Of a stretch of 64,000 nucleotides of DNA, positions 1 to 64,000 are shown piece by piece. The notes beneath the pieces were generated by a model that did not search any database, had not been told where the DNA came from, and worked only from the letters and a program-made list of their open reading frames with translations. Source of the stretch: Octopus vulgaris (taxonomy: Eukaryota); assembly GCA_951406725.2 (NCBI GenBank), contig OX597817.1, positions 156,674,001 to 156,738,000 of the forward strand. The letters are read 5' to 3'. Made by a program: the position numbers and the translations under genes. How positions within the stretch are numbered: position 1 is the first letter of the stretch; the number at the start of each line of letters is the position of its first letter.

Positions 1-146
1 ATCATTTTTATTATTATTTTATTATTTTAGTGGATCTTGTATTATGGCAGTAATTTATTTGGGGAATCGGTGCATGATATAGTTCTTGGTTTCAGTTCCC
101 TTCTTTTTTTTACCAGTGTTATTTGGGGCGTTATACCTTCCCATTT

Positions 147-490
147 CATCATCATCATCATCATCATCATTTAGCATCCGTTTTCCATGCTAGCATGGGT
201 TGGACGGTTCAACTGGGGTCTGTGAAGCCAGAAGGCTGCATCAGGCCCAGTCTGATCTGGCAGTGTTTCTACGGCTGGATGCCCTTCCTAACGCCAACCA
301 CTCCGAGAGTGTAGTGGGTGATTTTATGTGCCACCGACACAGGTGCCAGACGAGGCTGGCAAACGGCCACGCTCGGATGGTGTTTTTTTACGTGCCACCG
401 GCACGGAGGCCAGTCAATGCGGTACTGGCTACGGCCACGTTCGGATGGTCTTCGTATGTGCCACCGGCACTGGTACCACAAAGCTACAAA
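147..490 (-). mobile_element. SINE/retroposon copy (family D) with (ATG)n tail
   Basis: (CAT)n run 147-170, then a CCATGCTAGCATGG palindrome and the motif GGATGCCCTTCCTAACGCCAACC. Related degenerate copies occur near 5222-5340 and 52050-52250, and on the opposite strand near 4610-4725, 8600-8720 and 58340-58490. The 5' boundary is approximate. Confidence 0.6.
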
Positions 491-1083
491 TTCCATTAAT
501 GTTCATCGAGTTTGCTTTTGATTTTGTCCATTTTGTCAATTTTATAAATCCTTCTTATAAATCCAAAGATCCATCTTTAATTCAGAAATTATCATCATCA
601 TCATCATCATCATCATTATTATTATCATCACTTTCATGTTTCCACTGCTGTGCTGTACATCAGTGACCCCAAAAATGCCCTAAAGGAGTGACGCACAAAT
701 ATCTCTTTTTGATCTTCTTTGAATGGACAAAAGTTTCTTGGATGGACAAACATGGTAGACAGTGAGATAATATAAACCCTTCTCTTTCCTGTTCTCTCTC
801 TTCAGCTTATGTCCTTCCTTCCTTCCTTCCTACTCTCTTCATTACATCCTTTTACATTACAAGTTCAGATCCCATCACTTTACCTTTCATACACGCAGGG
901 TCAAGAAATGATCATCAGCCATATATAACTGGCACCAGTTTCAAAAACATGTAATCTTGAGTCAATGCTAGAAACCATTACTGTAAAGCCAATTATGATT
1001 AACTATTTAAATTCTTAGGTTTAAACATCTGGTTTGATGATAGTCTGGTGCCATTCAAATACTGCACACTGAATATATATATG

Positions 1084-1316
1084 TTTCTTTACTACCCACA
1101 AGGGGCTAAACATAGAGGGGACAAACAAGAACAGACAAACGAATTTAAGTCGATTATATCGACCCCAGTGCGTAACTGGTACTTAATTTATCGACCCCGA
1201 AAGGATGAAAGGCAAAGTCGACCTCGGTGGAATTTGAACTCGGAACGTAACGGTAGACGAAATATGGCTACGCATTTCGCCCAGCGTGCTAACCGTTCTG
1301 CCAGCTCGCCGCCTTC
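1084..1316 (-). mobile_element. tRNA-derived SINE (family C; central GCCTTTCATCCTTTCGGGGTCGATAAA core resembling Nin/Deu-type SINE domains)
   Basis: Near-identical copies at 4783-5001 and 59129-59359. The minus strand reads AAGGCGGCGAGCTGGCAGAA...GAGTTCAAATTCC (B-box-like), then the core and an AT-rich tail. Confidence 0.8.
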
Positions 1317-1375
1317 TTATACACTGAATATATATATACTTTGTATAGTACTATGTATTATATCTTATATAGTAT

Positions 1376-1562
1376 GAGGTGGTGAGCTGGTAGAATCATT
1401 ACTGCTCCAGATAAAATGCCCTGTGGCATTTCTTCCAGACCTCAAAAGCCACCAAGTTCAATTTTGCCTTTCAGTTAACCCCTCTCAAAATGGACTTCAG
1501 GGTCAATGTAAATGACTTATCTCTCCCCCTCAATTTTGCCGGCCTTGTTCCAAAATTAGAAA
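1376..1562 (+). mobile_element. degenerate family-C SINE copy
   Basis: GAGGTGGTGAGCTGGTAGAATCATTA...TTTTGCCTTTCA...GGCCTTGTTCCAAAATTAGAAA resembles the family C head and core in + orientation. A similar relic lies at about 17950-18160. Confidence 0.5.
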
Positions 1563-2018
1563 TAATCCATATGTTATGTAGTATGAAATATTATTGGGAA
1601 TTAAATAATAGTGTATAGAAAAATATACAAGTTCGTTAAGACAGTGTAGTGTATGGACATAGACTTCAATCAGAGATGATGCTAAGTTGGTATGTGTATC
1701 TATGCATTACATTTTAAATGCATATCTACATGTGTGTTGATATATTCATGTACATATGTATGCTTTAACTCATTTGATATCAATCCACCTGAAACCAACT
1801 TGGGTCTTTGATACAAACTTAATTTTAAAATACTCTAAATTGAAACCAGTCAAAAATTTCATGTTTATTTTTGCTCCAATTACCAATGAAAACAATTGTA
1901 GTGTATTTCAATAGAAACATAACAAAAAGGTTAATATTAATATAATAGTATGTGTACCTCTATAATGTATATATGTATGTATGTACACGGACTTTATTAT
2001 GGAGATAATTAAATATAA

Positions 2019-2415
2019 TCTTTATATATAAAAGAGAGGTTGTGTGCTGTCTGTCTCCTACGATTTAGATTCCTAACTACTCCCACATTTTGAGGTGCAG
2101 TTTAACCAAAACCGGGTATCTTATAGTCGTGATTCATATCGAGCCCTTCTGGGTATTAGCGCACGTCTATGATGAGTCTACGATTTAAAAAAAATTTACC
2201 ATCAATTTTTCCCATTTTTAATGCATTTTTGGCATATATAAGGGAAGTAACTCTCTAAAAATTTATTATTAAATCTCAGAACGTAAAAAGCTACAGTAAC
2301 ACACACCCCCCTTGTGGTTAGCCATATTGAGATGGCTATTATACTTTACATCTCTAAAAATGCTTATATAGTTATTTCCATTACAAACCCGAGCAACGCC
2401 GGGCGATACTGCTAG
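2019..2415 (+). mobile_element. non-autonomous Helitron
   Basis: Starts TC (TCTTTATATATAAAAG) after an A and ends CTAG before a T. A GC-rich subterminal hairpin CCCGAGCAACGCCGGG lies at 2388-2403, and there is no TSD. These are the canonical Helitron termini. Confidence 0.75.
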
Positions 2416-2633
2416 TATATATATAAATATTTTAAGGCTATTTTTAACTAAGCTGACATGTTTCAAAGCATTGAGATATGGAATTAAATCATGCCATATT
2501 ATAACAGTTCCCAGAATAAAATTGGAGTCAGTGAGTTACAACTAGTGATTTGATCTAAGATTTTGTGTTTGGAACTAAAGCAATTACATCATGGTAGAGT
2601 CACTGTAGCCATTGAAGAGACACATGTAGTTCT

Positions 2634-3023
2634 GGATGGAAGCACTCTGTCGGTTACGACAACGAGGGTTCCGGTTGATCCGAATCAACGGAACAGCCTG
2701 CTCGTGAAATTAACGTGCAAGTGGCTGAGCACTCCACAGACACGTGTACCCTTAACATAGTTCTCGGGGATATTCAGCGTGACACAGAGAGTGACAAGGC
2801 CGGCCCTTTGAAATACAGGTACAACAGAAACAGGAAGTAAGAGTGAGAGAAAGTTATGGTGAAAGAGTACAGCAGGGATCACCCCACCACCCCCTGCCGG
2901 AGCCTCGTGGAGCTTTTAGGTGTTTTCGCTCAATAAACACTCACAACGCCCGGTCTGGGAATCGAAACCGCGATCCTACGACCGCAAGTCCGCTGCCCTA
3001 ACCACTGGGCCATTGCGCCTCCA
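2634..3023 (-). mobile_element. young tRNA-derived SINE (family A)
   Basis: Near-identical to 12091-12475 and 33050-33434. The head has A box TGGCCCAGTGG and B box GGTTTCGATTCCC. Flanking direct repeat (CAC)ATGTAGTTCT at 2621-2633 and 3022-3034. Confidence 0.9.
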
Positions 3024-3619
3024 CATGTAGTTCTACACCCTTTGGAGCTTGTGTGTGTGCGTGTGTCTGTTTCTATTGAGAAGGTTTTCTTTCAGTTTGT
3101 TGATGATACAGTTGACCTCATGGAGGATTGGAAGATGCTAGCTACATAAGCCAGTTTACTTTATATAGGCAACACACACATACATGCATAAACATAGATC
3201 GCAATATATATATATAAATGGAATTGCTGTCCCCTCCTCACTATCAGTGATTGGTCACCACTACCAAACTACTTCGCCACACATGTCTTTCTGTTGTCAA
3301 ACATTTTCTCATTTCCTTTTTTCAAAAAGTCTTCTCATTTCATTATCTTCTGCGGATTGGGACTAGCACCACTACCACCAAGGAATGCTATATTTTGTTA
3401 ACAAATAAATTTCATTTGTTTAAATTTCATTTTTTTCTTCTCTTTACATCATCATATTGAATCTGATAATCTGTTGAGAAAAAAAAAAGTATTACAATCT
3501 TCGTTAAACTAATAAATTAATTATTAAATTATCTTTTAAAATAAATGTAACAACTGCATTTTGTTTCCTGGCTTGTTTGTTTTTCTATTTGACTAAAATT
3601 ATCATTCAAGAAACCTTTA

Positions 3620-4290
3620 TTTATGTAGTCCAGTCCAAGTTTATTCATATACTGAGTCTAGTTTTAATTTTTATATATTATCCAACCCAGTTTATATATA
3701 AATAGTTCCCTATCCAATTTATGTATTGAACCCAGTCCAATTTATGTAGTGTTCAGTATGTGTGTGCGTGTGTATATATATATACATATATACAAACACA
3801 CACCATGCAGTCCAATTCATATATAGTGTCAAGTCTAATTTATATATTATCTAACCCAATTTATATATATATACCCTATCCAATTTATATATTGAGCCTG
3901 GTCCAATTTAAGTAGTGTCCAGTTTATATTTATATACCATCTGCTCCAATTCAAATATAGTGTTGAGTCTAATTTGTATATTATCCAACCCAATTTATAT
4001 ATCTATATATATATATAGTGTCCAAATCCGATTTATGTATAGAGTCCAGCCCAATTTATATACTGTCCAATTCATATATAGTGTTAAGTCTAATTTCTAT
4101 ATTATCCAACCCAATTTAAGTATAGAGTCCAGTCCAATTTTTGTGGTGTCCAATATATATATTTATAGTCCAGACTAATTTGTATATTTATTATCTCACC
4201 CAATTTATATATAGTGTTCAGTATATTTTAAGTTCACCAGCTCACATCATCAATATGTATTGTGTCCAGTCTAAGTTCAGTCTATTTATG
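3620..4290. repeat. degenerate ~22-bp minisatellite (TATATAGTGTCCAGTCCAATTT-like)
   Basis: Recurring CCAATTTAT(G/A)TATAG(T/A)GTCCAG units throughout. A second patch of the same unit lies at about 5760-6130. Confidence 0.65.
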
Positions 4291-4339
4291 TCTAGTAATC
4301 AGTCTTATGTCATGTCCAACTCATTTTACCTATAGGTAT

Positions 4340-4725
4340 ATATGACTATGTGGTTAAGAAGTTAACTTCTTAAGCACTTAATTTGGGGTTCAGTCCTGCT
4401 GCATGCCATCTCTGGTATGTGTCTTCTATTCTAACCTCAGGCCATCCAAAGCTATGAGATTTGATTTGGTAGATAGAAATGGAAAGAAGTCAATCATGGA
4501 TGTGTGTGTGTGTTTGATATTACACATTGGTTATAAATAAGTATCACTGTCATACAATTGGTGTTCCTTTTTCCAATCATCTGTAAAAGCATGTTCAGTC
4601 ATGGGAAAATATTGTCTTGAGGTGAGGGTTGGCAACAAGAAGAGCATCCAACCAACCACTGAAAATCTACCTCAACAAATTCAGTCTGTCCCACACAAGC
4701 ATGGAACATTATACATTAAAATGAC
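4340..4725 (+). mobile_element. old degenerate SINE (family B-like head, D-like 3' part)
   Basis: TGACTATGTGGTTAAGAAGT...GGGTTCAGTCC...GTGTCTTCTA...GAGGGTTGGCAACAAGAAGAGCATCCA. The same layout recurs at 8278-8720 and 58097-58735. Confidence 0.55.
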
Positions 4726-4782
4726 GTGTGTATATATATCATCATCATCATCCTTTAACATCCGTTTTCCGTGCTAGCACGG

Positions 4783-5001
4783 ACAAGGGGCTAAACATAG
4801 AGGGGACAAACAAGGACAGACAAAGGGATTAAGTCGATTACATCGACCCCCAGTGTGAAACTGGTACTTTATTTATCAACCCCGAAAGGATGAAAGGCAA
4901 AGTCGACCTTGGCAGAATTTGAACTCAGAACGTAACGACAGACGAAATACCGCTAAGCATTTCGCCTAGCGCGCTGATGTTTCTGCCAGCTCACCACCTT
5001 A
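4783..5001 (-). mobile_element. family-C SINE
   Basis: Matches 1084-1316 and 59129-59359. Its tail end is fused to a short family-D 3' end at 4739-4783. Confidence 0.8.
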
Positions 5002-5498
5002 AATATATATATATATATAGTGGTTATCTACTCCTGTACCTACGCCTTAGAAACATTGTGGCATCTGATATGGCTTTTTAAACCAGATGATGTTTTGAAA
5101 AGACACCCGCATAGATTGCCCATCCGATTTGGACCACCAAGAGCTGCAGATAAGTTCTGATCTTTGTGGATCTTAAAATGTCTTTTGAGGCCTCCATTGG
5201 ACTTGCAAACCTTATGGGATACATCATCATCATCATCATTGTTTTAACATCCATGTTTCTATGCTTGCATGGTCAAGTAGGATTTGCTGAAGCAGGTTTT
5301 CTATGTCCAGGTGCTGTTCCTGTTACAAATGCTTACCTGTTTGCAAGCAAGCAAATATTCCCCCACCCCACCCCACCCGCCATCCAGACATGTTTTCATG
5401 GGAGACTATGAATAAACAGTAGTTCTTCTATATTGGTGGTGATTGCTTACAATTTGTATTCAATGTCAAAACAAGAAGACAGAAATACACACACACAC

Positions 5499-5534
<36 letters not shown>

Positions 5535-5999
5535 GCACAAGCACACATACAACTACCTTCTCTTCTCCCTACTAAATTCACTCAAGCCTTTATCAGTCCA
5601 TGGTTATAGCAGAAGATACTTTTCCAAGGTGTGACGCTGGTACTAAATCCCAAACCACATCACTGTAAAGTGAATTTCTTGACCACACACCCATGTATAC
5701 ATGTATGTGTGTGTATGTATATCTATATATATATATATATATATATATATTGAGAGAGAGAGTGTCCAGTTCAGTTAACAGTATTCAGTGTAATTTATTG
5801 AAATTTATCAACCCTTATAAACAATATACACCCAGTCCAAATAATTTATGTATAGTGTCCACTTTATTTTATTTTATTTTAACTTTTAAGCCAAGTATAA
5901 TGTCCACCCCATGCTACTTGTTTATTTATATCCCAGCCCATTTTATTTAGATGTATAATGCACAACCCAGTTTATTTTATGTATATAGTGCCCAATCCA

Positions 6000-6061
<62 letters not shown>

Positions 6062-6650
6062 GTGTCCAGTTAAATATTGTCTAGTCAGTTATTTTTGTGT
6101 AGTGTCCAGTTCAATATGCTTACAGTATTGTGCCCCATTTTATTCCTAAGGATTTTGTGATTATGATTTGGCCATTTTATGTTTTTGGACAAATATAGGC
6201 TGAACATTTTCAGCACTGATTACACACTGACTCCTAATAAAGGTTTTGTGAATGAATACTTATAGAATTTTATTTTTTTAATTATCAATATAATTATTAT
6301 TATACTAATAAACTAAACCTCATTTAGTAAAATATAACTGATTGAATCTTACTTGTTAATCACTATTTGTGAGCAGTTTCAAATATCTCTTGTTTCCCCT
6401 ATTCCCCTTGGCTCCCTATATATTTATATATATATATATATATAATTTTAATTATTCTGACTATGAAATAACATTTTTCAATGTATTTTCTCTTTACTAA
6501 TCCTCGTGTAGCCATGTTGACCTTGATTTTTTTTAAGAGTGTAAACCATTTTTTTAACTACAACCTGTTTGCCAATTCTGTTCACATTTTCTGCAACCAA
6601 CTCATAGTGGTTATTTTCATTTAACTTTTACACATCTTTGGAAAGACAGA

Positions 6651-6685
<35 letters not shown>

Positions 6686-8277
6686 TCATTTTTTTAATAT
6701 GTGTATACTTCTTGCATAAAAACCAAACTACCAAAGCATACAATCTAATATGTTTTTTGAATTTTTTCAAAAAGGAAAAAAAAAATGATAAAATTGCCAA
6801 ATGACTAGAAATGTATATATTTTGTCAAAAGAAAAAAACAACCTATTTTTTGGCTTTAGCTTGCCTCTGCATGTAACCAGTATTTTAGATATTTTTAACT
6901 ATTTCCTCTATCTTTTTTTTCAAGTGAGATGTTCAATAATTTTAACCCCATTTTCCACACATTTTTTCTTAACCTTTCTCGAATAATAGATCTCTTGTTT
7001 TACCACATTTGATGGCATATAAGATGCACATTTTTTCCCCAAAAAAGAAAAAGTGTTTGAAAAAAATCACCATGGTTCCTATATGCAGAGTTGGGCCTCC
7101 CATAAGTTAATTTTGTCCCTAGTGCTTTTTCTTTTAATATGCACTGCTGAAATTGAGGTGCATCTAAGTTGCCTATACATCTTTTATACCATCAAATACA
7201 GTATATATTAATCCTTAGATACACCTGCATACACCAATTAACATTTGAAAGGTGCAATTGCTGTAAGATTAAAGTGCAATGTTACTAACCACGCTGCATG
7301 ATCATAAAAGTTTAAACCTTTCTACTATAACCCTTTTGGTGTCCTTGAGCAAAGTACGTAAATCTGCTATTGCAGACCATTACTTGTTTTTTTTTTCCAA
7401 CTGTACTTTTGGGGGAAGATTAGCTTAGTCTTAGCTTCCCAAAGTTCCACATCCCACTTCACACTGGTTAGAGATAAGAAACTGTAAAAAAAGAAAAAAA
7501 AAAAAGGGGGGGGAATTCTCACAAGTAAACCATGTCCAAAAGCATGACCTTGTTGTTAGTGGATTGGATTCATGAGTGTAATGTCATGGTTTTTTAATTC
7601 CTAGACCAGGCAGCACATTGGGTCCTTCAGCAAAACACTTCATTTTACATTGGCCCAGCCCACACATTTGGAGGTTGACTCTGCGAAGGACTGACATCAC
7701 ATTCTGTATATGTGTATGACAGGGCTATTGTGCCATGAAAATAGGAGAAACTCCAGCACTAATGAGCCTATAGTGTCATGACCCAAGGCATCTCCCACCA
7801 TGCCTGCTTGGTAGAAATGGATATGAACTATGTAAAGAATTTTGTTTGATGACAGAAACTTTGTGTATGTGTTAGTGTCTATGTACATACACATAACGAA
7901 AAATATGTATAGATATATTAAGCATATGTATACATACATATATTCTGATATTAACCTATCTCTTTGTCTCTACACAAGTATATATTATCTTTGTGTATAT
8001 ACATGTACATAACTTTTATACACACATACACAAACTTATGATATCTAACTCAGTTTAAATGATATTTTAAAATATATCTTTTGGTATATTTACCCTTTGT
8101 TTTTTTATTGAAAAAGAACTGGTTGTGAAGTCATGTTTTAACGAGTCTAAAATTTTGTACTGTCACTAATTCGTCAATATAAACATACAAGAGGGAAAAA
8201 AGCATCCTTGGTCCAAATTAGTCTTTTAAAATGGATATAAAGTAATTAATATAAAATAATATTTATCACTTAATGAG

Positions 8278-8720
8278 ATGGCTGTATGATGAGGTTTGCC
8301 TCCCAACTATGTGGTTTTTAAGCACAGTCCCACTGTCCAGCACTTTGGGCGTGTCTCTTGTATATCCTCAAGCTTACTAAAACCTTATACATGGATTTAG
8401 TAGATGGAAACTGAAAGAAATTTGTCATATAAGTATAGGTAGATAGATACAAATATATGAGAGAGAGAGATGTGTGTATTTGGGTGTGAGTCTTATCTTG
8501 ACATTATGTGATAATTGTAAATGAGTGTCACCATCTTACAAGTGGTGGTATTCATTTCCAACCTTCCATGGAAATATGTCCGACTATAAAGCAAATATTA
8601 CCTTGCTTGGAAACAGGTGAAGGTTGGCGACAGGAAAGGCATCCAATTGTAGAAAATTTGCCTCAATAAACTCCATCTGACTAATACAAACATGCAAAAG
8701 CAGACATTAAAATAATGATA
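8278..8720 (+). mobile_element. old degenerate SINE (B/D-like)
   Basis: ATGGCTGTATGATGAGG...CAGTCCCACTG...GTAGATGGAAACTGAAAGAA...GGTTGGCGACAGGAAAGGCATCCA, colinear with 4340-4725. Confidence 0.5.
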
Positions 8721-9170
8721 CTGCTGGGGGCCCACTATAAATGATTTTCTGCTGATACTCCCGTGCTTGTTAGCAGAGTATGAACCATCGTTGTCCATGA
8801 TGCTAAATTCAGCTTGAGATATATTATTCTTATTTTATTTGTATGTCAGAATTAAAGATTGTGCTATCACCAATGATGAGCTATTTATATGGCAAAGTTA
8901 TAATTCTTGGCAGAAATACTTTTGAAATATTTACCAAGATCACATTAAGGAATAAAATACTTCACACAGTTTCTTGTTTTACTGATTTGAATCAGGATGG
9001 GACACTGCCTTCAAGGATTTTAGTTGATTATATATCTGCTCCCAATACTTATTTCTATCTGGTATTTGTTTTATCAATCCCTATACGTCTTACTGCTAAG
9101 TTGAGGTGTAAAGGAACACAATATAAGCAACAGTGGTTTTCAAATTGATTTAAATACACAATCACACACA

Positions 9171-9211
<41 letters not shown>

Positions 9212-9636
9212 AACAAGCTTCTGTACAATTTTCATCTACCAAATTCAACTTCTGGGTATACCTGGAATAACTGATGAGATGAATCTAAACTATAACTGGT
9301 GAGGATACTTGGAAAGAATCTAAGGCAGTGCTTACAACTTCTAATCTAAATAATATGCATCAATTTTAAGGCTCTTAGGATAAATGAATGAAAAAAAAAA
9401 ATGGCTCTATGTTATTAGTTTTCTTACAACTTTTTTATGTTATCTGCAGTATTAGTTATATTTTAGGATAATTTACCATGATTCTTTGTGTGATTTGTCT
9501 TGCCTCAGAAGCACGCATTTCATTGACTAGCAAATGTCAAATCAATATGACATCTGCTTTGAAACAACAGAGCAAGAAGTTTAATTCTTCTTAGCATAAC
9601 ATAGCCATTAACTCAAAATGGCTTTACTAGAGCATG

Positions 9637-9673
<37 letters not shown>

Positions 9674-11439
9674 ATACACGCACACACAAAACAAAAAAGA
9701 CCTGCACAGTGTGCTGGTTGTAAGTCTCATTCTCAAAGAGTTTGAACAACTACTTCTGTATATGACAATCTTCCAAATCAGTGGTTACTTGGCTTACTTG
9801 ACAGTTGTGTCTGAAAAAGCCAGTTTTGTGTGTGCCTTAGCAACAGGACTTCAAGGTAATGATGATGGACTGAGGTTAGCAAAATTACAGGTGCTTATGT
9901 AAGGTAGGAGGAAATGTGGTATGTTTGGACATTGGGTTTCACGAGGGAAGTGCAACCTTTTAATTTGTTAGTACTTAGAGTTAAGACACTTGGCTAGAAA
10001 CAGTGGCTAAAGGTACTTGAAAATTATTTGGCTAGAACTGGCACAAAAATGATTATAATATATATGGTAGTAGTGAAGGTTTTCTGAGACACCCTATATT
10101 CACTTTTCTAAGAAAATTTTTTTTTATATATACACTAAAAAATGCTTAATCTTTAAATTTACTACTGATTTAATATGCCATTCCCTTGAAGCCATTCTTC
10201 GGTTAGAACTAATTATTGATTGTCTCACTTGATATGATTTTTTAAATTCCAAAGTAAGTATCGTGTTTTATCAACAAGCATTTTTATGAACACATGTTCA
10301 GCTTCCTACTCAACCAACCATTTATAAACTCCACTATATAAGACTATATAGTATATTTTATAACCAACTGCTATATAATATTATAAAATATGTAATGTGT
10401 GTGTTTATTGAATCTGGAAATTGGATTGCTACAATCTTTCTGTAATTCAAAACTGAAAAACTTTATATTGTTTATTGTGGACTTTATCCACTCACCCCTT
10501 GAAATATTGTAAATTCAAACTTGACCCCTTGACTAGATAAATTGTAAATTCCAACTTGCACATAATCTTTATACATTTATTTATTTTTTAAAACTTCATT
10601 ACTAAACTAAATAAATGTCTTTTATACAATAATGAAAGTCTTAAGGAACAAAAATTGAAAATATAATCTGATCTGAGAGTAATTTAAAATTCCAGACTAT
10701 CAATTTGTTAACTTCATCCTTCTGAGTATTCTTATTTTATTATTCTGCACTACTTTTTAGTGAGTTTATTTTCCTATCAATTTTTAATGCATCAATCAAC
10801 AATATAGTGTAAAATACAAGATAAAGATGGCCAATTTAAAATCAATTCTAAAACTACTGACAATATTTTCTCTTTTGCTATAATTCTTCTACAGTTAACC
10901 TTTTTTTCTTTCTCGTTATTATAATTATCTTTACATTTATTATTTTCAACACCAATTTATTTTTGGTCTTGCCTTGCACATGCTTTAGAAATAACATAGT
11001 TTGGCTTTTTTCATTCTTGCACTTTGTTGTGGGTGATGGTCATGGTGAAACTGTCATCACTAGGTGATGATGTTTGCTATAATAACAACAGTAGTAGCCA
11101 CAAACAAAAGTAAACTAAACAATATATTCTAACATAACATTGAAACTAACCTTTAAAAGTTCTAAATTTAAAGTTAAACATTTCAGGATCCCCACCAATA
11201 AAATATCTCATGCTTTGTTTCAAATTTTATTTATTCACTTTCTTATTTTAGAATCAAGAGTGAGGCAGAAAAATATTGAAAAATTTGTGTTAGTTATTAG
11301 TATGTTGATAAGGCGGCCTTGAGTCTCCATAGAAATTCAGTATTACCCAGACTCTCACTATAATAGCGTCTATTAGTCAGATTTTATTTTCTCTCCCTAT
11401 TGGCAAAATTGTCACTATAGTAACTCTAATCAATTAGTG

Positions 11440-11856
11440 TTTTGCATACCCTCCATCAGACACCTACCATATTCTGAGCGCCTTGTTTCCCTGGGCATGG
11501 ATTCACTGAAGCTCCGGCGTCTGGCGACGGACTTGGTAAACACCCACAAAGTTATCAACCACCTCACCAACAACAACACTGAACACCTTTTTGATCTCCA
11601 TGTGTCTAACACACGTGGACATGCCTACAAAGTCAGAAAACAACACAGCTCCCATGACTTTCAGAAACATTTTTTCACGCTCAGAGTTGCTGAAGCATGG
11701 AATAAACTGCCTGCGTCAGTTGTTGACTGCCATGATACTGCATCCTTTAAGGCCCTCATGCTTTCCGAAATCCGCTGAAACTACACCTGATTATATATAC
11801 ACTTTAGATGAGTTGTAGTGCACCTGAGCACTGTACACAATTATTATTATTATTAT
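11440..11856 (+). mobile_element. 5'-truncated CR1-clade LINE, 3' end of ORF2 plus 3' UTR and (ATT)n tail
   Basis: The ORF at 11437-11778 encodes LPYSERL..L...SL..RRL..DL...TRGH..K......RKHFF-like..RV...WNKLP..VV......FK, the typical C-terminus downstream of CR1-type reverse transcriptase. ATT repeats follow at 11840-11856. Confidence 0.85.
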
Positions 11857-12090
11857 AGTATATACTATCATCTGTCAGATTGTCACTATAATGAGACATG
11901 ATCAGTTAATATGTCCCTATAAGTCCTCATTGGTCCTTCCATCAGCATTAAGTCCCCTCATTGGTCTTTGTCACAGCAATAAGTCATCTAATATATTTGA
12001 TGATTTACTCCTTTCCAGAAACAAAATATATATATTGCAGTCAGAAGTATCTTAGTTACCTTGAGTTGATTCCTTACTACAACCATCTCG

Positions 12091-12475
12091 AGTATAGGCG
12101 CAATGGCCCAGTGGTTAGGGCAGCAGACTCGCGGTTGTAGGATCGCGGTTTCGATTCCCAGACCGGGCGTTGTGAGTGTTTATTGAGTGAAAACACCTAA
12201 AGCTCCACGAGGCTCCCGGCAGGGGATGGTGGTGAACCCTGCTGTACTCTTTCACCACAACATTCTCTCACTCTTACTTCCTGTTTCTGTTGTACCTGTA
12301 TTTCAAAGGGCCGGCCTTGTCACTCTCTGTGTCACGCTGAATATCCCCGAGAACTACGTTAAGGGTACACGTGTCTGTGGAGTGCTCAGCCACTTGCACG
12401 TTAATTTCACGAGCAGGCTGTTCCGTTGATTGGATCAACCAGAACCCTCGTCGTCGTAACCGACGGAGTGCTTCC
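12091..12475 (+). mobile_element. young tRNA-derived SINE (family A)
   Basis: GGCGCAATGGCCCAGTGGTTAGGG...GGTTTCGATTCCCAGACC head. 12-bp TSD ACAACCATCTCG at 12079-12090 and 12476-12487. Confidence 0.9.
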
Positions 12476-15400
12476 ACAACCATCTCGTTAATATTGAGGA
12501 ATAAATATAAACTGGGAAATTTTGTACCCTCTTTATTGTTAATAATTGACATTTTTCTCTAAAGACGCTGCAACATGATACTGTGTCTCCTCAACATTAT
12601 TAATAAGCATTAATACTTACAAGCTGTGCATATCCAGAAAACATTTATAGCTCATACGGCTACAGTTGACATATGTAGGTCATACCAGGGAAACTGAGAT
12701 TGTAAGGACTGGATTTGGCATTTCATTATTATTGTATACATAATTTTCAAACCATTATTGCAGCTTCATAGCTATGTGCAGAATTTTGCTTATTTTACCA
12801 TAATTTTCCCCCTGGATAACACACCAGAAAATGCCTGCAACTTTTTCAGGTCTGGACCCCTCTGTCCAGCCAGGTAAAGTGATACAGGGTTAGCCAGGTA
12901 AGCTAACCCTAGAATACTTGATACAGACACAAACTCACAACCCTTGAGCTGAAGGTTGGATATGTTGTTCATTCAACTATTTTGAGCTTGATTTTTCAAA
13001 ATGAAAGAAATTGGACTTGTTCCATTCTTACCTCTCATAAGGACATTGGCCGAATATGAGAAGAGAGTGGAATGGCCTTAAGTGAGTGTTCAAACCAGAT
13101 CATGGACTCAGTTTGCTGCTAACACCTACTCAGTATAAAACTTTTAAGAAAAATTATGCCCATTCCTCTTTCCTATCTGGAACACTTGGGATATATAGCA
13201 GAGAGAGGTAGAACCCCAAAACACTTCTTCCGGACAGTATACCTGAAAAGTGTTAAAATCACCGATACAAACATTAAAAACAGTCTTCATATTAACAGAG
13301 CTTTTGCATCTTACAGTAAATAGTGAACTGCAGTATAATGTGGCAGTCGCCTACAGCTTGGAGAGCTGGGTTATTCAGAGATATGTGTGCAAGTAGTTGT
13401 AAATACAAATACTTATTGGTTGTATATACAGTACCCCTCTATACACAAAATTATTAGCAGACATATATAATCAGTTGAATTAAGCAAAGTACTTGTGTTT
13501 TAATAGGGATAGAAGACTGTCTACTTCAGTTGGGTTTCAACTAAAACTGTAAAGAAACGAAAGTAAATAGTACAAACCCTCTGATCCAGTAACCTATCTT
13601 TTTTCTGCCATTACACTGTCTTAGTCTTATAATAAAGACTATTATATTTCAAATATGTATATATTGGCCTAAAATTTTCTCTTCTATCACCCTCACTAAA
13701 TAAGTTAAAGGTGTCAACTTCATTAAAGTAATGAAATAAACAATAGTTCAGCTGCTTAATCTGAAGATACGAAATTGTAAGACCGATGAGAAGGAAGAGG
13801 AAGGGAGCGGTAGAAAACATTGCTCATTGAGGAGCTAAAAAATAGTTGCTCAACTTCCTGAGAATAATGATCGGAATTCTCACAAATCATGTCCTGCTAT
13901 CTGAAATAACAGTTATATACATACTGTATGATTATCGCGACTGAAACATCTTTCATCATAATTTTGTTTCACAACTGATTTGAGATTACAATACACTCGC
14001 ACACACAGAGGCTTCCTTCAGTTTCTCTCTCAAATCCAATCACATGACTTGAGGCAATGTAGAAGTCACCCAAGGTGCCATGCCAGAAATGCATCAGATT
14101 TAAATTCATTTCATGAGCTATGAGTTGCTAGTTTAATACCTGAATAATCTTACCATTCCCTATACTTCTTGCCCAAATTTGTATGAAGTTCTCCACTCTC
14201 TTCTCCCTTGTTACTACAATGGACTTTTATAAAGTCTCCTTCCCTTTAATGTATTCTTCCATAATTGCTTCTTATCTGAGACACCAACACTGACTCAATT
14301 TCTACAGCAAAGTAACGAACACTCTGCCCGTGTTTCTTAAGGTTTATACCTGTCACGACTACATGCAATTTCCTATCACACATTACACAACTGTTATCGA
14401 AACAATCAAATAATCCATCTGATTAGCTCTTTCAAGCCCTGTTTTCTAGCCTCAGCAGTTATCCTTAGCCCATACACTATTATACCCCTTTCTAACCTTA
14501 TGTTTAGGCCTTGTTCTATCTTGTGTTGCTTGTGCAAGTTTATACCTGTCACGACTACATGCAATTTGTAGCTTTCCTTTTAAATCCAAAAACAATAGAG
14601 TAAGATTCTAACACAGAACATAAACTCATTTTTAAACATCCTATCATAACCCAAAATTAGCTTTTTCTAACACCTCTCAGAATTAAACTCTTAGTGTATT
14701 CAGTGTTAATCTGTCCTTATTTTCTCTTCTACCAACTCATTTTTCATAATTAAAGCATAGTTACTTATACAAAGGAAGATCATCTGTGCAAGCTGGAGTG
14801 TCTTATTCTTTTACATAATTTTATATATATCTTAACAAACACTTTCACTGTCAGTAGCCCCATCTACCAAGTGTATTGCTCCCTAAAGGTCTCTGTTAAA
14901 AGATATTTTCTTTGAAGATATCTTCCAGCTGCAGTAATTTTCTTTCTGAGTAATTTTTTTTTATCCTAACAACAAAACTTGATAGGCAGTTATTGCCCAA
15001 CAGCAGACATTGTATCCTTAATGATCACAAATTAACAGTCTAACCAGTGTTTTTATAACCCATGTTTAACTGTTTTCCTTATAGGGAATTAACCCTGCTA
15101 TCAGTGAATGTGTTAATTATTGTTATAATTTTGGGGATTTTTCACCCACATCTTAACCATTTTTTAAACTTGTATTAACAATATTCTCTGGTGAATTATA
15201 AACCATTTTCAGGGGTTCTGTGTTGTTTCCCCTCATTTTACTTTGTCATTTTTCAACCCTTTTTTTTCCTCTCTTTCATCATTGTAACAAACCTCCAAGA
15301 ACTATTGTAAATTCTAGGTCAGCAAAAAAAAGGCTACCATGGTTTTTTTTTTTTTTTGTTTTTGTAGTTTATTTTTTATATCATCACCCAATTCCCCTTT

Positions 15401-15482
15401 GTCCCCCTTTATTTTCATCATTGACAGTCAAACAACTCTCTTCTACTGAACCATTCTATTGTATTCATTTTATTATTTTCAG

Positions 15483-15575
15483 AGCTTGTTAGCCATAGAA
15501 CTACTGAACTTGCACAAGCAAGAGACCGACTTTCTGAAGAAATGGAGAGTAACCAACACACGCCATCAGCGACGG
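15483..15575 (+). CDS. small phase-1 coding exon (ELVSHRTTELAQARDRLSEEMESNQHTPSAT) of the large + strand gene; possibly also a terminal exon by read-through to TAG at 15581-15583
   Basis: Strong polypyrimidine acceptor TTTTATTATTTTCAG|AG. 93 nt (31 codons), open, and GC-richer than the flanks. Donor ACGG|GTGTGT. Same phase 1-1 as the other exons. Confidence 0.65.
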
Positions 15576-15794
15576 GTGTGTAGACTTTGTGAACCTTGTC
15601 AACAGCATGTTTAACAAAGTATAATCTCTTTCAAAAAAGTTAATAATAATAATGATAATAATAATAATAATATTATGCATGCCATTGGTCAACTAATTTT
15701 TTTTTTTTTTTTTGACTCTGCTTGTTTCAATGGTCTGAGAAATTGACTGTTTTGTAAGTAGTAAAGTTGAATGTAATATCAGTCTAGTTGCTAG

Positions 15795-15872
15795 TTTTCA
15801 AGGCAAAGGACAGTTCTACTAGATCAGCTGATATGGAACTTGCCAAAAGCCTCCAGATGACCACCCCAGTGG
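15795..15872 (+). CDS. candidate phase-1 cassette exon (FKAKDSSTRSADMELAKSLQMTTPV)
   Basis: 78 nt open in phase 1 with donor GTGG|GTAACA. The acceptor GTTGCTAG has a poor pyrimidine tract. Confidence 0.3.
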
Positions 15873-16176
15873 GTAACACTGGTCTTGATTTTGGTGACAT
15901 AGCTGACCTCTAAAATATTGTATATCATTCATTTTTTAAGAAAAAAAAAAATTATTCCCTTCCACCTTCTCTTTTTTATTTTTTTTTTCACACTTCGAAA
16001 TCTTTAGTAAATACTTAGGAAAATTTTCCTAGTGATTTTTGGAATTTTCTGTTTGTATTGAGTTTCTTCATCAGATTGACTTTTTTGAAATTGGATTTCA
16101 TTAATGTGATAATTCAAGCTATATTTCAACCGTTATTGATAATGTGTCAGTGTATGTATGCGTATGACTCTATCTA

Positions 16177-16220
<44 letters not shown>

Positions 16221-18178
16221 TATGTATATATATAATATGGACCGTACATATACATTTGTATATGTTTCTTGATACAGTGTATAATTTAAATTCTAGATCT
16301 TTTGGATTAGTTTGAGTGTGTGTATGTATGTGACTGAAGACTATTTCCTGTCATTCAAGCTAGTCTACTTCTACCTCATAGTAAAGATGGCTGTTCACCA
16401 ACTCCAGTGTTCAAACTCATTCAAGGAAACAGATTTCACATCACTGTACCATACTGCAAACTTTCAATTTTCGCATTTCGATAATTCAGCAAATTTGTAA
16501 CACTCTGGAAGGGTGGGGAGGAAACAGAACAATGCAGAAGGTTGATAGAAAACCAGCCCTTCTTCTCATCTAAAAAAATTTAAATATGGCTATATGTTTT
16601 TCGGCAGAGAACAGTGAAGTATTCTTCACATGCTGGTCTTTGGTCATCAATGTTTTCTTTTCATCTTGGCCTGTGACTTTTCAACATTTTTTATCTTTTT
16701 TTTTTTTACTTCCTGCACTAAAATCTTTATGGATTTCTTGTCTTTATTATTTGTTTGTCTATCTTTTTTATATATATTAAAAATAAGATTGATTAAATTG
16801 GGTTGGAAAGGTGTTTGTAAATGTAAACATTGAGATTACAGCAGTTGGGTGGGTTACATTTGGAGAGGAATTTAGTGGGTTTCATCTGTGAGTTTTTTTC
16901 TTTCAAAAAAATAAAAAGGCATTATCTGGGTGTTTTATTGTACAAATTTTAATGTTTTCTTCAATCTGACAGACTGATTATATCAGTAACAAACTCTCTT
17001 GCTATTCATGTTTCTTATTATGCAGATTTCATACTTTGGAGTATATTGGCAAAAATCTTCCTAAACTTATAAAGCTTTCCATCTTAATCTTTAAAACTAA
17101 TCCAGATTTTGCTCTGATTTTTTCCACAATATGTTCGTGTCATGAATATATTTTCAAGTTTTAATTTCCAAACTCATTTCCACTTTATAATTTTGTTAAG
17201 GGCCATCTCAAAGTAAGATTTTTAACTAATCCAAGTCAAGGAGTTTTTTCCCTTTATATTTATTTTTGTATGTGTGTGTATGCGTGGCCAAAAAAATTTA
17301 TGTAGTGTTGCAGAAAGTTCTACGTCGGAGCATATAGACACTGTATCAAGATGGTCAGCAATGCCAGTTTACTTGGGCTTCTTGATTACCACTTGATCTT
17401 CCAAAACTCAAGTTTTTCAAGTTGGGCCTCCTTAAGCAACTGAGCAAAAGCATGTGTGTGTATGTATGTATATGTACATATATATATGTGTGTCTGTATA
17501 TCTATATGTATATATATGTGTAAATTTTTCAAAGTATAACAATATAGTATTATAATTTTTCAATATATTTCAAATATTTGAGGTTCATCTTTTTTCTGAT
17601 TTTCTTTTTTCTTTTCTTCTCTTTAGTTTTTATTCAATTTTAGCAATTTTTCTTCTATATCTCTGCCTCCTTCACTTCACTTCTATACTCCATTTTTATT
17701 CTTGCAGTATCACAAGACTTGATTCAAAATTTCTTTTTTTCTTTTTCCAAATTTTGTTAATATTTTGGTTTGTATGATACTGTTTGTATATGATATACTT
17801 TCAAAAATTAGGGTTATCAGCTAGAGACCAAAATATACCTACTATACAAATTTACACTAGAAATTTGCAAATTTATTTATATGTATATATATATATATAT
17901 ATTAGCTATTATTATTATCATCAAACTCTTATTATTATTGTTGTTAGGGAAGTGGTCTGACGGAATCATTAGAACTTTGACAAAATGCCTTGTGGTATTT
18001 AGTTATTGCTCATTGTATTCTGAGATCAAATCCTGCAGGTCAACTTTGCCTTTCATCTTATTGGTGGGGACGGGGGTGAAACAAGTGCCAGTTAAGTACT
18101 GGGGTTGATATGATCTACTGTTCCCTCTCCACCAAAGATTTTCTGGCCTTGTGCCTATGTAATTTTTGTTATTATTAC

Positions 18179-18211
<33 letters not shown>

Positions 18212-19679
18212 CAGTAAGTTTAGACTTCAAATTTCATTGTAAATTTGAATTTTTTTCCATAATATTCTGCTCTCACCTGCTATTTTTATTTGAAGAATTT
18301 TTTTTCTTAAAACAACCAATATAATATTAAAAGTGATAATGACAGTTTTGAAAATGATAATGTTAACAAAATTTTTCTTCGGCTTCTAATATTTTTTTTT
18401 TTTTTTGGTTTGTGCTCTTAGCTAATTTTCTACTTAAAAAAAACTTTTTTTGTTTGTGTTTTTGCAATGAAAAGCCATTATTAACTGCGATAAAAATAAA
18501 TTTAACCAAACATTTCCCCCAAAATCTGGGGTGGTCATCAACAACTATATTTTCAAGCTGCTAACACTCACCATCTTTAATTAGAGAGATGTGGATGTGA
18601 ACGTTTTTGGTTTTTTTTTTCCGCATTAATTTTTTTTTTTGGCATTTTGGCATGTCTAATTGACCTAGCTATTCCATATGAAGAAAAAAAATGACAGTAA
18701 TTAAATATATATAAATTTTTAAAAAGAGCAAAAAGAACTCCTTACTCATGGTGCTTGTGATGTTTTTCTGTTATCTCCCTCCTTGAGGGACATTTAGGTT
18801 CTTGGCTTTAAGGAACATTAATTTTTTTTGTTGTTGATTTTTTTTTTTACTTCCTTATAAAGGGTGTAGTTACGGGGATTTTTATATTGTATGGAAAACT
18901 ATAGTAGTTTTGAAATTATTTTGAAATAATACCATGGTAGAACAGTATTTGTAGGTTTAACATGATTGCTAGGGGATACTTTTAGCTGTGACTCGTAATA
19001 ACATAAGGCAAGGACATTGTTAGTTATAGAGTTAACATTTGATTTGGTAACTAGTAACTATGGCTCCAGCAGTCCAGAATAGCGTCTGTTACTCAGAGTA
19101 AGAAGACATTGAGCTGTCATAATTTTAATATTCTAGTACTTAAGTGGCTCCAAGTATCTTAAAATATTATTATTAATATTATTATTAGTAGTAGTTGTAA
19201 TAATTTACATGTATGTATATGTATGAGTGTGAGTAAAGAAATTATTGTTAAAAACTAAAAAAAAAAAGAAAAAAGATGTTACAAAGTTGTGGAGCCTCCC
19301 ACTGCCTCATGGTCTGGTGTATAAAACTGTAACCCATCTAAAATACAAATCTTCCATGTTGTTTACTCTAGGGATCCACTAGAGATTCTAGATCCATTCT
19401 GAGGTATTTTTGTAAGAAAAACCACCATTTAACTTATTATTCCAATGTCATGGAACCATATTTTGCTGCATTTCACCAAATTCTTCAGACAGCAAACCAT
19501 AGTTTATATATATATATATATATCCCCCTCACACAAGAGAATTGTTTAATCTACAGAGAAAAGGGCAAGAATACATATAGTATTCTGTGTTATTGATATA
19601 TTATATAATCTTTATATCCAATAAGTCAAATAGGTGTTAATTAATCTATTTTTGAATGATATTTAAAAAACATCTTTAT

Positions 19680-19940
<261 letters not shown>

Positions 19941-21916
19941 TTTCATTTTTTTCCTCTCCTACTATTTACCTTTCTATTATCTAATAAACTGCTACATATT
20001 TGGAGCCCAGAGAGTTAAATGATAAATACCTGTGCAATTTTTTTGATCAGTTTGACATTCTCACCTGACTGAAGAGTTCTTATATATAACATTGTTATAT
20101 TTTATCGTTTCAAGCATAAATTGCCTTTTTACTAATCTCAAAGATTGTATGGACAAACTTTTCTCTGCCTACTCCTCACTTTTATTTCTTTTTTTTTTTA
20201 TTTCTCTCTTTCCTTTCTCTCCTCGTGTGTAACACATTCTCTATCTCTCTTGATCTATTATATATATATATATACATATATACACACACTCACATATATA
20301 TATACATATACATACATGTTTGTGTGTTTATGTATGCATGTACGTGTATTTATATAGGTGTATATGTGTATACATAAATACACACACTCTGCACATTTGT
20401 GTGTATATATATATATATTTATGTATGTATGTATGTATGTATGTATATACACATACACACACTTGCTCTCTATCTGTGTCTCTTTCTTTCTATTTCTTAG
20501 ACTTTCTCATGTCCTGCTAGGCAGCTTGGCTTAGCTTTGCCAAGTTCCACTGCAATGTTGCCTCATATTGCTGCATGCTTTACTATTGTTTTAATTTTTT
20601 TTTTTGACATTTTTTCCTCCTCCTCCTTCTCCTTGTGTCTTTCCTTCTTCCATATACATGTTGTCATTTCATGTGTAATATGAATAAATTTGATGTGCCT
20701 TTTTGTATTGCTCTTAATATTATGTTTGTTTATTCTTAACATTAAACAAAGCAAAAAAAAATTGAACGAAAAGCAAAATCTTCCTGTTTAAGTTGATGAT
20801 GTTGTTAGTTATTGTCTTGATATATATATATTCTGTAATATATATATAGTATATATAAATATTTATATATACCTATATATATTTACTTTGGTTTACACCA
20901 AGAGCATCCATCATAGATTAATAACTTAGTCATATTGTTACATACTGTTAAAAGATAGATATTTAATTTAACTACATTTTTAAAAGTATTTAATGTTTCT
21001 AATTTTCTTGTGTATTTATTGATCTCATAGGGAAGGGACTGCTTTGTAACATGGCTTCCTTTAATATATTTCATCACTAAAAATTTTCCTATTCTGTTTA
21101 AAACAAAATCCAAAAAAAAAAAAAAAAAAAGTAAAATTGAGAGAACGCTAACCATTTGCAATATGTACTAACATCTTCTCATCTCTCACTCTCTGAGTTT
21201 CACACAGCATTTATATTTCCATATTTTTAATTCTTTCCATTCTAAATCTAACGAATCAAAAGTCATCTCTCAAGCTATTAACATTTAAAGTGCATCTTTC
21301 TTAACTCCATTAATTCTTAAAAAGTTTTCTTCCTTGATTGTTGCTTTGGTGTGAACCAATTTATTTGCATAAATCACATCCGATTCATAACTGGGTAAAC
21401 ACTAAACATATACAACTGAATAACATAACCTTGGGTAAAACTCATTTAATACAAAAGCTGCTGTGTCTAATGCACATGCATATATATATGTGTGTGTGTG
21501 TACATGTATATATATGTGCAAGTATATATATAATATGTACATATATATACATATATGTATTATAATAATTTTTTAATACTACTAAATAAATGGTGAATAT
21601 TACTGCATGAAAAATGCAAAACTGATAAATTACCAAATAAGGATATAAGCAATATGAGCGACTTAAAATGCATGGATATTCACAATTGGCCACTTGTTAC
21701 ATAACAAATCTCAGAAGGAAGATAATGATGCCTGGCCTCATGAATGATAATTAACTGAAGATTAATTTATCATTAACTTAAAAGAGTTCCATTTCTTCAA
21801 GGCTGCAAGAATGCATGCTGCCATTTTGGTCAATGGCCAAGCTCTGTGGGATGGACTTCAATCAAAACTGTTCCCTATAGAAATTAACTGTTATTTGTGA
21901 ATGTGTGATTTTCCAG

Positions 21917-24900
21917 AGGCAGACATTGCAGATGGCCAAATGATAACTCATGACTACACACTTGACAGTTCCTTTGAAAGCCAACGGATTCCTGATGACT
22001 CTGAATTGCAGAGTGTTGAAGTAGAAGATATCTATTATGAGCGCTCCTTAACTCCGTTGTTAGGAAGAGAATCTGATATGGTATGGAGAAATGAATGCCA
22101 GCAGAGGGATAGGAAAAATTCTTATCTCTCTGAGAATTTTCAGGAACTTGACAGTGTGTGCCGTCAAAATTATCTCCCACAACTGAGGCATTTTCACAGA
22201 GAAACAGATGAGTTTTCTTCCACTCAATCCATGCTAATTGATTCCAGATATTCAATGTCTTCGAACTTGAAAGAGAAGCCTTTCAACCTAAATTCACACA
22301 TTCATGATGAGTCCTTACATGAAGAGGAATCAATCGTTTCACATGCGGAGACCTGCCATTCCATATCAAATATATCGGATGATTACGATAACAGTTCCAC
22401 GTCCTCCTGTATTACTGTCGTTGCTGTTGATACACCAGCTATCCAAAGTTCCAATGCTGAACAACTTGACCCAGTATTAGGCTCCTGTGAAACAAATTTA
22501 GTTCCAGAGAAGTGTCCAGAGATTGAAACTAGTTCCAATGATACACGCATTCATTACAAAGCACCATCTCCGCAGCAAATGAACAATTTCAGGCCACCCA
22601 TTTTTCCCTTTCCTCCCCATCCAATGTATTCTAATGCATATAACTATGGTGGAATGCCTTGGTATATGTCAGGTACAGGCAAAAGCTTCCCACACATGTA
22701 CAACCATCACAAAAGTCTTCCAGGCATGTATGACTACAATAGAATGCCTTCTCACAAGCATTACTCAAACAGAAATGCTGAAGACCCCTATGACTTTGAT
22801 AACATGTCTGAGTACTCGTGTGTCCTGGACAGAAATTCTATGGACACACATGACATAGGCAGTAAGTCACGCTACTCAAGTGAGCAAGATATAAACTCAC
22901 AGAGTTCAGGTGGATATAACCTAAAAAGAGAATCTCTGGAAACAGTTGGCATAGACAGACAGTCTGTAGATACTTTCAATGCAAAGAGGAAATCTCTTGA
23001 CACTAGCTGTGACAATGTATCTCAAGATACCTTTAACTCTGATTCTTCACATAAAAAGGTATCTGGTTGTGTGCAACATGCTCCAAGCACATTCAGTTAT
23101 GACAGTAACTCACTGGATATTTATAAGGATGATAGCATGAGATTTCTTGATACCTATGACATTGAGCCTTTGTCACCAGACTCGGATTGCTATAGCTCGA
23201 CTTCTGATTTGTACAAGCGTGACAGCATGCCATCCAATAGATATGATACCAATGAAATGAATTCTATCAGAATGAGCCTTAGTTCACAGGACAGTATCAC
23301 AATGCTATCAGACACATATGACTCTGGTAGAATGACTCCAGATGTGTATGACTCACATAAGATGACAGCTAATGCAAATGACTCATGTAGAATAACAGCT
23401 GATTCATATGACTCTCATAGAATGACAGCTGATCCATATGACTATCGTAGAATGACAGCTGATCCATATGACTCTCGTAGAATGACAGCTGATTCATATG
23501 ATTCTCGTAGAATGACAGCTGATTCATATGACTCTCGAAGAACGACAGCTGATCCATATGACTATCGTAGAATGACAGCTGATCCATATGACTATCGTAG
23601 AATGACAGCTGATCCATATGACTCTCGTAGAATGACAGCTGATCCATATGACTCTCGTAGAATGACAGCTGATTCATATGACTCTAGTAGAATGACAGCT
23701 GATTCATATGACTCTCGTAGAATGACAGCTGATCCATATGACTCTCGTAGAATGACAGCTGATTCATATGATTCTCGAAGAACGACAGCTGATCCATATG
23801 ACTCACAGAGAATGACAGCCGATTCATATGATTCTCATAGAATGGCAGCTGATTCCTATGACTCACATAGAATGACAGCTGATACATGTGATTCTTATAG
23901 AATGAATGCTGATATGTGTGACTCACATAGAATAACAGCTGATACATGCGACTCACGTAGAATGACAGCTGATACATGTGACTCACGTAGAATGACAGCT
24001 GATACATGTGACTCGCGTAGAATGACAGCTGATACATGTGACTCACGTAGAATGACAGCTGATACATGTGACTCACGTAGAATGACAGCTGATACATGTG
24101 ACTCGCATAGAATGACAGCTGATACATGTGACTCACGTAGAATGACAGCTGATACATGTGACTCACACAGAATGACAGCTGATACATGTGACTCACGTAG
24201 AATGACAGCTGATACATGTGACTTGCATAGAATGACAGCTGATGCATGTAACTCTCATAGATTGGCAGCTAATGCATATGACTCTCATAGAATAGCAGCT
24301 GATACTTATGACTCACATACAATGACAGGTGACATGTATAACTCAGGTACAATGACAGCTGGTACATATGACTTGTGTAGTGTGATATCTGATACATATG
24401 ACTCCCATCAAATAACAGCCAATAGATATAACCTCCGTAGAACAACAGCTGACATATATGACTCTAGTAGAATGACCACTGATACAGATGACTATAATAC
24501 TGTGTCTCAGGATTCCTATGATTCTGGCAGACTGTCACCAGACTCGTATGACTGTCATAGTTTGTCACAATATATGTATGACTATGAAAGACATTCACCA
24601 GATACATACAGCTTAGATCAAATGTCTGCAGATTCATGCTGTGAGGAAGAATATGATGAAGTCTTTTCCTCACAAAATAATGCATTGGATACAGACACTG
24701 CTCCAGACTTCTATTGTTCCAGAACCTTACCTGGGTCATTTAAAGAAAACCCTGCACTTCTTCATAGTAATATTTACAAACCAAGGAGTTCCTTTAAAAA
24801 GTGTAACAACCAGCAGCTACCTGTTAGAAATATGTATAACATGTTGCCCTCTCGGGGCTATCATACACCTGTTATTCCTAACAGAGGTTCAATGTTCTAC

Positions 24901-27025
24901 AGAAGGTTTAATACTGGAAGCTGTTGTGATGATAGTGATGAGAGTGATGTTTTGTCACTTGAAAGTCTAATTAATGATGATCCCAATGAGAGGAACAGTG
25001 ACACAAATGGCACTGATGGTCTGTTTGTAAGCAACCATAATTTAGGGTTATTTTCTGATCTGCAACATAGACTTAGCCAGACAAAGGACAAGGGCATACC
25101 CAACTGTGATGACTTCATATACCCAACAAGTGCTAGGAATCAACGGTTTTCTAGTCAAAATGCTTTCAATGTTGATAAAACAATTCCTAGCAAGTTCGCT
25201 AATGATCAGAATAATATGCTATGGAACAAACGTAATATTCCACTATATAGCAGCTCTTGTTACAATGATTACAATGCTGACCGCAGGACTGTAGAAATGG
25301 GTGCCCATAACAGTGACCAGGTGTATCAACAGTCAAAAGGTTCTCATTTCCAGAATGACCACTTGAAGTGTTACAACTCAGAGAAGCCTGATTCAAAAAA
25401 TAGCTGCCTATTGCCTTCTCAGTCTAAAGACTCTATACAAAGTCTACAAAACATTGACAATTATGGCCCTATGTTACCCCCTCCCCCCTACAGTGGCCCT
25501 AAATCAAACTTATCTTTCAAAGGTTATGACAGGCAGTACCCTTATTCTAACAGGTCTAACAACCATAACCATTACCCATGCATGTTTGACCAACACTGTC
25601 CAACAATACCAAGTTATAACAGTGAGGATGGTGATCACATGTCTTTTAATAGTTCTGACGAGAAAAGTCTGAATAGCAAAACTTTCCATCAGTTAAATAA
25701 TCCAAGCTTCACTCGTAAAAATTTCCATGATTTCTCAAAGAGCATGTCTACATTAGAATCTGAGAACAGAAGTACAAGTTTTCCTCGACGTTCTACCAAT
25801 GCAGGAACTTATGACTCCAGTCAGTCTTTAGATTTGCACCCTAGGTATGAAAACGATCCCCCAACATTTGGAGCTTCTACAAATGAAAGATTATTCAAGC
25901 CCCTTCAGAAGGAAAACTATGTGTACAATTGTTCCAGCCGTTCTTCAAGTCTGGCAAGATATCCCAGTAATGTTACACAAATGTCTGATTCTGATACCCC
26001 ATATTCTAACATCTTGGATAATAGTTGCTATACAGGTTTCAGAAGTAACAAAATGCCTTATCTAAACTCACCATGTGGTCCGAATTGGTTTGGCTTGCAA
26101 GAAATTCCTTTCTCTTTCCAAAGTTTTCCTCCTTTTGGTACCCGCACCTCCAGATCTGGTCTTAGTAATCACTTCGGTAAGAAACAAATTCTTTATGACT
26201 TCACTAAACCATTTTCTAACCAGTTTTTCTCTCTTGGAATGGTCTCAAATATGATGGATGAAAATTCTTTGAAGACCAAAGAATTACTAAGTGGACCAGT
26301 AAAGGGTTCAGACAATGTATGCTCACACAGAATTCCCCAAATGGATAACCGTTTTTGTTATAAATTTCCATTTGATGATACTGTCTCATCTGGGAATTCT
26401 TCAAGTAGGTATAAAGGCTGTTTAAAGAAAATATCTTCTGATATATCATTAGAACATGAACCTATTCAGATTCCATCTAGGCAAGAGGTATCCAAGTCAT
26501 CTGTAACACCTGGGAATGGTAAAAACTGTCATGCAGTGATGCAGCAGCTAAATCCTAAACAAACTTTCCCATTGACATATTCTGTTGGTTCTTTGTCTCT
26601 GTTGGATTTTGAAATATTCAGAGTGGAAGAAAAAGTAACTTTTGAAAGACCCAAATTGGAAAGCCTGTCTATTATAAGAGGACAGAAAGCCCGTTCTTTC
26701 ACTGATGTGTCTTGTAGTTTTGATGCCCTTGATGGTCAAGCTGGTGGAAGCATCTGTGATATTCCTATGGTAGATGTTCAGACACTTGCAGTACCACCAT
26801 GCACTATAGAAGATGTAACTTCCTCATGTCTTTGTGATAAGGTTAATGTTAAAGATGCTACTACAGCTTCTCAAGTCAAAGTAATACCTTTAGAAGAATC
26901 AGATTTGTTCACACAAGAATTTGAGATAGCTCCACCCAAAGAAGAATATATGTCCATCCTACGTGGTTGTGCTGCCAAGTCCAATCAAGATGTGTTTCTA
27001 CATGAAGGTCTAAGTGTCAGCAAAG
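21917..27025 (+). CDS. giant phase-1 cassette exon (5109 nt, 1703 codons), Ser/Asp/Tyr/Met-rich disordered polypeptide with 10-aa tandem repeats; probably part of a giant ankyrin-like gene
   Basis: ORF 21901-27042 (1713 aa). An in-frame TGA sits immediately before the ATG. Acceptor GTGATTTTCCAG|AG at 21916 and donor AAAG|GTAATT at 27025 give a length divisible by 3. A standalone intronless gene cannot be excluded. Confidence 0.8.
23311..24480 (+). repeat. coding 30-bp tandem repeat (MTAD[P/S/T][Y/C]DSRR)
   Basis: AGAATGACAGCTGAT[CT]CATATGACTCTCGT units in exact 30-nt register. About 28 highly similar units at 23401-24240, with degenerate units on both sides. Confidence 0.95.
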
Positions 27026-27372
27026 GTAATTATGGATTTTAAGCTGTAGTACCTCGCCAAACCATTGACAGAAACCATAAAACATTACAAAGAACACCCA
27101 AGCCACTTGCTAATATTCATATCCATAAATGTAGAAAAATAACTCATTTTTGCAAGTGCTTTAGAAGTACTGCTACAGAATTTAGGTAATTAAATATCTT
27201 GCTCAAGTAGGATTTTAATCATAGCATCAATGTTCTGATATTTTGTACAAAATATTTGGCCACTACATCATGCATCTGACATCAATAGTATCATGAAAAC
27301 ATTTTTTGGATAACTGCTTATTATGTGGGTTACATCTTCAGTATTAATTTCAGTCTCTCTCTCTCTCTCTTT

Positions 27373-27570
27373 TCTCTTTTACTTGTTTCAGTCATTTGAC
27401 TGCGGCCATGCTGGAGCACCGCCTTTAGTCAAGCAAATCGACCCCGGGACTTATTCTTTGTAAGCCCAGTACTTATTCTATCGGTCTTTCTTTTGCCGAA
27501 CCGCTAAGTGACGGGGACGTAAACACACCAGCATCGGTTGTCAGCATCGGTTGTCAAGCAATGCTAGGGA

Positions 27571-27624
<54 letters not shown>

Positions 27625-27784
27625 CACGACAGGCTTCTTTCAGTTTCCGTCTACCAAATCCACTCACAAGGCATTGGTCGGCCCGGGGCTATAGCTGAAG
27701 ACACTTGCCCAAGATGCCACGCAGTGGGACTGAACCCGGAACCATGTGGTTGGTTAGCAAGCTACTTACCACACAGCCACTCCT
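27373..27784 (-). mobile_element. tRNA-derived SINE (family B) with internal (CA)n
   Basis: The minus strand head is GGAGTGGCTGTGTGGTAAGTAGCTTGC...GGGTTCAGTCCC, then TGGCA[CT]CTTGGGCAAGTGTCTT, ending ...TGAAACAAGTAAAAGAG. Near-identical to 30548-30945. Confidence 0.85.
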
Positions 27785-28899
27785 TAGGTATTATCAGCCA
27801 GTATTAGTATTAATGCGAAATGCCTGGTGTATGTTATTAGTTTTCTGGTGTTAACATCAAAGCCCCAGATCTCATCAAACATCCAAATGATTGTCTCAAA
27901 TGCTGGTATTGGTACTGAAACAACACACATTGTGGAGCACTCATTTATTCTATTCAGAGAGCTCTAAAGATCATATGTTTTAACTGGGTATTTTATTTAC
28001 TTGTTACACACATCCTTTGTAATACATGCTATCATAAGTATGTATTTTCAACCATCCCTAGGTACCTGTAACATAGCTTATCACATACCTTTGAATAGTC
28101 AGGCCATTCACAAATGTTGCTAGATTGGAATGTAGTTTGCCCTTCTTTTACACTAAGATAAGAATATTTATTCTACTCCAGTTTTTTTTTAGATATCAGT
28201 CAAGAATATCATAACTTGGTCAAGGCTCTTCTTCATACCATTCATAATTGTATGCATGAACATATGTGTGTGTATGTATGCATTTGTATGAGCATCTGTG
28301 TGTGTGTGTGTGTGTATATATATATGTATGTATGGGTGTAGGTGCTTGATAACTGTATCCATTGTATGTGTAGATGCATGTATATTTATACATGTGTGTG
28401 TGTGTATGCCTCACCTTTTTGAATATACCTCAGTATCATAAACTTCTAATTATACTTTAAATGCACCCCACTATCATTTTCTTATTGCACCCCTACCTTC
28501 ATATATTTTACCCAAATTATAACCTACTCACCCTACTTCAACTCTGTAGACCTACCTTGTCATATTTTTGCTTCAGTCATCAAATTTGTAATGGTACTCC
28601 ACTTTCATTATTATATCTCTATTTCATATATATATACTCCACCACTATACTGATATCAACCCTAACCTCTGCATTCAAATCCATCACATTATACATGCCC
28701 ACATAAATGGACCAGATGTATAATGGGCTGGATTTGCATGAGAGGGAGTGTGTGTGTGTGTGTGTGTGAAAATGAGAAGAGTGTTGTTTTGTGCGTTTGT
28801 TTGAGTGTAGCAAAAGACAGCTCTGCTGTGTTTATCTATGTGTATGAACGTGTCCAGTGAGCAGCATATATATATATATAGAGAGAGAGAGAGAGGGAG

Positions 28900-30090
28900 A
28901 GGTGTCTCACAAAATTAGATTATGCAAAAATTGTATACTGTTGTCAGTTAAGTCAGGTGTTCAAAGTTTTGATTGTATTAGGTTCACAAGATCTTAACTA
29001 ATCTATTCCCTGAGTATTTTGTTGCTATAATCTAACATTCATGGTTTCTGTGCAGATGTTATTAAAAACATATAGAATCACAATAGAGTAAGTTGATCAA
29101 AAATTGCAAGGCAGGTATAAACTGTCAGTTAAGTACCTCATTGGAGCTCCTTTGGCCATAATGTCTGCCTAAATACTTCATAGCATAGAGGAAAGTAACC
29201 TTTGATTCCATTTGATTACTGCAGTGTGAGTTAGCAATCTTTTTAACCATACACCATAGATTCTCTATGATATTTAGGCCAGGTGACTTACTTGGCTGGG
29301 TAAATACATTGATGATCAACAAAAGAAACAGTAATTGTTTGGGCACTATATATAGGTACCATATCCTAATGGAACAGAAATCTGTATCACCAAATAGCCT
29401 GCTGGTCGATGGAAACTTGAAGTGTTCCAAGATATCTTAGTTCATTGCTACATTGACTGTAACCCTGCGGAAATGCAGTGATTTAATTCTTGCACGTGTC
29501 ATGTCTGTGATAACTTGAAGCTGGACTTCAAAACAGTTGGGTTCTGTGCTTCTCCAGCCCTCCTCTAAGCTCTGTAGCCCTTGTTTCCAAATAAGATACA
29601 ACAGTTACTCTCATCGAGGAAACAACACTTTGTACCTCTACTAAACACTCCACACCTACTTTTCTTTGGCCCCAAATCAACTAACTGCCTCTGATACTAT
29701 CTATTGTTGAATTGAGGCTTAGTGCTGGCTACCATGCAAACGTTCTCCATCTCTTGAAGCCATCTTGTGTCAGGAGTCCCCTTAATGTTCTAATACTCCA
29801 CCCTTATAGATCTCCTACACATTGTCCTACACATCTCCTACACATGGTTCTTTTCCATGGTTCTCTCAAGGCTGCAGTTGATCCACTTGATGGGGCTCCT
29901 CTTTCTACCACACTCTGTTCATTCAGATGATATTTCAAGGAAATGTTTGATACAGAACTCTGAGAACGGCCAATTTTTTCAGTGATAACCATCGGCGTCT
30001 TCTCCCTTTTGTAGAAAGTGTCAATGGTGACCTTTTAGACGACTATTAAATCGGAAGACTTGCACATGACTGCACCAACAGCATTTACTG
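28900..30090 (-). mobile_element. decayed Tc1-like transposon
   Basis: The minus ORF 29125-29430 contains PSKSPGLNIIENLWCMVKK, a degenerate Tc1 WP..SPDLNPIENLW catalytic motif. An HTH-like ITEKIGRSQSSVSNI segment lies at about 29940-29990 and a TIR-like AGGTGTCTCACAAAATTAGA at about 28900. Many frameshifts; boundaries approximate. Confidence 0.6.
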
Positions 30091-30547
30091 CAAAATATAT
30101 GGCGAGGCTAGTTAAGAAGTTTGCTTCTGAACTACATGGTTTTGGGTTCAGTCCCATTGCATGGCATCCTCAGCAAGTATCTTCTACCATAGTGCAAAGT
30201 TAACGAAAATCTTGAGAGTAGTCATAAATAGAAAGACGCCCATTATATATACACACACACACACACACAGATATGTGTATATGTGTGCTTGCTTACACTT
30301 GCACTTCTCCAAAACTCACTAAGCCAACATTGTTGCCATTTACTGTCAACAAACCGTCCATTGACTTTTCACCCTCAAAAATGTGTGCATTAAGAGAAGA
30401 TCCCTTACGTAAGAAGCTGGTATGGGTTAGTGGCAGAAAGCACATCCAACTATAAAAGGAATACCTCAATAATATGTCCTGTATTGGAAAACAGAACAGA
30501 CATAAAGACAAACAAGAAGAGTGAACACACACATGCATAAACACACT

Positions 30548-30945
30548 TACTCTTTTACTTGTTTCAGTCATTTGACTGCGGCCATGCTGGTGCACCGCCT
30601 TTAGTCGAGCAACTCGACCCCGGCACTTATTCTTTTGTAAGCCCAGTACTTATTCTATCGGTCTTTCTTTTGCCGAACCGCTAAGTGACGGGGACATAAA
30701 CACACCAGCATCGGTTGTCAAGCAATGCTAGGGGGACAAACACAGACACACAAACACACACACATATATAAATATACATATATACGACAGGCTTCTTTCA
30801 GTTTCCGTCTACCAAATCCACTCACAAGGCTTTGGTCAGCCCGAGGCTATAGTAGAAGATACTTGCCCAAGGTGCCACGCAGTGGGACTGAACCCGGAAC
30901 CGTGTGGTTGGTAAACAAGCTACTTACCTCACAGCCACTCCTGCG
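30548..30945 (-). mobile_element. family-B SINE, full length
   Basis: Colinear with 27373-27784 from TACTCTTTTACTTGTTTCAGTC to CACAGCCACTCCTGCG. Confidence 0.85.
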
Positions 30946-31956
30946 ACTTACCCAAACACACACACTAACATGCACACTTTTATGCGTTGTTATAGTTAAT
31001 ACATATATCCATCTATCCAAGTCATCCTTCAGGGCGCCCCAAACAAATATCATAACAATTATATAAAAGTATTGGCAAAGAAAGTATTACTCAAATATCG
31101 CACAATATCTGTGCAGCATTTTAAGATGCAGAGAGTTAACTTGTATTGGTCTGTACTCTCATACATATTAGTCTAAAATAATCATTCTAGAAACTAGTGA
31201 GATTGCTTACAGACAAAATGAAACACTTGTACCACATCTCTTATGCATAAGAACTATAAACTTTCTTTGAATAGTCATTGATATTCTAATTTTCTGAGAT
31301 ACACACGGGTATGTAAGTACACAAGCAAGGCACAAATGCAGTTGTTTTGAGCTGAAGGTATGAAAGTAACCTCTGTGTTTGAATTGTGGTGGTCATAGTG
31401 TTGTTAATGGTGGTGATGGTGGTGGTTGTGATGGTCGTAGCAGCACCAGCAGTAGTAGTAGTAGTAATGGCTGCACCAATACTAGTAGTGACAGCATGAG
31501 CACCAGTATGCATTGTACTTGAAAAGGGCCCTTGTCAGTCATCCTGTCCTCTTTGGTGAAGTGGACAGGCTTTACAAAGATTTACTGTTCAAACACCTGT
31601 AACAGGTTTACTCAGTGTGTTATTCTCTAGGCTCAGATATAAGAAAGGGATGAAAGCCACTTCATGCAGAGTACATGGGGAAAAGAATGAGTCTGTTTTA
31701 CTGGTCACTACATAAGAACTGAAATATATTTAAATAAAATGGTGTTTGAATTTTTCTGTTGTTGGCATTACCATGTCGTTTAAATAGATGCTTCAGTTCA
31801 TTGTTTTAGTGTGTCAAAGCCAAAATATTGATAGACTTTCCCTTGTTAAGTAGCTTCTGCCAAGCACATGTAGTTCATCTTCAAAGAAAACTGAATGCCT
31901 ATTGGGCTTCAAAGAAAGCTCAGTAGGCATTAGTCTGTCGACTCTTTAGCCTCCTT

Positions 31957-32184
31957 AACTCTTTTACTTGTTTCAGTCATTTGACTGCGACCATGCTGGA
32001 GCACCGCCTTTAGTCGAGCATATCGACCCCGGGACTTATTCTTTGTAAGCCCAGTACTTATTCTATCGGTCTTTCTTTTGCCGAACCGCTAAGTGACGGG
32101 GACGTAAACACACCAGCATCGGTTGTCAAGCAATGCTAGAGGGACAAACACAGATACACACACATACATATACATATATACGAC
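31957..32184 (-). mobile_element. family-B SINE, 5'-truncated
   Basis: Only the 3' half is present, ending just after the (CA/TA)n linker at ACGACA. Confidence 0.8.
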
Positions 32185-33049
32185 ATCCTTGTTGATTTTT
32201 CTCTCATTAGTTCTAAATAATAATGGATTTATTTCACGTCCTACATTCCACATCAAGTCCTTCTGGTTTGTATGTTAACAGGTTTACTCAATGTGTGATT
32301 CTCTAGGCACAGATATAAGAAAGGGAAATATATACATATGAGAGAGAAAGAAAGAAATGTGTGTATGTATTTAGTGATAACCAAATGTAGTTTCTGTGTA
32401 TCAATATCCTGTTTTCATATTTATTTAATGTTAAATCCAATTTGTCCTTAGAGTCAAGTTTCTGATATGGTAACAAAGAAATGCAAATCTTTCCATGAAG
32501 TACATTGCTAGTCTAGTATTGATAATTTCTCTTGAAAGATTTGCTAGCTGTTCTTAAACTAGGCACACTAAAGTAAGTTGAATTAAATATTTTGCTCTCC
32601 CTTTGAAAGAGGACATGAAATATCTAAAGCTGTCATACAATTTATTGGCTTGTTGGGTATCACTGAAGTTTTTGTCTTATTGTACTGTAACTAATATAAA
32701 TACCAGTTTAGGGAATAACATTATGCTCAAAGTTACACCATTGATAGGATTTGAAATTGGCAGTGTTAACTAAATGCTTGCCCATTACTCACTGATCCTA
32801 GAGTGTACAGTATTTCACTTTCAACAAGAATTAAGTGTTATGGTCGTAGATCTAGCATAGTATTAATTATAGAATCTGAACTCTCAGTAGATTGAGGGTT
32901 AGTACAAAAATTTTTTTTTTTAATAGTTATTGTACCCTTTAAGTGAAAATGCCAAGATGTAATTCACTCCCATGTCATATTGGCATTCAGTCTAAAATAA
33001 GGAGGACATCATCGTATTTTGTACTGCTTCAGAAAGATTTGCAGAACTA

Positions 33050-33434
33050 GGTAGGAGCACTCCGTCGGTTACGACGACAAGGGTTCCGGTTGATCCGTCA
33101 ACGGAACAGCCTGCTCGTGAAATTAACGTGCAAGTGGCTGAGCACTCCACAGACACGTGTACCCTTAACGTAATTCTCGGGGATATTCAGCGTGACACAG
33201 AGAGTGACAAGGCCGGCCCTTTGAAATACAGGTACAACAGAAACAGGAAGTAAGAGTGAGAGAATGTTGTGGTGAAAGAGTACAGCAGGGATCACCACCA
33301 TCCCCTGCCGGAGCCTCGTGGAGCTTTAGGTGTTTTCGCTCAATAAACACTCACAACGCCCGGTCTGGGAATCGAAACCGCAATCCTACGACCTCGAGTC
33401 CGCTACCCTAACCACTGGGCCATTGCGCCTCCAC
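33050..33434 (-). mobile_element. young tRNA-derived SINE (family A)
   Basis: Matches the other family-A copies. 13-bp TSD ATTTGCAGAACTA at 33037-33049 and 33435-33447. Confidence 0.9.
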
Positions 33435-34491
33435 ATTTGCAGAACTAATATGAAGCTGACAGAAAACTTTGTTTTCTAGTGTGGTAAATTTTTTATGATG
33501 AGGTCAACAATCAGAAAACATTACTGATGATGAACCATCTCAGATTCAGACATATAATTTATCTTTAAGCTGCCACTGCATAAGTTTTGTAACGTGAAAC
33601 AAAGCATTTCTGATATCCAGTTGACTGTTACCAGTCATGTTTTGATGCCAATCAATCTAGCTCTTCCAAATTTAGACGATCAACCTACCTTCCTGTCTTT
33701 CATTTAGACATCATGTATCTAAGACTAAGTAACCTAATGTGTCATTCCTTTTTTTTTTTTTTTTTTTTTTGAGGATGTTCTAGAGTATGATTTGAGAAAG
33801 CTATAGTTACCATTTCTAGCAAGTCAGGTAGAAATGACAGCCATAGAGACTCTTGTCTGTGGTTCATGTATTGCTGATAAGGTTCCTGATTCAACAATTT
33901 TCTATTAGATTTACAGTAAGGAAACTGGAGATCAAATGAATTCAATTAAATTTCTTCAGGGTCTTTTTTAATAATTTCGCTCTTTAAGCTACATTCCTTT
34001 TGTTTCTAAATTGTGGGACCAGCATTTGAAACAATAATAAATAATAGGCAGTTTATATAGGTAGGCTCTTTGCTGATTTGTAATTTTGTATTTTCTTTCT
34101 AGTCACTTAATATCTCACAGATATATCTTATCTATCACTGACTATCTAACGGCATTAAACTTCACAATACCTTGGCATAATCATCCTATCTTTTTATACA
34201 TCTAGGACTACATTATTCAGTTGGTTCTTCAACTTCTCTTTAAAACAGTAATATGTGGTTTGAGGGCAAGTTGGCTGCTATTTCTAGCCGCTCAAGTAAC
34301 TACTGGACAGCTTCTTGGTTAACTCCTATTTTGACATAGTTCTGGCCTGTGTCGATGACAGAGTTGGGATGGGCAGGCTGATGTGAAGATATATATAATA
34401 GTTGTAAGCTTATCTCTCATTCAAACTCATGAACTGCAAGACAAAGATCAAACATGAAAAAAACCCAGAAGGAAGTATTAGAAAATGAGAC

Positions 34492-34493
<2 letters not shown>

Positions 34494-34559
<66 letters not shown>

Positions 34560-34581
34560 TTGTGTGTGTGTGTGTGTGTGT
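34494..34581. repeat. (GT)n microsatellite
   Basis: Directly visible. Confidence 0.95.
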
Positions 34582-34714
34582 AAGAGAAGCAGTGTGGAGC
34601 CATAATATTTACAGAACATACACACAACATACACATCCACACATGCATAAATATTAGACATAGATGATGTAGTCATGTATATTTACTTACAAACAACTCT
34701 AAGACATGTATTAA

Positions 34715-34936
34715 CTCTTTAGCATTTAAACTGACCATATCTGGCCAAAATATTCTGCCTGTTTTATGTTCAAACTGACCAGATTTGACCTTTCATACCT
34801 CCCCTACAATATCATTAAAAAAAAATTTTCAATCACGTCATTGAAATCTTGAAACTATGAGATAATGCATGATTAATTCAAAACAATGTGAATAAATAAG
34901 CACTACATTTGAAAGACTAATCTGAATGCTAAAGGG
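34715..34936. mobile_element. TTAA-flanked MITE (piggyBac-like ends)
   Basis: TTAA-CTCTTTAGCATT ... AATGCTAAAGGG-TTAA: terminal inverted repeats flanked by TTAA on both sides. Confidence 0.7.
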
Positions 34937-35283
34937 TTAAGTACTTTCTCTTCCATTTGTACATCATGAATGTACATTAAAATAACATTGTAGAGAGAGA
35001 GAGAGTGTGTGTGTGTGTGATATGTGAGGTAAGCATGATTACATATCCAGACCAAGGTTTAGTTCATTTGACCTTTTGGTTGACTGCACATGTCCGTAGA
35101 CTGAGAACTGAAAAGAACAACAGAAGAAACTTTGGTGTTTGTATATGTAACCTGTGTGCCTAACATTTGATAAATACATGTCTGACTCTACTTATAGCAC
35201 AAGGACATATTGAGCACTCACATGACTTTGTACAACAAAATGTATATGTGTGTGTGTGTGTATGAATAGCTGTTGCTTATATA

Positions 35284-35833
35284 CAGGGTGTCCCCCAAAA
35301 ATTGACATCATTTTGTTGTCTAATAACATAGCCACTTCTCGCTCAAATTATCTCAAATTTTAACAAAATGTGTAAAATCTAAGTTTGGATTAGGCATACG
35401 AGTGATAAGGACAATGTGCTGTTGAAATGGCCACCACATTCACCTGACTGGATACCTTGTGATTTTTTTTTCTATGGGTCTATGTAAAAAGGCTGGTCTA
35501 TATCTCACCTCTTCCTACATGCCTAGAAGAACTCAAGTAGAAAATCACTGAGGTGCTGGAGAATGTTTCACAACACATGCTACAGCATGTTTGACAGGAG
35601 CTGGACTATCGAATTGATTTGTGTCCTGTCACAGGTGGTGCACATATTGAACATTTGTGAAACTATGTGAAATCAGTTATAAGATCTACACCCCTCTAAA
35701 TCTCTTGTTCAAATTTTGATAAATGAATCTTTTATTGTTCAACATGAAGCCTATTTAATTTCGTATACTTTGGACATGTAATTACTCAGATATTCACATT
35801 TCAAATGATGTCAATTTTGGGGGCGACACCCTG
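35284..35833 (+). mobile_element. internally deleted Tc1/mariner-superfamily element
   Basis: ~30-bp TIRs CAGGGTGTCCCCCAAAAATTGACATCATTT / AAATGATGTCAATTTTGGGGGCGACACCCTG with TA flanks. The interior retains a broken transposase C-terminus WPPHSPDWIPCDFF..W.YVKRLVY...GGAHIEHL. Confidence 0.85.
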
Positions 35834-36627
35834 TATATTATAGGCTAATATCATTGGATAATTACTATCTCTATGTATAAATGATATAACAACCACCAGT
35901 AATGTTGCAGTGTTCTTCAAAAATAGCAAAGAAATTATCACTGACCATTTACAGAGACCAATGAATGGCATCAGATACATTGATGGAAGTCACTCTCCAC
36001 TGAGACAGATGACTTCCTGTTAGCAATCAGGGTGGCAAAATGGGATGAGGTGAATTAGGGAATTTGTTGAGGATTCTTCACTCTGTTTAGGAAAACCGAA
36101 GTTGCTTCTTTCCAACTCTGTTGCACCACTTCTTTTTACACTTGTTCATTGCTATTCTAACTTCACATCATTCTTCTCAATGTGATCTAACACTTTCTCA
36201 ATTATGCAATCTCTATATGCAGACTAATTATCTCTTATTGCTCAACTTTGGTTGTTTTCTGTATTTCCAACTTATTACTCAGCAAATGTAGTTAAATTAT
36301 ATTTTTGTTTTGTTTACAGTTTCCCCTTTATGCATACACACTGATATAAGTAAGTGTATGTTGGCAAATTTTATTTTGTGTGTGTATGTAAGTATATATG
36401 TGTGCGTATATATACACACGCATACTTACAAAGCATTCACCCATGATCCATAAATCACATACATCCTTGATATCTGGTGGTATTCATGTGTCTTCTATTG
36501 TCCATCCATAACAGTGTCTTTCTCAATTCAATTCTGATTAGCTTATCTCTCTGGTCTCTTCCGGTCTGGATTATTGGCTTATCATTTTTCAGCCATTAGT
36601 AACCTTTCAGTAATTTTTGCTTTACAG

Positions 36628-39600
36628 GCCGTTGGAAACGTGCCAATGCTATGAAAAGAAAAAAACACAAAAAAAAATCACCCAGTGGTGCACAGATAGA
36701 ACGTGAGGCTGCGAGAGTAAAATCCCCTGGAATAGAGAATAAGGTAGAAGGTGAAGTTTTCAGAACCCCTCCTACAGAAAAGACTGATGTGGAAGAATAT
36801 GAAAAGGTTTTGGAGGATGGTACTATGTACCATGTTAAGCGAATCCGAAAGCATTCACTGTCTCGTGTTAAGAGAAAAATTGTTTCAGAAGATGGTACTG
36901 AAAGATTGGTTGAGGAAAACATTGATATACCTGGAACAGAGACTATTGACAGTATTGAGACTTTTGAACAGCCACCTCGTTCTGTAAGTGTGATTGAAAA
37001 AGTAACAGAAGAACTTCCTTCTGGTAAGGTGGTTGAGCGTAAGATGCAGAATGTTCGAATGGTGCACAAGATCAAGACAACGCACAAACACATTGACCCA
37101 GACCAGACTATCAAATTTGAGGAATATGAAATGGATGAGGTAGTTCCTGGTACAGAAACTTGCTTTTACATTGATGATAAGTCTAATGTTGATGCCAATA
37201 GAACTACTCAGAAGCCTCAGATACCTATTGACAAAAATCTATATCGTGTAGATTTACCATTTGAGCTGGAACGCTTTTACCATGTTGATCAAGACAGGCA
37301 GCAAAAAGAACAGAGTCCTCTTAACCATGTTGAAGTAACTGATGGCCAAATGGTCAAAGGAACTGTTGAACTGCATGTTGATCAACATATCCAGGAAAAG
37401 ATTCAGAAGCCAAACACCAAAGATATCAGACGTATTGAGTTACCACAAGAAGATTCATTCCAAGATAATAATTTCACATCTGATCAAGTTGACAACCAAA
37501 CTCTTGAAACATTCATGTGTAAAAATGTTCCGAGTGCGAAAATGTCAGTTGGTCAGGATCATGTTGATTTGCCAGTGGATACAGATGATGTACATGAAGA
37601 TCTACCAGCTGCTCAAAATGTCAGACGATCTCTTGGTGAAGGTGTCTATCATGTAGACCAGCCTGTTGCTTTGGAAACTTTGCACCGTGTTGAGAAACCT
37701 TCCTTTCAAAGTGGAGAGTATCCTATTGATCAATCAGTTGATAGCATTGAACCAGTTGATGCCAACATTGCGTATAGTCAACAAATTCCATCTGATCAAG
37801 ATTATAACATTGGAAAGCTGTCTGCTCCAGATATTCCACATGTAGAAATTACAAAAATTGAAGATTATGATGAATATTATGATGTACCAGCTGGTGAAGT
37901 GCTGCCAGATACTAAAGTTACCAAACCTACTGGTCCATTTGGTGTCTACCATGTTGATCTTCCAGTGGATCTTGAACAATTACATCGTGTTGACCCACCT
38001 TCCCGTCCAGTCAGCTCTCAAGATATTGACAAATCACTTACTCAAGCTGACATCCCAACTACTCAAGACTTCCCAGAAGGTATTGAACACACTATTGGAG
38101 AGTATCGTACCACACCTGTTGATGTTTTCCAGGTCAAGATCACCAGCTACCTGTTGAGCCACTCTCTCGTAAAGACATTCCTGTAGTTGAGTCATCTCTT
38201 GATCAAATTCATCAGCATGTCCCTATTCCTACTGATCAAAATGTCAGACGCTCGGTTGGTGGAGGTGTATATCATGTAGACCAGCCTGTTGCTCTGGAAA
38301 CTTTGCACCGTGTTGAGAAACCTTGCCTTTCAAAATGGAGAGTATCCTATTGATCAATCAGTTGATAGCATTGAACCAGTTGATGCCAACATTTCGTATA
38401 GTCAACAAATTCCATCTGATCAAGATTATAACATTGGAAAGCTGTCTGCTCCAGATATTCCACACGTAGAAATGAGGAAACCTGAAGATCATGATGAATA
38501 TTATGATGTACCAACTGGTGAAGTGCTGCCAGATACTAAAGTTACCAAACCTACTGGTCCATTTGGTGTCTACCATGTTGATCTTCCAGTGGATCTTGAG
38601 CAATTACATCGTGTTGACACACCTTCTCGTCCAGTCAGCTCTCAAGATATTGACAAATCACTTACTCAAGCTGACATCCCAACTACTCAAGACTTCCCAG
38701 AAGGTATTGAACACACTATTGGAGAGTATCGTACCACACCTGTTGATGTTGTCTTCCAGGTCAAGATCACCAGCTACCTGTAGAGCCACTCTCTCGTAAA
38801 GACATTCCTGTAGTTGAGTCATCTGTTGATCAAATTCATCAGCAAGTCCCTATTCCTACTGATCAAAATGTCAGATGCTCGGTTGGTGGAGGTGTATATC
38901 ATGTAGACCAGCCTGTTGCTCTGGAAACTTTGCACCGTGTTGAGAAACCTTCCTTTCAAAATGGAGAGTATCCTATTGATCAATCAGTTGATAGCATTGA
39001 ACCAGTTGATGCCAACATTTCGTATAGTCAACAAATTCCATCTGATCAAGATTATAACATTGGAAAGCTGTCTGCTCCAGATATTCCATACGTAGAAATG
39101 AGGAAACCTGAAGATCATGATGAATATTATGATGTACCAACTGGTGAAGTGCTGCCAGATACTAAAGTTACCAAACCTACTGGTCCATTTGGTGTCTACC
39201 ATGTTGATCTTCCAGTGGATCTTGAACAATTACATCGTGTTGACCCACCTTCTCGTCCAGTCAGCTCTCAAGATATTGACAAATCACTTACTCAAGCTGA
39301 CATCCCAACTACTCAAGACTTCCCAGAAGGTATTGAACACACTATTGGAGAATATCGTACCACACCTGTTGATGTTTTTCCAGGTCAAGATCACCAGCTA
39401 CCTGTAGAGCCACTCTCTCGTAAAGACATTCCTGTAGTTGAGTCATCTCTTGATCAAATTCATCAGCAAGTCCCTATTCCTACTGATCAAAATGTCAGAC
39501 GCTCGGTTGGTGGAGGTGTATATCATGTAGACCAGCCTGTTGCTCTGGAAACTTTGCACCGTGTTGAGAAACCTTCCTTTCAAAATGGAGAGTATCCTAT

Positions 39601-42600
39601 TGATCAATCAGTTGATAGCATTGAACCAGTTGATGCCAACATTTCGTATAGTCAACAAATTCCATCTGATCAAGATTATAACATTGGAAAGCTGTCTGCT
39701 CCAGATATTCCATACGTAGAAATGAGGAAACCTGAAGATCATGATGAATATTATGATGTACCAACTGGTGAAGTGCTGCCAGATACTAAAGTTACCAAAC
39801 CTACTGGTCCATTTGGTGTCTACCATGTTGATCTTCCAGTGGATCTTGAGCAATTACATCGTGTTGACACACCTTCTCGTCCAGTCAGCTCTCAAGATAT
39901 TGACAAATCACTTACTCAAGCTGACATCCCAACTACTCAAGACTTCCCAGAAGGTATTGAACACACTATTGGAGAGTATCGTACCACACCTATTGATGTT
40001 TTTCCAGGTCAAGATCACCAGCTACCTGTAGAGCCACTCTCTCGTAAAGACATTCCTGTAGTTGAGTCATCTCTTGATCAAATTCATCAGCAAGTCCCTA
40101 TTCCTACTGATCAAAATGTCAGACGCTCGGTTGGTGGAGGTGTATATCATGTAGACCAGCCTGTTGCTCTGGAAACTTTGCACCGTGTTGAGAAACCTTG
40201 CTTTCAAAATGGAGAGTATCCTATTGATCAATCAGTTGATAGCATTGAACCAGTTGATGCCAACATTTCGTATAGTCAACAAATTCCATCTGATCAAGAT
40301 TATAACATTGGAAAGCTGTCTGCTCCAGATATTCCACACGTAGAAATGAGGAAACCTGAAGATCATGATGAATATTATGATGTACCAACTGGTGAAGTGC
40401 TGCCAGATACTAAAGTTACCGAACCTACTGGTCCATTTGGTGTCTACCATGTTGATCTTCCAGTGGATCTTGAACAATTACATCGTGTTGACCCACCTTC
40501 TCGTCCAGTCAGCTCTCAAGATATTGACAAATCACCTACTCAAGCTGACATACCAAGTACTCAAGACTTCCCAGAAGGTATTGAACACACTATTGGAGAA
40601 TATCGTACCACACCTGTTGATATTGTTCCAGGTCAAGATCACCAGCTACCTGTAGAGCCACTCTCTCGTAAAGACATTCCTGTAGTTGAGTCATCTGTTG
40701 ATCAAATTCATCAGCAAGTCCCTATTCCTACTGATCGGAATGTCAGACGTTCTGTTGGTGGAGGTGTATATCATGTAGACCAGCCTGTTGCTCTGGAAAC
40801 TTTGCACCGTGTTGAGAAACCTTCCTTTCAAAGTGGAGAGTATCCTATTGATCAATCAGTTGATAGCATTGAACCAGTTGATGCCAACATTTCGTATAGT
40901 CAACAAATTCCATCTGATCAAGATTATAACATTGGAAAGCTGTCTGCTCCAGATATTCCATATGTAGAAATGAGGAAACCTGAAGATCATGATGAATATT
41001 ATGATGTACCAGCTGGTGAAGTGCTGCCAGATACTAAAGTTACCAAACCTACTGGTCCATTTGGTGTCTACCATGTTGATCTTCCAGTGGATCTTGAGCA
41101 ATTACATCGTGTTGACCCACCTTCTCGTCCAGTCAGCTCTCAAGATATTGACAAATCACTTACTCAAGCTGACATCCCAACTACTCAAGACTTCCCAGAA
41201 GGTATTGAACACACTATTGGAGAATATCGTACCACACCTGTTGATATTGTCCCAGGTCAAGATCACCAGCTACCTGTAGAGCCACTCTCTCGTAAAGACA
41301 TTCCTGTAGTTGAGTCATCTCTTGATCAAATTCATCAGCAAGTCCCTATTCCTACTGATCGGAATGTCAGACGCTCTGTTGGTGGAGGTGTCTATCATGT
41401 AGACCAGCCTGTTGCTCTGGAAACTTTGCACCGTGTTGAGAAACCTTCCTTTCAAAGTGGAGAGTATCCTATTGATCAATCTGTTGATAGCATTGAACCA
41501 GTTGAAACCAACATTTCGTATAGTCAACAAATTCCATCTGATCAAGATTATAACATTGGAAAGCTGTCTGCTCCAGATATTCCATATGTAGAAATGAGGA
41601 AACCTGAAGATCATGATGAATATTATGATGTACCAACTGGTGAAGTGCTGCCAGATACTAAAGTTACCAAACCTACTGGTCCATTTGGTGTCTACCATGT
41701 TGATCTTCCAGTGGATCTTGAGCAATTACATCGTGTTGACCCACCTTCTCGTCCAGTCAGCTCTCAAGATATTGACAAATCACTTACTCAAGCTGACATC
41801 CCAACTACTCAAGACTTCCCAGAAGGTATTGAACACACTATTGGAGAATATCGTACCACACCTGTTGATGTTGTCCCAGGTCAAGATCACGATCTACCTG
41901 TAGAGCCACTCTCTCGTAAAGACATTCCTGTAGTTGAGTCATCTGTTGATCAAATTCATCAGCAAGTCCCTATTCCTACTGATCGGAATGTCAGACGCTC
42001 GGTTGGTGGAGGTGTATATCATGTAGACCAACCTGTTGCTCTGGAAACTTTGCACCGTGTTGAGAAACCTTCCTTTCAAAGTGGAGAGTATCCTATTGAT
42101 CAATCAGTTGATGCCAACATTGCGTATAGTCAACAAATTCCATCTGATCAAGATTATAACATTGGAAAGCTGTCTACTCCAGATATTCCACATGTAGAAA
42201 TGAAGAAACCTGAAGATCATGATGAATATTATGATGTACCAACTGGTGAAGTGCTGCCAGATACTAAAGTTACCAAACCTACTGGTCCATTTGGTGTCTA
42301 CCATGTTGATCTTCCAGTGGATCTTGAACAATTACATCGTGTTGACCCACCTTCTCGTCCGGTCAGCTCTCAAGATATTGACAAATCACTTACTCAAGCT
42401 GACATCCCAACTACTCAAGACTTCCCAGAAGGTATTGAACACACTATTGGAGAATATCATACCACACCTGTTGATGTTGTCCCAGGTCAAGATCACGATC
42501 TACCTGTTGAGCCACTCTCTCGTAAAGACATTCCTGTAGTTGAGTCATCTCTTGATCAAATTCATCAGCAAGTCCCTATTCCTACTGATCGGAATGTCAG

Positions 42601-45600
42601 ACACTCGGTTGGTGGAGGTGTATATCATGTAGACCAGCCTGTTGCTCTGGAAACTTTGCACCGTGTTGAGAAACCTTCCTTTCAAAGTGGAGAGTATCCT
42701 ATTGATCACTCAGTTGATAGCATTGAACCAGTTGATGCCAACATTTCGTATAGTCAACAAATTCCATCTGATCAAGATTATAACATTGGAAAGCTGTCTG
42801 CTCCAGATATTCCACACGTAGAAATGAGGAAACCTGAAGATCATGATGAATATTATGATGTACCAACTGGTGAAGTGCTGCCAGATAGTAAAGTTACCAA
42901 ACCTACTGGTCCATTTGGTGTCTACCATGTTGATCTTCCAGTGGATCTTGAACAATTACGTCGTGTTGACCCACCTTCTCGTCCAGTCAGCTCTCAAGAT
43001 ATTGACAAATCACTTACTCAAGCTGACATCCCAACTACTCAAGACTTCCCAGAAGGTATTGAACACACTATTGGAGAATATCGTACCACACCTATTGATG
43101 TTGTCCCAGGTCAAGATCACGATCTACCTGTTGAGCCACTCTCTCGTAAAGACATTCCTGTAGTTGAGTCATCTCTTGATCAAATTCATCAGCAAGTCCC
43201 TATTCCTACTGATCGGAATGTCAGACGCTCGGTTGGTGGAGGTGTATATCATGTAGACCAACCTGTTGCTCTGGAAACTTTGCACCGTGTTGAGAAACCT
43301 TCCTTTCAAAGTGGAGAGTATCCTATCAATGAATCAGTTGATAGCATTGAACCAGTTGAAACCAACATTTCGTATAGTCAACAAATTCCATCTGATCAAG
43401 ATTATAACATTGGAAAGCTGTCTGCTCCAGATATTCCACACGTAGAAATGAGGAAACCTGAAGATCATGATGAATATTATGATGTACCAACTGGTGAAGT
43501 GCTGCCAGATACTAAAGTTACCAAACCTACTGGTCCATTTGGTGTCTACTATGTTGATCTTCCAGTGGATCTTGAACAATTACGTCGTGTTGACCCACCT
43601 TCTCGTCCAGTCAGCTCTCAAGATATTGACAAATCACTTACTCAAGCTGACATCCCAACTACTCAAGACTTCCCAGAAGGTATTGTACACACTATTGGAG
43701 AATATCGTACCACACCTGTTGATATTGTTCCAGGTCAAGATCACCAGCTACCTGTAGAGCCACTCTCTCGTAAAGACATTCCTGTAGTTGAGTCATCTGT
43801 TGATCAAATTCATCAGCAAGTCCCTATTCCTAATGATCGGAATGTCAGACGCTCTGTTGGTGGAGGTGTATATCATGTAGACCAACCTGTTGCTCTGGAA
43901 ACTTTGCACCGTGTTGAGAAACCTTCCTTTCAAAGTGGAGAGTTTCCTATCAATCAATCAGTTGATAGCATTGAACCAGTTGAAACCAACATTTCATATA
44001 GTCAACAAATTCCATCTGATCAAGATTATAACATTGGAAAGCTGTCTGCTCCAGATATTCCATATGTAGAAATGAGGAAACCTGAAGATCATGATGAATA
44101 TTATGATGTACCAGCTGGTGAAGTGCTGCCAGATACTAAAGTTACCAAACCTACTGGTCCATTTGGTGTCTACCATGTTGATCTTCCAGTGGATCTTGAA
44201 CAATTACGTCGTGTTGACCCACCTTCTCGTCCAGTCAGCTCTCAAGATATTGACAAATCACTTACTCAAGCTGACATCCCAACTACTCAAGACTTCCCAG
44301 AAGGTATTGTACACACTATTGGAGAATATCGTACCACACCTGTTGATATTGTTCCAGGTCAAGATCACCAGCTACCTGTAGAGCCACTCTCTCGTAAAGA
44401 CATTCCTGTAGTTGAGTCATCTGTTGATCAAATTCATCAGCAAGTCCCTATTCCTAATGATCGGAATGTCAGACGCTCTGTTGGTGGAGGTGTATATCAT
44501 GTAGACCAACCTGTTGCTCTGGAAACTTTGCACCGTGTTGAGAAACCTTCCTTTCAAAGTGGAGAGTTTCCTATCAATCAATCAGTTGATAGCATTGAAC
44601 CAGTTGAAACCAACATTTCATATAGTCAACAAATTCCATCTGATCAAGATTATAACATTGGAAAGCTGTCTGCTCCAGATATTCCATATGTAGAAATGAG
44701 GAAACCTGAAGATCATGATGAATATTATGATGTACCAGCTGGTGAAGTGCTGCCAGATACTAAAGTTACCAAACCTACTGGTCCATTTGGTGTCTACCAT
44801 GTTGATCTTCCAGTGGATCTTGAGCAATTACATCGTGTTGACCCACGTTCTCGTCCAGTCAGCTCTCAAGATATTGACAAATCATTTACTCAAGCTGACA
44901 TACGAAGTACTCAAGACTTCCCAGAAGGTATTGAACACACTATTGGAGAGTATCGTACCACACCTGTTTATGTTTTTCCAGGTCAAGATCACCAGCTACC
45001 TGTAGAGCCACTCTCTCGTAAAGACATTCATGTTGTTGAGCCATCTGTTGGTTACATTGGTCAGCAAGTCCCTATTCCTACTGATCAAAATATCAGACGC
45101 TCTGTTGGTGGAAGTGTTTATCCTGTTGACCATCCTGTTATTCCGGGAACTTTGCACTATGTTGACAGAGAGTATCCTGTTGGTCAGTCAGCTGATACTA
45201 CTGAAACAGGTGATGTCACTCTTCTTCATGGTCGACAACTTCTACCTGATCAAGATTATAATATTGAAATACTCTCTCCTCAAGATATTCCACAGGTACA
45301 AATGTCCAAAACTAAAGATAATTTTCAGTATCATGATCTGCCAGCCAGTAAACAACTGCAAAGTATTGATGTGGCCAAACCTAGTGGTCCATTTGGTGTT
45401 TATCATGTTGATCTTCCAGTGGATCTAGAACAGCTACATCGTGCTGCCAAACCTTCTTCTCAAGGTGGCTCTCAGCCTGTCGATAAACCAGCAGGCAATG
45501 CTGACGTCACTACACATCATGATACCCCAGAAATTATTGGACAGTCTATTGGAGAATATCATACAACACCTGATCTTCCTACTAGTCAAGGCCAATTGCC

Positions 45601-48600
45601 TACTAAACAAGATGATCATATAATCAAACAGCCCATTGCTCCAGGTGTTCAATATAATAAAATATCCACTCAAGATACTGATGCTGTTCATATTCCCACT
45701 GACCAATATGGCCAGCCTATTTCTCCATCCACTGCTCAAGATGATCATGGTAATAGACTGTCCATTGGTGCAGGTGTTTATCATGTGGATGTTCCAAGTA
45801 ATCTTGAACAACTACACAGAGTTGACCAACATAGTCAGCTGAGACCTACAAGCGATATTGATCAACCTACGCATCAGGATGTACAAGGTAACATTGGTTT
45901 ACGTGCTGGTCAGGATGTTGAAAACAATGTTGTAATACCTGCTCCTGAAGGCATTCGTAGTGTGACTGTGGTTTCTACTCCAGGAATACATCATATGTCC
46001 TCTCAAATTGTAGATATGCAGTCTCCTGTCACATCCTCTGACCTGAAATTTCCACTTGCTCAGGAACAGTATACTGGTGAAGGTATTCCAGTTCCCACAA
46101 GTCGAGATCAACTTAATAAGGCAGATATTCACATTGGTGAAGGCCAAGAGCTGTCAAGTATTGAGCAGCTCGCAGATAAAGGTAGTTCCAGTGTTGATCC
46201 ACGTGGTTTTGCTTTACCATCCAATAAAGGCAATACATACATTGGTGGGTTACCAGTTCATGCTGAGCTTCCTACTAGCCAAGAGGATCATCGTGATGGT
46301 CTTTCAACTAATCGGCCTTCCTTCCATAGTGACACCCCAACAGGTGGTTCACGCCTGCATCACGTTGACCACTCCACCGGTCAAGATAGTTGCAAGCCCA
46401 TTGACTTATCTGTTGATCAAGATCCTTTAGTTGACAATTTTCCTGCCGATCAGTACTGCTATTATGTTGACCCCCCTATAACCGAAAAAATTTCCCTTGC
46501 ACATGAAACTACTGACCTATCCACGAACAAACATATACCTCTACATAGTTTTCATCTGTCCACTGGTCAAGATGTTCATCAACATCTTCCTCTTCAGGCT
46601 CATCAAGTTGAATTACATCATGATGATTCTCGAACTGAAGATGGTAATCAAGATACTAACAAAATTGTTGGAGTTCATTGTGATAAAGTATCTGCTGGTG
46701 GTCAGATTCTAACCACGGTCCTGACATCTGACAGTGATGTTGGTCACCTTCGAGAGGAAGATCATAATGTTGATGGAAGTGTCAGTTCAGATGGGGCTGT
46801 CCCTAGCATTCAGGCACAAGTACAAAATCTCAATGTCACCTCATGCCAAGGACAGCTCAAAAAAGATGACCTATCCAGTGGGCAAGATAAGTTCAAGTCA
46901 GTTCAAAATACTGGTCAACATAGAGATGACCATGAATGTCGGTATGGCCTCAAACATACTGACCAACATGGAGATGACCATGAATGTCAGTATGGCCTCA
47001 AGCATACTGATCAAGATGATGATCATGAATGTCGGTATGGCCTCAAACATACTGACCAGCATGGAGATGACCATGAATGTCGGTATGGCCTCAAACATAC
47101 TGACCAGCATGGAGATGACCATGAATGTCGGTATGGCCTCAAACATACTGACCAGCATGGAGATGACCATGAATGTCGATATGGCCTTAAACATAGTGAC
47201 CAACATGGAGATGACCATGAATGTCGGTATGGCCTTAAACATACTGACCAGCATGGAGATGACCATGAATGTCGATATGGCCTTAAACATACTGACCAGC
47301 ATGGAGATGACCATGAATGTCGATATGGCCTTAAACATAGTGACCAACATGGAGATGACCATGAATGTCGATATGGCCTCAAACATACTGACCAGCATGG
47401 AGATGACCATGAATGTCGATATGGCCTTAAACATAGTGACCAGCATGGAGATGACCATGAATGTCGATATGGCCTTAAACATAGTGACCAACATGGAGAT
47501 GACCATGAATGTCGGTATGGCCTTAAACATAGTGACCAACATGGAGATGACCATGAATATGGCCTCAAACATACTGACCAACATGGAGATGACCGTGAAT
47601 GTCGGTACGGCCTCAAAGACAGTGAACAACAACAAGATGACTTTCAATGTCAATATAGCATCAAATATATTGACCAACATAGAGATAACAAAGAATGCGA
47701 GTATAGCCTCAGACATACTGACCAAGGTAATGTCTTTGAATGTCAGTATGACCTCGAACATAGTGACCAGTATAGGGATGATCAATACTGCTTTTATATT
47801 AACCCCCCTGTCACCGAACAAATTTTCCTTGCACCTCAAACTGCTGACCCATCTGTGTCCAAACATGTTCCTCTACATTGTTTTCATCTGTCCACTGGTC
47901 AAGATGTTCAACAACATATTCCTCTTCAGTCTCATCAAGTTGATTTACGTCATGCTGATTCTCAAACTGGTGAAAATGGTAATCAAGTTGGTGACAAAAC
48001 TGTTGACATTCATTGTGATAAAGTATCCACTGGTGGTCAGATTCTAACCACTGTCCTTACGTCTGACAGTGATGCTGGTCACCTTCAAGAGGAAGGTGGA
48101 ATAGTCTCTGTCGTCCAGACACATGTACAAAAGAACCTCACCTCTGAGGGAGCTCAATCGCAAAAAGATGACCTTTCCACTGGACAAGGTCAGTCCAAGT
48201 TAGTTCAAGGTACTGAACAGCAGGGCACTGAATATAGCTTTGGACAAGGTCTTCAACAGAGCAGCAGCACTGAATGCAAGTATACTTTTGAACATACTGG
48301 TCAATCAGGTGAAAGTAGTAGCTATAACATTGAACAAACACACATCACACACAGTTTTCCAAAATCTGATGAGCTCTCTGGTCATCAACAGGGTGACGTA
48401 TCCATCCTCCATCTTTCCACCCAACAACCCGATGCACCTTCTAGTAGTCGCTCTCAAAGTAGCACTACTCAGCAAGGGGACATTTCATATTCCACTCACA
48501 TATCATCTCAGTCAACTTCAGACCAAGATACTCTCCAATTCCAAGACTCTCGCACACCGACCGTTCTATCTGACCCCACTAAAGAGGTCACAACAAAAAA

Positions 48601-48656
48601 GTCTTCACGGAAATCTCGTAAATCAAATCGTAAGAAGAAAAAAACATCTTCACAAG
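36628..48656 (+). CDS. giant phase-1 exon (~12 kb, ~4009 codons after correcting three indels) encoding a repeat-rich disordered region; probably giant ankyrin-like
   Basis: Acceptor TTTTTGCTTTACAG|GC at 36627 and donor CAAG|GTAATT at 48656. ORFs 36651-38186, 38289-38783 and 38930-48784 are one repeat-continuous reading broken by -1 (~38128), +1 (~38326) and +2 (~38754) indels relative to the other repeat copies. 12029-2 = 12027 nt = 4009 codons. Confidence 0.8.
37614..45085 (+). repeat. coding 624-bp (208-aa) tandem repeat, 12 near-identical units plus a degenerate 13th to ~45600
   Basis: Units begin CAAAATGTCAGACG/CGGAATGTCAGACG at 37614, 38237, 38864, 39488 ... 45086. One unit is 606 bp (18-bp deletion near 42110). 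Confidence 0.95.
46919..47770 (+). repeat. coding 48-bp (16-aa HGDDHECRYGLKH[T/S]DQ) tandem repeat
   Basis: About 15 close copies plus 3 degenerate copies, seen in both the DNA and the 3284-aa ORF. Confidence 0.95.
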
Positions 48657-49319
48657 GTAATTTAGATGATCTCTGGTTTTTGCCTACCTCTCTCTCTCTC
48701 TCTCTTTTTTGCTCAGTCACTCTCTTTTTCATTCACTCACTTGTTCACGTTCTTACACTTTCGTCTCTTCTTAATATCTGCTGAAAGATATCTTCAACCT
48801 TGGCCTCAGCTTAATATAAAGGTTCTGGTATAAAAACAAAACTGATTTAAGCAAAAGCGCTCTAACTAACCATTCTCTTCAAAGTGTCTCTCAGAAATAC
48901 AACTTCACTGTTGTTACTGAGGAAAAAAGAAAAAACAGGCCTTTATCTTCACCAAAACCAGGATTGTTGTTGTTGTTGGTCAACATTTGAGTGATGACTT
49001 CTCTGATTGCACTTTGATGCCACTTCCTAGAGTTTTAACCATCATCCTCTAACTTCTGACAGGTTTCATTTCTGTGTAGAAACTGGTTTATTACATCTTA
49101 TTTGGCTTGTTTTTATTACATATTTTTATTCATTCCCCCTCCACCTTTTTTTTTTTTTGTTTTGTGTGAATTGGCACTCAAAGACAATACAAAGATTTCA
49201 TTTGCTTGACACTTTATCAGGTAAGCAATATTAATGACAACAACGATGATCCAGAAAAGTCTTTGATTAACATATGCTTTAGAAATATTTCAACAAGTTC
49301 ATGAATGTTGTATTGAGGG

Positions 49320-49740
49320 ATCAATTATTGGTTGACTTCACCATCTTTTCATGGCCATACAACTAAACACTCATTGACAATGAAATCACCTTTTCAATGA
49401 CCATCTGTACATATGGCTATAGTTTTGGTAGTCATATAACCCTTTCTTTTCAGTGGCTATATATCCAGATTGCTAGTAGTTGTATAACCATCAATTCAGT
49501 GGTCACACATTTCATAGGTAACACTATAACCACCTCTTCAGTGGTCCTGCTAATTATTTCTTGTGGCCATGTAACCCTCTCATCAGAAGCCATCAAGTCC
49601 TCCCTTCCATAGTCCTCTATCTCTCTTATCAATAACTATTATACAACTACTTCTTCAGTGGTTACACAGTTTCTCCTCTTGTGGGTCATTTCACCATCTT
49701 TTCATTGACCACATAGCTTCTATCTTTCGGTCATAAGCAT
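49320..49740. repeat. degenerate short tandem repeat (AACCAC/TCTTCAGTGG-like)
   Basis: Recurring ACCATCTTTTCA(T/G)TGG(C/T)CA-type units of about 25 bp. Confidence 0.45.
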
Positions 49741-50604
49741 TCTTTTGTGACATTCTTCATATTCCCTCTCAAGTACAGTGTGCATTAGAAGATATTTCTA
49801 GCAACTTTGAAGATGTATTTGCCTCATTATGGTGCTGGTATTTATAAAAATAACTGCTAAATACATCATTCATAACCTAATAATTTTCAGAGATATGCAT
49901 GCTTTCATAAAATTCTTAGATATGTCTCCTTTTCTGTATTTTATACAAAATTTTTCTTTATGTTGCTATTATTTGTCATCGTTATTATTATTTACTATTA
50001 CTCTCAGCTTCTTCATATTTCATTTGCATTATTCAATTACTTTTAGCTTTCTTGACTAATACATTGATTGAAGTAAAAGCCCTTCAAACTTTTGGTGGTG
50101 GTGTTTTTTGATTTGTTAAAAAAAAATGCCTTAGTGTTGTTATTCATTGTCCTTCGCATGCCATTTGTGTCTTCCTCATTATTACTATTATTATTTTCCA
50201 TAAGATCATTACCTCTTATGCTTCGTTATTTTCATCTGTAGCATTTCATTTGTAGCATACAAATACATAAAAAAATACTCACTTGCAAATGCACGCACGC
50301 ACACACACTTTATATGCATACAACAAAATCAATAATCGTTACCTGCCGATTTTTATTTTTATTTGTTTTGTTTGCTTTTTTAGTTTTGTTTTTTTAAGCA
50401 TTCCTACCTTCGTTTTTATGTATGCAATTAAGGGTTGGACAGGTCAGTAAAGTAAAAATTTTTCTACGGATTCTTGAATCAGATTCGAATGGACATACAT
50501 TTTGCGTGTATCTGCATTTGTACTGCTGTGTATATGCGTGCAAGTGTGAGCAGCTGTGTGTTATGCGTGCAAGTGTGAGCATTTGTGTGTACAGGGGTGT
50601 GTTT

Positions 50605-50860
50605 GATATATACATTAAAAATGGGGACGGATGGTTTGTGGGATTACCTTAGGTTTCCCATCCATAAATGGTTCAGTTTTATGGCATATCATCAGATCCC
50701 GAAAACCTGCTGGCCCATGACCTCTTGAAAATATTTTAAACAGGTCATGGGCCAACAAGTTTTTGAAATTCTGACGATACGTCTTAAAGCTAAACCCTTT
50801 ATGGACAGGAAACCTAAGATAATCCAATAAACCAGCCTTCCCCATTTTTAGTATATACAT
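50605..50860. mobile_element. MITE / foldback element with ~90-bp imperfect terminal inverted repeats
   Basis: TAAAAATGGGGACGGATGGTTTGTGGGATTACCTTAGGTTTCCCATCCATAAA... pairs with ...TTTATGGACAGGAAACCTAAGATAATCCAATAAACCAGCCTTCCCCATTTTTA. Confidence 0.75.
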
Positions 50861-50904
50861 CTTAGAGTGTGCTTCTTTTGGATTTATGTATTTTGCAAAC
50901 AACA

Positions 50905-51287
<383 letters not shown>

Positions 51288-51593
51288 TTGTATAAAACAG
51301 GATATTCATAACATATGTAATTATATATGTCAAGCATATATGAACAACTTTACCGATCAATTTGTAATTACTCAAAATCATTATTATCATCATTGTCATC
51401 ACCATCATTATCATCTTCAACTTTGTGGCCAGCATGGCTATATCAGTGGAACCAAATGTAATAAATGGACTACTTAATAGATATAGAGTGGACAGTCGTC
51501 AGCATTTGAAAAGTTGTATTTACATGGAGTACAGCAATAAATATCTTGCCTGTATAAACACTCATGCACATACACTCTATTAACGAAACAAAG

Positions 51594-51623
51594 AACAAGA
51601 ACCAGGGACTCTCAGTGAAGCAG
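51594..51623 (+). CDS. candidate 30-nt phase-1 microexon (EQEPGTLSEA)
   Basis: CTATTAACGAAACAAAG|AA CAA GAA CCA GGG ACT CTC AGT GAA GCA G|GTGTCT. Purine-rich island in the same phase as the other exons, with an A-rich acceptor like that at 63084. Confidence 0.35.
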
Positions 51624-52994
51624 GTGTCTGAACCGATGGTGCTGTCATAACACCGTAGTATCATAAGTAGCAACTAGTGGTCTCAAATGATTTTCTTTTC
51701 CCATCACTTTCATCAGTAGTTCATTATTGCACACACACACACACATTGATTGTGTTTTACTCTACTAAAATCAAAAAGCAAATATATTTTAATTTACTTC
51801 ATAATTTTGAAACATTAGCTTCACCAGTTTTTTTTTAGCCACTCAAGAGGACGCTCAAGTAAATACTCAACTAGATAAATAAAGGACTTTTGGGTACATT
51901 GAAATTAGATGTGAAACAATGGTCGGGAGGTAGGGGTGTATGGTGATGATGAAGAAGAAAAGGTTAATAAGTACAGCCACAAATGTGTTTAATTATTGGC
52001 ACAAGTGATTCCTCCAAAATAGAATCTTGGAAAGATCAATATAAGTCATATCATCATCATTACCATCATCATTTTACATCTGCTTTCCACACTGGTTTGG
52101 CTCGGATCGTTCAACCGGATCTGATGGGTTGGAGGCCCACACCTTGCTCCAGCTTCTTGCTTTGGTTTGAGCTCTATGGCTGGATGCCCTTCATGGATGG
52201 CTACGCTTTAGAGAGTGTATCAGGAGCATTTTTGTCATGGCACCAGCACAGTAGAGGTTCCCTTGCCCTCAGCATGACTTGAAAGAATACTCTCAACTTT
52301 CACATATGTTTTATAATTAGTTATTCATAAGGAATAAACCAATGAGATTCTTCAGTTTTTGATAGAAAAGGTGTTAGAAAACGAACAGATACAGACTAAT
52401 TAAGGATTCGTTATATGTGTAGCCATGCTTAAACAGAGAAGTCCATTAGCAAACTATGATGTACATAAATGTATGCATATTTAAATAACTGATATATACA
52501 CTCATATACAAAACAACTACTCAAAGAAATTGGCTATAATTTTCAGTCAAAAATTATCTGTTTTCTTCTTTAATTCATTAACTTTTCAGCATGTCTTCAT
52601 CTCAGCATCATGTTTCTGTTTCCATTACCTCCTATTTTCATTTTGTTGCCATGGTTACCATCTTACCCCCATCTCTGTTGTTTAACTTGACTTGCATGTT
52701 TCTATAATTATTATTTTGATTGTTTTTGCCATTGTTATTAATGTTGTTTAACCCCAGGTCAGATCTTATCCAGCAAACTTATGATCAAAGACTTTCCAGC
52801 CATGACCATCACGTCTCTTATTCAGGCATAGTGTATCAAGGAATACATTATCCAATATGTCCTTCCATTTTTTTTAAGATGGTAGGATGTGATTTAAGGG
52901 AGATTTCCTTATTATATATAATAGATGTACCAGCTATATGTAGGGGTCTTTGTTGTTTCATAGTTCACCTTGTTGCCATAGTTGTTGATGTTGT

Positions 52995-53041
<47 letters not shown>

Positions 53042-53702
53042 AATGTTATTTTTTGATGAATATTAATGGTTTTTTTGTGTTTTTTTTCTGAATTTGTTAA
53101 ACTTGCTAATTAGTATTGTTAGTGTAATCAGCTGCAAATTTGTCTTAATTTATGCCTTATTTATTGATCGTTTTGTTACTGTTGAAATACATTGCTTTTT
53201 TTTTATTTTTATTAATTTCAAAAAGAATGCAAAAGATATTAAATTAACTTTGTTCTTATTAACATGGTGTTTGAAGCATAACATGAAATTTTACTGGAAG
53301 GTTCTCATTTAAATTACTTTAAAAAGGGAAATTTGTATGAGAAAACCAGGGGTCATTTCAGGTGGGTTCTCATCAAAAGAGCTAATACCTACTTTTGATT
53401 TTTTTCTCATACACACACATGCATATGTATACAACCAGGCTTCCACACAGTTTCCATATACCAAAATCATTTCAAGGTCAACCAGATTGGTCAACCAGGA
53501 TCTATTGTTGTAGAACACATTTGCCCTTGGTGACGTAGATTGGGACTGAACCTGAAACCATGCAGTTGTGACCTGAAGGAAGAAAAGAGAATTATAGGGA
53601 GATGGAAAGAATAGATAATAAAGTGTAACGTGGCTGAAATAGATAGATAGAAAGATAGATATAGATAAATGTAGCTTTGTGTTATCAGATAGACAGACAG
53701 AG

Positions 53703-53756
<54 letters not shown>

Positions 53757-55083
53757 GGATTTATATGGATAATACCATACAAAATTCTGTTTATCTGGTT
53801 GATTAGGAGCATATTAATGAAATGGTTTGAAATTTGGCAAAACTGGTAATTTTTTTTTTAAATTATGAATAGTATGGTAATAATACCCTAGATTTGCTAC
53901 CAATTTCCACATAAAGTGTAGGTATGTAGTTTGACTGCTCATGTCTATGTCACCATTTTTAAATAGTCGAATTGTATGTCATGCCCACAAAATTCTTAAC
54001 CTTGAAATATTGAAAATATTTCTCTAATTTCTTCTTTTTATTTTTTCTTTGACATCTCTCATCTGCCCTCTTCATAATCACTCACCCTGTATCTATCTAC
54101 CTAATACTCTACTACAAAACCCCAATTTTGTAATTTAGATTAAAATTTCTTGAATTATATACAGGAGCTGTACATCATTTCAGTCCTCCTATTTTATATT
54201 GCCAGATACTTTGAACTATATCTTTCCTAGCTTAATATTCTATATTTTACAAACTTGAAAAATTTTCACTTTATAATTTCACCTTAATTACTTCATTTGA
54301 CAGAATTTGTCTCCCCTGTATAAGGGAAGCTATCACTGGAAAAATCCTGAATTTATCTCCCTTGTTAGCCTTTGCATGCATAGTAACATATATAAATATA
54401 TGTACACTATTTCAAAAATACACACTGGTGAAACTGAACAGTAATGGATGAGTAACTAACCAATTTAATTACATGTGCAAATTCATATATATGTATTCAT
54501 ATTTATATATTTGTACATATATATTTATATAGTTATTCACTTTTACAAGAATAGTGTTGACAGTAACTTTGAAGTTTTGGCCTTAGCTTTCATTAGTCCA
54601 ATTAGCTTTCATTAGTCCAATTAGGCTGAAATTTTGAGGTTAATGTCAGCACTGTTTTTATAAAAGAAAAATAAATTTATACTCCCCAAAAATTAATGAG
54701 TAATCCTTCAGTTTAATGTAAAATTGCTTTTATTACAACTTGATGTGAAAGCAAACATAGTTTTATTTATATATAATACATATATATATAATTCATATAT
54801 TTGGTATGTGTATACATACAACATACTCTTTCTTCTGTTTAGCCATCACGACTCATGTCTTTCAGGCGCACTATCTTTTTATTTGTATGTTTGTTGCTAA
54901 TGTTTATTTGAAACTAATGTGCCTGTACTTCTGGCTTCATAATTTTTTTTTTCAACAATTTATTTTTATCGTATTTTATTTTTGTATTCAGTTGAATTGC
55001 GCTTAACAGTGTTGCAGTGGTTCTTGGCTCTTGCAATCTTGCAGGATGTTGGCTGGGTTTTATTTATATATATATTCAGTGTG

Positions 55084-55119
<36 letters not shown>

Positions 55120-55469
55120 AAACATTATCAATGTCACAAACTCAGTGTTTGTATTTTGTGCGTGTGCTCATTAGCTGTTAAATAGTGTCAGAAGAATAAG
55201 TCACATTAAGATGTCAAGTTTTAAAGGGTCTTTTCCCTTTGATGCTATCCCACAGCTAATGAGTGCATAAGCAAAACACATACTATAAGTATGTGACATC
55301 AATAATGTTTACATTATTAGAACTGCTTATAATCCAGAATTCTATATATTCCGGGGTTTCTTCCTTCCTTCCTTCCTTTTTTTTTTTTTTTTTTCTGTTT
55401 CGTTTTCTGTTTCCATTATTTGTGTTGCAGGCGGCAGTACGCATTTGTCACTTTTGTTGTTACTTTCAG

Positions 55470-55640
55470 CCCGTCTCGCTGTGGCGGGGAAAACACCCAC
55501 CATAACTATCACCGAGGACAGCAGCAGCCCCCATCATGACGATGATGATGAAGAAAGCGATGATTATCTCCGCTTTATCGAAAAGCATCAGCAAAAAATG
55601 CAACAGCAACAACAACAAGCTGCTGCTGCTGTTGACAAAG
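55470..55640 (+). CDS. phase-1 cassette exon (RLAVAGKTPTITITEDSSSPHHDDDDEESDDYLRFIEKHQQKMQQQQQQAAAAVDK)
   Basis: Acceptor TTGTTACTTTCAG|CC, donor AAAG|GTTAGA, 171 nt open and GC-rich. An alternative in-frame acceptor at 55430 gives 210 nt. Confidence 0.8.
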
Positions 55641-55694
55641 GTTAGATGATTAGAGAAAACCACATTTGAATGACAATTACAAACATATGTGTGT

Positions 55695-56132
<438 letters not shown>

Positions 56133-56234
56133 ACACACCCACCTACACATGCACACAGACACACACGCCAAAGGAATGGGATCTTGGGTCTTGACCTGGT
56201 TTTGAAATGCCAGGTATCTGGAAAAATGCATGTA

Positions 56235-56268
<34 letters not shown>

Positions 56269-56776
56269 GTTTCTGGTTTAGGCATGAGGTTATATATATA
56301 TATATACATATATATATAATGTATGTGTATATACAGGGGTTAGCAAAAATAGGTATACAGTTGCTTAATGTGAGTGAGAATGTTTCTTTCATTTCTCTAC
56401 TTCTTTGTTTGGATAATAATCCAAAGACCATTTCACTCATATGGAACAACTGTATGCCTCCTTTTGCCCTGTCCCCTTACCCTCCAACCATGCATGGCAG
56501 TTTTCAATACTATGGACTTCAGTAATACTTGATTGGTACTTTATTTTATTGACTCCCTCCCCCAAAAAAAGATAAAAGGCAAAGTTATCTTCAGTGGGAT
56601 TTGAACTTAATGTAAAAGGCCAGAACAAATTCCATGATGCATTTTATTCAATGCTTCATCAATGATACTCATTTCTGACAGCAGCCTCATTAGTGTTAAT
56701 AGTACTTTGCAGTGCAAGATGATGGAATAAGAATACTGTACTGCAGAGTTTAATCCATTGTTCTACTGTTCCTACT

Positions 56777-57119
56777 GTAAAGAATAAAGACCCCCTTTGG
56801 TCATGAATGACCATGGGATTGCACCTAGAAAGTTCCCCTCCGAGGCACAAGTCCAGGCAAGGTTGTTTTATGGAAGATCAGCAGTCACCCATACATACCA
56901 GCTTCCCCTCTCTACGCCATCGATATTATCAAAGAAAAGGCAAAGGCCAATGGAATTTGGCACCAGTGATATTGCAACTCATTTCTAAAGCTGAGTGAAG
57001 TAGAGCAACATGAAATAAAGTGTCTTACTCAAGAACACTACACACAGCCCTGTCCAGGAATCAATCTCACTACCTCCTGATTGTGAGCCGACACTGTAAC
57101 CACTGAACCATGTGCATTC
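56777..57119 (-). mobile_element. tRNA-derived SINE (family E)
   Basis: The minus head is ATGGTTCAGTGGTTACAGTGTCGGCTC...GATTGATTCCTGGAC, then TGTTCTTGAGTAAGACACTTTATTTCA. 12-bp TSD ACTGTTCCTACT at 56765-56776 and 57120-57131. Confidence 0.8.
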
Positions 57120-58096
57120 ACTGTTCCTACTAACTTACCTCAATACAAAATAAACCTCTGTGTAATCATTTGCCCTATTAGAAATAGTAACAAAATCCTC
57201 CCCAAATTATACCTTACTCTTCTATTATAAAAGTATTCATTGAATAATTATAATTCTAGATATACTACATAAGATAAAGAAATACACACATGCATAAAAA
57301 GAAGTTTGAATCAATGAAAAATCCTCTGTGTAATCATAAGTGCAGGAACAAAATTTGCTACAGGGGTGCAAACCCAATTTTTCAGTTGAAAAGGTAAAAT
57401 TTAGGGGACCTATAATATTTTATTCTGTTTATTAGTCGAAGGACAGGTGAAAAAATCATTCTAATGGTTTCATAGAAAGGCACAAATGTCGTTAGATCAC
57501 ATTTCTTCTCATTTCAAATATTAATTTTCAAGATCAGTTTTTATTCAATCTGTTACTTTAATCCCTTCAGAATTAGCAAGTACCAGTAATATCCTTGGGT
57601 TGAAAAGAAAAGACAAAATTGAAATTGAGCCTTTAACTGAGAAATATTGGTCTTGATTTTTAGAAATCATTATTAAAATTATTATTATTATTATTATTAT
57701 TATCCATTGCTTGCTTTGTGCCTGGAATATTGAGTGTTGTCATTGCTTTTTTTCTTTTTCACTGAATAATTTATTTTTAATTTCTGTTTTCATTTTTTAC
57801 AGTTTTTTTCAAATCTTATTTAAAAAATTTTTCGTTTACTTTCTATGTTGTTTTTTTTTTTGTGGTGTTCTTGGATCCAGTTTCCTTCTTGTCTTGATCT
57901 GATGCTTTATGTTGAAACACCTGAATATGCACACACATTTCACTGTCAAAAGCTTGATGTTATGGCTTCTTCTATCAATGCAAATATCAACTGTATAGTA
58001 ACTATCAATTATTTAAGGGCAGTGGCTAAGCTAAAATTGGTAGAGTGATGGGCAAATAAATTATTCTTACCCTTTCTCTGTAGGACATATTAGAGA

Positions 58097-58735
58097 AGGA
58101 CATGGCTGAGTAGTTAAGAAGCTAGCTTCCCAACCATATGGCCTCTGGTTCAGTCTTTCTGTGCAGCACTTTTGGCATGTGTCTTCTACTACAGCTCTGG
58201 ACCAACTGAAGCTTTGTGAGTGCAATTGGTAAACAGGAAAAGCCAATCATATACATGTGTGATGCTGCATGGAGTCAGTAACCGAGACCTTTGGTGATAT
58301 GCCATGCTTGAGAAGACCTGTCAAGCCAAGTGATATCATAGTTGTGGCTGATGCTGGTGTTAGGAAGGGCATCCAGCTGTAGAAATCATGCCAAATCAGA
58401 TTGGAAACTGGTGCAGCTCCCCCAGCTTACCAGTTTTCGGTCAAACCATCCAACCCATGCCAGCATGGAAAAACGTATGTTAAATGGTGCTGCTGTTTGT
58501 CCTTGTCATGACATCATGTTATGGGTGTAAGCAAGCATCACCTTCATACGAGTGATATTGGTCGTTTGCAGTCTTCTGTAGAAAATTTGTCTAGCTGTGG
58601 GAAATATTACCTTGCTTAGAAATGGGTGAGGGTTGGCAACGGAAAGAGCATGCAGCTTTAGAAAAATATGCATCTACAAATTCTGCCTGACCCATGCATG
58701 TATGGAAAAGTGGGCATTAAATGATTATGATGATA
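58097..58735 (+). mobile_element. old B/D-like SINE with nested family-D fragment
   Basis: Head CATGGCTGAGTAGTTAAGAAGC...GGTTCAGTC. An internal TAGGAAGGGCATCCAGC...CCAACCCATGCCAGCATGGAAAA (58360-58490) is the reverse complement of the element at 147-300. A second GGTTGGCAACGGAAAGAGCAT...ATGATGAT tail follows. Confidence 0.55.
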
Positions 58736-59128
58736 TGTGTGAGTTACATATATAGATTTTTGTCCAGGGAGGTATGCAGCTCTTTGGACATAAATCTATT
58801 TACCTCACTTATCTACCCAACTGACTATCCAGTGACCTGACAACTTGGATACTCCTGTGTCTTGCTAGGGTTGAGCATTTGTGTATTGTTCACAAAGTAC
58901 AAGGCACATTTTGTCTAGTAGTGGCAGCTGCCACTTGATGTAGACCTATAACTGTTTATGGATATTTTGAACTATTCAGGTTGCATTTCCCTTGATTTAT
59001 GCAACGGTCTTATTCCTACTATCATCATACTTCGTTACATTGTATCAGTAGCAGCCCCTTGTGTAGGGATTAGTATCTCAGTAACAGGTCTGTATCTACA
59101 CAATAACAGCATCTTTATATATATATAT

Positions 59129-59359
59129 ATTTCTTTACTACCCACAAGGGACTAAACACAGAGGGGACAAACAAGGACAGACAAAGGGATTAAGTCGATT
59201 ACATCGACCCCAGTGTGTAACTGGTACCTAATTTATCAACCCCGAAAGGATGAAAGGCAAAGTCGACCTCGACGGAATTTGAACTCAGAACGCAACGACA
59301 GACGAAATACGGCTACGCATTTCACCCGGTGGGCTAACGTTTCTGCCAGCTCGCCACCA
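59129..59359 (-). mobile_element. family-C SINE
   Basis: Near-identical to 1084-1316. Flanked by CATCTTTATATATA on both sides (probable TSD). Confidence 0.85.
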
Positions 59360-60160
59360 CATCTTTATATATAAACAGTACCAGGTTCTCCATAGAGATC
59401 AGTATTGCCACAATAACAGCCCTTCTATGCAGGTCAATTTGTCAGAGGTACAATGTCAAAAGGATTACATTAATTTAAAAGATAGTGGTGTGTGGTTCTC
59501 TCTTCTCAAGCTCTTTCTGTCTGTCTCTTTCCATTTCCTTTTCTTCAAAAAAAAAAAAAAAAATCACAGCAAACAACAAAACAAACTCAGTTCTATATTA
59601 AAATCTAGTAGTGATTATTCTGATTTTTAAAATCTAGGAATAATTTGGTGTCCAACAATAATTTTTAAAAAATTTACTGAAATTTATAGAGCATTGGATC
59701 AATATTCCTGATCAGAGTTTCAACCTTGAGACATAAAATTAAAACTGAGATTCAGTTTTTAAAATAAAAACGAACTGCGTTTCTTTTGAAAATTGTTTTT
59801 TGTCTTTGAAGTTTTTCATCTCATATCTTCCTAAATACCACCATAAAAGCCTGCTAAAACTAAATAACTGATTGTTTCTATTTTGTACATTTGTTTTTGT
59901 TTTTTTAGCAACTGACCTCTTTTTTTCCTTCTTGTCATCTAAACAGTTTTTGGTCTTCCAGTGGGTGTTTTTAACAGTTTTATATTGCACATTGATTTAT
60001 TTTTCATTTCTGTATCACTTTTCACATGTGTATGTGTGTATTGTATCACTTTTTATTCTTTACCTCCCTACTGTTGTTTGGTGTCTGTTTTTCGGGTTAT
60101 CATTCGTCTGTGTATTTCTATTTAAGTCGGTGTATTGACAAAACCCTTCTCTACTAGCAG

Positions 60161-60223
60161 GTCAAGAGCCAACCACCACGACCACCACCACAGTGTCTTC
60201 TGAAGGCCATGGGGAAGAATCAG
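60161..60223 (+). CDS. 63-nt phase-1 exon (GQEPTTTTTTVSSEGHGEES)
   Basis: Acceptor CCCTTCTCTACTAGCAG|GT (TAGCAG tandem), donor TCAG|GTAATG, 21 codons open. Confidence 0.8.
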
Positions 60224-60527
60224 GTAATGTTGAAACCTCTTGATGCTATGCTATGCTGTTTGTTGCATCTAGCCATCTAAATGTTTCACGTAAACAGTTT
60301 TTGTTTTATCCCCACATATTTTTATCATTATAATTATAATTATTTTTGTCTTTTTTTGCCTCATTGTTTGCTACAGTTGATCAATGCTTTTTGTATATGA
60401 CCATTTATTCAACATTACACACACACACATGCATATATATGTATTGATATATGCATATGTGTGAGAGAGAATGATGATGTAAAACAATATAGAGAACACA
60501 TAAATTAATTCAATACAAAAAATGCTA

Positions 60528-60782
60528 TACTCTTTTACTTGTTTCAGTCATTTGACTGCGGCCATGCTGGAGCACCGCCTTTAGTCGAGCAAATCGACCC
60601 CAGGACTTATTCTTTGTAAGCCCAGTACTTATTCTATCGGTCTCTTTTGCCGAACCGCTAAGTGACGGGACGTAAACACACCAGCATCGGTTGTCAAGCA
60701 ATGCTAGGGGGACAAGCACACACACACACATACACACACACATATATATATATATAAGCTACTTATCACACAGCCACTCCTG
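60528..60782 (-). mobile_element. family-B SINE with internal deletion
   Basis: The 3' half is intact. The (CA)n(TA)n linker is joined directly to the extreme 5' end (AAGCTACTTATCACACAGCCACTCCTG). Confidence 0.8.
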
Positions 60783-61976
60783 TTTTTTTTTAACCTTAAA
60801 ATATTTATAGAGTTATCTCAGACAACAAACATTTTGGTCTAACATTAAAAGAATAAAGATTTTGAAAGATTGTGATTTTGACCAATGGGTTGCACACTCA
60901 TTCATTTTCTATGATTCTGTAAGGCCCCACTCCATGGAAATTTCAATCTTTCCTTTGTGACAACCCATATGTTTTTTCTCTCTCTCTCTCTGAGTTTTAA
61001 CTCAGCAATTTATCTCAGAGCCAAACTAAATATTCGTTATGCATTTATACTTCTACTGGTTACTGTCATTCAACTACAGCCATGACAGTGCTTCTGTCTT
61101 TAGGGGTTTTAGTCAATTATACTGACCCCAGTACTTCAGTCTGGTATTTTTGTTATCGATCTCTATTTGTCGAATTGTTTAGTTTTTTTTTTCACATAAA
61201 AGGATACAACCCAATGCCCATATTTATACCACCAATTAACACAGACACATATATGCACACACATACACACACACTGGCTTCAGCACAGTTCGTGCCTACC
61301 AAATTCTTATCACATGGCATTGAACAACCTAAGTCTACAAGACTTGTCACTAGCCCAAGGTGCTGCGCAATAGGATCAAAGTTGGAGCCATACACATACA
61401 CACACAAAAATATATATATATTTATATATATATACATACATATATATAGATATAGATATAGATATATATATATATATATATATGCACATACAGGCACTAA
61501 TTCTATATTGTTCATGGTACTATTTTTCTGAAAGAAAATAGAAAATTCATCGGCATGTTAATAACCAAGGATGATTTTTAGAATACTTTGTGATTTTTTT
61601 TTTGATTTTTTTTATTCCACCCTTACTGTTGCTAATATATCCCAAAGTGCATGAATGCATTAATGCAAGATTTTCTTGATTTACAATTATCCTCCTGCTC
61701 CACTGAAGAACTGAAGCTAGTTCAAGACTCTCATCATCCTCATTTGAAATAATTTTATTTTTCCCATTTAAACATCCCAGTGTCTGCCGGTTTTTTTTTT
61801 TTTTTTTTATTTTTTTTTTTATAATGTTTGTTGTCAATACCTTTACAACATTTTCCTCTTCACCTTTATATATCTTAGTTAATCCAGTAAATCCCTGCTG
61901 CTATCAGTTATTCTTATTTATCCATCATATCTGCACTGTGTATGTTTTCTTGTTTATTTTTTCAATTTATATTTTG

Positions 61977-62010
<34 letters not shown>

Positions 62011-63084
62011 AATGTTTTTGTTTCTTATTTTATTTTGATTTCTTCCAATTAAGGCTGTTTTATTCCCAGTCTGCACTGTGAAGCTTGTTTTTACTGCTAT
62101 ACATGTGATATAAAGTATTGCATATATTTTATAAATATATATATATATATACACGTGTGTATATGTATGTATATATATATTTATATATATTTATATATAT
62201 ATATATATATATAAACAAACTTGATAATCTTGTGTTATCGTGATATTCTTGTATGTTTATAATTAAATGTTTAGAGTATTCTGGAATGATATACCCATAA
62301 AAAAGAAAATGATCTTCATTTGTTTTGTTTACCAAAATAGTTTCTTTGAGGCCTGAAGATCTGATCCCTTTTCAATACCTATAACTTAAATTCTTAAATT
62401 ACTTTATATTTATATTGACTCCATCAAAATTCCTATTTACTAATCTTTACATTAGTAAATACTTTAAACCAAAAGTTGGCATCAACTGAGTAATTTATAC
62501 ATCATATTCTTTTAGAAATTCCAAATTTTTACTATTTCACTTGAAAGATTTTTGGTATATCCAGGGTTCTCGTTGCATTAATGGTAATTAATAATTCTGA
62601 TCAGAACATTTCATCATTAACCAGGTTAAAATGAACTTTTAATTAACTCTGATTTTTTTTTTCCCATTATTTAATCTTCTTAACTCTTTATTAATTATAA
62701 TCCAGCATTTTCAATTTAAACTTATATACATATACTCTCACACATTGCTACACACAGATACAGAAAAACATACACAAATACATATAAATGTATATATAAT
62801 ATATGTATCTATATGTGCGTGTGTATGGTTTTTTTTTTTTTTTTTTTTTGGTAATGTTCCATTTTCTCAATAATTCCTTTACAATAACTAATGTGTATTA
62901 CTTAAAGCAAAACTCTGTAAACCATTTCCTTCTAATAACATTTCCAATTTACTCATCTTGAAATCTCTCCTTTTTAATGCTTGCATTTCGGATTGCTGTC
63001 GGATTTTTTTTTTTTTTTTTACCTACCTTTAATTGTAAAACAAACAAAAACAAAACTATTGACAAAAAAACAAACCCTTGATAG

Positions 63085-64000
63085 ATGATGAGAGTGAGGG
63101 TAAAACAAGATCAGTCGCTTCTATTATTCAAATGTTTGAGCAAACATCTGACACTGCTTTGCAAAGTTCAGCTACAGACATTGTTCGTGAAGTCCAGAAA
63201 TCAGCACAAGCAACGTTACGCAAAGAATCTCAGGAATTCGTAAAGCAAGACTCTTCTGAGTGGGTTGTCATTGACGACAGCGATCTTGATGGCTTTGATG
63301 CAGAAAAGGTGCCATCAGCCAATGGTACTTATGTTGAAACAGAAGATTCTGCTCCAAAGGTAGAAGAATGGGTAAAAGTCTCTGCTGTCAAAGAGAAATT
63401 TGAGGACAAAATTAAGAATGGCTCCATGTCTGAAAAAACTATTATACGTGAAGCCACCAAAGTTCACACAAGCACTTTAGCAAAACATAAATCTTCAGAG
63501 AAAGCTGATGATGTTGATCAACCTTACGGTGTCCCGGAACCGCCCGACGCCCACTTTAAGACTCCCTCAGATGATGAAAATCTTGAATTTTCTGAGAAAT
63601 TGAAAATGTTTACTGGTAAACATGCCCAAAATTATTATGTCACAACTCAACCTGATGAGTTATTAAGCTCTGATGAAGAAACACCAGACACTACCTCGAA
63701 AGGAAGTGAAAGGTCATACCAAACTGCATCTGAAACGAGTGAAATCCGATCTGAAACTGTAAAAGTGTCTTCTACAGGAGAGCAAAAAAGTGAAGTCGTT
63801 GAAGAACGACGCGAAAGCACTTCATCACTGATTGCCAAGTTTGAGGAAGCTACAACTCGTGAAAAGCCGTCAAAGAAAGAGGCCATGTCATTTGACAAGG
63901 ATAGCAAAGAAACAGTACAAAAAGAAGTGACAAAATCTTGGAAAACTGATTCTTCTCAAAGTGCAGTCCAGGAGATAAAGGAAAGTCACGTATTCCAAGA
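63085..64000 (+). CDS. 5' part of a third large phase-1 exon, running off the window; giant-ankyrin-like (LIR motifs, S-V-x-x-h-x-x-x-F-E motifs)
   Basis: Acceptor CCCTTGATAG|AT, open for all 916 nt: DESEGKTRSVASIIQMFEQTSD...KQDSSEWVVIDDSDLDGFD...KVEEWVKVSAVKEKFEDK...STSSLIAKFEEATT...ESHVFQ. Absent from the ORF track, presumably because it has no stop inside the window. Confidence 0.85.

What the first reader, a model, noticed from the sequence alone, without database searches (positions are those of the whole stretch)
23311..24660. 10-aa repeat array is a dense kinase-site polymer with a Tyr block followed by a Cys block
Seen: about 16 MTAD[P/S]YD[S/Y]RR units (23401-23880) switch abruptly to about 12 MTADTCDS[R/H]R units (23881-24240). 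Unit junctions create about 19 R-R-x-T motifs by my count, and each unit has two Asp and two basic residues. Established: R-R-x-S/T is the PKA consensus, and multisite-phosphorylated repeats (neurofilament KSP, Pol II CTD) act as charge switches. Inference: a charge-balanced polyampholyte whose phosphorylation would flip its net charge, with a Cys block open to redox change, metal binding or acylation.
Basis: partly seen in the sequence, partly recalled or inferred. Interest (0 to 1): 0.7.

Follow-up and report, generated by a model that had tools for sequence, protein, structure and literature searches.

The report
Extra giant exon in octopus ankyrin
The repeat is real and sits in a 5-kilobase open frame inside the octopus ankyrin gene, likely an extra giant exon that adds a floppy, length-variable spacer; its tyrosine and cysteine blocks likely arose by recent local copying rather than as a conserved phosphorylation switch.

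Summary
The array is real: 29 core decamers, 16 Tyr-type then 13 Cys-type, 19 RRxT. It lies in a 5,109-nt phase 1-1 exon candidate (21917-27025) downstream of the ANK-ZU5-ZU5-UPA-death-domain core of the octopus ankyrin gene. Lineage-specific repeat arrays in such long exons are known (PMC5135030). The charge-flip idea fails: the core is already net -10 and would only become more negative. The O. bimaculoides orthologue keeps a shorter array with 8 RRxT but no Cys block, a silent marker co-segregates with the blocks, and flanking dN/dS is about 0.8. The motifs are copies of one founder unit. What is unusual: this exon lacks the Ser/Glu bias of canonical ankyrin long exons, and the gene has four long frames where at most two were catalogued. 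Splicing into ankyrin is inferred, not shown. The scan's earlier notes held nothing on this locus or look-alike DNA.

The parts
21917..27025 (+). Long exon candidate E1, 5,109 nt (1,703 codons), AG..GT, phase 1 at both ends; frame also reads through the donor to a stop at 27040-27042
   Evidence: ORF 21901-27042; acceptor read by eye (too weak for the script's pyrimidine cut-off); donor AAG|GTAATT phase 1; contig of run X6 starts at 21916
23302..24651 (+). 10-residue repeat region with degenerate edges (45 decamers in register)
23392..23871 (+). Tyr block, 16 units, 11 with RR, net -5
23872..24261 (+). Cys block, 13 units, 7 with RR, net -5; carries its own silent Ser-codon variant
15483..15575 (+). 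93-nt phase 1-1 exon candidate upstream of E1
   Evidence: phase by arithmetic on ORF 15425-15583
36628..48656 (+). Second long exon candidate E2, about 12 kb, 208-aa and 16-aa repeats, three frame changes as assembled
55431..55642 (+). Small exon candidate with phase-1 acceptors (55431 or 55470); donor not located
63063..64000 (+). Start of third long frame E3 (2,387 codons, runs to 70223 beyond the window), canonical Ser/Glu-rich composition

Best explanation
The array lies in a 5.1-kb open frame downstream of the death domain of the octopus ankyrin gene, which is likely spliced in as an extra giant exon and would add a predicted disordered, length-variable spacer to a giant ankyrin. Shown: gene context, open frame, splice-site phases, block structure. 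Inferred: the exon is included in some ankyrin mRNAs (as a cassette or as an alternative last exon); selection keeps the frame open and the chain polar and near-neutral but cares little for individual residues; a 30-bp unit amplified by slippage or unequal crossing-over, and a Cys-type unit already present at the 3' edge of the ancestral array was copied about a dozen times in this lineage, giving the sharp Tyr-to-Cys boundary. The RRxT sites may well be phosphorylated, which would make the spacer more acidic and more extended, but they are passengers of one amplified unit rather than a conserved, position-specific switch.
For: Ankyrin core upstream on the same strand in G000:C4: ANK exons 156.49-156.55 Mb, ZU5 156,610,874, second ZU5-like exon (E 0.001, below cut-off), the only UPA_2 locus found in the genome, Death 156,642,494; window starts at 156,674,001. 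No + strand ORF of 300 codons or more in the 300 kb upstream. E1 and the neighbouring exon candidates are phase 1. Protostome long exons lie downstream of the death domain and carry lineage-specific repeats (PMC5135030 sections 8, 9, S4 Table). Orthologue P0004: 774 of 846 residues identical after the array but array span 297 versus 400 residues, Cys at position 6 in 3 of 34 decamers, no Pro variant. Silent Ser codon TCT:TCA/TCG is 11:2 in the Tyr block and 2:10 in the Cys block. Flank differences to run X14: 11 silent, 22 replacement, 0 stops among 33 listed of 38, neutral expectation 28% silent, p 0.33. Two single-sequence folds gave pLDDT 37.8 and 39.1. Guessed-RNA runs X6 and X5 begin at 21916 and 21947 while X1 and X14 run on into the intron: a weak hint of splicing at this acceptor.
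Against: No read or contig joins E1 to an ankyrin exon (no joints); no full-length protein containing E1 was found. [quoted passage not shown] Inside the array silent changes are somewhat enriched (12 of 28 versus 26% expected, p 0.04, with double counting between blocks), and RRxT survives in the orthologue, which leaves room for selection on the motif. Only one orthologue was available.
Confidence: 0.6

Rival explanations
1. The array is a selected multisite phosphorylation module of giant ankyrin: a basophilic kinase (PKA-like) phosphorylates Thr2, which primes Ser/Thr at +3 and +6 (CK1-type) and Ser at -4 (GSK3-type), turning a near-neutral chain into a strongly acidic extended brush. Kinase consensus rules for CK1 and GSK3 are recalled, not from a call.
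For: 19 of the 26 [RK][RK]x[ST] motifs of E1 are in the array; Thr2 in 27, Ser/Thr5 in 19, Ser8 in 25 of 29 units; 8 RRxT in the orthologue core; the giant-exon domain of mouse ankyrin-G is highly phosphorylated and two sites control its opening (PMC6765234 abstract).
Against: No sign change is possible; the first Arg is one of the most variable positions, mostly CGT to CAT; all sites are Thr; motifs are copies of one unit, with 5.5-8.4% chance per founder; no phosphoproteomic data seen.
Confidence: 0.17
2. E1 is a separate gene nested on the same strand in an ankyrin intron (own start at ATG 21901 or 21940, stop 27042, ATTAAA at 27189).
Against: Both ends have splice sites in phase 1 like the neighbours; X6 contig starts at the acceptor, downstream of the first ATG; the position is exactly where protostome ankyrin long exons lie.
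Confidence: 0.12
3. The repeats bind or bundle microtubules by avidity, as the 15 x 12-residue repeats in the giant exon of mammalian ankyrin-B do.
For: Short lineage-restricted tandem repeats in an ankyrin giant exon bind microtubules in proportion to copy number (PMC7401806 passages).
Against: The ankyrin-B repeats are basic (pI 10.6); this array is net negative; no sequence likeness to the consensus in S4 Table.
Confidence: 0.06
4. E1 is rarely or never translated now and the array is a drifting minisatellite in a decaying exon.
For: Near-neutral dN/dS in the 5' flank; weak acceptor; no splice junction seen.
Against: Frame open over 1,703 codons here and 1,196 residues in the orthologue, with length changes only in whole codons; array unit is a multiple of three with no indels.
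Confidence: 0.05

Closest known systems
Long exons of bilaterian giant ankyrins (Drosophila Ank2-L/XL, C. elegans unc-44, Aplysia and Lottia ankyrin; PMC5135030)
   Same: Over 3 kb, downstream of the death domain, no known domain, lineage-restricted repeat array; repeats of Ank2-XL were postulated to be a molecular spacer (as reported in PMC5135030).
   Different: No Ser/Glu bias (rich instead in Asp, Arg, Tyr, Met, Cys, Asn); 30-bp unit is shorter than the 36-228 bp range reported; one of four long frames where S4 Table lists at most two per gene.
Mammalian giant ankyrin-B 15 x 12-aa repeat (PMC7401806)
   Same: Short tandem repeat, predicted disordered, in an ankyrin giant exon, restricted to one lineage.
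   Different: Basic and conserved in number across mammals, upstream of the death domain; the octopus array is net acidic and differs in copy number between two species.
Octopus bimaculoides A0A0L8HCD8 (P0004, uncharacterized)
   Same: Orthologous frame, 83% identity overall, same decamer and same C-terminal end.
   Different: Annotated as a stand-alone protein; array about ten units shorter, no Cys block, no Pro variant.
Reflectins (PMC9779258)
   Same: Cephalopod, Met/Tyr/Arg/Asp-rich, phosphorylation-tuned in squid; loose likeness of the unit to the printed N-terminal motif.
   Different: 0 reflectin motifs in E1, 4 Trp in 1,713 residues, Ala-rich and net negative; no homology hit.

Membership tests
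Canonical ankyrin gene | N-terminal ankyrin-repeat domain | tested here: met
   Many + strand ANK exons at G000:C4 156.49-156.55 Mb; 3 of 3 tested pass Pfam Ank cut-offs; they read like the Aplysia and Lottia rows. All 24 repeats were not counted.
Canonical ankyrin gene | ZU5-ZU5-UPA cassette followed by death domain | tested here: met
   second ZU5 exon weak
Giant-ankyrin long exon | ORF/exon over 3 kb downstream of UPA, after the death domain in protostomes | tested here: met
   5,109 nt, 53 kb after the death-domain exon
Giant-ankyrin long exon | Ser+Glu about 25%, S/E/T/D/K/P over 55% | tested here: not met
   E1 18.3% and 45.0%; E3 28.9% and 64.8%, E4 28.8% and 58.5% do meet it
Giant-ankyrin long exon | Spliced to the ankyrin core in mRNA | tested here: inconclusive
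   Contig start at the acceptor in a guessed-RNA run, no joint
Giant-ankyrin long exon | Neuronal expression, axonal or synaptic localisation | not testable with these tools
   No tissue labels or raw RNA reads were offered
Multisite phospho charge-switch repeats (neurofilament KSP, Pol II CTD) | Repeated kinase consensus | tested here: met
   19 RRxT
   -10 before, about -46 after
Multisite phospho charge-switch repeats (neurofilament KSP, Pol II CTD) | Motif under purifying selection across species | tested here: inconclusive
   8 RRxT in one orthologue; Cys block not kept; within-array silent excess p 0.04
Multisite phospho charge-switch repeats (neurofilament KSP, Pol II CTD) | Phosphorylated in vivo | not testable with these tools
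   needs phosphoproteomics
Reflectin | Repeated M/F-D-X5-M-D-X5-M-D motif, Trp-rich, cationic linkers | tested here: not met
   0 motifs, 4 Trp, net negative

The most novel reading that the evidence does not exclude
Octopus ankyrin has gained extra giant exons of a new chemistry (four long frames, about 11,000 codons after the death domain), and E1 is a tunable sticker-and-spacer brush: kinases swell it through the repeated Thr/Ser ladder, while A-to-I editing can recode each Tyr codon (TAT) to Cys (TGT), the Cys block being a genomically fixed version of that edit. Squid ankyrin is reported as the second most recoded protein (102 sites), so the array would be a ready-made test of editing plus phosphorylation on one axonal scaffold.
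Probability: 0.08. Interest if true: 0.75.

Novelty: new variant of a known kind. Interest (0 to 1): 0.32.

Why it matters
Giant ankyrins organise axons and synapses across bilaterians, and their long exons evolve so fast that composition is their only reported common trait. An octopus ankyrin with four long frames, two of which break that rule, extends the known range and gives concrete targets for long-read sequencing and proteomics in cephalopod neurons; it also places an 'uncharacterized' database protein inside the ankyrin locus. The array itself, with its Tyr and Cys blocks, is most likely an ordinary product of tandem-repeat turnover.

Tried and rejected
Pfam on the three long frames: nothing credible. 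PDB sequence search of the array: 0 hits. ESM Atlas: no usable hit, which shows neither novelty nor absence. Homologue searches: only P0004 is a real hit; searches among longer proteins found none, weak evidence. Own-genome search with the array gave 63 matches; the 7 next-best loci inspected are unrelated low-complexity repeats; the N-terminal part of E1 is single-copy. Genome-wide Ank_2 search scored only 150 of 1,128 candidates and listed none at this locus, so the upstream DNA was read directly. Special RNA hairpin as an editing substrate: z -2.2 against dinucleotide shuffles but 7 of 40 column-permuted arrays fold as well: rejected. The A>G differences listed for X5 and X6 are shared with X14: no evidence of editing. 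Beta-solenoid: one low-confidence model showed periodic strands (pLDDT at most 55 per block), the Cys block alone did not, and AlphaFold2 is reported to over-predict solenoids for repeats (PMC11795689, listing only): rejected. Reflectin kinship: rejected. The primary Ank2-XL spacer paper was not held.

Full report
Observation. Tandem Repeats Finder reports a 30-bp array at 23315-24493 (39.3 copies, 84% matches, no indels) inside a + strand ORF 21901-27042 of 1,713 codons. There are 19 RRxT and no RRxS in 23302-24681. The core holds 57 Asp, 47 Arg and 8 His: net -10, -2 with all His charged, about -46 with 18 phosphates. Phosphorylation would therefore deepen, not flip, the charge. A random order of one such decamer yields RRxS/T in 5.5-8.4% of shuffles, so the motif count reflects amplification of one unit.

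Host gene. The window is G000:C4:156,674,001-156,738,000. Upstream on the same strand lie ankyrin-repeat exons (156.49-156.55 Mb), ZU5, a weaker second ZU5 exon, the only UPA_2 locus found in the genome and a death domain at 156,642,494. This is the canonical ankyrin, in an octopus close to O. bimaculoides, whose uncharacterized protein A0A0L8HCD8 is 83% identical to the ORF. The ORF has an AG at 21915-21916 (read by eye; below the script's pyrimidine cut-off) and a donor after 27025, giving a 5,109-nt phase 1-1 exon E1; neighbouring exon candidates are also phase 1. Three more long frames follow: E2 (36628-48656), E3 (63063-70197, acceptor not located) and E4 (91334-100558 in extended coordinates). 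E1 could also be an alternative last exon: the frame stops five codons past the donor, with ATTAAA at 27189.

Is it expressed and spliced? The non-repeat part has 1,252 stop-free codons (about 1e-35 by base composition) and the orthologue is open over 1,196 residues with length changes in whole codons only. On 21600-23300, contigs of two guessed-RNA runs from two studies begin at 21916 (X6) and 21947 (X5) while X1 and X14 continue into the intron; no joint was seen. This is a weak hint only. Splicing to the ankyrin core is inferred.

How the blocks arose. The orthologue's array spans 297 residues against 400 here; its 137-residue core has 8 RRxT and 3 Cys, scattered, one of them in the shared 3' edge unit. 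Here a silent Ser codon segregates with the blocks (11:2 versus 2:10; units are not independent, so the Fisher p of 0.001 is descriptive), and units differ by about 3.0 bases within and 5.0 between blocks. This is the signature of local duplication from a Cys-type founder. In the 5' flank, 33 listed of 38 differences to run X14 split 11 silent to 22 replacement, against 28% silent expected (p 0.33, dN/dS about 0.8); the 3' flank is 774 of 846 identical to P0004. Inside the array the script counted 13 silent and 15 replacement variants; after I re-scored one as replacement, 12 of 28 against 26% gives p 0.04, with variants shared by the blocks counted twice: a slight point in favour of constraint. 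Two single-sequence folds were unconfident (pLDDT 37.8, 39.1), consistent with but not proof of disorder.

Comparison with what is known. PMC5135030 (seen: abstract, passages, section 8, part 1 of 2 of section 9, S4 Table, three supplement rows with cut cells) reports long exons after the death domain throughout protostomes, repeat arrays of 5 to over 160 copies in a subset, homologous only among close species, a postulated spacer role for the Ank2-XL repeats, at most two long exons per gene, and a shared Ser/Glu bias. E3 and E4 meet that bias (S+E 29%; SETDKP 65% and 58.5%); E1 and E2 do not (S+E 18% and 14-15%; SETDKP 45-46%). So the gene is a giant ankyrin, and E1 works like a long exon by position and size but fails the composition criterion: an atypical extra exon. 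HMMER over 1.84 billion representatives with the 3' flank found only P0004 below 1e-10, which suggests a narrow distribution but is weak evidence given incomplete cephalopod annotation. Phosphorylation matters in the giant exon of ankyrin-G (PMC6765234, abstract; PMC12202978, passages), and short repeats of ankyrin-B bind microtubules but are basic (PMC7401806, passages). PKA prefers Ser but can take Thr (PMC7361990, abstract). Reflectin motifs (PMC9779258, passages) are absent. Squid ankyrin is heavily recoded by editing (bioRxiv 10.64898/2025.12.15.694494, three passages; supplements closed, so site positions unseen). PMC6703079 gave only a reference line; PMC11795689 was seen as a search listing. 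Four searches (listings only) showed no paper on octopus ankyrin long exons, and the Jegla supplements hold no octopus entry. CK1 and GSK3 consensus rules and the repeat-turnover mechanisms are recalled.

Verdict. A real array in a likely extra giant exon of octopus ankyrin; best read as a fast-turning disordered spacer (0.6), with a selected phospho-module (0.17), a nested gene (0.12), microtubule binding (0.06) and decay (0.05) as rivals. Interest 0.32, mostly for the four-long-exon architecture.

Noticed in passing
window 36628-48656: About 12-kb second long exon candidate with many near-identical 208-residue repeats; three frame changes near 38130, 38325 and 38755 as assembled, possibly sequencing errors.
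   Followed up: partly
window 46903-47769: 48-bp array (18.3 copies) encoding a His/Asp/Cys/Tyr-rich 16-mer, a candidate metal-binding repeat inside E2.
   Followed up: no
window 36628-37230: Non-repeat, charged, beta-strand-like start of E2 with a Lys-rich stretch; no Pfam hit and no hit among longer proteins.
   Followed up: partly
window 63063-64000, L023, L025-L026: Long frames E3 (2,387 codons) and E4 (3,089 codons) with canonical Ser/Glu bias; with E1 and E2 about 11,000 codons after the death domain.
   Followed up: partly
window 27043-27200: After the E1 stop the same frame stays open for 48 more codons and ends at a second donor-like site overlapping an ATTAAA.
   Followed up: no
window 22560-22830: Pro/Met/Tyr/His/Asn-rich low-complexity stretch of E1, single-copy in the genome.
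   Followed up: partly
L026-L027 (extended window 106728-107678): 317-codon Asp/Gly/Tyr/Ala/Thr heptad-like repeat frame after E4 on the same strand; exon status unknown.
   Followed up: no
L028-L029 (extended window 123376-125625, - strand): Retrotransposon-like integrase and reverse-transcriptase frames downstream of the gene, judged by eye.
   Followed up: no
L002 (G000:C25:10281788-10285792): Unrelated 1,670-codon frame of 9-10-residue Ser/Lys/Thr/Asp repeats that also change type along the array.
   Followed up: no

What the first reader, a model, noticed from the sequence alone, without database searches (positions are those of the whole stretch)
37614..45600. Twelve near-identical 208-aa coding repeats with an internal duplicated motif
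Seen: 624-bp units, Pro/Asp/Val/Gln/His-rich. Each holds two related motifs, GVYHVDQPVALETLHRVEKP and GVYHVDLPVDLEQLHRVDPP. Older diverged single copies flank the array (LYRVDLPFELERFYHVDQ near 37240; GVYHVDVPSNLEQLHRVDQ near 45775), so the YHVDxPxxLExLHRV motif is conserved while the spacers drift. I do not recognise the unit as a known domain. Established: Drosophila Ank2-XL carries a long array of 76-aa repeats implicated in microtubule organisation and axon calibre. Inference: an independently evolved multivalent binding or ruler array with about 27 copies of a short linear motif.
Basis: partly seen in the sequence, partly recalled or inferred. Interest (0 to 1): 0.75.

Follow-up and report, generated by a model that had tools for sequence, protein, structure and literature searches.

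The report
Extra giant exon in octopus ankyrin
The repeat array is real and lies in a 12-kb exon of this octopus's ankyrin gene, an exon that is short in other molluscs; it likely encodes a long unfolded spacer carrying 28 copies of a conserved short motif whose partner is untested.

Summary
Confirmed: twelve 624-bp units (93-99% identical), a diverged 13th unit and 28 motif copies. Unit 8 is 606 bp, and three small indels break the frame in units 1-2 (likely assembly errors). The array lies in a 12,029-nt exon (36628-48656) of the genome's only detected ankyrin gene, downstream of collinear ANK, ZU5-ZU5-UPA and death-domain exons. The exon starts with a predicted all-beta module without a Pfam match, which other molluscs encode on a 240-350-aa cassette. 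In octopus, internal repeats appear to have turned that cassette into an extra long exon. It lacks the Ser/Glu bias of classical giant-ankyrin exons; two such exons lie downstream. O. bimaculoides has the same 208-aa unit (85% identical). Within the array units drift neutrally (pN/pS about 1), but the two motifs are 40/40 identical between species against 136/168 for spacers. Best reading: a disordered spacer with periodic binding motifs, working like fly Ank2-XL repeats. Partner, tissue and the splice to the ankyrin core are not shown. Repeat arrays in giant ankyrins are known, and longer units occur in insects. The scan had not noted this before.

The parts
36628..48656 (+). Long cassette-type exon of the ankyrin gene, 12,029 nt as assembled, phase 1 at both ends; 4,009 codons if the net +2 of three indels is error
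   Evidence: Acceptor and donor read from sequence. The 3' joint matches O. bimaculoides models. Two RNA-guessed contigs begin at 36627 with 28 unaligned letters.
36756..37169 (+). Predicted all-beta module of about 140 aa, shared with mollusc and nemertean ankyrin tails
   Evidence: AlphaFold2 mean pLDDT 88.8 with 29 sequences; in 20 of 121 ankyrin-core proteins; no Pfam family over cut-off; best structural Z 6.4.
37236..37295 (+). Diverged single motif copy before the array
   Evidence: YRVDLPFELERFYHV identical in O. bimaculoides.
37641..45112 (+). Twelve near-identical 208-aa units, each with two motifs (A at residue 1, B at residue 101)
   Evidence: halves 39/93 identical.
38127..38127 (+). 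-1 indel in a T run of unit 1 (likely assembly error)
   Evidence: contigs of all 4 runs laid carry an extra letter at 38124-38128, but they pool many units.
38326..38326 (+). +1 indel in unit 2 (likely assembly error)
   Evidence: The sequence is the union of two variants found in other units.
38752..38753 (+). +2 indel in unit 2 (likely assembly error)
   Evidence: The sequence is the union of two variants found in other units.
45113..45832 (+). Diverged 13th unit (motifs at 45113 and 45395) and last motif copy (45773)
   Evidence: 232/262 identical to O. bimaculoides.
46903..47769 (+). Second array in the same exon: 18 x 48 bp, a 16-aa His/Asp/Cys/Tyr unit
   Evidence: also in O. bimaculoides.
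15483..15575 (+). Candidate 93-nt phase-1 exon that may precede the array exon (inferred)
   Evidence: Weak profile match (E 2.6) to the mollusc segment just before the module; shares exactly one letter with the intron end, as the contigs require.
55470..55640 (+). Next small exon
   Evidence: O. bimaculoides residues 1979-2034, 96% identical.
60158..60223 (+). Small exon with two tandem acceptors
63085..64000 (+). Start of a classical Ser/Glu-rich long exon (about 7.1 kb, runs beyond the window)

Best explanation
The array is part of a 12-kb exon inside the octopus ankyrin gene and likely encodes a long, unfolded, acidic spacer that displays a conserved 20-residue motif every 100-108 residues, likely as repeated binding sites for an unknown partner. 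Shown: position in the gene, exon order, conservation pattern, composition. Inferred: (1) the exon is an optional cassette spliced between the death domain and the two classical long exons, giving an ankyrin of roughly 11,600 aa; (2) it grew from a 240-350-aa mollusc cassette by duplication of a ~100-aa motif-plus-spacer unit, fusion to a 208-aa unit and homogenisation by unequal exchange; (3) the ankyrin head anchors at the membrane-spectrin cortex while the tail reaches into the cytoplasm, the spacers giving length and the motifs avidity, as proposed for fly Ank2-XL; (4) the three indels are consensus errors.
For: Gene: 21 collinear exons cover 855 residues of a scallop ANK domain; ZU5, UPA and Death confirmed by Pfam, ending 27 kb before the window on the same strand; only UPA found in the genome (a floor). 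Oyster, mussel, scallop and snail ankyrins map in order: core, then window 36768-37166, then exons downstream, to the last exon at C4:156788028; three more small post-DD exons are collinear. O. bimaculoides models join this exon to all downstream exons. The module segment is optional among Mytilus and Pomacea isoforms (237, 274 or 345 aa). Spacer: pN/pS 0.99 (17 synonymous, 55 non-synonymous changes); net charge -0.10 per residue, 12% Pro; disordered side of the charge-hydropathy line; no confident fold (pLDDT 37, single sequence). Motif: 40/40 against 136/168 between species; all 31 fully identical 20-mers lie in two blocks over the motifs. Homogenisation: neighbours more alike than distant units (97.8% against 96.4%, rho -0.52). 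Splicing: contigs of two RNA-guessed runs from two studies begin at the acceptor and leave the intron uncovered, where a DNA-type run reads through.
Against: No read or model joins the exon to the ankyrin core: 13 of 15 listed O. bimaculoides models start at a Met inside this exon and 2 inside the array, and none carries the core. The exon fails the composition typical of long exons (S+E 14%, S/E/T/D/K/P 45%, against about 25% and over 55%). It evolves fast (82-85% identity to O. bimaculoides against 95% for the start of the next long exon). Motif variants exist in the array (H to R in 3 units, H to Y in 1). Only two species were compared, and local gene conversion could also keep blocks identical. 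A low single-sequence AlphaFold score is weak evidence, and the charge-hydropathy test also calls the folded module disordered. A third RNA-guessed run (X1) covers the intron. Contigs pool the units, so the indels are not shown to be errors. Tissue is unknown.
Confidence: 0.55

Rival explanations
1. A tolerated, largely neutral repeat expansion in a disordered ankyrin tail: only length or nothing matters, and the motif blocks stay alike through conversion or chance.
For: pN/pS about 1; unit no better conserved between species than its flanks; Jegla 2016 found repeats in only some long exons and not conserved over distance.
Against: Motif conserved between species and among six diverged copies; no stop among 72 variant changes (P about 0.07, weak).
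Confidence: 0.25
2. The exon is mainly the start of a core-less tail protein from an internal promoter, translated from the Met before the Lys-rich patch, and is not part of a full giant ankyrin.
For: O. bimaculoides models begin there; a second, fuller copy of the module exists as a separate terminal exon on C30.
Against: The frame is open to a phase-1 acceptor; the homologous segment is internal in 20 of 121 core-bearing proteins; those models also start inside the array, which suggests a fragmented annotation.
Confidence: 0.1
3. The repeats bind microtubules directly, like the 12-aa repeats of mammalian giant ankyrin-B.
For: Ankyrin long-exon repeats bind or organise microtubules in mammals and flies.
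Against: Those repeats are basic (pI 10.6); this unit has pI 4.5 with 16 K+R against 37 D+E and no SxIP. The Lys-Ser-Pro repeats of the next exon are the better candidate.
Confidence: 0.04
4. The indels are real, so this allele ends at 38186 after about one unit, or the exon is decaying.
For: Three indels as assembled, net +2; neutral drift.
Against: All three fall at the two sites where units differ, and two are unions of both variants; units 3-12 are open for 10 kb; the orthologous unit is in frame.
Confidence: 0.06

Closest known systems
Protostome giant ankyrins with long exons after the death domain (Jegla et al. 2016, PMC5135030)
   Same: Canonical core, long exons downstream of the DD, repeat arrays inside them.
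   Different: Their S4 Table lists at most two long exons and units of 12-76 aa, and no cephalopod; here three long exons are supported (a fourth long ORF is untested), the unit is 208 aa, and this exon lacks the Ser/Glu bias.
Drosophila Ank2-XL (93 x 76-aa repeats)
   Same: Homogenised array in a long ankyrin exon, proposed as a spacer; its repeat region is needed for microtubule organisation.
   Different: Different unit length and composition; no arthropod ankyrin fetched hits the array; the fly protein itself was not aligned.
O. bimaculoides LOC106881226 models ('titin-like', XP_014787059.1 and isoforms)
   Same: Orthologous exon, module, motif, 208-aa unit, 16-aa array and downstream exons.
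   Different: Models lack the ankyrin core and show 7 motif copies each, with different starts, so their copy number is unresolved; they have an extra segment of about 130 aa.
Mollusc ankyrin module cassette (Mytilus, Pomacea, Saccostrea, Dreissena, scallops; Tubulanus)
   Same: Same module at the same place in the gene.
   Different: 237-345 aa and without the motif; the octopus copy lacks the module's C-terminal part and continues into repeats.
Insect ankyrin tails with long-period repeats (Chelonus P0101, Cataglyphis P0090)
   Same: Near-identical units over 200 aa: 232 aa x about 3.8 and 369 aa x about 2.9.
   Different: Fewer copies in the records seen (search limited to 2339-5000 aa); unrelated sequence.

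Membership tests
Canonical bilaterian ankyrin gene | N-terminal array of 24 ankyrin repeats | tested here: met
   21 collinear exons cover 855 residues within 14-879 of a scallop ankyrin; Pfam Ank in 3 of 4 ANK-region pieces scanned. Repeats were not counted one by one.
Canonical bilaterian ankyrin gene | ZU5-ZU5-UPA cassette | tested here: met
   First ZU5 77 bits; second ZU5 piece 19.6 bits, under the cut-off of 21, but collinear at 72-76% identity; UPA in two exons.
Canonical bilaterian ankyrin gene | Death domain | tested here: met
   Pfam Death 45.7 bits at C4:156642461-156642676.
Canonical bilaterian ankyrin gene | Array exon lies between exons homologous to known ankyrin isoforms, in order and on one strand | tested here: met
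Canonical bilaterian ankyrin gene | A transcript joins the array exon to the core | tested here: inconclusive
   Splice-like contig starts at the acceptor, upstream letters not seen; O. bimaculoides models lack the core.
Classical protostome giant-ankyrin long exon | Over 3 kb and downstream of the DD | tested here: met
   12,029 nt, 63 kb after the last core exon.
Classical protostome giant-ankyrin long exon | S+E about 25%, S/E/T/D/K/P over 55% | tested here: not met
   14.3% and 44.6%; the two downstream long exons give 28.9/64.8 and 28.8/59.0. Filed therefore as an additional exon, not the classical one.
Classical protostome giant-ankyrin long exon | Unbroken reading frame | tested here: inconclusive
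   Three indels as assembled, likely errors.
Classical protostome giant-ankyrin long exon | Neuronal expression and axonal localisation | not testable with these tools
   Runs are coded and carry no tissue.
Ank2-XL-type repeat | Sequence homology to arthropod ankyrin tail repeats | tested here: not met
   15 of 191 proteins held hit the array, all O. bimaculoides; the fly protein was not among those held.
Giant ankyrin-B microtubule-binding repeat | Short basic repeats | tested here: not met
   pI 4.5, 208 aa against pI 10.6, 12 aa.
Any solved fold (5' module) | Clear structural match | tested here: inconclusive
   No Foldseek match at E<=0.001; best Z 6.4, rmsd 3.2, 62 aligned.
Vertebrate ankyrin obscurin-binding segment (5' module) | Sequence or structural homology | not tested
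   Resemblance recalled only; search listing seen, no sequence compared.

The most novel reading that the evidence does not exclude
Octopuses built a new giant ankyrin exon from an old short cassette. An undescribed beta-sheet domain found in mollusc and nemertean ankyrins is followed by 28 copies of a new linear motif at a 100/108-residue pitch, so one splice choice adds about 4,000 residues and a multivalent docking strip to an ankyrin of about 11,600 aa. It would be a traceable case of how ankyrin long exons are born, and a handle on axon or muscle cortex architecture in cephalopods.
Probability: 0.3. Interest if true: 0.65.

Novelty: new variant of a known kind. Interest (0 to 1): 0.42.

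Why it matters
Jegla 2016 left the origin of second long exons in fly, beetle and Aplysia ankyrins unclear. Here a long exon can be traced to a short conserved cassette, with older diverged copies still flanking the young array. The conserved motif and the unannotated beta module are concrete baits for finding partners of invertebrate giant-ankyrin tails. The work also re-files O. bimaculoides 'titin-like' models as the ankyrin tail. Against high interest: repeat arrays in giant ankyrins are established, units over 200 aa occur elsewhere, and no function is shown.

Tried and rejected
Pfam on the unit and exon parts: 0 families at E<=1 for 4 of 5 pieces, one sub-threshold hit for the fifth. PDB sequence search of the unit: best E 0.15; of the module profile: best E 0.0014, a designed protein matched on a short hairpin. 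ESM Atlas: no usable hit for unit or module, which shows neither absence nor novelty. Search of 1839-5854-aa proteins with the array end: none of 7085 candidates passed. No RNA holder listed on record. A second laying of reads, meant to show the upstream exon's letters and other individuals, gave no result, so the joint to the core and copy-number variation stay open. Idea that the motif derives from a strand of the module: 21 of 500 shuffles and 3 of 40 unrelated windows score as high; rejected. LIR-like and YxxP words in the unit: one each, changed in the diverged copies; not pursued. 'Largest repeat unit in any ankyrin': rejected. No solved fold stood out for the module. Literature: no paper on cephalopod giant-ankyrin exons in searches (open-access library only); Stephan 2015 was not held. 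Jegla's S2 Table (sequences) was not read and may contain the module in Aplysia or Lottia. Earlier scan notes: none near, none by sequence, five unrelated by words.
Full report
Observation. Twelve units start at 37641 to 44489 with a 624-bp period. Unit 8 lacks 18 bp. Pairwise identity is 93.4-99.4% and falls with distance. Each unit holds two related motifs 100 and 108 residues apart, and the halves are 39/93 identical, so the unit is an old duplication. A diverged 13th unit and two single motif copies flank the array, 28 copies in all. The unit matches nowhere else in the 2.8-Gb genome. Three indels break the frame in units 1-2. All lie at the two sites where units differ; two are unions of both variants and one is a short T run, the pattern expected when reads of different units are merged (inference). 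Contigs of all 4 runs laid have the missing letter near 38126, but they pool units. In DNA-type run X4 the repeat contig is 9.2 times deeper than the unique one, against 8.4 expected; this is weak support, as the tool says depth is no copy number.

Context. The 166 aa before the array hit 2 of 830 candidates, one a Dreissena ankyrin. That protein maps ZU5-ZU5-UPA-DD exons to C4:156610847-156647352, same strand, 27-63 kb before the window. Pfam confirms Ank, ZU5, UPA and Death, 21 collinear exons cover the ANK domain, and no second UPA was found. Of 11 ankyrins mapped (10 mollusc, 1 nemertean), 9 hit window 36741-37166, and 10 hit exons further downstream, in order. Three small post-DD exons continue to C4:156663300. 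A search of 1.84 billion representatives gave 38 hits, the best a 7,658-aa protein, named O. bimaculoides 'titin-like' LOC106881226. It joins this exon to 55470, 60158, 63085 and on to the last ankyrin exon. The window is therefore from an octopus, and the array is inside its ankyrin gene.

The exon. Acceptor at 36628 and donor at 48656 are both phase 1; 12,029 nt minus the net +2 gives 4,009 codons. Contigs of X13 and X15, guessed to be RNA and from two studies, begin at 36627 with 28 unaligned letters and leave the intron uncovered apart from repeats, while X4 reads through; X1, also guessed RNA, covers the intron. The upstream letters were not shown. A 93-nt candidate at 15483-15575 resembles, weakly (E 2.6), the mollusc segment before the module and fits the one shared letter. 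The joint to the core is thus inferred, not shown. Of the 15 O. bimaculoides models listed (19 in the cluster), 13 start at a Met in this exon and 2 inside the array. With all mapped exons the protein would be about 11,600 aa (about 1,950 core, 4,009, and 5,680 downstream; estimate).

Origin. The 5' module occurs in 20 of 121 core-bearing proteins, 19 molluscan and one nemertean. In 4 isoform pairs from Mytilus and Pomacea it sits in an optional 237-345-aa segment. With 29 sequences AlphaFold2 predicts a nine-strand beta structure at pLDDT 88.8, with no Pfam family over cut-off and no clear PDB fold. The octopus exon keeps this head and extends it with motif repeats and a 16-aa array. It lacks the Ser/Glu bias that Jegla 2016 calls the most conserved feature of long exons, whereas the two downstream long exons have it, and one shares blocks with oyster and mussel tails. 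It is best read as an additional, lineage-specific long exon.

Selection. O. bimaculoides has a full 208-aa unit, 176/208 identical, so the unit predates the split, and window units are closer to each other than to it. Within the array there are 17 synonymous and 55 non-synonymous changes, pN/pS 0.99. Between species the motifs are 40/40 identical and spacers 136/168 (p=0.001); another O. bimaculoides copy has one change in the B motif. Four of 47 variant codons with amino-acid change fall in motifs (p=0.04). The unit is acidic (pI 4.5), Pro-rich, without SxIP, and gives no confident model.

Mechanism. The most likely reading (0.55) is a disordered spacer with periodic binding motifs in an optional giant ankyrin tail, working like the fly Ank2-XL array, which is proposed as a spacer and is needed for microtubule organisation. 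A neutral expansion (0.25), a core-less tail protein (0.10), real frameshifts (0.06) and direct microtubule binding (0.04) are the rivals. The partner and tissue are unknown.

Comparison and novelty. Jegla 2016 (PMC5135030; seen: abstract, parts 1-4 of 10 of the main text, passages, S4 Table) lists units of 12-76 aa, at most two long exons, and no cephalopod. Weber 2019 (PMC6703079), Chen 2020 (PMC7401806) and Prokop 2020 (PMC7337489; author name recalled) were seen as passages. Stephan 2015 is cited only through them. Among the 120 best of 2,855 long ankyrins listed, Chelonus and Cataglyphis have 232- and 369-aa near-identical units in 3-4 copies, so the unit size is not unique. Searches found no paper on this exon. 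Verdict: real, explained at gene level, a new variant of a known kind; interest 0.42.

Noticed in passing
window 36756-37169: Predicted all-beta module of about 140 aa without Pfam or clear PDB match, conserved in mollusc and nemertean ankyrin tails; looks like an undescribed domain.
   Followed up: partly
L022:2950-3790 (G000:C30:11732950-11733790, - strand): A separate terminal exon with a fuller copy of the same module; no ankyrin core exon was hit in the 100 kb fetched around it. The rest of that gene was not traced.
   Followed up: partly
window 21901-27042: 1,713-aa ORF inside the ankyrin locus with 39 x 10-aa repeats, ending in a stop; possible phase-1 acceptor at 21917; no hit among 191 proteins held. 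May be an alternative terminal long exon.
   Followed up: partly
window 46903-47769: 18 x 16-aa His/Asp/Cys/Tyr repeat in the same exon, also in O. bimaculoides; Cys and His content suggests possible metal binding.
   Followed up: no
L012:63-7223 (G000:C4:156737063-156744223): Classical long exon with a long basic Lys-Ser-Pro-Ser-Pro repeat tract, a better candidate for microtubule binding than the 208-aa array.
   Followed up: no
L014:8306-10000 and L015:1-7572: Third long exon (about 9.2 kb) with Thr-rich 10-aa repeats and blocks conserved in oyster and mussel ankyrins, including four SLxEFExLE-like motifs.
   Followed up: partly
L016:3728-4678: 317-aa ORF with a Tyr-Asp-Gly-Gly-Asp-Ala-Thr heptad repeat near the 3' end of the ankyrin locus; not seen in the O. 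bimaculoides model that was read.
   Followed up: no
window 35031-36676: One RNA-guessed run (X1) has a contig over the intron that ends just inside the exon, deeper than the exon contig; unexplained (unspliced RNA, DNA or another transcript).
   Followed up: no
L018:376-5736: Fragments of LTR-type (reverse transcriptase, integrase) and LINE-type retrotransposon ORFs downstream of the gene; names are from recognition, not from a search.
   Followed up: no

What the first reader, a model, noticed from the sequence alone, without database searches (positions are those of the whole stretch)
63085..63860. Unlisted ORF with ankyrin-B-like LIR motifs and repeated ...F-E helices
Seen: DSSEWVVIDDSDL (W at 63261) and VEEWVKVSAVKEKF (W at 63369), plus four related motifs SVASIIQMFE, VSAVKEKFE, FSEKLKMF and STSSLIAKFE. 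Established: giant ankyrin-G and -B bind GABARAP/Atg8 via acidic W-x-x-[FVI] LIR motifs near the start of their giant exons (ankyrin-B: EEEWVIVSDEEI), and similar V-x-x-h-x-x-x-F-[EQ] motifs recur in giant ankyrins. Inference: this exon is the conserved neuronal giant exon, and the two upstream giant exons are additional ones.
Basis: partly seen in the sequence, partly recalled or inferred. Interest (0 to 1): 0.7.

Follow-up and report, generated by a model that had tools for sequence, protein, structure and literature searches.

The report
Octopus giant ankyrin exon, actin-type motifs
This stretch is the spliced start of a 7.1-kb giant exon of an octopus ankyrin gene, and its repeated short motifs match a known actin-filament-binding motif, the first of which clams, oysters and a brachiopod keep at the same place, so this giant ankyrin likely grips actin directly, although no binding has been tested.

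Summary
63085 is a used splice acceptor (4 of 4 laid runs join it to an exon at 60161-60223). The frame runs on for 7,113 bp to 70197, downstream of the death domain of a canonical ankyrin gene. This is the known protostome-type long exon, already present in public Octopus gene models. [quoted passage not shown] SFM1 recurs at the same relative place in 7 of 13 lophotrochozoan copies of the exon; a motif like SFM3 occurs in 10 of 13 chelicerate sequences. The two W motifs are kept only in octopus-grade sequences; the second has Lys at +7 and overlaps SFM2. The LIR-plus-helix site kept in snails, clams and oysters corresponds to exon residue F998, beyond the window. An octopus-only array of 55 K[ST]P lies between. 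Actin binding, Atg8 binding and neuronal expression are inferred, not tested. Interest 0.5.

The parts
63085..64000 (+). 5' part of a giant (long) exon of the ankyrin gene: 7,113 bp, 2,371 codons, phase 1 at both ends, downstream of the death domain. It runs on past the window to 70197 (numbering extended). Beyond the window it holds an array of 55 K[ST]P (64260-65997), the F998 LIR plus helix (66078-66116) and two RPxSPx[EY/EF]TL motifs (69690-70001); a second giant exon of 9,225 bp follows at 91334-100558.
   Evidence: AG..GT and no stop; 5' splice seen in 4 of 4 laid runs; O. bimaculoides model P0006 aligns to 63084-70202 and continues at 75343; S+E 29.0%, top six residues 65.0%; K[ST]P 57 here and 48 in O. 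bimaculoides against at most 8 in 36 other sequences; F998 rank 1 of 2,354 under a non-octopus LIR profile (partly circular); PxSP seeds 12 and 14 of 36, all lophotrochozoan; second exon's YDLDSG-type marker in 14 of 18 lophotrochozoan sequences
60161..60223 (+). Small 63-bp exon spliced directly onto the giant exon (intron 60224-63084)
   Evidence: Loose ends at 63083 in 4 of 4 runs; a 16-nt piece of them has one match in 463 kb, at 60202
63114..63140 (+). SFM1, VASIIQMFE with Ser at P0: best candidate F-actin-binding helix
   Evidence: Fits VxxLxxxFE with Ile at P4; same motif at the same relative place in 7 of 13 lophotrochozoan exon copies; in a predicted helix (low-confidence single-sequence model)
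63261..63272 (+). W1 (WVVI): LIR-like core with acidic flanks and Asp at +7 but Gly at +10; candidate octopus-level LIR
   Evidence: Kept in O. bimaculoides and in unnamed P0008; seed beats all shuffles in 1 of 36 other sequences, and that hit is the site matching F998; rank 3, not significant, under the mollusc LIR profile
63369..63380 (+). W2 (WVKV): weak LIR candidate; its last Val is P1 of SFM2 and +7 is Lys
   Evidence: 0 of 36; rank 223 of 2,354 under the LIR profile; the second oyster SFM has no Trp at this place
63378..63404 (+). SFM2, VSAVKEKFE
   Evidence: P1 Val, P4 Val, P8 Phe, P9 Glu; four oysters have a second SFM 79-84 residues after SFM1 (motif map), against 88 here; its own seed beats all shuffles in 0 of 36
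63588..63614 (+). SFM3, FSEKLKMFT: atypical SFM (Phe at P1, Lys at P4, Thr at P9)
   Evidence: F-x-[ED]-[RKC]-L-x-x-F-[EQ] in 10 of 13 chelicerate sequences; a profile from five of them ranks this site first in the exon, 4 of 500 shuffles as high; Phe at P1 and Lys at P4 occur among listed SFMs
63819..63845 (+). SFM4, TSSLIAKFE
   Evidence: 7 of 9 residues identical to the listed FGD1 SFM VSSLIEKFE; Thr at P1 as in cortactin; no positional counterpart found outside Octopus (1 of 36, and that hit is the Lingula SFM1)
55470..55640 (+). Alternative 171-bp exon of the same gene
   Evidence: AG..GT, no stop; in models P0007 and P0145
36628..48656 (+). Upstream 12-kb exon candidate: conserved ~190-residue block, then 208-residue repeats; frameshifted in this assembly
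   Evidence: The block matches 15 of 18 lophotrochozoan and 0 of 18 arthropod sequences; the repeat part is continuous with the 55470, 60161 and 63085 exons in O. bimaculoides model P0007; frame changes between 38130 and 38750
21917..27025 (+). Upstream 5.1-kb phase-1/1 exon candidate with 10-residue repeats; inclusion in ankyrin not shown
   Evidence: AG..GT, no stop; in 0 of 33 and 0 of 16 Octopus models (two models are in both sets); covered by contigs in 3 of 4 runs with no splice seen

Best explanation
Position 63085 opens the first of two conserved giant exons of an octopus canonical ankyrin gene, spliced in after the death domain, and its first 255 residues carry four short motifs of the F-actin-binding SFM type that likely tether the long, predicted disordered tail directly to actin filaments. 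Shown: gene structure, 5' splice, exon length, motif content and conservation. Inferred: each motif folds as a single helix into the cleft between actin subdomains 1 and 3, as solved for ITPKA and USP54; four low-micromolar sites in tandem would give avidity or bridge filaments, adding a direct actin link to the spectrin link of the ZU5-UPA core. Further along, the F998 LIR with its helix would bind an Atg8/GABARAP protein as ankyrin-G W1989 does, and the KSP array between them would act as a phosphorylation-tuned spacer. W63261 may be a second, lineage-restricted LIR; W63369 is more likely just the flank of SFM2.
For: Gene: ZU5, UPA and Death matches lie on the same strand 63, 35 and 31.5 kb upstream of the window, and a 7,515-aa O. 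bimaculoides ankyrin maps exon by exon from ANK repeats through this exon. Splice. Long-exon position and composition agree with PMC5135030. SFM definition, tolerated substitutions and Ser at P0: PMC13364712. Clustering: 4 in 260 residues, 2 of 20,000 shuffles (post hoc pattern). SFM1 seed beats all 100 shuffles in 7 of 36 sequences from three lineages (venerid clams, oysters, Lingula), always 76-189 residues after the same conserved block and before the PxSP motifs; S, F and E are invariant in the 7-row alignment. All four motifs fall in predicted helices. Human ANK2 1990-1998 and ANK3 2715-2723 are listed as predicted SFMs. An ESM Atlas search returned Xin-repeat proteins at rank 2 and 3 (score 0.80, a lead only), and Xin repeats are listed SFMs. 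LIR features (+7 Glu, C-helix); F998 has them.
Against: No binding was measured. SFM1 was found in 0 of 6 gastropod copies of the exon; SFM2 and SFM4 seeds beat all shuffles in 0 and 1 of 36. SFM3 departs from the consensus at P1, P4 and P9, and no SFM in the published table has Thr at P9. A control 16-mer (residues 81-96) also beat all shuffles in 8 arachnids at an unrelated place, so a match to one clade, such as the SFM3-chelicerate match, can be chance. The human ANK2/ANK3 entries are predictions without a validation comment. The AlphaFold2 models are single-sequence and weak (pLDDT 55.8 and 64.8), and the F998 helix starts three residues before the core, which must be extended when bound. 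The F998 profile test is partly circular, and the F998 seed alone gave 5 of 36 with some off-site hits. The 36 comparison sequences include no vertebrate, fly or nematode. Tissue of expression is unknown.
Confidence: 0.6

Rival explanations
1. One reading: the exon's start is an Atg8/GABARAP-binding module built on the two Trp LIRs, and the F-E helices are their C-terminal helices or incidental.
For: Two [DE]Wxx[ILV] in 260 residues, 22 of 20,000 shuffles. W1 has acidic flanks, Val/Val/Ile and Asp at +7 and is kept in P0008 at 62% overall identity. A review lists Drosophila Ank2 among Atg8a two-hybrid hits (passage). The exon holds only 4 Trp, two of them here.
Against: Seeds: 1 and 0 of 36. 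W2 has Lys at +2 and +7 and changes to WTKV in P0008. W1 has Gly at +10 and ranks 3rd, with 227 of 500 shuffles as high. Three of four helices have no aromatic LIR core directly before them.
Confidence: 0.2
2. The helices are conserved binding motifs for another partner (a microtubule-associated adaptor, spectrin, or the ankyrin's own repeats), and resemble SFMs only because amphipathic helices ending in F-E are common.
For: The first half of the Drosophila L exon contains a microtubule-binding region and targets to the proximal axon (section read). A 2025 review lists Ndel1 and GABARAP, not actin, as partners of the ankyrin-G insert (passages).
Against: The invariant positions in the alignment (S at P0, F at P8, E at P9, with hydrophobic P1/P4) are those that define the SFM. 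No canonical SxIP enrichment.
Confidence: 0.13
3. The exon is a fast-evolving Ser/Glu-rich spacer, and the motifs near its start have no conserved function.
For: PMC5135030 found no long-exon homology between phyla. A phmmer search of 1.84 billion representatives found only 4 hits: two O. bimaculoides models, one unnamed close relative and one unrelated repeat protein. No Pfam family and no PDB hit.
Against: Of 67 sliding 16-mers, 62 reach at most 3 of 36 sequences and one reaches 4, while SFM1 reaches 7 at a fixed relative position across three lineages.
Confidence: 0.07

Closest known systems
Bilaterian giant ankyrin long exons downstream of the death domain (Aplysia 7,569 + 6,560 bp, Lottia 6,818 bp, Drosophila Ank2 L/XL; PMC5135030 Table S4)
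   Same: Position after the death domain, size (7.1 and 9.2 kb), Ser/Glu bias, internal lineage-specific repeat array, two tandem long exons as in Aplysia.
   Different: No cephalopod in that survey ('octopus' 0 occurrences in the main text; none in Table S4). Here up to four giant frames follow the death domain, against at most two reported. That paper saw no sequence homology between phyla; here short motifs are kept in order between molluscs and a brachiopod.
[quoted passage not shown]
   Same: V/T/F at P1, hydrophobic or Lys at P4, Phe at P8, Glu at P9 (three of four), Ser at P0 in SFM1 and SFM4, low-complexity surroundings, tandem copies as in neurabin-1 and XIRP1.
   Different: Untested here. 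That paper lists one predicted SFM each in human ANK2 and ANK3, only in its supplement, and found no mollusc instance among its validated proteins. SFM3 has Thr at P9.
Giant ankyrin-G LIR with C-terminal helix (W1989, F1992, E1996; bioRxiv 10.1101/307512; ankyrin-B and FAM134B per PMC6499816)
   Same: F998 site: acidic lead-in, aromatic 0, hydrophobic +3, Glu +7, helix-forming tail, inside the giant exon.
   Different: Phe instead of Trp at 0 in Octopus (Trp in snails, clams, oysters and a scorpion); exon lies after, not before, the death domain. The two Trp motifs of the finding lack the helix (W1) or the +7 acid (W2).
Neurofilament-H/M KSP phosphorylation repeats (recalled; no call)
   Same: Dense Lys-Ser-Pro repeats in an acidic, low-complexity tail.
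   Different: No homology was tested; the array sits in an ankyrin and is absent from the 36 non-octopus sequences.

Membership tests
Canonical ankyrin gene | ANK repeats, ZU5-ZU5-UPA and death domain in order on one strand | tested here: met
   Pfam matches; exon map of P0006; Pfam sets of P0006 and relatives
Giant-ankyrin long exon (protostome type) | Single multi-kilobase open exon downstream of the death domain | tested here: met
   7,113 bp, AG..GT, no stop, 94.6 kb after the Death match
Giant-ankyrin long exon (protostome type) | Spliced into the ankyrin transcript | tested here: met
   5' junction in 4 of 4 runs (runs are only guessed to be RNA, but the join removes a GT..AG intron); in 33 of 33 Octopus models, which were retrieved as giant isoforms; 3' junction from models only
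Giant-ankyrin long exon (protostome type) | About 25% Ser+Glu and over 55% S/E/T/D/K/P | tested here: met
   29.0% and 65.0% against the values
Giant-ankyrin long exon (protostome type) | Neuron-specific inclusion and axonal localisation | not testable with these tools
   Runs carry no tissue or library record
[quoted passage not shown] | Core P1/P4/P8/P9 of VxxLxxxFE or listed substitutions | tested here: met
   SFM1 V/I/F/E, SFM2 V/V/F/E, SFM4 T/L/F/E; SFM3 F/K/F/T is marginal
[quoted passage not shown] | Single helix within a disordered region | tested here: inconclusive
   All four lie in helices of a pLDDT 55.8 single-sequence model with long low-confidence linkers; the paper's disorder and helix filters were not run
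[quoted passage not shown] | Core positions conserved in orthologues | tested here: inconclusive
   Met for SFM1 in 7 of 13 copies (6 of 6 bivalves, Lingula, 0 of 6 gastropods); weak or absent for SFM2-4
[quoted passage not shown] | P1/P8-dependent binding to actin filaments | not testable with these tools
   Needs co-sedimentation or cell co-localisation
Ankyrin-G/B-type extended LIR, site W63261 | Acidic lead-in, aromatic 0, hydrophobic +3, acidic +7 | tested here: met
   E-1, D-4, W0, I+3, D+7
Ankyrin-G/B-type extended LIR, site W63261 | Amphipathic C-helix from +7 and conservation beyond octopuses | tested here: not met
   G at +10; only a 5-residue helix predicted; 1 of 36, off-site
Ankyrin-G/B-type extended LIR, site W63369 | Acidic residue at +7 | tested here: not met
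   K+7; core overlaps SFM2
Ankyrin-G/B-type extended LIR, site F998 | Acidic lead-in, aromatic 0, hydrophobic +3, Glu +7, helical tail, conserved | tested here: met
   Phe for Trp; profile test partly circular
Ankyrin-G/B-type extended LIR (any site) | Binding to GABARAP/LC3 | not tested

The most novel reading that the evidence does not exclude
Giant-ankyrin long exons, thought to share only composition across phyla, keep an ancient ordered string of short motifs: F-actin-binding SFM helices followed by an Atg8-binding LIR with a C-helix. It is seen here in octopus and bivalves, in part in a brachiopod and gastropods, and is echoed in arachnids and by the predicted SFMs and known LIRs of human ANK2/ANK3. 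Giant ankyrins would then be direct, spectrin-independent actin-filament binders since the bilaterian ancestor, and these would be among the oldest animal SFMs.
Probability: 0.3. Interest if true: 0.78.

Novelty: new member of a known kind. Interest (0 to 1): 0.5.

Why it matters
The exon itself is expected: long ankyrin exons are reported for all major bilaterian groups and this one is in public gene models (often named 'titin' or 'uncharacterized'). What is useful is the motif map. The common origin of giant ankyrins rests on position and composition because no sequence homology was found between phyla (PMC5135030). Ordered short motifs give a sequence-level handle and 20-residue peptides that can be tested at once. 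A direct actin link would matter for how giant ankyrins organise the proximal axon, where the passages read describe the actin link as running through spectrin. No paper tying the giant exon to direct F-actin binding, or describing an octopus giant ankyrin, turned up in searches (listings only, open-access library only); the only trace is two rows in a supplementary table.

Tried and rejected
Complex prediction of SFM1 (40 residues) with an intronless, divergent actin of this genome (79% identical to the closest canonical fragment): no answer, score 0.21 against a mark of 0.34, alignments not used, peptides outside the tool's tested range; it is no evidence either way. Two word-based protein searches with the exon's start found nothing (length-limited). 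PDB sequence search: 0 hits at E up to 10. Pfam: 0 families for this exon and the two upstream frames tested. P0009 is an unrelated repeat protein and was dropped. SxIP: not enriched; one SKLP inside the repeat array and one acidic SDIP. No run is on record as RNA: 'no RNA holder listed'. The 21917 exon candidate: no cover in 1 of 4 runs, contigs running through the acceptor in 2, one contig starting at 21916 without a loose end, so splicing is not shown. Aplysia and Lottia full sequences in Table S2 of PMC5135030 are cut at 400 characters and could not be scanned; they bear directly on the gastropod absence of SFM1. One supplementary PDF of PMC13364712 had no text. Li et al. 2018 (PMID 29867141) is not held; the primary Drosophila Ank2-Atg8a paper was not found. 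Earlier notes of this scan: nothing relevant. Rejected: a stand-alone gene or short ORF (spliced internal exon); a vertebrate-type exon between UPA and death domain (it lies after the death domain).

Full report
Observation. The six motifs are present in one + strand frame at the stated coordinates. The window lies at G000:C4:156674001-156738000 of a 2.8-Gb genome, and the exon start has one match in it. With 200 kb fetched on each side, the frame stays open to 70223 (window numbering is extended past both ends in this report). It is bounded by AG at 63083-84 and GT after 70197: 7,113 bp, 2,371 codons, phase 1 at both ends. The closest named protein is 95% identical over residues 1-260 and comes from Octopus bimaculoides, so the genome is an octopus.

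Gene. Pfam searches of the genome put ZU5 at -63126, UPA at -35746 to -33884 and a death domain at -31506, all on the + strand. The 7,515-residue model P0006 maps exon by exon from ANK repeats (about -177 kb) through ZU5, UPA and death domain, small exons, 60160-60222, 63084-70202, 75343, a second giant exon 91333-100557 and three last exons ending at 114225. Contigs of 4 of 4 laid runs begin at 63083 with the same loose end and none covers the intron; a 16-nt piece of that end has one match in the 463 kb, in the exon ending at 60223. The runs are only guessed to be RNA and have no tissue record. The exon is in 33 of 33 and 16 of 16 Octopus models checked (these were retrieved as giant isoforms, and two are in both sets). 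Its composition (S+E 29.0%, six top residues 65.0%) fits the long-exon signature, and its place after the death domain is the protostome position (PMC5135030; I read the abstract, passages, sections 8, 9 part 1 and 10, Table S4 and two cut rows of Table S2). So the exon is a new member of a known kind.

The F-E helices. [quoted passage not shown] There P1 and P8 are essential, P4 and P9 tune affinity (Lys at P4 is tolerated), Ser at P0 contacts actin, and affinities are 2-12 uM. SFM1 (VASIIQMFE) resembles the validated ARHGEF11 motif VRNIIQHFE; SFM4 (TSSLIAKFE) matches FGD1 VSSLIEKFE at 7 of 9 places; SFM3 (FSEKLKMFT) resembles neurabin-1 FTETRKMFE but has Thr at P9. The table lists predicted SFMs in human ANK2 (1990-1998, ipTM 0.9) and ANK3 (2715-2723, ipTM 0.64) without a validation comment; the main text does not mention ankyrin. 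That these positions lie in the human giant exons I infer from the exon sizes and a recalled end of the UPA domain near residue 1450. Four matches in the first 260 residues compare with 0.27 in shuffles (2 of 20,000 reach 4; pattern set after seeing the motifs). All four lie in helices of a weak single-sequence model.

Conservation. A search with the ZU5-UPA core among proteins of 4,133-13,152 residues scored 828 candidates and listed 120. From the non-octopus rows I took the longest isoform of each of 36 genes in 34 species (18 lophotrochozoan, 18 arthropod; no vertebrate, fly or nematode) and cut them after the death domain. Thirteen of the 18 lophotrochozoan tails carry the PxSP motif that marks the end of this exon; the other five lack all three markers, probably because those isoforms skip the exon (inference). 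SFM1 is found in 7 of these 13: 6 of 6 bivalves and Lingula, 0 of 6 gastropods; its seed beats all 100 shuffles in those 7 of 36. It lies 76-189 residues after a conserved block that corresponds to the start of the 36628 exon. In the 6 sequences with both SFM1 and the LIR, the order is SFM1, LIR, PxSP, as in octopus. Four oysters have a second SFM 79-84 residues on. A motif like SFM3 occurs in 10 of 13 chelicerate tails and 0 of the other 23; a profile from five of them ranks the octopus site first (4 of 500 shuffles). Against this: of 67 sliding 16-mers, four reach 7 or more sequences; two are the PxSP motifs, one is SFM3, and one (residues 81-96) hits 8 arachnids at an unrelated place and looks like chance. 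The chelicerate link is therefore suggestive only. SFM2 and SFM4 seeds score 0 and 1 of 36.

The LIR claim. The ankyrin-G site is W1989/F1992 with Glu at +7 and a C-terminal helix (bioRxiv 10.1101/307512, passages; PMC6499816 and PMC7615515, passages). W63261 has the core and Asp at +7 but Gly at +10; W63369 has Lys at +2 and +7 and overlaps SFM2. Both Trp are kept in O. bimaculoides and in one unnamed relative at 62% identity, but their seeds score 1 (off-site) and 0 of 36. A third site, F998 (66078), has acids at -1 to -4, Ile +3, Glu +7, Ile +8 and a predicted helix over residues 995-1013. A Trp form of it is in 10 of 13 lophotrochozoan copies and a similar one in a scorpion. A profile of seven such sites ranks F998 first of 2,354 windows (0 of 500 shuffles), W63261 third (227 of 500) and W63369 223rd. 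Several training sites were first noticed with the F998 seed, so that test is partly circular; the profile found further significant sites in only 4 of the 29 tails outside the model.

Other parts. Residues 392-970 hold 55 K[ST]P; O. bimaculoides has 48 in its tail and none of the 36 others more than 8. SxIP is not enriched. The two upstream giant frames miss the long-exon composition (S+E 14-18%). The 36628-48656 unit begins with a block conserved in 15 of 18 lophotrochozoan tails, continues with 208-residue repeats, is frameshifted in this assembly and is present in one set of O. bimaculoides models. The 21917-27025 unit is in none of the models and no splice was seen.

Mechanism. Shown: a spliced giant exon of ankyrin with an ordered set of partly conserved short motifs. 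Inferred (0.6): the first 255 residues form a multivalent F-actin-binding segment; F998 binds an Atg8-family protein; the KSP array is a phospho-regulated spacer (likeness to neurofilament repeats is recalled). Rivals: Trp-LIR module (0.2), another partner (0.13), no function (0.07).

Verdict. Known kind of exon, correctly spotted. The added value is the reassignment of the helices to the SFM class and of the conserved LIR to F998, which gives a direct test of what giant-ankyrin long exons have kept across phyla. Interest 0.5; the boldest reading (ancestral direct actin binding by giant ankyrins) has probability 0.3 and interest 0.78.

Noticed in passing
window 36628-48656: 12-kb exon candidate with a 624-bp (208-residue) repeat array; the frame changes several times between 38130 and 38750 and the length is not a multiple of three, while the O. 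bimaculoides model runs on through the later repeats; probably assembly errors in the repeats.
   Followed up: partly
window 21917-27025: 5.1-kb open phase-1/1 exon candidate with over 30 copies of a 10-residue DSRRMTADxY-type repeat; in no Octopus model checked, no relative among 36 ankyrin tails, contig cover in 3 of 4 runs without a splice.
   Followed up: partly
window 21917 to 100558 (numbering extended): Six of the seven post-death-domain exons checked are multiples of three with AG..GT, which would allow free mixing; up to four giant exons in one gene exceeds the two reported in PMC5135030.
   Followed up: partly
L002:6690-7001 (window numbering 69690-70001): Two RPxSPx[EY/EF]TL motifs are the best-conserved words of the exon (13 of 18 lophotrochozoan tails; no arthropod among the seed hits); they look like proline-directed phosphorylation or docking sites, partner unknown.
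   Followed up: partly
G000:C4:156765334-156774558 (window numbering 91334-100558): The second giant exon holds several SSSLxEFERLE-like helices near residues 2400-2540 and a conserved YDLDSG block.
   Followed up: no
window 60158-60161: Tandem acceptor (TAG CAG) before the small exon; model P0145 reads one extra Ala here.
   Followed up: no
L044 (G000:C8:84622639-84623757) and G000:C27:12.58-12.88 Mb: An intronless divergent actin, and a tandem cluster of about twelve divergent actin-like genes; the six aligned are 49-59% identical to it.
   Followed up: no
G000:C4:401862-403157: A second ZU5 plus death-domain gene in a single 656-codon open frame, elsewhere on the same contig.
   Followed up: no
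window 63711 and 63600: An A-to-G difference in one run and a T-to-C difference in another; could be alleles or, for the first, RNA editing; no matched DNA run was laid.
   Followed up: no
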